Assembly (NCBI GenBank): GCA_965649055.1
Contig: CBFGJG010000007.1
Coordinates: forward strand, 40,037-63,782
Length of the DNA stretch: 23,746 nt
Origin: a candidate division WOR-3 bacterium
Lineage (GTDB): Bacteria > Hydrothermota > UBA3072 > B12-G15
Direction of reading: 5' to 3'
Part shown: piece after piece, positions 1-23,746 of the stretch
How positions within the stretch are numbered: position 1 is the first letter of the stretch
Layout: each line of letters opens with the position of its first letter
The notes under the pieces: model-generated
Databases searched by the model: none
What the model was told of the DNA's origin: nothing
What the model saw: only the letters and a program-made list of their open reading frames with translations
Position numbers and translations under genes: made by a program

Positions 1-220
1 ATTTTGCACTCCCATGGACTATGAAAAACCAATCCCATAGTTCATCATGTTTATGGAATGCACGAATTATACCTCTTACAGGGTCGCCTACAACATAAAC
101 CTGACCGAACTGATGGCATACTGCATGTTCTTCATCTCCAAGTTTTCTTATAACTTCTATCAAGTAACCTCTATCATCTTCAAGTGTCTTTAAACCTATA
201 ATCTTAACTCCTTCAATCAT
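1..220 (-). CDS. dTDP-4-dehydrorhamnose 3,5-epimerase (RmlC-like cupin) family protein, runs off the left edge
   Basis: Manual translation from ATG at 220: MIEGVKIIGLKTLEDDRGYLIEVIR...FGQVYVV...GIIRAFHKH...WDWFFIVHGSAK, with DxRG and RAFHxH cupin motifs. GGAGG SD at 225-229. The start overlaps the upstream stop (ATGA). Confidence 0.85.
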   Translation of the reverse strand, partial: MIEGVKIIGLKTLEDDRGYLIEVIRKLGDEEHAVCHQFGQVYVVGDPVRGIIRAFHKHDELWDWFFIVHGSAK

Positions 221-1341
221 ATTTCCTCCTTGAATTTTTTAAGTTCTGTTAAAACATCATAGCCAATCTTTGAAGGAACAAACCTTTCTTTGAAGAGTTT
301 ATATCCTTCTTCTCCTATTTTTTCCATTAATCTTTTATCTTTCTTTAGCATTAAAATAGCATCCTTTAAAGATTCACCATCTCCAATATTACAAAGTATT
401 ATATTCTTTCCATCTTCGAATGCTTCAAGAATACCTTCTGTTCTTCCTGTGATTACAGGAACCTTGCAGGCAATACTCTCATATATTTTATTTGGTATAA
501 CCCTTTTCGCCTTATCTGTTGTTCCAAATATTCCAAGAGAAATATGCGATTTACATATTATTTCAGGGATTTTTTCAGGTTCTACCCATCCTGTAAATTC
601 GACATTTTCTAAACCTTTTGCAAGGTTGTAAATTTTTTCATACTCCTGCCCTTTCCCAACAAGCAGAAACCTTATATCTTCTTTTTGGAGCATCTTTGCC
701 GCATCAATAATATATTCCATACCATGTAAAGGTATAAATCCACCAAAATGTAAGACTGTGAAACTCTCATATTTTTTTACATCCATTGGATAAAATATTT
801 CATCGTCTTCTCCAACCCAGAACCTCCTGAATTTTCTTAAAGGTATTCTGTATTGTTCGGAAACAAATTTTATATGTGATTCTGTATCAAGGAATATAAT
901 ATCAGGTAAAATAAGTGATAACTTATCTATAAATTTAAGTTTTCTTGAAATTATTGAATTTTCTTTGAAAAGCTTTCTATCAAGGACAAATGTATCCCAC
1001 AAAGAAACATGGAAATCGAATGCGAGTGGAATGTTTCTTAATCTTGATATAAAAAATGCTAAAGGGACATCAAAATGCCCTGTATAACCAACTATTATGA
1101 AATCAGGTTTTTCTATGATATCAAATGATTTGATAAAAAGGGTGATATATGCCTTAAGAAAATTAAAAGAAAGTCTTAATAATCCCTTTATACCTTTAAA
1201 TTCCTGTATTCTTGGTTCAACACCCTTCCATAATGGATAATGACACTCTATAACTTTACAACCGTTCTTTTGTAAACCTTTTAATATAACCCTGTTTCTT
1301 ATATAATCCCGTGAGTATGTCCCGAAATAGCATATTTTCAT
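217..1341 (-). CDS. Glycosyltransferase family 4 (GT-B)
   Basis: 374 aa. C-terminal Glycos_transf_1-like motifs (HFGGFIPLHG, LGIFGTTDKAKRVIPNKIYESIACKVPVIT). Confidence 0.9.
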   Translation of the reverse strand: MKICYFGTYSRDYIRNRVILKGLQKNGCKVIECHYPLWKGVEPRIQEFKGIKGLLRLSFNFLKAYITLFIKSFDIIEKPDFIIVGYTGHFDVPLAFFISRLRNIPLAFDFHVSLWDTFVLDRKLFKENSIISRKLKFIDKLSLILPDIIFLDTESHIKFVSEQYRIPLRKFRRFWVGEDDEIFYPMDVKKYESFTVLHFGGFIPLHGMEYIIDAAKMLQKEDIRFLLVGKGQEYEKIYNLAKGLENVEFTGWVEPEKIPEIICKSHISLGIFGTTDKAKRVIPNKIYESIACKVPVITGRTEGILEAFEDGKNIILCNIGDGESLKDAILMLKKDKRLMEKIGEEGYKLFKERFVPSKIGYDVLTELKKFKEEI

Positions 1342-1347
1342 AGATTG

Positions 1348-1375
1348 ATTTTAGAACAATAAAAAACAATGTCAA
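1348..1375 (-). promoter_or_regulatory. Sigma70-type promoter for the GT4 gene, probably leaderless
   Basis: Minus strand TTGACA-16 nt-TAAAAT, then 6 nt to the ATG. No SD visible. Confidence 0.6.
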
Positions 1376-1385
1376 GTAATTAATT

Positions 1386-1710
1386 GGTGTCAGTCATAAA
1401 CCTTCAACTTTTCCTGTAGAAAAGAATGGGATTGCCACGTCTTCCGAAGGAAGGCTCGCAATGACAAAAAAGGAAAAAGAAGGGGATTGCCACGTCTCTA
1501 TGCAACTCGCAATGACACATTATAGGAGTCATTACGAGCATTGGTCTTCTTACATATTTGCTACTCAATGCGTGGTAATCCCGGGTGTTAAAAAGTAAGA
1601 AAAGATGAGATTCCCACGGGCTTTGGTAGTTATGCAAAGTAGTCTGCAAGCCCTCGGAATGAAAACTTGCGATGTCAGATTCCCACGTCGCTATGCGACT
1701 CGGAATGACA
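1386..1710 (-). repeat. Palindromic repeat array 1 (5 units, one inverted) plus terminal motif
   Basis: Minus-strand units at about 1428-1466, 1483-1517, 1607-1662 and 1677-1710. Oppositely oriented ATTAC/GTAAT unit at 1528-1582. Terminal motif at 1386-1424. Confidence 0.95.
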
Positions 1711-1837
1711 TCTTACAAAGTATGAAAGGTCAAAAATTCCTTTATCTTTTAAATAGATTATGTTTAAAAAAAACCTCTTTTTTAAAGTATTGCTTCTTAA
1801 TTAAAAATAATAAAAAAACCTGCCCCAGAAAGATTTT

Positions 1838-2545
1838 TTACTTTACTATGTTTCCGTTAGAATCCCACTGCACAGAGAAGATTGTCTGGTTATTTTCTAC
1901 TATGTTTGCAAATCCAGAATGGTCGTTATATCCTCTTATTGTAAATTTATAAGTGCTATATCCTATTGCATCTATAACTACTTCACAATAGCTTGATGTT
2001 GTTACCCAGGATATAGATAAGAAAATATTTTCTCCCAGGTCACCTTGATAAAATTTAAAATAACCACCTGAACCATTGTCTTCCCATTCAAAAGAAGCAA
2101 TAGCATTACCCAAATAATAATACTTCCAGTAAGCGTGTGAACCATCAGATTCTATATAACCTAAATAAATCAACTCATCATTAATGTATAGTTTCCATTC
2201 ATAACCACCGGGAATTTGGGTACAAGTTATCTTGACAGTATACATACCTGAAGAAACTTCCCATGTCCATGTTCCATTTGAATATTTATAATCTTCCATT
2301 TCTTCTTTTAAATTATTCAGGGAGGCTGCAAAATTGTATGTCCCTTCCGCAAATCCATTTATAAAATCTATCATAGTATTTATTAATAAAAGATTCCCGG
2401 TTGTATCAGCCTCTTTCATTGAAACATTAGGGCCTTCAATCTTCTTAAGAGATGAAGGGGAAGTCTTCATTTCAGGTGGATTTTTCTTGGTTGAACAACC
2501 AGCAACTAAAAGAAACACAAACAAAAACAACAAAAATTTTTTCAT
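1838..2545 (-). CDS. Uncharacterised lipoprotein (beta-rich)
   Basis: Likely start at 2545 (GGAGG at 2551-2555). Signal peptide MKKFLLFLFVFLLVAG-C with lipobox. Confidence 0.8.
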   Translation of the reverse strand: MKKFLLFLFVFLLVAGCSTKKNPPEMKTSPSSLKKIEGPNVSMKEADTTGNLLLINTMIDFINGFAEGTYNFAASLNNLKEEMEDYKYSNGTWTWEVSSGMYTVKITCTQIPGGYEWKLYINDELIYLGYIESDGSHAYWKYYYLGNAIASFEWEDNGSGGYFKFYQGDLGENIFLSISWVTTSSYCEVVIDAIGYSTYKFTIRGYNDHSGFANIVENNQTIFSVQWDSNGNIVK

Positions 2546-2584
2546 AAAAACCTCCATTTCCCTTTTCAGGGCAGGTTTTTATAA

Positions 2585-2612
2585 ATTATAAAAAATTAAA
2601 AAAAAATGTCAA
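2585..2612 (-). promoter_or_regulatory. Sigma70 promoter for the lipoprotein gene
   Basis: Consensus TTGACA-16 nt-TATAAT on the minus strand. Confidence 0.75.
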
Positions 2613-2619
2613 TGGGGAC

Positions 2620-2647
2620 TTGACAAATATAAAAATTTATATAAATT
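2620..2647 (+). promoter_or_regulatory. Divergent sigma70 promoter for the TetR operon
   Basis: TTGACA (2620-2625)-16 nt-TAAATT (2642-2647). Confidence 0.6.
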
Positions 2648-2672
2648 TGAACAAATGAACAAAATGTTCAAA
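2646..2672. promoter_or_regulatory. Putative TetR operator
   Basis: Palindrome TGAACA-aaa-TGTTCA (2656-2670) plus an extra TTTGAACA half-site (2646-2653), overlapping the predicted start site upstream of tetR. Confidence 0.65.
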
Positions 2673-2691
2673 AGTTTAAAAGGAGATAAAT

Positions 2692-3294
2692 ATGAAAAAG
2701 GAAAAAATGAGAAGGCGTATAATTGAAACAGCAAGGGAAGTTTTTATGGTATTGGGTTTTAAGAAGACATCCATGGACATAATCGCGGGGAAACTTGGTA
2801 TGACAAAAAGTTCTATTTATTATTATTTCAAGGATAAGGAAGAACTGTTCAGGGAAATAATTGAAGAAGAGGCGAAGATGATTATTGAAAGAATTGAAAA
2901 CGAAATTAAAGATATAAGAGAGCCTGTATTGAAATTGAAGAAATACTTTGAAGTCCGAATGAAACTATTCCTTGATATTGCGGAAAAGTTCAAGTCTTTC
3001 AGTAAAGAGTATCTTGAAGAGCATAACTTTATTGAGAGGATAAGAAAAAGTTATGACATTTATGAGATTAACAGGATAAAGGAAATCCTTGAATATGGTA
3101 TAAAAATGGGTAAATTTTCAATAAAGAATACTGAATTAACTGCATTCGCAATAGTTTCTGCTTCGAAAGGTCTTGAATATGACATTGCAACAAAAATTTC
3201 TAAGAAGGGATTAAATGAAAAGCTTGAAGGTCTTATTGATATACTTTTCTATGGAATAGTTAAAAAGGAAGGTAAAAATGGAAAAGTTAATTGA
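2692..3294 (+). CDS. TetR/AcrR family transcriptional regulator
   Basis: N-terminal HTH IIETAREVFMVLGFKKTSMDIIAGKLGMTKSSIYYYFKDKEEL. AGGAG SD. Confidence 0.95.
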   Translation: MKKEKMRRRIIETAREVFMVLGFKKTSMDIIAGKLGMTKSSIYYYFKDKEELFREIIEEEAKMIIERIENEIKDIREPVLKLKKYFEVRMKLFLDIAEKFKSFSKEYLEEHNFIERIRKSYDIYEINRIKEILEYGIKMGKFSIKNTELTAFAIVSASKGLEYDIATKISKKGLNEKLEGLIDILFYGIVKKEGKNGKVN

Positions 3295-5515
3295 CTGGAT
3301 ATTTAAGTTAAGGGTTCCAGTAATAATTGTTATTTCATTAATAACAATTATCTTGGGAGTTTTTATAAAGGATTTAAGGATAAATCCCGATGTTATAAGT
3401 TATCTTCCAGATTCAGACCCTGCCGTTGCAAATTCGAAATATATAAATGAAAAATTCGGGCTTACCAAAGTTGGGATTGTAATGCTTGAATATGAAAAAC
3501 CTTTTTCAATGGAGATGCTTGAAGACTTAAAGAAGATAACAGATGAATGTTCTTATATTTCACAGGTTACTTATGTCTTGAGTTTGTTTACATTCCTTGA
3601 TGTAAAAGGCGACACATCCGGAATAACGATAGAACCACTTATTGACGAATATAATATTCCAGTTAATGATGAGGATTTAAGGAAAACTTATGAGAATATA
3701 TTGAAAAAAGAAGGCGTTAAAGATGTTCTAATTTCAAGTGATGGAAGATATTCAATCGTTTTATGTTATTTTACAGGTGATCCGACAATTGCAGGGTCTA
3801 AAATAAAAGAGGTTGTTAACAAATTGGATATTAAAGGTAAGCCTTATTTTGGTGGTCTTCCATTCCAGCTCCTTGAACTGAACAGATCAATATTTAATGA
3901 TGTCAGGTTCCTTCTTCCATCAATCGTAATTCTTATTATTCTTATACTTTATTTAAGTTTCAGGGATATTAAAGCTGTTCTTCTTGCGATACTCACAACA
4001 ATTATTGCAACAATCTGGACAATGGGGCTTATGGGTTTATTAAAGATGAAGATAACAATCATATCCAATATTATTCCTGTTGTTCTAATTGCAACAGGTA
4101 ACGCTTATGGAATACATATTATAAGTTCATTTATTGAGAAGGGTAATGGAAAGGAAAGGAATAAAGAGGCATTAAAATCTGTTATAATACCTGTTTTTCT
4201 TGCTGCATTCACAACTGCAATAGGATTCATTTCTTTTGTTATTGGTGCTTATCTTAAACTGATAAGGGAATTCGGAATATTCACCACCATAGGGATTATA
4301 TTTTCTTTCATCATATCGATAATTATTTTACCTGCGATAATATCATTTAAGGGATTCAAAAAGAAAGAAATAAAAGGAAACAATCATTTTGACACTGTAT
4401 TTTATAATTTTTCAAAATGGATTATCAGAAAAGAAAAATTAATTATCCTTTTATCAACAATATTCTGGTTATTTGCAATCTCAGGTATTCCATTGATAGA
4501 AAGAAAGGTAGATTTTATTGATTATTTTGGAAAAAACAGTGAGGTAAGAAAGATAGATGAACTTATAAGCAGAAAATTTGGTGGTTCAATACCTATTTAC
4601 ATAATAGTTAAGGGTGATATAAAAGACCCAGAAGTATTAAACGAGATGAAAAAATTTGAAAGGTTCCTTGAATCACAGGGTGAGATAAAAAATCTATATT
4701 CAATAGTTCATCTTGTTGAGGATATGAACAATATGCTTGGATTCGGGAAGACAATCCCTGATACAAAGGAAAAAGTTTCTAATCTATGGTTTTTCTTCGA
4801 AGGCCAGGAGATGGTAAAACATTTTGTAGATGACGATGCTCAGGAGGCATTAATACAGGGAACTATTAAGGGGTTATACACAAAGACGAGTTCAAAGATG
4901 ATAAAAGAAATACAGGAATACATAAAAAATATAAAACTTGAAGGTGCTGAATTTATTTTATCCGGAACCCCACTTGTCTATAGAAGTCTCGATATAAGTA
5001 TTCTTAAAAGTCAACTTTACAGCCTTATTATTGCAATACTTTTCGTATTCATAACCCTATCAATCCTTATGAAATCACCGGCAGGTGGAATCATCGGTAT
5101 TATACCAATAATATTTTCCCTTCTTATTCTTCTTGGTTTTATGGGTTTCTTTCACATACCGCTTGATGTCGCAACTGCACTTGTTGGCAGCGTATCAATA
5201 GGAATTGGTATTGACTACTCAATACATTTTGTAAGCAGATTAAAGAAGGAATATGAGGAAACAAAAGAAGATGTTGAAGCATTAAGAAATACACTTGATA
5301 CAACAGGTAAGGCTATTGTGATAAATGTTATAACAGTAACAGCAGGATTTCTCATTCTTCTATTTGGCACACTTATACCTGTGAAGAGATTTGGTATGCT
5401 TATTGGACTAACTATGATAAGCTCAGGTTTTGGTGCTTTAACAATATTACCTGCAATAATACTTCTAACCAAAAAATTTATATTGAAGATAAAAACAAAA
5501 AAGGAGGATTTATGA
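3278..5515 (+). CDS. MMPL/RND-superfamily transporter
   Basis: 745 aa, two repeats of TM + soluble domain + 5 TM. GIGIDYSIHF motif. Confidence 0.92.
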   Translation: MEKLIDWIFKLRVPVIIVISLITIILGVFIKDLRINPDVISYLPDSDPAVANSKYINEKFGLTKVGIVMLEYEKPFSMEMLEDLKKITDECSYISQVTYVLSLFTFLDVKGDTSGITIEPLIDEYNIPVNDEDLRKTYENILKKEGVKDVLISSDGRYSIVLCYFTGDPTIAGSKIKEVVNKLDIKGKPYFGGLPFQLLELNRSIFNDVRFLLPSIVILIILILYLSFRDIKAVLLAILTTIIATIWTMGLMGLLKMKITIISNIIPVVLIATGNAYGIHIISSFIEKGNGKERNKEALKSVIIPVFLAAFTTAIGFISFVIGAYLKLIREFGIFTTIGIIFSFIISIIILPAIISFKGFKKKEIKGNNHFDTVFYNFSKWIIRKEKLIILLSTIFWLFAISGIPLIERKVDFIDYFGKNSEVRKIDELISRKFGGSIPIYIIVKGDIKDPEVLNEMKKFERFLESQGEIKNLYSIVHLVEDMNNMLGFGKTIPDTKEKVSNLWFFFEGQEMVKHFVDDDAQEALIQGTIKGLYTKTSSKMIKEIQEYIKNIKLEGAEFILSGTPLVYRSLDISILKSQLYSLIIAILFVFITLSILMKSPAGGIIGIIPIIFSLLILLGFMGFFHIPLDVATALVGSVSIGIGIDYSIHFVSRLKKEYEETKEDVEALRNTLDTTGKAIVINVITVTAGFLILLFGTLIPVKRFGMLIGLTMISSGFGALTILPAIILLTKKFILKIKTKKEDL

Positions 5516-6243
5516 GGTATATCTATTTATTCTTTTTAATCATTATCCCTTCCATATTAAATGCGGAAGAATTGACACCTAAAGAGATTATCAAAAAAAT
5601 GGATGAAGTCCTTAATGCGCCTAAAGACCAGAGGATAAAGATGAGACTCATTGTTATCGATAAGAGCGGAAAGGAGAAGGAAAAACTTATAGAGATATTA
5701 CAGAAAGGTATGGACAAGAGGATGGGAAAGTTCTTATTACCGGAGGACCAGAAAGGTATTGGTTTTCTATCTTTACCGAATGGTGTTTTCTATGTTTATC
5801 TTCCCGCAATGAAGAAGACGCAGCTTATAGCATCACAATCAAAAGGTGGTAAATTTGCAGGGACTGATTTTACATATGAAGACCTTGAAACTAAAAAATA
5901 CGAAGATTTCTGGGATGGAGAACTTATAAATTCAGACAATGAAAATTATTATCTTAAAATGATGCCGAAGCCAGATTTTAAATCATCATATGGTTATGTG
6001 GTGATAAAAGTGAATAAAGAAAATTTTTATCCTGTGAATATTGAATTCTACGATAAAGGAGGAAATCTCATTAAGACATTAAAAAGAGAAAAGATTGAAA
6101 AGATTAATGGTTATCTTGTATCAAAAGAATCAGAAATGAAAGACCTGAAATCAGGGAATACGACGAAGATGATAATAGAAGAAATAAAGTTTGATACCGG
6201 TATACAGGATAACCAATTTAAACCAGAAAAACTTTCAAATTAA
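5512..6243 (+). CDS. Outer-membrane lipoprotein-sorting (LolA-like) protein
   Basis: Signal peptide, FAGTDFTYEDL motif, usual position after an MMPL gene. GGAGG SD. Confidence 0.85.
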   Translation: MRYIYLFFLIIIPSILNAEELTPKEIIKKMDEVLNAPKDQRIKMRLIVIDKSGKEKEKLIEILQKGMDKRMGKFLLPEDQKGIGFLSLPNGVFYVYLPAMKKTQLIASQSKGGKFAGTDFTYEDLETKKYEDFWDGELINSDNENYYLKMMPKPDFKSSYGYVVIKVNKENFYPVNIEFYDKGGNLIKTLKREKIEKINGYLVSKESEMKDLKSGNTTKMIIEEIKFDTGIQDNQFKPEKLSN

Positions 6244-6253
6244 AGGAGGATAT

Positions 6254-7522
6254 ATGAAAAGATTTATTTTTATCATCCCTTTATTTTTAATAGCTTCTGA
6301 ATTCCAGTTTGGTGGTTATTTAAATCTTGATTCAAGGATGAACCTTAAAGACCATTATTTTAATTTTAATGAGTCAAGATTAGATTTTAACCTGAAAGCA
6401 TCAAATGATAATTTTAATTTTTTCACAGAATTCTGGGTAAGGGAAAACGGTATTAAGAACATTTATAAATTAGAAGAACTTTCAAGCGAAGATATGTTCA
6501 ATATCTCATTAGAGATGAAAGAAGGATATATAAGCCTTTCGAATTTCCCGTTTGATTTCATTGACCTGCGCATAGGTAAACAGAGGACAGCATGGGGAAC
6601 CGCATATGTATTCAATCCAACAGATAATATGGACCCGCTTGACCTTGAAGATATATGGGATTTTGAAAGTAGGATTTCATCATTTTCTTTAAAGATGAAT
6701 ATCTTCGTAAAAGATTTCAGTCTTCAGGGTATTTATATCCCTTTCTTTACCCCATCAAGGCTTCCCGAAGAAAGATTGTTAAATATATTCTATCCAGTTA
6801 ACCCTATGGTTTCTTCTGTTGAGAATACGATAATTCTTCCATCGAGAACAAAAGAAAATTCAATTTATGGAATAAGGGTTAAAAAGAATATTTTAGGAAC
6901 TGACCTTTCAGTAAGTTATGTTTACGGAAGAAATACCCTACCTTTTCCTGATAAAATCACCATTATCCCAACTACTTCAGGTATAAATGTTAATACAGAA
7001 CTCGTTTATCCAAAACAACAGATTTTTGGTTTTGATTTTGCAACATCTTTTGATAGGTTTGGATTCTGGGGTGAGATTGGATATTTTATACCTGAAAGTC
7101 TTAATTGTCTTATTGACAGGAGTTTAATTGGTTTAGGAACATCTGATTCTCTTATTCTTGATAAGAATTATTACAAATATGTTTTGGGAGCTGACTATAG
7201 ATACAACGATATATATGTTTTACTCCAGTATGTTTATGGCTTCCCGTATGATGCAGGGGAAAATATAAATGACTTTTTACTCCTTCATTCATCTTTTAAA
7301 TTACTTGAATCAAAGATAGAATTGAATTTTAATTATGCACTCGAATTTTACAATATTGATGATAAGGAATTTTCACATCTTTTATCACCTGAAATATCAT
7401 TCTATCCTTTAAGTAATATACAGATAAAAGCAGGTTTAAAGTATATTTTCGGTGATTACGGGAATTTTGGGAAACTAAAAGATGAAAGAAATGTTTATGT
7501 AATATTTAAATACAATTATTAA
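6254..7522 (+). CDS. Putative outer-membrane beta-barrel protein (DUF1302-like)
   Basis: Likely start ATG 6254 after GGAGG. DLRIGKQRTAWG...NPTD motif, C-terminal aromatic end (FKYNY), and the common MMPL-LolA-barrel gene order. Confidence 0.7.
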   Translation: MKRFIFIIPLFLIASEFQFGGYLNLDSRMNLKDHYFNFNESRLDFNLKASNDNFNFFTEFWVRENGIKNIYKLEELSSEDMFNISLEMKEGYISLSNFPFDFIDLRIGKQRTAWGTAYVFNPTDNMDPLDLEDIWDFESRISSFSLKMNIFVKDFSLQGIYIPFFTPSRLPEERLLNIFYPVNPMVSSVENTIILPSRTKENSIYGIRVKKNILGTDLSVSYVYGRNTLPFPDKITIIPTTSGINVNTELVYPKQQIFGFDFATSFDRFGFWGEIGYFIPESLNCLIDRSLIGLGTSDSLILDKNYYKYVLGADYRYNDIYVLLQYVYGFPYDAGENINDFLLLHSSFKLLESKIELNFNYALEFYNIDDKEFSHLLSPEISFYPLSNIQIKAGLKYIFGDYGNFGKLKDERNVYVIFKYNY

Positions 7523-7547
7523 AGTTTAGGAAGATTTAGGAAATAAT

Positions 7548-7807
7548 TTAACACCTGAGATTACCACGCATTGAGTATAGCAAATATGTAAGCAATCTCA
7601 ATGCTCGTAATGACTTCTACACTTTGTCATTCCGAGAGTTTGCCTGCATCTTGCTTGTCTTATCAAACTCGTGGGAATCTCATCTTTTCTTCCTTTATGT
7701 GTCATTGCGAGGGCTGTTATTCTTCTTTGCGTATCCATCAAAAGCCCGTGGCAATCCCATGTTTTTTTGTTGTCATTCCGAGTCGCATAGCGACGTGGGA
7801 ATCCCAT
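7548..7807 (+). repeat. Palindromic repeat array 2 (4 units, first inverted), upstream of GIY-YIG gene
   Basis: Inverted unit 7557-7614. Forward units 7625-7681, 7700-7758 and 7771-7805. Confidence 0.95.
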
Positions 7808-7838
7808 CTTTTTACTTGTTAAACATATATATTTTAAA

Positions 7839-7866
7839 TTGACTTTATTATCAATTTCTGTATTTT
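7839..7866 (+). promoter_or_regulatory. Putative promoter for the GIY-YIG gene (leaderless)
   Basis: TTGACT-16 nt-TATTTT, 6 nt before ATG 7873. No SD. Confidence 0.5.
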
Positions 7867-7872
7867 AATTTT

Positions 7873-8160
7873 ATGAAACATAATTATTATGTTTACATCT
7901 TAACGAATAAAAACAACACTGTATTATATACAGGCGTAACCAACAATCTTAAAAGACGGGTCTATGAACATAAAGAAAAAATAATAAAAGGATTTACAAG
8001 TAAATACAATATAGATAAATTAATTTATTATGAAATTTATGATGACATAGAAAATGCAATAAAGAGGGAAAAACAGATAAAAGACACTTCAAGGGCAAAA
8101 AAGGAAAAATTAATAAACGCAATGAATCCGGAATGGAAAGACTTATATAAAGATATATAA
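7873..8160 (+). CDS. Small stand-alone GIY-YIG nuclease (YhbQ/UPF0213-like)
   Basis: 95 aa: YYVYIL...LYTGVTNNLKRRVYEHK...AIKREKQIK...LINAMNPEWKDL. The Tyr/Gly/Arg/His/Glu positions typical of GIY-YIG are present. Confidence 0.93.
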   Translation: MKHNYYVYILTNKNNTVLYTGVTNNLKRRVYEHKEKIIKGFTSKYNIDKLIYYEIYDDIENAIKREKQIKDTSRAKKEKLINAMNPEWKDLYKDI

Positions 8161-8213
8161 GTTTATTGACAATATTCTTATTTTTCATTCCTTGTCTTTC
8201 GATTCTTCTGAAT

Positions 8214-8553
8214 TGTCATTTCAAGCCTTTCATTTTTCCTGTCATTCCGAGCCTTTCGAAGAAAGACGTGGGAATCTGACAACGCAAGTTGTCATTGCGA
8301 GCATTCCGCAGGAATGCGTGGCAATCCCATCCTTTCTTCCTTTATGTGTCATTGCGAGCCTTTCGAAGAAAGGCGTGGCAATCCCATGTTTTCTTATTTT
8401 TTAACACCCGAGATTACCACGCATTGAGTATAGCAAATATGTAAGCAATCTCAATGCTCGTAATGACTTCTACACTTTGTCATTCCGAGTCGCGCAGCGA
8501 CGTGGCAATCCCATCCTTTCTACAAGAAAAGTTGAAAGTTTATGACTGACCCC
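8214..8553 (+). repeat. Palindromic repeat array 3 (5 units, one inverted, one degenerate half unit) plus terminal motif
   Basis: Units 8240-8277, 8290-8328, 8347-8385, inverted 8410-8467, and 8478-8512. Terminal motif 8515-8553. Confidence 0.95.
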
Positions 8554-8562
8554 AAAAAATGC

Positions 8563-8590
8563 TTGAAAAAATATTTCAAAAATATATTAT
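8563..8590 (+). promoter_or_regulatory. Putative promoter for the DUF3467/glycosylation operon
   Basis: TTGAAA-16 nt-TATTAT, followed by AAGGAG SD. Confidence 0.5.
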
Positions 8591-8607
8591 AAAAAAAAGG
8601 AGAAGAT

Positions 8608-8925
8608 ATGGATTTTAAAAAGAAGGAACAGAATGTTCCACCTATGCAACAGCAGTTAGAAATAGACCTTGGAACAGTTGAAGGTGTTTATTCAAACCTT
8701 GCTGTCATTACACATTCACCAGCAGAGATAATCATTGATTTCTGTAGAATCCTTCCCGGTATGCCAAAGGCAAAGGTTCAATCAAGAATAATAATGACAC
8801 CACAGCACGCAAAACTTCTTATGAAGGCACTTGAAGATAATCTGAAAAGATTTGAAGAGAAATTTGGTGAGATAAAACTCCACACAGGTGAAGAGGGAAA
8901 GAATATAGGTTTCAAGGTTGAATAA
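8608..8925 (+). CDS. DUF3467 domain protein
   Basis: EGVYSNLAVITHSPAEIIIDF...AKVQSRIIMTPQHAKLL...ALEDNL...FGEI is characteristic of DUF3467. Confidence 0.9.
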   Translation: MDFKKKEQNVPPMQQQLEIDLGTVEGVYSNLAVITHSPAEIIIDFCRILPGMPKAKVQSRIIMTPQHAKLLMKALEDNLKRFEEKFGEIKLHTGEEGKNIGFKVE

Positions 8926-8934
8926 ATATCTTTA

Positions 8935-10077
8935 ATGAAGATTCTCCATATAACACCTTATTACATCCCTGCATTCAGGTTTGGTGGACCTGTTTTCTCT
9001 GTCCATTATCTCTGTAAGAATCTTGTAAATATGGGTGTCAATCTTGAAGTCTGGACAACGAATTTAGGTCAGGAATTTCAAAAAATTAAAGAAGATACAA
9101 TTGATGATGTGAAAGTAAAATATTTTCCGGTATTTCCAAAGACAAATTATGCATTCTCTTCTTCTTTATTTTCTTATCTAAACGCAAATTTAAAGAATTT
9201 TGATTTGGTCCACATAAATGGAATTTATCAATTCCATTCATTTACGGGAGGTTTTCTCTCTCATAAAAATAGAATACCGTATATTTTAAGCCCAAGGGGA
9301 ATGTTCCTAAAAGATATGATAAGAAGAAAGGGTTTTTTAAAGAAAAAAATCTATATAAAGATTTTTGAAGAAAGGGTGATAAATAATGCAAAAATGATTC
9401 ACTGCACTTCTTTTGATGAGAAAGAAGGTGTTATTGAGATGGGAATAAACCCAGAAAAAATCTTTGTTATCCCGAACCCGGTCGAATTCCCGGAAACTGA
9501 AGAATTTCAATTTAAAAAAAACAATAATCAGATTCTATTCCTTGGAAGGATAAACTGGAAAAAAGGGCTTGATATTTTAATACCTGCATTTAAGAATGTA
9601 TTAAAAGAGATACCTGATGCGAAACTTATCATTGCAGGTCCTGATGATGGTTATCTTGACAGAGTGAAAAAATGGATAAACGAATACAAACTTAATGAAA
9701 ACATAGAAATCACAGATGAGGTTAAAGGTGAAAATAAGATAAAACTTATTATGAATTCAGATATATCTATCCTTCCATCATACTTTGAAAATTTCGGTAT
9801 GTCCGTTGTTGAATCTTTGTATTACAGAACACCTGTTATTATCTCTGATAAGGTTGCATTGAAGGATTATATTAAAAAATATAATTGTGGAATTGTTTCA
9901 AAATTAAATATTGACGAAATCTCAAATTCTATTATAAAATTATTAAAGGATGAAAAATTAAGAATAGAAATGGGAAAAAGAGGGAATTTTATGGTTAAAG
10001 AAGAATTTGATTCAAAAAAAGTTGCAATGAAAATGAAAGATACTTATGAAAAGATTCTTCAAAAGGAGGGATTATGA
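8935..10077 (+). CDS. Glycosyltransferase family 4
   Basis: MKILHITPYY...GGP, LFLGRINWKKG, and LPSYFENFGMSVVES (Ex7E). Confidence 0.93.
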   Translation: MKILHITPYYIPAFRFGGPVFSVHYLCKNLVNMGVNLEVWTTNLGQEFQKIKEDTIDDVKVKYFPVFPKTNYAFSSSLFSYLNANLKNFDLVHINGIYQFHSFTGGFLSHKNRIPYILSPRGMFLKDMIRRKGFLKKKIYIKIFEERVINNAKMIHCTSFDEKEGVIEMGINPEKIFVIPNPVEFPETEEFQFKKNNNQILFLGRINWKKGLDILIPAFKNVLKEIPDAKLIIAGPDDGYLDRVKKWINEYKLNENIEITDEVKGENKIKLIMNSDISILPSYFENFGMSVVESLYYRTPVIISDKVALKDYIKKYNCGIVSKLNIDEISNSIIKLLKDEKLRIEMGKRGNFMVKEEFDSKKVAMKMKDTYEKILQKEGL

Positions 10078-11804
10078 GAATACTTGGTATATGTGCATAT
10101 CATCCTGATAGTTCAGCCTGCGTTGTTATTGATGGAAAGCTTATTGCAGCAGCAGAGGAAGAAAGATTTAAGAGGATAAAACACTGGGCTGGATTTCCTG
10201 AAGAATCAATAAAATACTGTCTTAAAGAAGCAGGATTAAGATTAAAAGATATAGATTATGTTGCGATAGGAAGAAATACATGGGCAAATCTTCCAAAGAA
10301 AATACAATATGTAATTTCAAAAAGACCTGATTTTTCTCTGCTTAAAGATAGATTAAAAAACTGGGGAAATGTATCAGGGATAAAAGAGAGACTGAAGGAA
10401 ATTCAGGATGCACCAAAGATAAAATTTATGCATATAGAGCATCACAATGCCCATATTGCATCTTCTTTTTTTGTATCACCGTTTGATAAGTCTGCTTTTT
10501 TAAGCCTTGATGGTTTTGGTGATTTTGTGAGCACAAGATGGGGTATGGGTGAAGGAAACAGGTTTGAAACTTTTGGAAGTGTCTATTTCCCGCATTCACT
10601 TGGAATACTTTACACTGCTATAACTCAGTATCTTGGATTTAAGAAATTCGGTGATGAGTATAAAGTTATGGGGCTTTCTGCATTTGGTGAACCTGAATAT
10701 TACAATGATTTGAAAAAACTTATAAAAACAAATGAAGATGGTTTTAAAATAAATCTTGATTATTTTGTTCATCATACAAAAAATACAAATTTCTCCTGGG
10801 ATAATACAGAACCACATTTGAAGAATCTATATTCTGAAAAACTCATTAAGAAATTCGGTAAGCCAAGGGAATACAATGAACCAATAGAGAAAAAACACGA
10901 AAACATCGCAGCATCATTACAAAAAATTCTTGAAGATGTCGTATTTGAGATGCTGAAAAAACTTTATGAAAAAACAAAATGTCCGAATCTCTGTATCTCT
11001 GGTGGTGTTGGATACAATAGTGCATTGAACGGAAAGATAACTGAAAATACACCTTTCCAGAATGTATTTATTCCACCTGTAGCAGGTGATGCAGGAACAT
11101 CTATTGGTGCTGCGTTTTATGTTTACAATTACATATACAACAATGAAAGAAAATTTGTTATGGAAGATGCATATTTTGGTCCACATTACACTGATAAAGA
11201 AATAGAAGATACAATAAACAAAAAGATAACAGGGAATTACAGGATAAAGAAGATGGAAGAAGAAGAGTTATTGAAATACACAGCAAAAGGAATAGCAGAT
11301 GGTAAGATTGTAGGATGGTTTCAGGGAAGGATGGAGATAGGTCCAAGGGCTTTAGGTGCAAGAAGTATTGTTGTTGACCCGAGAAGAAAGGAAATGAAGG
11401 ATATTTTAAATGAAAGGATAAAAAGAAGGGAGCCTTTTAGACCTTTTGCACCATCAATACTTGAAGAATACACAAAAGATTACTTTGAAAATCCCTGCAA
11501 AGAACCATTTATGCAGAAGGTTTTGAAAGTAAAACCTGAAAAAAGGGATGAGATTCCTGCTGTTGTTCACATTGACGGAACCGGAAGATTGCAGACTGTG
11601 AATGAAAAGACAAATCCAAGATATTACAATTTAATAAAGGAATTTTATAAGATAACAAATGTTCCACTTGTTTTGAATACATCTTTCAATGAGAATGAAC
11701 CTATTGTTTTAAGCCCTGAGAATGCAATAGACTGCTTCTTGAGAACAAAGATGGATATCCTTGTCCTTGAAAACTTTCTAATAGAAAGGAACGAGTTGTT
11801 TTGA
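10074..11804 (+). CDS. O-carbamoyltransferase (NodU/CmcH family)
   Basis: AAEEERF, HIEHHNAH, LDGFGD, GWFQGRMEIGPRALGARS, RPFAP, HIDGTGRLQTV and LNTSFN motifs. Confidence 0.95.
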   Translation: MRILGICAYHPDSSACVVIDGKLIAAAEEERFKRIKHWAGFPEESIKYCLKEAGLRLKDIDYVAIGRNTWANLPKKIQYVISKRPDFSLLKDRLKNWGNVSGIKERLKEIQDAPKIKFMHIEHHNAHIASSFFVSPFDKSAFLSLDGFGDFVSTRWGMGEGNRFETFGSVYFPHSLGILYTAITQYLGFKKFGDEYKVMGLSAFGEPEYYNDLKKLIKTNEDGFKINLDYFVHHTKNTNFSWDNTEPHLKNLYSEKLIKKFGKPREYNEPIEKKHENIAASLQKILEDVVFEMLKKLYEKTKCPNLCISGGVGYNSALNGKITENTPFQNVFIPPVAGDAGTSIGAAFYVYNYIYNNERKFVMEDAYFGPHYTDKEIEDTINKKITGNYRIKKMEEEELLKYTAKGIADGKIVGWFQGRMEIGPRALGARSIVVDPRRKEMKDILNERIKRREPFRPFAPSILEEYTKDYFENPCKEPFMQKVLKVKPEKRDEIPAVVHIDGTGRLQTVNEKTNPRYYNLIKEFYKITNVPLVLNTSFNENEPIVLSPENAIDCFLRTKMDILVLENFLIERNELF

Positions 11805-13255
11805 AGGATAAGGTAATAAAAGGTGTATTCTGGGTATTTGCAATTAAAATCTTTTCTTACATATTTAGTTTCTTAAGGATTACAATCCTTGCAAGGATAT
11901 TACTTCCGTCTGATTTTGGTCTTATTGGGATTGCCCTTTTAACTCTATCAATTATAGAGACATTTACACAGGTTGGATTTAAACAGGCTTTGATACAGAA
12001 GAAAGAAAATGTAGAAGATTATCTTGATAGTGCATGGAGTTTTCTTTTATTAAGGGGCATTTTTCTTTTCTTCATTATCTATTTCTTCTCTTTCTTTTCT
12101 TCATATTTTTTCAAATCTCCACAGGCTATAAATATTATAAGGGTTATGGGTTTATCTGTTATTATATCAGGTTTTACAAATATAGGTGTTATATATTTTC
12201 AGAAGGAATTTGAGTTCAGAAAACAATTCTATTATGAACTTTTAGGGACAATTATTGATTTTATTGTATCAATAACGCTTGTTTTTTTATTAAAGAATGT
12301 ATGGGCACTTGTTTTTGGTTCTTTATCCGGGAATTTAACAAGGTGTATTGTCAGTTTCTTCATTATCCCTTACAAACCTAAATTTACAATACATCTTGGA
12401 AAGATAAAAGAACTATGGGATTTTGGAAGATGGGCTACAATTTCAAACATATTAATATTCTTTTCAACCCAGGGAGATGATATATTTGTTGGAAGATTTC
12501 TTGGAACAACTTTTTTAGGTCTTTATCAGATGGCTTACAGGCTTTCAAATATGCCTGCAACAGAGATAACACATACAATATCTTCAGTTGCATTTCCTGC
12601 ATATTCAAAATTACAGGATAACCTTGAAAGATTAAGAAATGCATATTTAAAGATATTCCAGATGACAAGTTTCTTTTCTTTTTATCTTGCAGGTATCATA
12701 TTCATATTATCAGATGATTTTATAAGTCTTTTTTTAACATCAAAATGGATACCTGCAATTCCTGCAATAAAGATTCTTTCTATAGAAGGTCTTTTAAGGT
12801 CAATTGCAGCAACAACAGGACCGATATTTTATGCTATAAAAAAACCAAAAATGGAAACATTCTGGCAGTTTATAAGGCTTTTAATCATAGTTATTTTTAT
12901 TTATCCTTTTACAGCAAGATATAAAATTGCAGGAACATCATTCGTTGTCCTTTTAAGTGTCCTTGTTTCAACAATAGGATTTGTAATTATCTGTAAAAGG
13001 TTGATAGATTTTGATATGAGAAAGATAACACTTATAACTATTTTTTCTTTATTAAGTATGTTATTGATGATTTCATCGTATTATTTTATTGTTAAAATAT
13101 TAAGATTTGAAGTTTCATATATACAATTTTTTATAATAGCAGTTATAATCACAATAATTTATATGACTTTTTTTATTTTGTTCAGCAGATTTATGTATAT
13201 TAATCAGATAAAATTAATAAAAGAGGTTATAGGTGGATTTTTTAAAAATTATTAG
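11801..13255 (+). CDS. Polysaccharide flippase (Wzx/PST family)
   Basis: Multi-TM protein with LARILLPSDFG and GRFLG...LGLYQMAY motifs. TTG start overlaps the previous stop. Confidence 0.9.
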   Translation: MKDKVIKGVFWVFAIKIFSYIFSFLRITILARILLPSDFGLIGIALLTLSIIETFTQVGFKQALIQKKENVEDYLDSAWSFLLLRGIFLFFIIYFFSFFSSYFFKSPQAINIIRVMGLSVIISGFTNIGVIYFQKEFEFRKQFYYELLGTIIDFIVSITLVFLLKNVWALVFGSLSGNLTRCIVSFFIIPYKPKFTIHLGKIKELWDFGRWATISNILIFFSTQGDDIFVGRFLGTTFLGLYQMAYRLSNMPATEITHTISSVAFPAYSKLQDNLERLRNAYLKIFQMTSFFSFYLAGIIFILSDDFISLFLTSKWIPAIPAIKILSIEGLLRSIAATTGPIFYAIKKPKMETFWQFIRLLIIVIFIYPFTARYKIAGTSFVVLLSVLVSTIGFVIICKRLIDFDMRKITLITIFSLLSMLLMISSYYFIVKILRFEVSYIQFFIIAVIITIIYMTFFILFSRFMYINQIKLIKEVIGGFFKNY

Positions 13256-13946
13256 AAATAAATATACTTATTACAGAACAATTGTTTTTACATTATTTCG
13301 TTTGCTTTATAAATATCCCGAAGATATCATATTTTTATTTGACTGGTTTAAAGCAATAATAAGAAAAAAAGAAATAGAAAAAATTCCCTGGTTGACTTAT
13401 AAAACTATAAGATGGTTAAAAAAAAACATTAACAAAGATATGATAGTTTTTGAGTATGGTTCAGGTGGTTCAACATTATTTTTTGCAGAAAGGGTTAAAA
13501 AGATTTTTTCGGTTGAACATAACAGAAACTTTTATGAATATTTGAGTAAAATAATAAGAGAAAATAAGTTTAACAATATTACATATATTTTAAAAGAGCC
13601 TGAAATATCAAAAAATCCTGAAAATGAATTTTTCAAATCTTCTTTCAGTCCAGAGTTTAAAGGTTTAAGTTTTGAAAAATATGTGAAGATTATTGAAGAT
13701 TTTCCTGATAACTACTTTGATTTAATTTTGATAGATGGAAGAGCAAGGGTTGCATGTATGAAATATGCAGTTAAAAAGTTAAAGAAGAAAGGAATTATAA
13801 TACTTGATAATTCAGAAAGAAAAAGATATAAAGAAGGAATAAATAGATATTTAAAAAATTTCTTCATCAAAAGATACTATGGTTTAGGTCCCAATGAGAT
13901 AATTCCTTGGGAAACTACAATATTCAAGAGGAAGGAGGATTTATGA
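13233..13946 (+). CDS. Class I SAM-dependent methyltransferase-like protein
   Basis: PWLTY...VFEYGSGGST...SVEH...FDLILIDGRAR...ILDNSER. Confidence 0.8.
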   Translation: MDFLKIIRNKYTYYRTIVFTLFRLLYKYPEDIIFLFDWFKAIIRKKEIEKIPWLTYKTIRWLKKNINKDMIVFEYGSGGSTLFFAERVKKIFSVEHNRNFYEYLSKIIRENKFNNITYILKEPEISKNPENEFFKSSFSPEFKGLSFEKYVKIIEDFPDNYFDLILIDGRARVACMKYAVKKLKKKGIIILDNSERKRYKEGINRYLKNFFIKRYYGLGPNEIIPWETTIFKRKEDL

Positions 13947-14650
13947 TAGGTATTTTGAAAAATGTGATTGAAGAAGTAAGAAATTATAGAAAATATGAAC
14001 ATAAAAGGGAGCCTTTCTTTAATATTGCATACGAATATCTTAAAAATTGTAAAAATATTCTGGATTTAGGTCCGGGTAATGGAGAATTCATTGAATTTTT
14101 AAAAAAAATGGGATTTAAAAATAAAATCTGTGGATATGAAGGGAATGAAGAAACTGTGAAATTGTTGAAGAAGAAAGGAATAAATTGCAAATACGGAAGG
14201 TTACCTAAAATTAATTTTTCCAATGTTTTTTTTGATGGAATACATGCAAGCCATATATTAGAACATCTATATCCAGAAGAACTTTATGAAACAATGTTTG
14301 AAATAAAAAGGGTTTTAAAAAAAGATGGAATTCTTGTAATAAGCACACCACTATTATGGGAAGAATTTTATTCTGACCTTTCACATATAAAGCCTTATAA
14401 TCCAGATGTTTTTATAAAATATTTATGCGAAGATATAAAGAGTTCACATCCATCTCGTAAAAAGATAGGTGAGTTTAAACTATTGAAAATTTTTTACAGA
14501 TATAGATTTGAAGGATATAATCCTGTTATCTTTAAACATATTCCCTTTTTTAATATCTTTTCAATATTATTTTTTAAATTTTTAAGAAAGATAGGAATAG
14601 GCTATTATAGAAAAACAGGATATACGATAATTTTCCAAAAAGTAGATTAA
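13943..14650 (+). CDS. Class I SAM-dependent methyltransferase
   Basis: Likely start ATG 13943 after GGAGG. ILDLGPGNG and FDGIHASHILEHL...RVLKKDGILVISTP motifs. Confidence 0.88.
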   Translation: MIGILKNVIEEVRNYRKYEHKREPFFNIAYEYLKNCKNILDLGPGNGEFIEFLKKMGFKNKICGYEGNEETVKLLKKKGINCKYGRLPKINFSNVFFDGIHASHILEHLYPEELYETMFEIKRVLKKDGILVISTPLLWEEFYSDLSHIKPYNPDVFIKYLCEDIKSSHPSRKKIGEFKLLKIFYRYRFEGYNPVIFKHIPFFNIFSILFFKFLRKIGIGYYRKTGYTIIFQKVD

Positions 14651-14680
14651 TATCTATTTCCTTTTTTATCCTAATAAGTT

Positions 14681-15094
14681 GCAATCCCTTCCTTTTCTTC
14701 CTTTATGTGTCATTGCGAGTCTTTCGATTTTCCTCTATTTGTCATTCCGAGCCTTCCGCAGGAATGCGTGGCAATCCCATCTTTTTTGTTGTCATTCCGA
14801 GGGCTTGCAGACTACTTTGCATAACTACCAAAGCCCGTGGGAATCTCATGTTTTCTTCTTCTCTTTTGTCATTGCGAGTCGCATAGCGACGTGGCAATCC
14901 CATATGTTTTTTTATTTTTTAACACCTGAGATTACCACGCATTGAGTATAGCAAATATGTAAGCAATCTCAATGCTCGTAATGACTTCTACACTTTGTCA
15001 TTCCGAGGCTTTCGAAGAAAGCCGTGGGAATCCCATCTTTTCTTCTTCTCTTTTGTCATTGCGAGCATTCCGCAGGAATGCGTGGCAATCTCAT
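14681..15094 (+). repeat. Palindromic repeat array 4 (6 units, one inverted, plus half units)
   Basis: Units 14740-14778, 14790-14847, 14867-14901, inverted 14928-14985, 14996-15034 and 15054-15092. Confidence 0.95.
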
Positions 15095-15170
15095 ATTTCA
15101 TAATTATTTTCTTGAAAAAAACTTAAATTCCTTTAATATACAACAAAAAATGAAAAAAGGAGCATAGAAT

Positions 15171-16148
15171 ATGAAAAAATATCTTGTTTGTGGTGCAGGT
15201 GGTTTTATTGGTTCACATATGGTTAAAAGATTAAAAAAAGAAGGACACTGGGTCAGAGGTGTTGATTTAAAATATCCAGAATTTGCCGAGACAGAAGCAG
15301 ATGATTTTGTTATAGGTGATTTAAGAGACCCTTATATATGCAGACATATACTTGATATAAGATTTGATGGGATATTCCAGTTTGCAGCAGATATGGGTGG
15401 TGCAGGTTTTGTTTTTACAGGTGATAATGATGCGGATATTATGCATAATTCAGCATTAATAAATCTTAATATGGTTGAAGCAGCATACAAAAGAAATATA
15501 AAAAGAATATTCTATTCATCATCAGCCTGTATGTATCCTGCTTATAATCAGCAAGATCCTAATAATCCCAAATGTTCAGAAGATTCAGCATACCCGGCAG
15601 AACCTGATAGTGAATATGGATGGGAGAAATTATTCAGTGAAAGATTATATCTTGCATTCCACAGGAATTATAAGATGGAAGTTCGTATAGCAAGGTATCA
15701 TAATATATTTGGTCCTGAAGGGACATGGCAGGGTGGTCGTGAAAAAGCACCTGCTGCTATATGTCGAAAGGTTGCGATGGCAAAAGATGGTGATGAGATA
15801 GAAATATGGGGAGACGGGAAACAGACAAGGTCATTTTTATACATAGATGAATGTATTGAAGGGACATTGAGGCTTTTCCATTCAGACTGGACAGGACCTG
15901 TTAACATAGGTTCAGAAGAGATGGTAACGATAGACGAGCTTGCAAATATGATAATAAAGATATCAGGGAAGAAATTAAGTATAAAACATATTCCGGGACC
16001 TGTTGGTGTCCGTGGAAGAAATTCAGATAATAGATTAATAAAAGAAAAACTTGGCTGGGCACCATCCATGCCTTTAATAGAAGGATTAAAGATAACATAT
16101 AAATGGATTGAAGAACAGGTAAGGAAAAGTAAAAATTTAAAAAAATAA
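15171..16148 (+). CDS. NAD-dependent epimerase, GDP-mannose 3,5-epimerase-like
   Basis: GAGGFIG, FAADMGGAGF, SSACMYP, YGWEK, GGREKAPAAICRK and GVRGRNSDN motifs typical of GME-like SDRs. Confidence 0.92.
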   Translation: MKKYLVCGAGGFIGSHMVKRLKKEGHWVRGVDLKYPEFAETEADDFVIGDLRDPYICRHILDIRFDGIFQFAADMGGAGFVFTGDNDADIMHNSALINLNMVEAAYKRNIKRIFYSSSACMYPAYNQQDPNNPKCSEDSAYPAEPDSEYGWEKLFSERLYLAFHRNYKMEVRIARYHNIFGPEGTWQGGREKAPAAICRKVAMAKDGDEIEIWGDGKQTRSFLYIDECIEGTLRLFHSDWTGPVNIGSEEMVTIDELANMIIKISGKKLSIKHIPGPVGVRGRNSDNRLIKEKLGWAPSMPLIEGLKITYKWIEEQVRKSKNLKK

Positions 16149-16162
16149 CATTTTTCCCTGTT

Positions 16163-16736
16163 TTCATTTCGAGCCTTTCGATTTTCCTCTATTTGTCATT
16201 CCGAGCCTTCCTTTGGAAGGCGTGGGAATCTCATTTTTTTAATTTGTCATTGCGTGGAAATCCCATCCTTTTCTTCCTTTTATGTCATTCCGAGTCGCGC
16301 AGCGACGTGGGAATCCCTTCTTTTCTTACCTTTTAACACCCGAGATTACCACGCATTGAATAGCAAATATATAAGAAGACCCAATGCTCGTAATGACTCC
16401 TACACTTTGTCATTCCGAAGGTTTGCTATTACACCTGATTTGTCATTTCGAGTCCTTCGTTTTTCCTCTATTTGTCATTCCGAGCATTCCGCAGGAATGC
16501 GTGGCAATCCCATCTTTTTTCCCTTTCTTGTCATTCCGAGCCTTCCTTTGGAAGGCGTGGGAATCTCACAACGCAAGTTGTCATTCCGAGGGCTTGAAGA
16601 CTACTTTGCATAACTACCAAAGCCCGTGGGAATCCCATGTTTTCTTCTTCTCTTTTGTCATTGCGAGCATTCCGCAGGAATGCGTGGCAATCTCATTCCT
16701 TTCTATCAGAAAACTTGAAACTTTATGACTGACCCT
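16163..16736 (+). repeat. Palindromic repeat array 5 (7 units, one inverted, one empty unit, half units) plus terminal motif
   Basis: Units 16194-16232, 16283-16317, inverted 16342-16397, 16473-16511, 16529-16567, 16579-16636 and 16656-16694. Empty unit 16245-16264. Terminal motif 16698-16736. Confidence 0.95.
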
Positions 16737-16906
16737 AATTGTTTGCGGGTTTTAACTCTAAAATTATTCTATGAAAGTCTTCTAAGGATAATCTATTATT
16801 CATTTCCCATCTTTTATAACATAACTTACTTCAATGTATATGCCTTGTTTCAAAAAATTTTCACTAAATACTTGATAATTGAAAAATTTTTAGTATCATT
16901 ATATAA

Positions 16907-18568
16907 ATGACAAAAGTAAAAGAAAATTTTTTTTGTATTCTTTATATATTTTTTATTTCTATTTTATCACATCTTTTATTTTCATCATTGGGTTTTACAC
17001 CAACAGATGATGGATTTATTTTGGCGGGCAGCCGAAGAATAATTGAAAGGCAAATTCCCCATAAAGATTTTATTACCGTAAGACCACCTGGTTCTTTCTA
17101 TATTCATACTTTAGATATAATTTTAGGTGGTGAATTTGTTTTTTTGTTCTCTCGTTTTTTAGTTTTACTGCAATTTGCCTGTATATCCTGGATTTGGACA
17201 ATTATCATTACTGAAGTATATAAAAAATTCCTTTCTTTATTTGAAAAAATATTACTTAGCACTATATCTTTTATTTTCTGTGTCCATTTTTTTCCCCTTA
17301 TGCCATGGCATTCTATTGATGGTCTTTTTTTTATCAGTGTTGGTATAATCTTTTCTAAATCACCGCAAATGATTAAAAAGATAATAGGATATTTCTTTAT
17401 AGGATCTGCTTCTCTATGTAAGCAAAATTTTTTAATTTTAATACCTGTAACATTAATCATAAATGATGATTACAAAAAAATTCTATACTGGCTTGTGTCC
17501 ATCAGTCCGATTTTATTCTATTTCTTTTTTCTTTTATTTTCAGGTTCTTTTAATGATGCTATTATACAGCTATTAACGCATACAGAATTTTTTAATGCAG
17601 GAATAAAAAATTATATAAAAAACTATTATTTTCCCTGGGGAATATTGTTTGGTGTTTTTATAAGTTATTTGAATAATGAAAAAGTGTTATTAAAGAAAAA
17701 TATTTATTGCATTATAAATATTATAGTAAATATCATATTATACATTTTCTTTATTTTTGCATTGAGGCTTCCATCCCATTTCCCAAATATAAGTTTTTTT
17801 GTATTAGGAATTGTAATAGGTAAAACATTTTTTCTTCTAAAAGAAAATGACTTAGAAATTAATTCGAAATTAAAAGTAAATTTACTGACTATTTTTACGG
17901 CTTGGTGTATATCTATTTCATTAGGTTGGAATAATCCTTCTTTAATGTCTGGACCCTTAATGTTAGTAATAATGGCTTCTCAAATAAATAGTAAATATTT
18001 TTTTAAAAAATATTCGCAAAATGCAATTTTAAAATTACTTTATAATTTTCAGTATAAATATAAAATTATTTTAGAGTTGTATTTAATTATTTTAATATGC
18101 GTATTCAAACATATTAGAGAAAATTATATATATTATGAAGAGCCTAAACCACAATTAACAGAGCGACTTGACGGAATATTTCCTGGTGGAAATGGTATTA
18201 AAACAAATATAACAACTTTTCAAGTCTTGAAGGATTTAAATATTGCAAAAAAATATGTTATAAAAAATGGTAAAAAATACTGTATAGTTCCTGATTTAGC
18301 GGCGAATTGGGTTAAAGATTCACAAATTAATCCATTACCAATTGATTGGCTAAATATTACTGAGATAGCAAATCCAAAACTAATAGAGAAGATAAAAAAT
18401 AGTTTAGATTCTATGAATGGAAATATTATAATTATAATTACAAAGTACAGAACATTTCAGCTTTCAAAAGGATTAGAACGAGTATCAACGAGTCATCCAA
18501 TAATTAATTTTATTTTAACAAATTTCCAAAAGATTTTTGAAACCGAATATTTCGAACTATATTATTAA
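16907..18568 (+). CDS. Polytopic membrane protein, possible GT-C fold glycosyltransferase
   Basis: Many TM segments. The first loop PTDDG...PHKDF...RPPG resembles GT-C/ArnT-like proteins. Soluble C-terminal domain. Confidence 0.6.
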   Translation: MTKVKENFFCILYIFFISILSHLLFSSLGFTPTDDGFILAGSRRIIERQIPHKDFITVRPPGSFYIHTLDIILGGEFVFLFSRFLVLLQFACISWIWTIIITEVYKKFLSLFEKILLSTISFIFCVHFFPLMPWHSIDGLFFISVGIIFSKSPQMIKKIIGYFFIGSASLCKQNFLILIPVTLIINDDYKKILYWLVSISPILFYFFFLLFSGSFNDAIIQLLTHTEFFNAGIKNYIKNYYFPWGILFGVFISYLNNEKVLLKKNIYCIINIIVNIILYIFFIFALRLPSHFPNISFFVLGIVIGKTFFLLKENDLEINSKLKVNLLTIFTAWCISISLGWNNPSLMSGPLMLVIMASQINSKYFFKKYSQNAILKLLYNFQYKYKIILELYLIILICVFKHIRENYIYYEEPKPQLTERLDGIFPGGNGIKTNITTFQVLKDLNIAKKYVIKNGKKYCIVPDLAANWVKDSQINPLPIDWLNITEIANPKLIEKIKNSLDSMNGNIIIIITKYRTFQLSKGLERVSTSHPIINFILTNFQKIFETEYFELYY

Positions 18569-18645
18569 ATTATAAAATGATTTTAGAATTACTGATATGG
18601 ATAAATTATTGACAATTTGATATTTTCAACTATAAAATTTAGCAT

Positions 18646-19554
18646 ATGAATGTTAATCTTGTAAGCATAATTATACCAAATTATAATAAAGGGAAATATA
18701 TAAAAGAAGCAATAGATTCTGCATTGAATCAGACATATAAGAACATAGAAGTTATAGTTGTTGATGATGGTTCAACGGATGAATCAATAGAGATAATAAA
18801 GTCTTATGGAAAGAAAATAAAGGCATATTTTTTACCACACAAGAATGCAAATGTTGCAAGGAATTATGGATTCAAAAAATCAAGAGGTGAATATATTCAG
18901 TTTCTTGATTCTGATGATATAATCTCAAAGGATAAGATAGAAAAGCAGGTAGAAGTATTTAAAAAAGAAGAAATTGACATTGTTTTATGCCACTGGCGTC
19001 ATTTCAATGATGATGGGAGTATGGAAGATATAAGAAAAATACCTGAATATTTAAAGAATAGAGAACTTTTAAAATGGATACTAAAAGGAAATTGGTTTAG
19101 TCCCTGTGCACCTTTATATAAAAGAAAATTCATATCTGATTTATCCTGGGATGAATCTTTAAGAAGGGCACAGGATTCTGATTTCCATTTTAAGGTTGCT
19201 TTAAAAGAACCTAAAATTAAAACTATTAAAGAAGTTCTTGCATATTACAGAAATACTGATAAAAAATTAAAATCCCATACAGAATATAGAAGAATCTGGC
19301 TTGAGGATACATACAAAGTATATTTGAATCTTATTCCATATATTGATGATAAAGAAAAAAAACTGCTTGCAAAAAGGCTTTTTCATATTGGAAGAAATTT
19401 TTATGATATTAATAGACAAAAATACCATGAAATTATAAAAAAGGTTTTTGAAATCTCTAATAAATTTAAACCTGAAGAAAGCAAATGGTATAATTTACTT
19501 TATGAAATATTAGGTTTAGAATTTACTGAGAAAATTGTGAAAATATGCAAGTAA
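18646..19554 (+). CDS. Glycosyltransferase family 2
   Basis: VSIIIPNYN...VIVVDDGSTD...ARNYG...FLDSDD. Confidence 0.95.
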   Translation: MNVNLVSIIIPNYNKGKYIKEAIDSALNQTYKNIEVIVVDDGSTDESIEIIKSYGKKIKAYFLPHKNANVARNYGFKKSRGEYIQFLDSDDIISKDKIEKQVEVFKKEEIDIVLCHWRHFNDDGSMEDIRKIPEYLKNRELLKWILKGNWFSPCAPLYKRKFISDLSWDESLRRAQDSDFHFKVALKEPKIKTIKEVLAYYRNTDKKLKSHTEYRRIWLEDTYKVYLNLIPYIDDKEKKLLAKRLFHIGRNFYDINRQKYHEIIKKVFEISNKFKPEESKWYNLLYEILGLEFTEKIVKICK

Positions 19555-20690
19555 TTATTTCTTGTCCAGGAAAATTTCATATCTTTGATGTTGCAACTTT
19601 TTTTGAGAAATATGGCGTTTTGGCGAAAGTTATATCAGGATACCCTTATTTCCTTCTAAAAAATGCTACAATTCCTAAAGATAAAATTTATTCAATTCCA
19701 GTTCAATATTTAAGCCTTCTTAAACAAAAAATAAAACTTGTGAATTCATTTTTTCCATATGGATTAGAACCTGTTATTTTTGACTACGTTTGTTCTAAAT
19801 ATTTAAAAAATGTTGATCTCTTTCACGGATTTCCTAATTGGATGTTAAAATCATCTAGAGAGTCCCAGAAAAAAGAAATAATTGTTGTTGCTGAGGGAAG
19901 TTCAACCCATATACTTTACAGAGAAAAAATTTTGCAGATAGAGTTTAAAAAACTTAAAATTAAATTTTATCCACACAACCCTCTAAATATTAAAAGACAA
20001 CTTGAAGAATATGAAATTTCAAACTATATTTTAGTCCCAAGTGAATTTGCAGGTAAATCATATATTGAATATGGTTTACCCAAAGAAAAAATTATAAAAA
20101 TTCCTTATGGTGTAACAGATTTATTTTTCAAAGAATATCCGAGAAAAAAAAAAGAAGAAATAATAATTGTTGGAACAATAGGAATTGTGAAAGGAACACA
20201 TTATTTACTTGAAGCATATAGAAGATTAAAGGGAAAAGATAAAAGATTAAGATTGCATTTAATTGGATTTTTTAGGGAAGATATGAAGGAAATTATAAGA
20301 AAAAATAGTGATTTAATTGATTTTATAGGAGTAATTAAGAAAAAAGATTTACCAGAATATTTTTCTAATGTTGATATTTTTATTCAACCTTCTTTACAAG
20401 AAGGATTTTCTATATTGATTCTTGAAGCAATGGCTTCGGGTTTACCTGTAATAGTATCTACAAATACAGGTGTGAATGAGATAATTAAAAATGGGGAAGA
20501 TGGACTGATTGTTCCAATATGTGATTCTCAGGCAATTTATGATAAATTAAAATTTCTTATTGAAAATGAAAATATGAGGATTAGTATTGGAGAAAATGCA
20601 AGAAAAAAGGCAAAATTATATACATGGGAAAGATATGCAGATGAATATATTAGAATTTTTGAAGATATTGTTAAAAAAAGAAAGAATTGA
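19545..20690 (+). CDS. Glycosyltransferase family 4
   Basis: KGTHYLLEA...FIQPSLQEGFSILILEAMASGLPVI. Confidence 0.93.
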   Translation: MQVIISCPGKFHIFDVATFFEKYGVLAKVISGYPYFLLKNATIPKDKIYSIPVQYLSLLKQKIKLVNSFFPYGLEPVIFDYVCSKYLKNVDLFHGFPNWMLKSSRESQKKEIIVVAEGSSTHILYREKILQIEFKKLKIKFYPHNPLNIKRQLEEYEISNYILVPSEFAGKSYIEYGLPKEKIIKIPYGVTDLFFKEYPRKKKEEIIIVGTIGIVKGTHYLLEAYRRLKGKDKRLRLHLIGFFREDMKEIIRKNSDLIDFIGVIKKKDLPEYFSNVDIFIQPSLQEGFSILILEAMASGLPVIVSTNTGVNEIIKNGEDGLIVPICDSQAIYDKLKFLIENENMRISIGENARKKAKLYTWERYADEYIRIFEDIVKKRKN

Positions 20691-21819
20691 TATTCTTTTA
20701 ACACATTATACAGACCCAAGAAGTTATCCAACTGAATTATACACTATAAATATTTTAAGAAAAGAAGGTTTTAATGTTAAAGAAATTTGTATAGAAGTTA
20801 AATCTTCTTATGGAGATATTGATAAATCAGTATTTATTTTTACAGGGAAAAGAAAAGGAAAATTTCATTATTTATATACATATCCAATATTCTGTATAAC
20901 TATTTTCTTATATACTTTGCTGAAAAGACCTAAATTAATATTTGCTTACGAAACATTTGCATTTATGCCATCATTTATAACTGCGAAAATTTTTAATATT
21001 CCAATTATTTATCATATACACGATATATTTCAAAAGAAAGGACTCGGAATTTTTGGGTTGATATTAAAATCATTCGAAAATAAATTTATTAAATTTTCAA
21101 ATATTATTTCAATGCCGAATAAAAATAGAATAGAATACTATGAAAATATTTCAAAGTTGCCAGAGAAAAAATATGTCATTTTTAATGCAATTTCAATAAA
21201 AGAGGATTTGTTTAAAAAAAATAAATTAAAAAATATAACAGGAAAAAAAAATAATATTAAAAAATGGATTGTTAAGACTGGTGGTTTAGGTGATGACCAG
21301 TGTATAAAAGAATTAATACTATCTTTGAAATATTTACCAGATGAAATTGGTATTATTCTTGCTGGGAGAATTAAAGATGATTTTAAACAGGAAATAGAAG
21401 TCTTGTTGAGAAAAAAGGAATATTCTGGTAGAGTCATATTCTTTAATTATGTTCCAAGAGAAGAAATATTAGGATTTTTAAGAAAAGGATTTATTGGAGT
21501 GTCATTATATAAACCAGAGAATATAAATAATGAATTTCCAGCACCAATGAAACTTGCAGAATTTATTGCAGCAGGGATTCCAGCCGTAGTTAATGATTCT
21601 GAATATTTCAGGGAATTGAATAAAAAGGTTGGTTCTTTTGTCTTTGCAGACCCATATTCACCTGAAAGTATTGCTAAAGCGATATTGAAGGTATATAAAG
21701 ATAAAAAACTTGAGAAGAAATTAAGGGAAAATTCTAAAAAAGCATATAAAACATTTTATAATTTTGAATATCAGTTTGAACCAGTATTAAAAGAGATAAA
21801 AAAATGGGTAAAAAAATGA
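20641..21819 (+). CDS. Glycosyltransferase family 4 (start uncertain; ORF open from 20587)
   Basis: IIYHIHD and PMKLAEFIAAGIPAVVND motifs, GT-B C-terminus. Confidence 0.8.
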   Translation: MNILEFLKILLKKERIDILLTHYTDPRSYPTELYTINILRKEGFNVKEICIEVKSSYGDIDKSVFIFTGKRKGKFHYLYTYPIFCITIFLYTLLKRPKLIFAYETFAFMPSFITAKIFNIPIIYHIHDIFQKKGLGIFGLILKSFENKFIKFSNIISMPNKNRIEYYENISKLPEKKYVIFNAISIKEDLFKKNKLKNITGKKNNIKKWIVKTGGLGDDQCIKELILSLKYLPDEIGIILAGRIKDDFKQEIEVLLRKKEYSGRVIFFNYVPREEILGFLRKGFIGVSLYKPENINNEFPAPMKLAEFIAAGIPAVVNDSEYFRELNKKVGSFVFADPYSPESIAKAILKVYKDKKLEKKLRENSKKAYKTFYNFEYQFEPVLKEIKKWVKK

Positions 21820-22880
21820 AGATATTAATAATTGAACCAATTGGAGGGCTTGCTGGTTCAGAGAGATCATTATTTGAATTTTTGTCTAATATTAAAGGAG
21901 ACGAAGATTGGAATATTACAGTTTTTTGTCCGAAAGGAGAATTTTGTAATCTAATAAGAAAATATGTTAAAGTGCTTCCTTTTGGAATAACAGATTTGCA
22001 TAAGAAAAATGTAGTTTACAAAATACTGAATTTTATAAATCTATTAATTTCTACAATTATAATTAGACCACAAATAATTCATATAAATCAAGCGGGTATT
22101 TACAAACATGTTGGATTAATTTGCAAAATATTTAAAATACCCTTAATAATTCACGTAAGAATAATAGAAGATGCAAAAAGACTGAGATGCAGCGATGATA
22201 AAAATTTCAATATAAAAAAAATAATAGTAAATTCAAAATTTACGGGTTCATATATAAAAAAGTGTCTGAAAAAGTATTTAAAGATTGTATATTCTTCTGT
22301 TTCTCATTTTTTAAAAAATGCTCAAAAAACTAGTAAAATTAGAAGAATAGGAATTGTAGGAAGAATTACAAAAAATAAGAAACAACATATTTTTGTAAAA
22401 GCTTCTAAGAACATACTACCCCTTTATAAAAATATTCAATTTTTATTATTTGGGAATCTGGTTGAATCTGAATATCTAGAAGAGCTGAAAAAAATAGCGG
22501 GAAATGATTGGAATACAAATATTATTTATAAAGGAGAATTAAATCCAAAAGAAATATTTTCACAAATTGAAATACTTGTCCATACTACAGAAATTGAACC
22601 GCTTGGGAGGGTGGTTCTAGAAGCAATTGCAGAAGGTATTCCGGTAATTGTTCCAGATAAAGGCGGAACATTTGAAATAGCAAAGGCATTAAATTGTGGA
22701 TTGATATTTAAAACCGATGATATAAAAGATTTAGAAAACAAGATAAAATATGCCTTAAAAAACTATGAAAAATTAAAAGATGAAACTTTAAAGGCACAAA
22801 AAAAATTAAAGGAAATATTTGGAATTGAAAATTATATAAAAGAAATAAAAAAAATATATCAGGAGGTTTTAAATAAATGA
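21816..22880 (+). CDS. Glycosyltransferase family 4
   Basis: Likely start 21816 (ATGA overlap). GGLAGSERSL, VGRITKNKKQ and EPLGRVVLEAIAEGIPVI motifs. Confidence 0.9.
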   Translation: MKILIIEPIGGLAGSERSLFEFLSNIKGDEDWNITVFCPKGEFCNLIRKYVKVLPFGITDLHKKNVVYKILNFINLLISTIIIRPQIIHINQAGIYKHVGLICKIFKIPLIIHVRIIEDAKRLRCSDDKNFNIKKIIVNSKFTGSYIKKCLKKYLKIVYSSVSHFLKNAQKTSKIRRIGIVGRITKNKKQHIFVKASKNILPLYKNIQFLLFGNLVESEYLEELKKIAGNDWNTNIIYKGELNPKEIFSQIEILVHTTEIEPLGRVVLEAIAEGIPVIVPDKGGTFEIAKALNCGLIFKTDDIKDLENKIKYALKNYEKLKDETLKAQKKLKEIFGIENYIKEIKKIYQEVLNK

Positions 22881-23746
22881 AGATATTAATCTTGGGATTT
22901 GACAGGTTTGATTCACTTGAATGGAATCTGAAAGATACATTTGAAAAGATTGGAATAGAATGCAATATTATAGACCCATATTTAAAAATTCCATTTAAAT
23001 ATAAATTTTACCTTAAAAAATTAATACTTTATTCTGAAAAGATAGGAGATATTTTTTGGAAAAACTTTATAAAAAACCTAAAAATTTCAGATTATAATTT
23101 AATAATTTTAACATTACAGGATGCACCAGAATGGTTTATAGATGAGATAAAGAAAAATAAAATACCAGTGATAAACTGGAATCCGGATTCTTTTAATGCA
23201 CTTTTATGGAATCACGAGCGTATACTAACTTCAAATTATGATTTGTGGATATTTGAAGACCGTTATTTTGAAATAATTTTTAAGATGTTCCCTTTGCCTT
23301 CATTGTATCTTCCAGAAGGATTTAATCCTTCAATACATAAACCAATGGATATTCCTAAAAAAGAAGCAGAGAAATCAGGAGCAGATATTGTTATTGCAGG
23401 AACTCTTTATCCTACAAGGGCAAAGATACTTGAAAATCTTACAGAATATGATTTAAAAATTTACGGGGATATTCCAAAATGGCTTAAATCTCCTGTCTTA
23501 AAATTTCATCAGAATAAATACATTACTGGAATTGAAAAATCAGAAATTTTTTATTCTGCAAAAATATGTTTAAATACCTTTACTTATACAAATATTTCTG
23601 GGACCAATTGCAGATTATTTGAGATAGCAGGTTCAGGTGGTTTTCAAATTTCTGAATACAGGGACGAAATACCAAAATTCTTTGAACCTGATAAAGAGAT
23701 AGTTTTATTTAAAACAATTGATGAATTAAAAGAAAAGATTGATTAT
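22877..23746 (+). CDS. CgeB-like glycosyltransferase (Glyco_trans_1_2), runs off the right edge
   Basis: Manual translation from ATG 22877 (GGAGG upstream): MKILILGFD...YLPEGFNPSIHKP...AKICLN...NCRLFEIAGSGGFQISEYRDEIPKFFEPDKEIVLF. Confidence 0.85.
   Translation, partial: MKILILGFDRFDSLEWNLKDTFEKIGIECNIIDPYLKIPFKYKFYLKKLILYSEKIGDIFWKNFIKNLKISDYNLIILTLQDAPEWFIDEIKKNKIPVINWNPDSFNALLWNHERILTSNYDLWIFEDRYFEIIFKMFPLPSLYLPEGFNPSIHKPMDIPKKEAEKSGADIVIAGTLYPTRAKILENLTEYDLKIYGDIPKWLKSPVLKFHQNKYITGIEKSEIFYSAKICLNTFTYTNISGTNCRLFEIAGSGGFQISEYRDEIPKFFEPDKEIVLFKTIDELKEKIDY

Follow-up and report, generated by a model that had tools for sequence, protein, structure and literature searches.

The locus analysed here raises the question of what a gene for a 95-residue GIY-YIG nuclease is doing between two arrays of hairpin repeats, and whether the enzyme and the repeats belong together. 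The window, that is, the whole stretch of 23,746 nt that was analysed, comes from the 2.08-Mb genome of a candidate division WOR-3 bacterium. An initial annotation, made from the letters alone, had proposed that the gene and the repeats form a pair of the REP/RAYT kind with a different enzyme. This pair holds, but it is not the new system that the annotation supposed: the gene and its repeats are an Ssn system, which has already been published and explained in outline (Chenal et al. 2025, Nat Commun, PMC11893778).

The nuclease gene and its family

The reading frame of the nuclease is intact, and the Pfam GIY-YIG domain (PF01541) is matched across residues 4–78 with E 2.4e-19. The protein is 48% identical over 89 aa to the product of the chromosomal ssnA orthologue of Neisseria gonorrhoeae (E 7e-33 in pairwise BLASTP, E 1e-22 in tblastn), values that lie below the E < 1e-10 to Neisseria SsnA used by Chenal et al. 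as their homology criterion. The reference sequence in these comparisons is this gonococcal orthologue and not the protein of N. meningitidis (Nm); we took the gonococcal gene as ssnA because its locus contains the ssnA primer sequences of the paper and carries NTS repeats on its flanks. Residues Y8, Y19 and E66 of the window protein, which are invariant across 8 members of the clade, align with Y6, Y17 and E64 of Nm SsnA, whose mutation is reported to abolish nuclease activity (Chenal et al. 2025, PMC11893778).

The homologue from Azospirillum lipoferum 4B, one of the 29 genomes that Chenal et al. (2025, PMC11893778) used to define the SRM, is 44% identical to the window protein, and CGTCATCCCCGCGAAGGCGGGGATCC units flank its gene. 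Among solved structures the nearest is that of the UPF0213 protein BH0048 (1zg2; E 2.7e-6), and a search of NCBIfam returned sub-threshold matches only. As judged from its sequence, the window gene encodes a small GIY-YIG nuclease of the Ssn family as published; we refer to it as ssn (Table 1).

Table 1. Features of the window, with positions counted from its first nucleotide
Feature	Position	Strand	Basis
ssn gene (95-aa single-domain GIY-YIG nuclease, Ssn family)	7873-8160	+	PF01541, SsnA similarity
Promoter-like site TTGACT-16-TATTTT, directly before the ssn start codon	7839-7866	+	consensus match only, 9/12
56-nt 'ATTAC/GTAAT' unit in opposite orientation to its neighbours	7559-7614	-	exact pattern match
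Three units upstream of ssn	7626-7679, 7701-7756, 7772-7803	+	exact pattern
Orphan left half-unit, just before the next full unit	8215-8239	+	
Three units downstream of ssn	8241-8276, 8291-8326, 8348-8383	+	exact pattern
Reversed 56-nt 'ATTAC/GTAAT' unit	8412-8467	-	exact pattern, repeat family D3
Final unit of the array that follows ssn; C/C hybrid with ATTCC on the left arm and GCAAT on the right	8479-8510	+	
Array without nuclease gene, three - units and one + unit, with a - strand gene on each side	1430-1709	-	
Array without nuclease gene, orphan half and 6 units (one reversed)	14709-15090	+	
Array without nuclease gene, 7 units (one reversed)	16195-16692	+	

Sequence and fold of the hairpin units

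The units read GTCATT[C/G/A]CGAG, then a variable stem-loop of 11–35 nt, then CGTGG[G/C/T]AATC. This exact pattern has 60 matches in the genome and 0 in the control with the reversed pattern. The variable position of the outer stem is Watson–Crick paired in 53 of 61 units (G-C 21, C-G 21, A-T 11), the remaining 8 being C/C hybrids, and the inner stem is uninterrupted over at least 5 bp in 55 of 61. When folded as single-stranded DNA (ssDNA), 7 of 8 units give the same two-stem hairpin, whose outer stem has 5 bp and whose inner stem has 5–8 bp, with a conserved GA/GTG internal loop between them.

Every matched unit has the form GTC-ATT...AAT-C, as is imposed by the search pattern itself. The units retain the GTC tag on the 5' side of the palindrome and the C that directly follows it on the 3' side, the two elements that matter most for cutting and binding according to the mutagenesis of the SsnA site reported by Chenal et al. 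(2025, PMC11893778). Most units have a T before GTC (TTT 25, GTT 6, TGT 5, CTT 3 and TCT 2 of 61), and CCAT follows 26 of 61.

The published SRM pattern, which is a degenerate search aid of Chenal et al. (2025) and not a definition of the family, has no match in the window or elsewhere in the genome, against 3 for the reversed control; across the 80 homologue loci described below it has only 4 matches, each in a different locus. It finds none of the units studied here, which makes cognate recognition of the two-stem unit an extrapolation. It is important to note that changing the sequence while keeping the hairpin abolished SsnA activity (Chenal et al. 2025, PMC11893778), so that specificity cannot be assumed for two-stem units. 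A generalised unit finder, based on 3 complementary bases, was too noisy for this AT-rich genome (104 matches against 36 in the reversed control) and was applied only to the homologue loci (270 against 10 in the control).

The Chunjie MITE was considered as the identity of the repeats and rejected because its dimensions differ: it is 178–235 bp long, with 21-bp TIRs and 9-bp direct repeats.

Arrays in the window and in the genome

The window contains 26 units. Nine of them flank ssn, 4 upstream and 5 full units downstream, as the initial annotation had described, and the other three arrays that it had listed, which lack a nuclease gene, are also present. It was right as well about the absence of mobile-element genes, since none of the 20 reading frames scanned in the window matches a transposase, integrase or cas family; the tRNA scan found none. 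The 104-nt segment 8386-8489, which contains the reversed downstream unit, is 89% identical to 7533-7636, and the copy at 8409-8470 folds as a two-stem hairpin (z -2.67). The newest duplications in the genome are multi-unit segments, of 91 nt and 104 nt (families D9 and D3), both at 98% identity.

In raw counts, and as a new observation, 43 of the 60 units lie in two loci, at 37–57 kb of contig C7 and 2–10 kb of contig C4. These loci, with genes for envelope glycans and surface proteins, encode glycosyltransferases, a flippase, sugar epimerases, a heptosyltransferase and a protein with a secretion-sorting tail. In Neisseria, NTS clusters are reported to adjoin surface-protein genes (Chenal et al. 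2025, PMC11893778). The C7 arrays are co-oriented with their flanking genes and the arrays C4:7101-7350 and C11:9609-9918 oppose theirs; a rule according to which array orientation follows the flanking genes was rejected, there being no consistency between arrays.

Pairing of gene and units in homologues and relatives

The homologue survey covered the best 80 loci of 592 tblastn-confirmed stretches, from many phyla. A unit lies at most 200 nt from the gene in 72 of these 80 loci and there are units on both sides in 44; in 32 of these 44 the nearest units are on the + strand upstream and on the - strand downstream. Unit density reaches 5.56 per kb close to the gene and falls to 0.158 per kb at distances above 500 nt, a 35-fold difference, so that the enrichment of homologue flanks that the initial annotation had proposed to look for is indeed observed. 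When 7-mers are counted without any motif, words of the unit again emerge on the upstream side of the gene and, as reverse complements, on the downstream side. The window departs from the usual layout in that its nearest downstream units are on the + strand, an arrangement (+/+) found in 7 of the 80 loci. The pairing of gene and units is conserved across phyla, and we conclude that they form a true pair, analogous to RAYT and REP but with a GIY-YIG enzyme.

Among 60 relatives, a homologue is found in 10 of the 17 genomes with at least 5 units and in 10 of the 43 others. In two relatives rich in units, G024 (98 units, completeness 95%) and G028 (68 units, completeness 99%), a small GIY-YIG gene could not be detected: each encodes a UvrC-sized GIY-YIG protein only, apart from a weak partial match in a 254-aa frame of G028. 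It follows that the repeats persist without the gene, or that the gene was left out of these assemblies. The best matches outside the phylum (74% in Atribacterota, 72% in Deltaproteobacteria) are as close as or closer than the best in the sampled phylum (70%); together with the patchy distribution, this suggests horizontal transfer.

Proposed function

Chenal et al. (2025, PMC11893778) report that Ssn nucleases bind their hairpin repeats (NTS/SRM) only as ssDNA and cut just upstream of them, that Ssn genes are typically flanked by these repeats, and that repeat-bearing DNA transforms less in Neisseria. We consider it quite probable that 7873-8160 encodes an Ssn-family nuclease whose likely cognate sites are the surrounding repeats, and which is predicted to bind ssDNA hairpins and to cut 5' of the tag; the prediction of cutting in ssDNA beside hairpins follows from membership in the family. 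The two-stem units would be the substrate of the enzyme in this organism. For a unit to be bound by the enzyme, its GTCAT strand would have to be single-stranded and folded, and the cut is predicted to fall in the T-rich spacer, a few nucleotides 5' of the tag. The arrays may thereby designate for cutting those single strands of the envelope-glycan and surface-protein loci that enter the cell or become exposed; such cutting would lower or reshape recombination there. The genome encodes ComEC and DprA, so that uptake of ssDNA is plausible; ComEC and DprA are also present in 10 and 11, respectively, of 14 control genomes, and their presence is therefore no proof of competence in this organism.

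Rival readings and the question of mobility

Two other explanations of the repeats would give the nuclease a lesser part. One is that the units are REP-like sequences spread by a Y1 transposase (RAYT/IS200-type) encoded elsewhere in the genome, the GIY-YIG gene being a bystander. The genome does have three genes with a Y1_Tnp domain (on C18, C10 and C13), but there are 0 units within 1.5 kb of each of them (loci L004-L006), the tag of the units is TGTC and not GTAG, CGTC-type repeats have no transposase next to them (Di Nocera et al. 2013, PMC3733652), and it is the GIY-YIG gene that has units close by in most homologue loci. The repeats do not track a RAYT/IS200 gene; this reading is largely refuted, and we regard it as extremely improbable. 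The other is that the units act mainly as RNA, as terminators, mRNA stabilisers or nuclease cofactors, the link with the nuclease being secondary. The co-orientation of the C7 arrays with their flanking genes would fit, as would the four terminator-like sites between 7400 and 8700 (0.6 +/- 0.9 in shuffled sequences), three of which are right arms of units followed by T runs. On the contrary, the C4 and C11 arrays named above oppose their genes, the inverted units around the gene across phyla are a symmetry at the level of DNA, and Rfam has no family at gathering score across the window, its two matches within 7500-8600 being at chance level (E 1.2 and 3.7). Moreover, in the experiments of Chenal et al. 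(2025, PMC11893778), Nm SsnA neither bound nor cut RNA of the same sequence, which for the Neisseria enzyme contradicts the proposal of the initial annotation that repeat transcripts serve as cofactors. A mainly RNA-based role is accordingly improbable in our view, if less so than a Y1 transposase.

A third reading is compatible with the cutting of ssDNA by Ssn and goes further: the cassette of about 350–400 bp made of hairpin, ssn and hairpin would be an autonomous selfish element, in which cuts at the hairpins drive, by a homing-like or transposon-like route, the copying of the cassette and of gene-less units that seed the arrays. This was the central proposal of the initial annotation, and the idea of a mobile element is also raised as a hypothesis in the Discussion of Chenal et al. 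(2025, PMC11893778). Several observations speak for it. The flanks resemble terminal inverted repeats in those 32 loci where the nearest units face each other, several copies are found in some relatives (6, 5 and 4 matches in G038, G029 and G027), and where one genome has paralogues, the similarity between them is confined to the gene, its 3' unit and roughly 25 nt on the 5' side (91% over 334 nt in G038, 84% over 365 nt in G029). There are also decayed copies (with a frameshift in G043, an in-frame TGA in G049 and truncation by a unit in G050), and the suggested horizontal transfer between phyla points the same way. Against it stands the chemistry: GIY-YIG enzymes hydrolyse DNA, so that pasting would need host repair, and to our knowledge there are no covalent intermediates for strand transfer in this superfamily. 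The present genome has a single copy of ssn, and its multi-unit duplications fit recombination between arrays better than transposition unit by unit. Neither a target-site duplication nor an empty site was found, and synteny of the locus is lost with respect to three genomes of the same family: orthologues of the DUF3467 gene that follows the array exist in these genomes (G001-G003), with neither neighbour gene of the window within 1.5 kb of them, so that no empty site can be defined. Five hot-spring metagenome runs from two studies contain part of the stretch, with no RNA dataset among those listed; the four that were mapped gave short contigs only, of which one of 500 nt (run X1) covers 7774-8273 with one difference. 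Two joints that skip the gene (7669->8267 and 7698->8289) were seen at depth 2, in one contig each, and are indistinguishable from other arrays or strains; they are therefore uninformative on excision. On balance, we hold it possible, though rather doubtful, that the cassette is a self-propagating element of a new mechanistic class, which moves between phyla and seeds 'orphan' CGTC/TGTC-type REP arrays, and for which the two-stem units would be one co-evolving class of sites.

Significance

The hot-spring gene adds a thermophilic member from an uncultured phylum to the recently described Ssn nucleases, a family that attracts interest as a source of ssDNA-cutting tools, and an enzyme adapted to heat, whose recognition hairpin is longer and modular, could prove useful as a reagent. 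It also belongs to a large multi-phylum clade that pairs with a two-stem hairpin site missed by the published SRM pattern, so that surveys made with this pattern probably undercount the pairing of gene and repeats. Last, we know of no mobilising enzyme ever shown for 'orphan' CGTC/TGTC-type REP arrays; nucleases that spread their own repeats would, if the selfish-element reading is true, explain the origin of CGTC-type REPs.

Comparison with known systems

Literature searches on GIY-YIG proteins with REP/RAYT, on UPF0213/COG2827/YhbQ, MITEs and RNA motifs, and on the unit motif strings gave nothing relevant. Like IS200/IS605 elements, the cassette would be a very small element with subterminal hairpins recognised on one strand of ssDNA, as predicted here, but it has neither TnpA nor TnpB. 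With REP/BIME sequences and their RAYT genes ('REPtrons') it has in common a single-copy enzyme gene flanked by hairpin repeats that are recognised (here, by prediction) as ssDNA, and mosaic arrays with some reversed units. It differs from them in the enzyme, a hydrolytic GIY-YIG nuclease instead of an HUH tyrosine transposase, in the tag, (T)GTC instead of GTAG, and in that the Y1 genes of this genome do not adjoin units.

The initial annotation had likened the units to Neisseria dRS3 and to CGTC/TGTC-tagged palindromes, and this likeness has a basis: dRS3 lies inside NTS (Chenal et al. 2025, PMC11893778) and equals CGTC-1 (Di Nocera et al. 2013, PMC3733652). As in the CGTC/TGTC-tagged REPs (Neisseria dRS3/NIMEs, Rickettsia RPE-4/-6), for which Di Nocera et al. 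name no partner enzyme, there are a TGTC tag, a stem starting with AT, a CCA-type tail and clustered mosaic arrays with no transposase alongside. The REPs of that class have a single stem of 8–9 bp with a 4–5 nt loop, whereas the units described here have two stems and reach 56 nt.

The closest relative is Ssn itself, with SsnA of N. meningitidis (CDD cd10448, GIY-YIG_unchar_3) as its model. Both enzymes are single-domain GIY-YIG proteins of about 94 aa with the same catalytic residues. In both cases the repeats that flank the gene are hairpins whose stem begins with AT, preceded by a GTC tag and followed by a C, and tens of gene-less repeats cluster around surface-related genes. The orphan half-unit before a full unit also has its counterpart in the oligonucleotides NTS2, NTS3, NTS5 and NTS_Dlyk of the paper. 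Four half-unit strings of the window are absent from 12 supplementary files of PMC11893778 (files 13 and 14 excepted). The NTS has one 8-bp stem and a 4-nt loop, whereas the unit described here has an outer stem, an internal loop and a freely variable second stem-loop. Finally, the present host is an uncultured hot-spring bacterium and neither a symbiont nor a pathogen; it is a new host for Ssn, and the two-stem unit is likewise new.

The ssn gene and its hairpin units

The ssn gene lies between two arrays of hairpin units, each of which consists of GTCATT[C/G/A]CGAG, a variable stem-loop of 11–35 nt and CGTGG[G/C/T]AATC (see the table). The ORF, its Pfam match and the unit positions confirm as written the initial annotation's description of a gene between arrays of structured repeats, with three gene-less arrays; the absence of any transposase, integrase or cas gene is likewise borne out, since none of the 20 window ORFs scanned matches these families. 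The genes near the arrays encode glycosyltransferases, a polysaccharide flippase, a carbamoyltransferase, methyltransferases and a sugar epimerase. The host draft genome (2.08 Mb, 31.6% G+C, 85 contigs; the window is C7:40037-63782) contains a second small GIY-YIG gene, which codes for a UPF0213/YhbQ-like protein 37% identical to that of ssn and lies more than 1.5 kb from any hairpin unit; a third GIY-YIG match, in a 594-aa frame, is probably UvrC. The public runs that contain the window stretch are hot-spring metagenomes only.

There are 26 units in the window and 60 exact matches to the pattern in the host genome, while the pattern read backward gives 0. At its free position, the outer stem has a Watson–Crick pair in 53 of 61 units (G-C 21, C-G 21, A-T 11), and 8 of the 61 are C/C hybrids of a left arm ATTCC and a right arm GCAAT (8479-8510, for example). 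A single hybrid sequence is found at several loci of the genome, which indicates that mismatched units still get copied. The inner stem runs uninterrupted over at least 5 bp in 55/61 units, despite 31 different inserts. When folded as single-stranded DNA, seven units out of eight adopt a common shape (an outer stem of 5 bp, a small GA/GTG internal loop and an inner stem-loop); the z-scores of the eight range from +0.09 to -3.34 and are beyond -2 in four.

Features of the window, the host genome and related loci (positions without prefix refer to the window; C numbers are contigs of the host genome unless another genome is named)
Feature	Position	Strand	Remark
ssn	7873-8160	+	95 residues; Pfam GIY-YIG PF01541, E 2.4e-19, residues 4-78
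Upstream unit	7559-7614	-	pattern match
Upstream unit	7626-7679	+	pattern match
Upstream unit	7701-7756	+	pattern match
Upstream unit	7772-7803	+	pattern match
Orphan left half	8215-8239		downstream of ssn
Downstream unit	8241-8276	+	pattern match
Downstream unit	8291-8326	+	pattern match
Downstream unit	8348-8383	+	pattern match
Downstream unit	8412-8467	-	pattern match
Downstream unit	8479-8510	+	pattern match
Arrays without nuclease gene	1430-1709; 14709-15090; 16195-16692
Half plus full unit	8215-8276; 14709-14776; 16442-16509		also on C4, C18, C20, C66
104-nt composite segment	7533-7636; 8386-8489; 14904-15007
Alternative hairpin, then T run	7747-7761; 7795-7807; 8370-8392
Second small GIY-YIG gene	C23:21783-22043	-	106-aa frame
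Unit-rich locus	C7, 37-57 kb		RmlD-type and other epimerases, glycosyltransferases, flippase
Unit-rich locus	C4, 2-10 kb		heptosyltransferase, ArnT-like transferase, protein with secretion-sorting tail
Y1 transposase genes	C18:7867-8190; C10:46913-47236; C13:31094-31423		300-319 aa, N-terminal Y1_Tnp domain
Decayed homologue L014	G050:C211		gene cut short by unit
Decayed homologue L015/L031	G043:C24		gene frameshifted
Decayed homologue L013	G049:C17		in-frame TGA
Azospirillum lipoferum 4B ssn cassette (L138)	plasmid AZO_p3, 255106-256190		between sufB and sufC, Fe-S cluster assembly operon

An orphan left half (GTCATTSCGAGCCTTTCGA..., without the right arm) precedes 17 of 61 full units by at most 45 nt, where the genome-wide rate of halves predicts about 0.5; the same layout is also visible in Neisseria and Dehalogenimonas oligonucleotides of Chenal et al. 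(PMC11893778). The spacer between half and full unit contains the predicted cut site. A 104-nt composite segment, which includes a reversed 'ATTAC' unit, occurs in two direct copies with 89% identity, one on either side of the gene and its inner units, and a third copy, in a gene-less array, is 98% identical to the one downstream of ssn. These copies suggest that multi-unit blocks are exchanged between arrays. Between 7400 and 8700, four terminator-like sites are found, compared to 0.6 ± 0.9 in shuffles; at three of them, the right arm of a unit and its CCCAT tail fold into a small alternative hairpin with a T run behind it.

Pairing of gene and repeats in other genomes

A search through prokaryotic genomes, one for each species, gave 592 homologous stretches confirmed by tblastn. 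Our locus survey covers the best 80 of them (51–74% identical to the window protein) and, as these are the most similar ones, its figures describe the clade of the window protein, not all small GIY-YIG genes. The hosts are Dehalococcoidia, Deltaproteobacteria, Atribacterota, anammox Planctomycetes, Nitrospirota, Elusimicrobiota, Clostridia, CPR groups, Melainabacteria, Bacteroidales, Omnitrophota, and Alpha- and Gammaproteobacteria. A generalised definition of the unit (GTCAT, three bases, an insert, their complement, ATC) finds 270 units across 77/80 loci, and 10 in the reversed sequence. The flanks are strongly enriched, as the association proposed in the initial annotation implied: a unit lies within 200 nt of the gene in 72/80 loci, and the density is 5.56 units per kb within that distance versus 0.158 per kb beyond 500 nt. 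The median distance between unit and gene is 21.5 nt on the start-codon side and 9.5 nt on the stop-codon side. Units occur on both sides in 44/80 loci, and in 32 of these 44 the nearest ones are on the plus strand upstream and on the minus strand downstream; a count of 7-mers made without motif input also recovers unit words upstream of the gene and their reverse complements downstream. The outer stems covary in other members of the clade (ATTGC/GCAAT, ATTCT/AGAAT, ATCCT/AGGAT, ATTCCC/GGGAAT).

Among 60 relatives from the same phylum, close homologues directly flanked by units occur in G017, G027, G029 (two copies) and G039, and three other genomes have decayed ones. The copy number of the repeats, which had been expected to follow the presence of the gene, tracks it loosely only: a homologue is present in 10/17 genomes with at least five units by the general pattern and in 10/43 of the rest. 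With the Pfam model, no small GIY-YIG gene is detected in G024 (98 units) or G028 (68 units). G038 has six gene matches yet one unit by the general pattern, because it uses another unit class. All these counts are descriptive only, since the genomes are interrelated and often fragmented at repeats.

Membership of the Ssn system

The window gene and its repeats belong to an already published system, Ssn (Chenal et al., Nat Commun 2025, PMC11893778). The initial interpretation was thus right about the pairing of gene and repeats, but the system is not new. That paper describes N. meningitidis SsnA as a protein of 94 aa with a single domain, GIY-YIG (CDD cd10448), which binds the hairpin repeat NTS (CGTCATTCCCGCGMAVGCGGGAATCYRG, with dRS3 inside) only as single-stranded DNA, cuts a few nucleotides upstream of it, does not act on double-stranded DNA, RNA or the reverse strand, and reduces transformation by NTS-bearing DNA; three other Ssn homologues cut their own repeats. 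At least one SRM, the related motif class, is present in 71% of the homologue regions, with SRMs on both sides in 42%; of the genomes that contain more than 200 SRMs, 81% encode a homologue. The CGTC/TGTC-tagged REPs, including Neisseria dRS3, were defined by Di Nocera et al. 2013 (PMC3733652), in whose words they 'apparently lack a dedicated transposase'.

Judging from sequence comparison, the window protein is a member of the Ssn family. A tblastn search of a plasmid collection retrieved two records from N. gonorrhoeae, each 2.17 Mb long (E 1e-22). The gonococcal locus carries the ssnA primer sequences of PMC11893778, NTS repeats flank the gene, and the encoded protein shares 48% identity with that of the window over 89 residues (E 7e-33). 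Window residues Y8, Y19 and E66 align with Y6, Y17 and E64 of SsnA, whose mutation abolished nuclease activity (PMC11893778). The homologue from A. lipoferum 4B, one of the 29 reference genomes mentioned in PMC11893778, is 44% identical (E 8e-22), and its gene is flanked by CGTC-tagged hairpin pairs. As an aside, the gonococcal records (such as NZ_CP119142.1, with locus L137) are filed as plasmids yet chromosome-sized, and the gene appears a few bases short just after the ATG compared to the N. meningitidis start-codon primer of PMC11893778.

Proposed function and mobility

We adopt the published Ssn mechanism as an account of the window locus. Each unit would fold once its GTCAT strand is single-stranded; the enzyme, for which binding and cutting are predicted by homology, would bind the folded unit and cleave it some five nucleotides on the 5' side of the tag, a position that would correspond to the T-rich spacer of the window arrays. 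Since the host genome encodes ComEC and DprA, the enzyme may plausibly act on imported single strands. By plain count, 43/60 units are confined to two loci; NTS clusters are described as adjoining surface-protein genes (PMC11893778).

The Discussion of PMC11893778 likens NTS-ssnA-NTS to an insertion sequence, draws the analogy with RAYT/REP/BIME, and puts forward mobility as a hypothesis. That ssn and its flanking units form a selfish mobile element seems to us somewhat less likely than not. The inverted arrangement of the flanking units across phyla speaks for it, as do paralogues within a genome that have in common only the gene, the 3' unit and roughly 25 nt on the 5' side (334–365 nt). The multiple and decayed copies in relatives, and the fact that the best matches outside the phylum are as close as the best inside it, also argue for mobility. 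On the contrary, the chemistry of GIY-YIG enzymes is hydrolytic, ssn is in single copy in the host genome, recent duplications (families D3 and D9) cover several units at once, and the comparison with same-family genomes revealed no empty site; metagenome contig joints were uninformative. Nor do the repeats track a RAYT/IS200 element, the other association considered in the initial annotation: there are no units within 1.5 kb of the three Y1_Tnp genes of the host.

Comparison with the published repeats

The published SRM search sequence has 0 sites in the window and in the host genome (3 in the reversed control), and matches four times, in 4 loci only, in the 80 homologue loci. Like NTS and SRM, the clade unit retains the GTC tag, the AT stem start and the C after the palindrome, which are reported to be the most important positions for cutting and binding (PMC11893778). 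Unlike in the repeat described there, a conserved GA/G(T/A)(G/A) internal loop breaks up its stem, which a second, freely varying stem-loop then lengthens. The clade unit is a variant site class inside a known system: the Ssn nuclease–hairpin pair had already been described, and what is new is this undescribed variant of its site.
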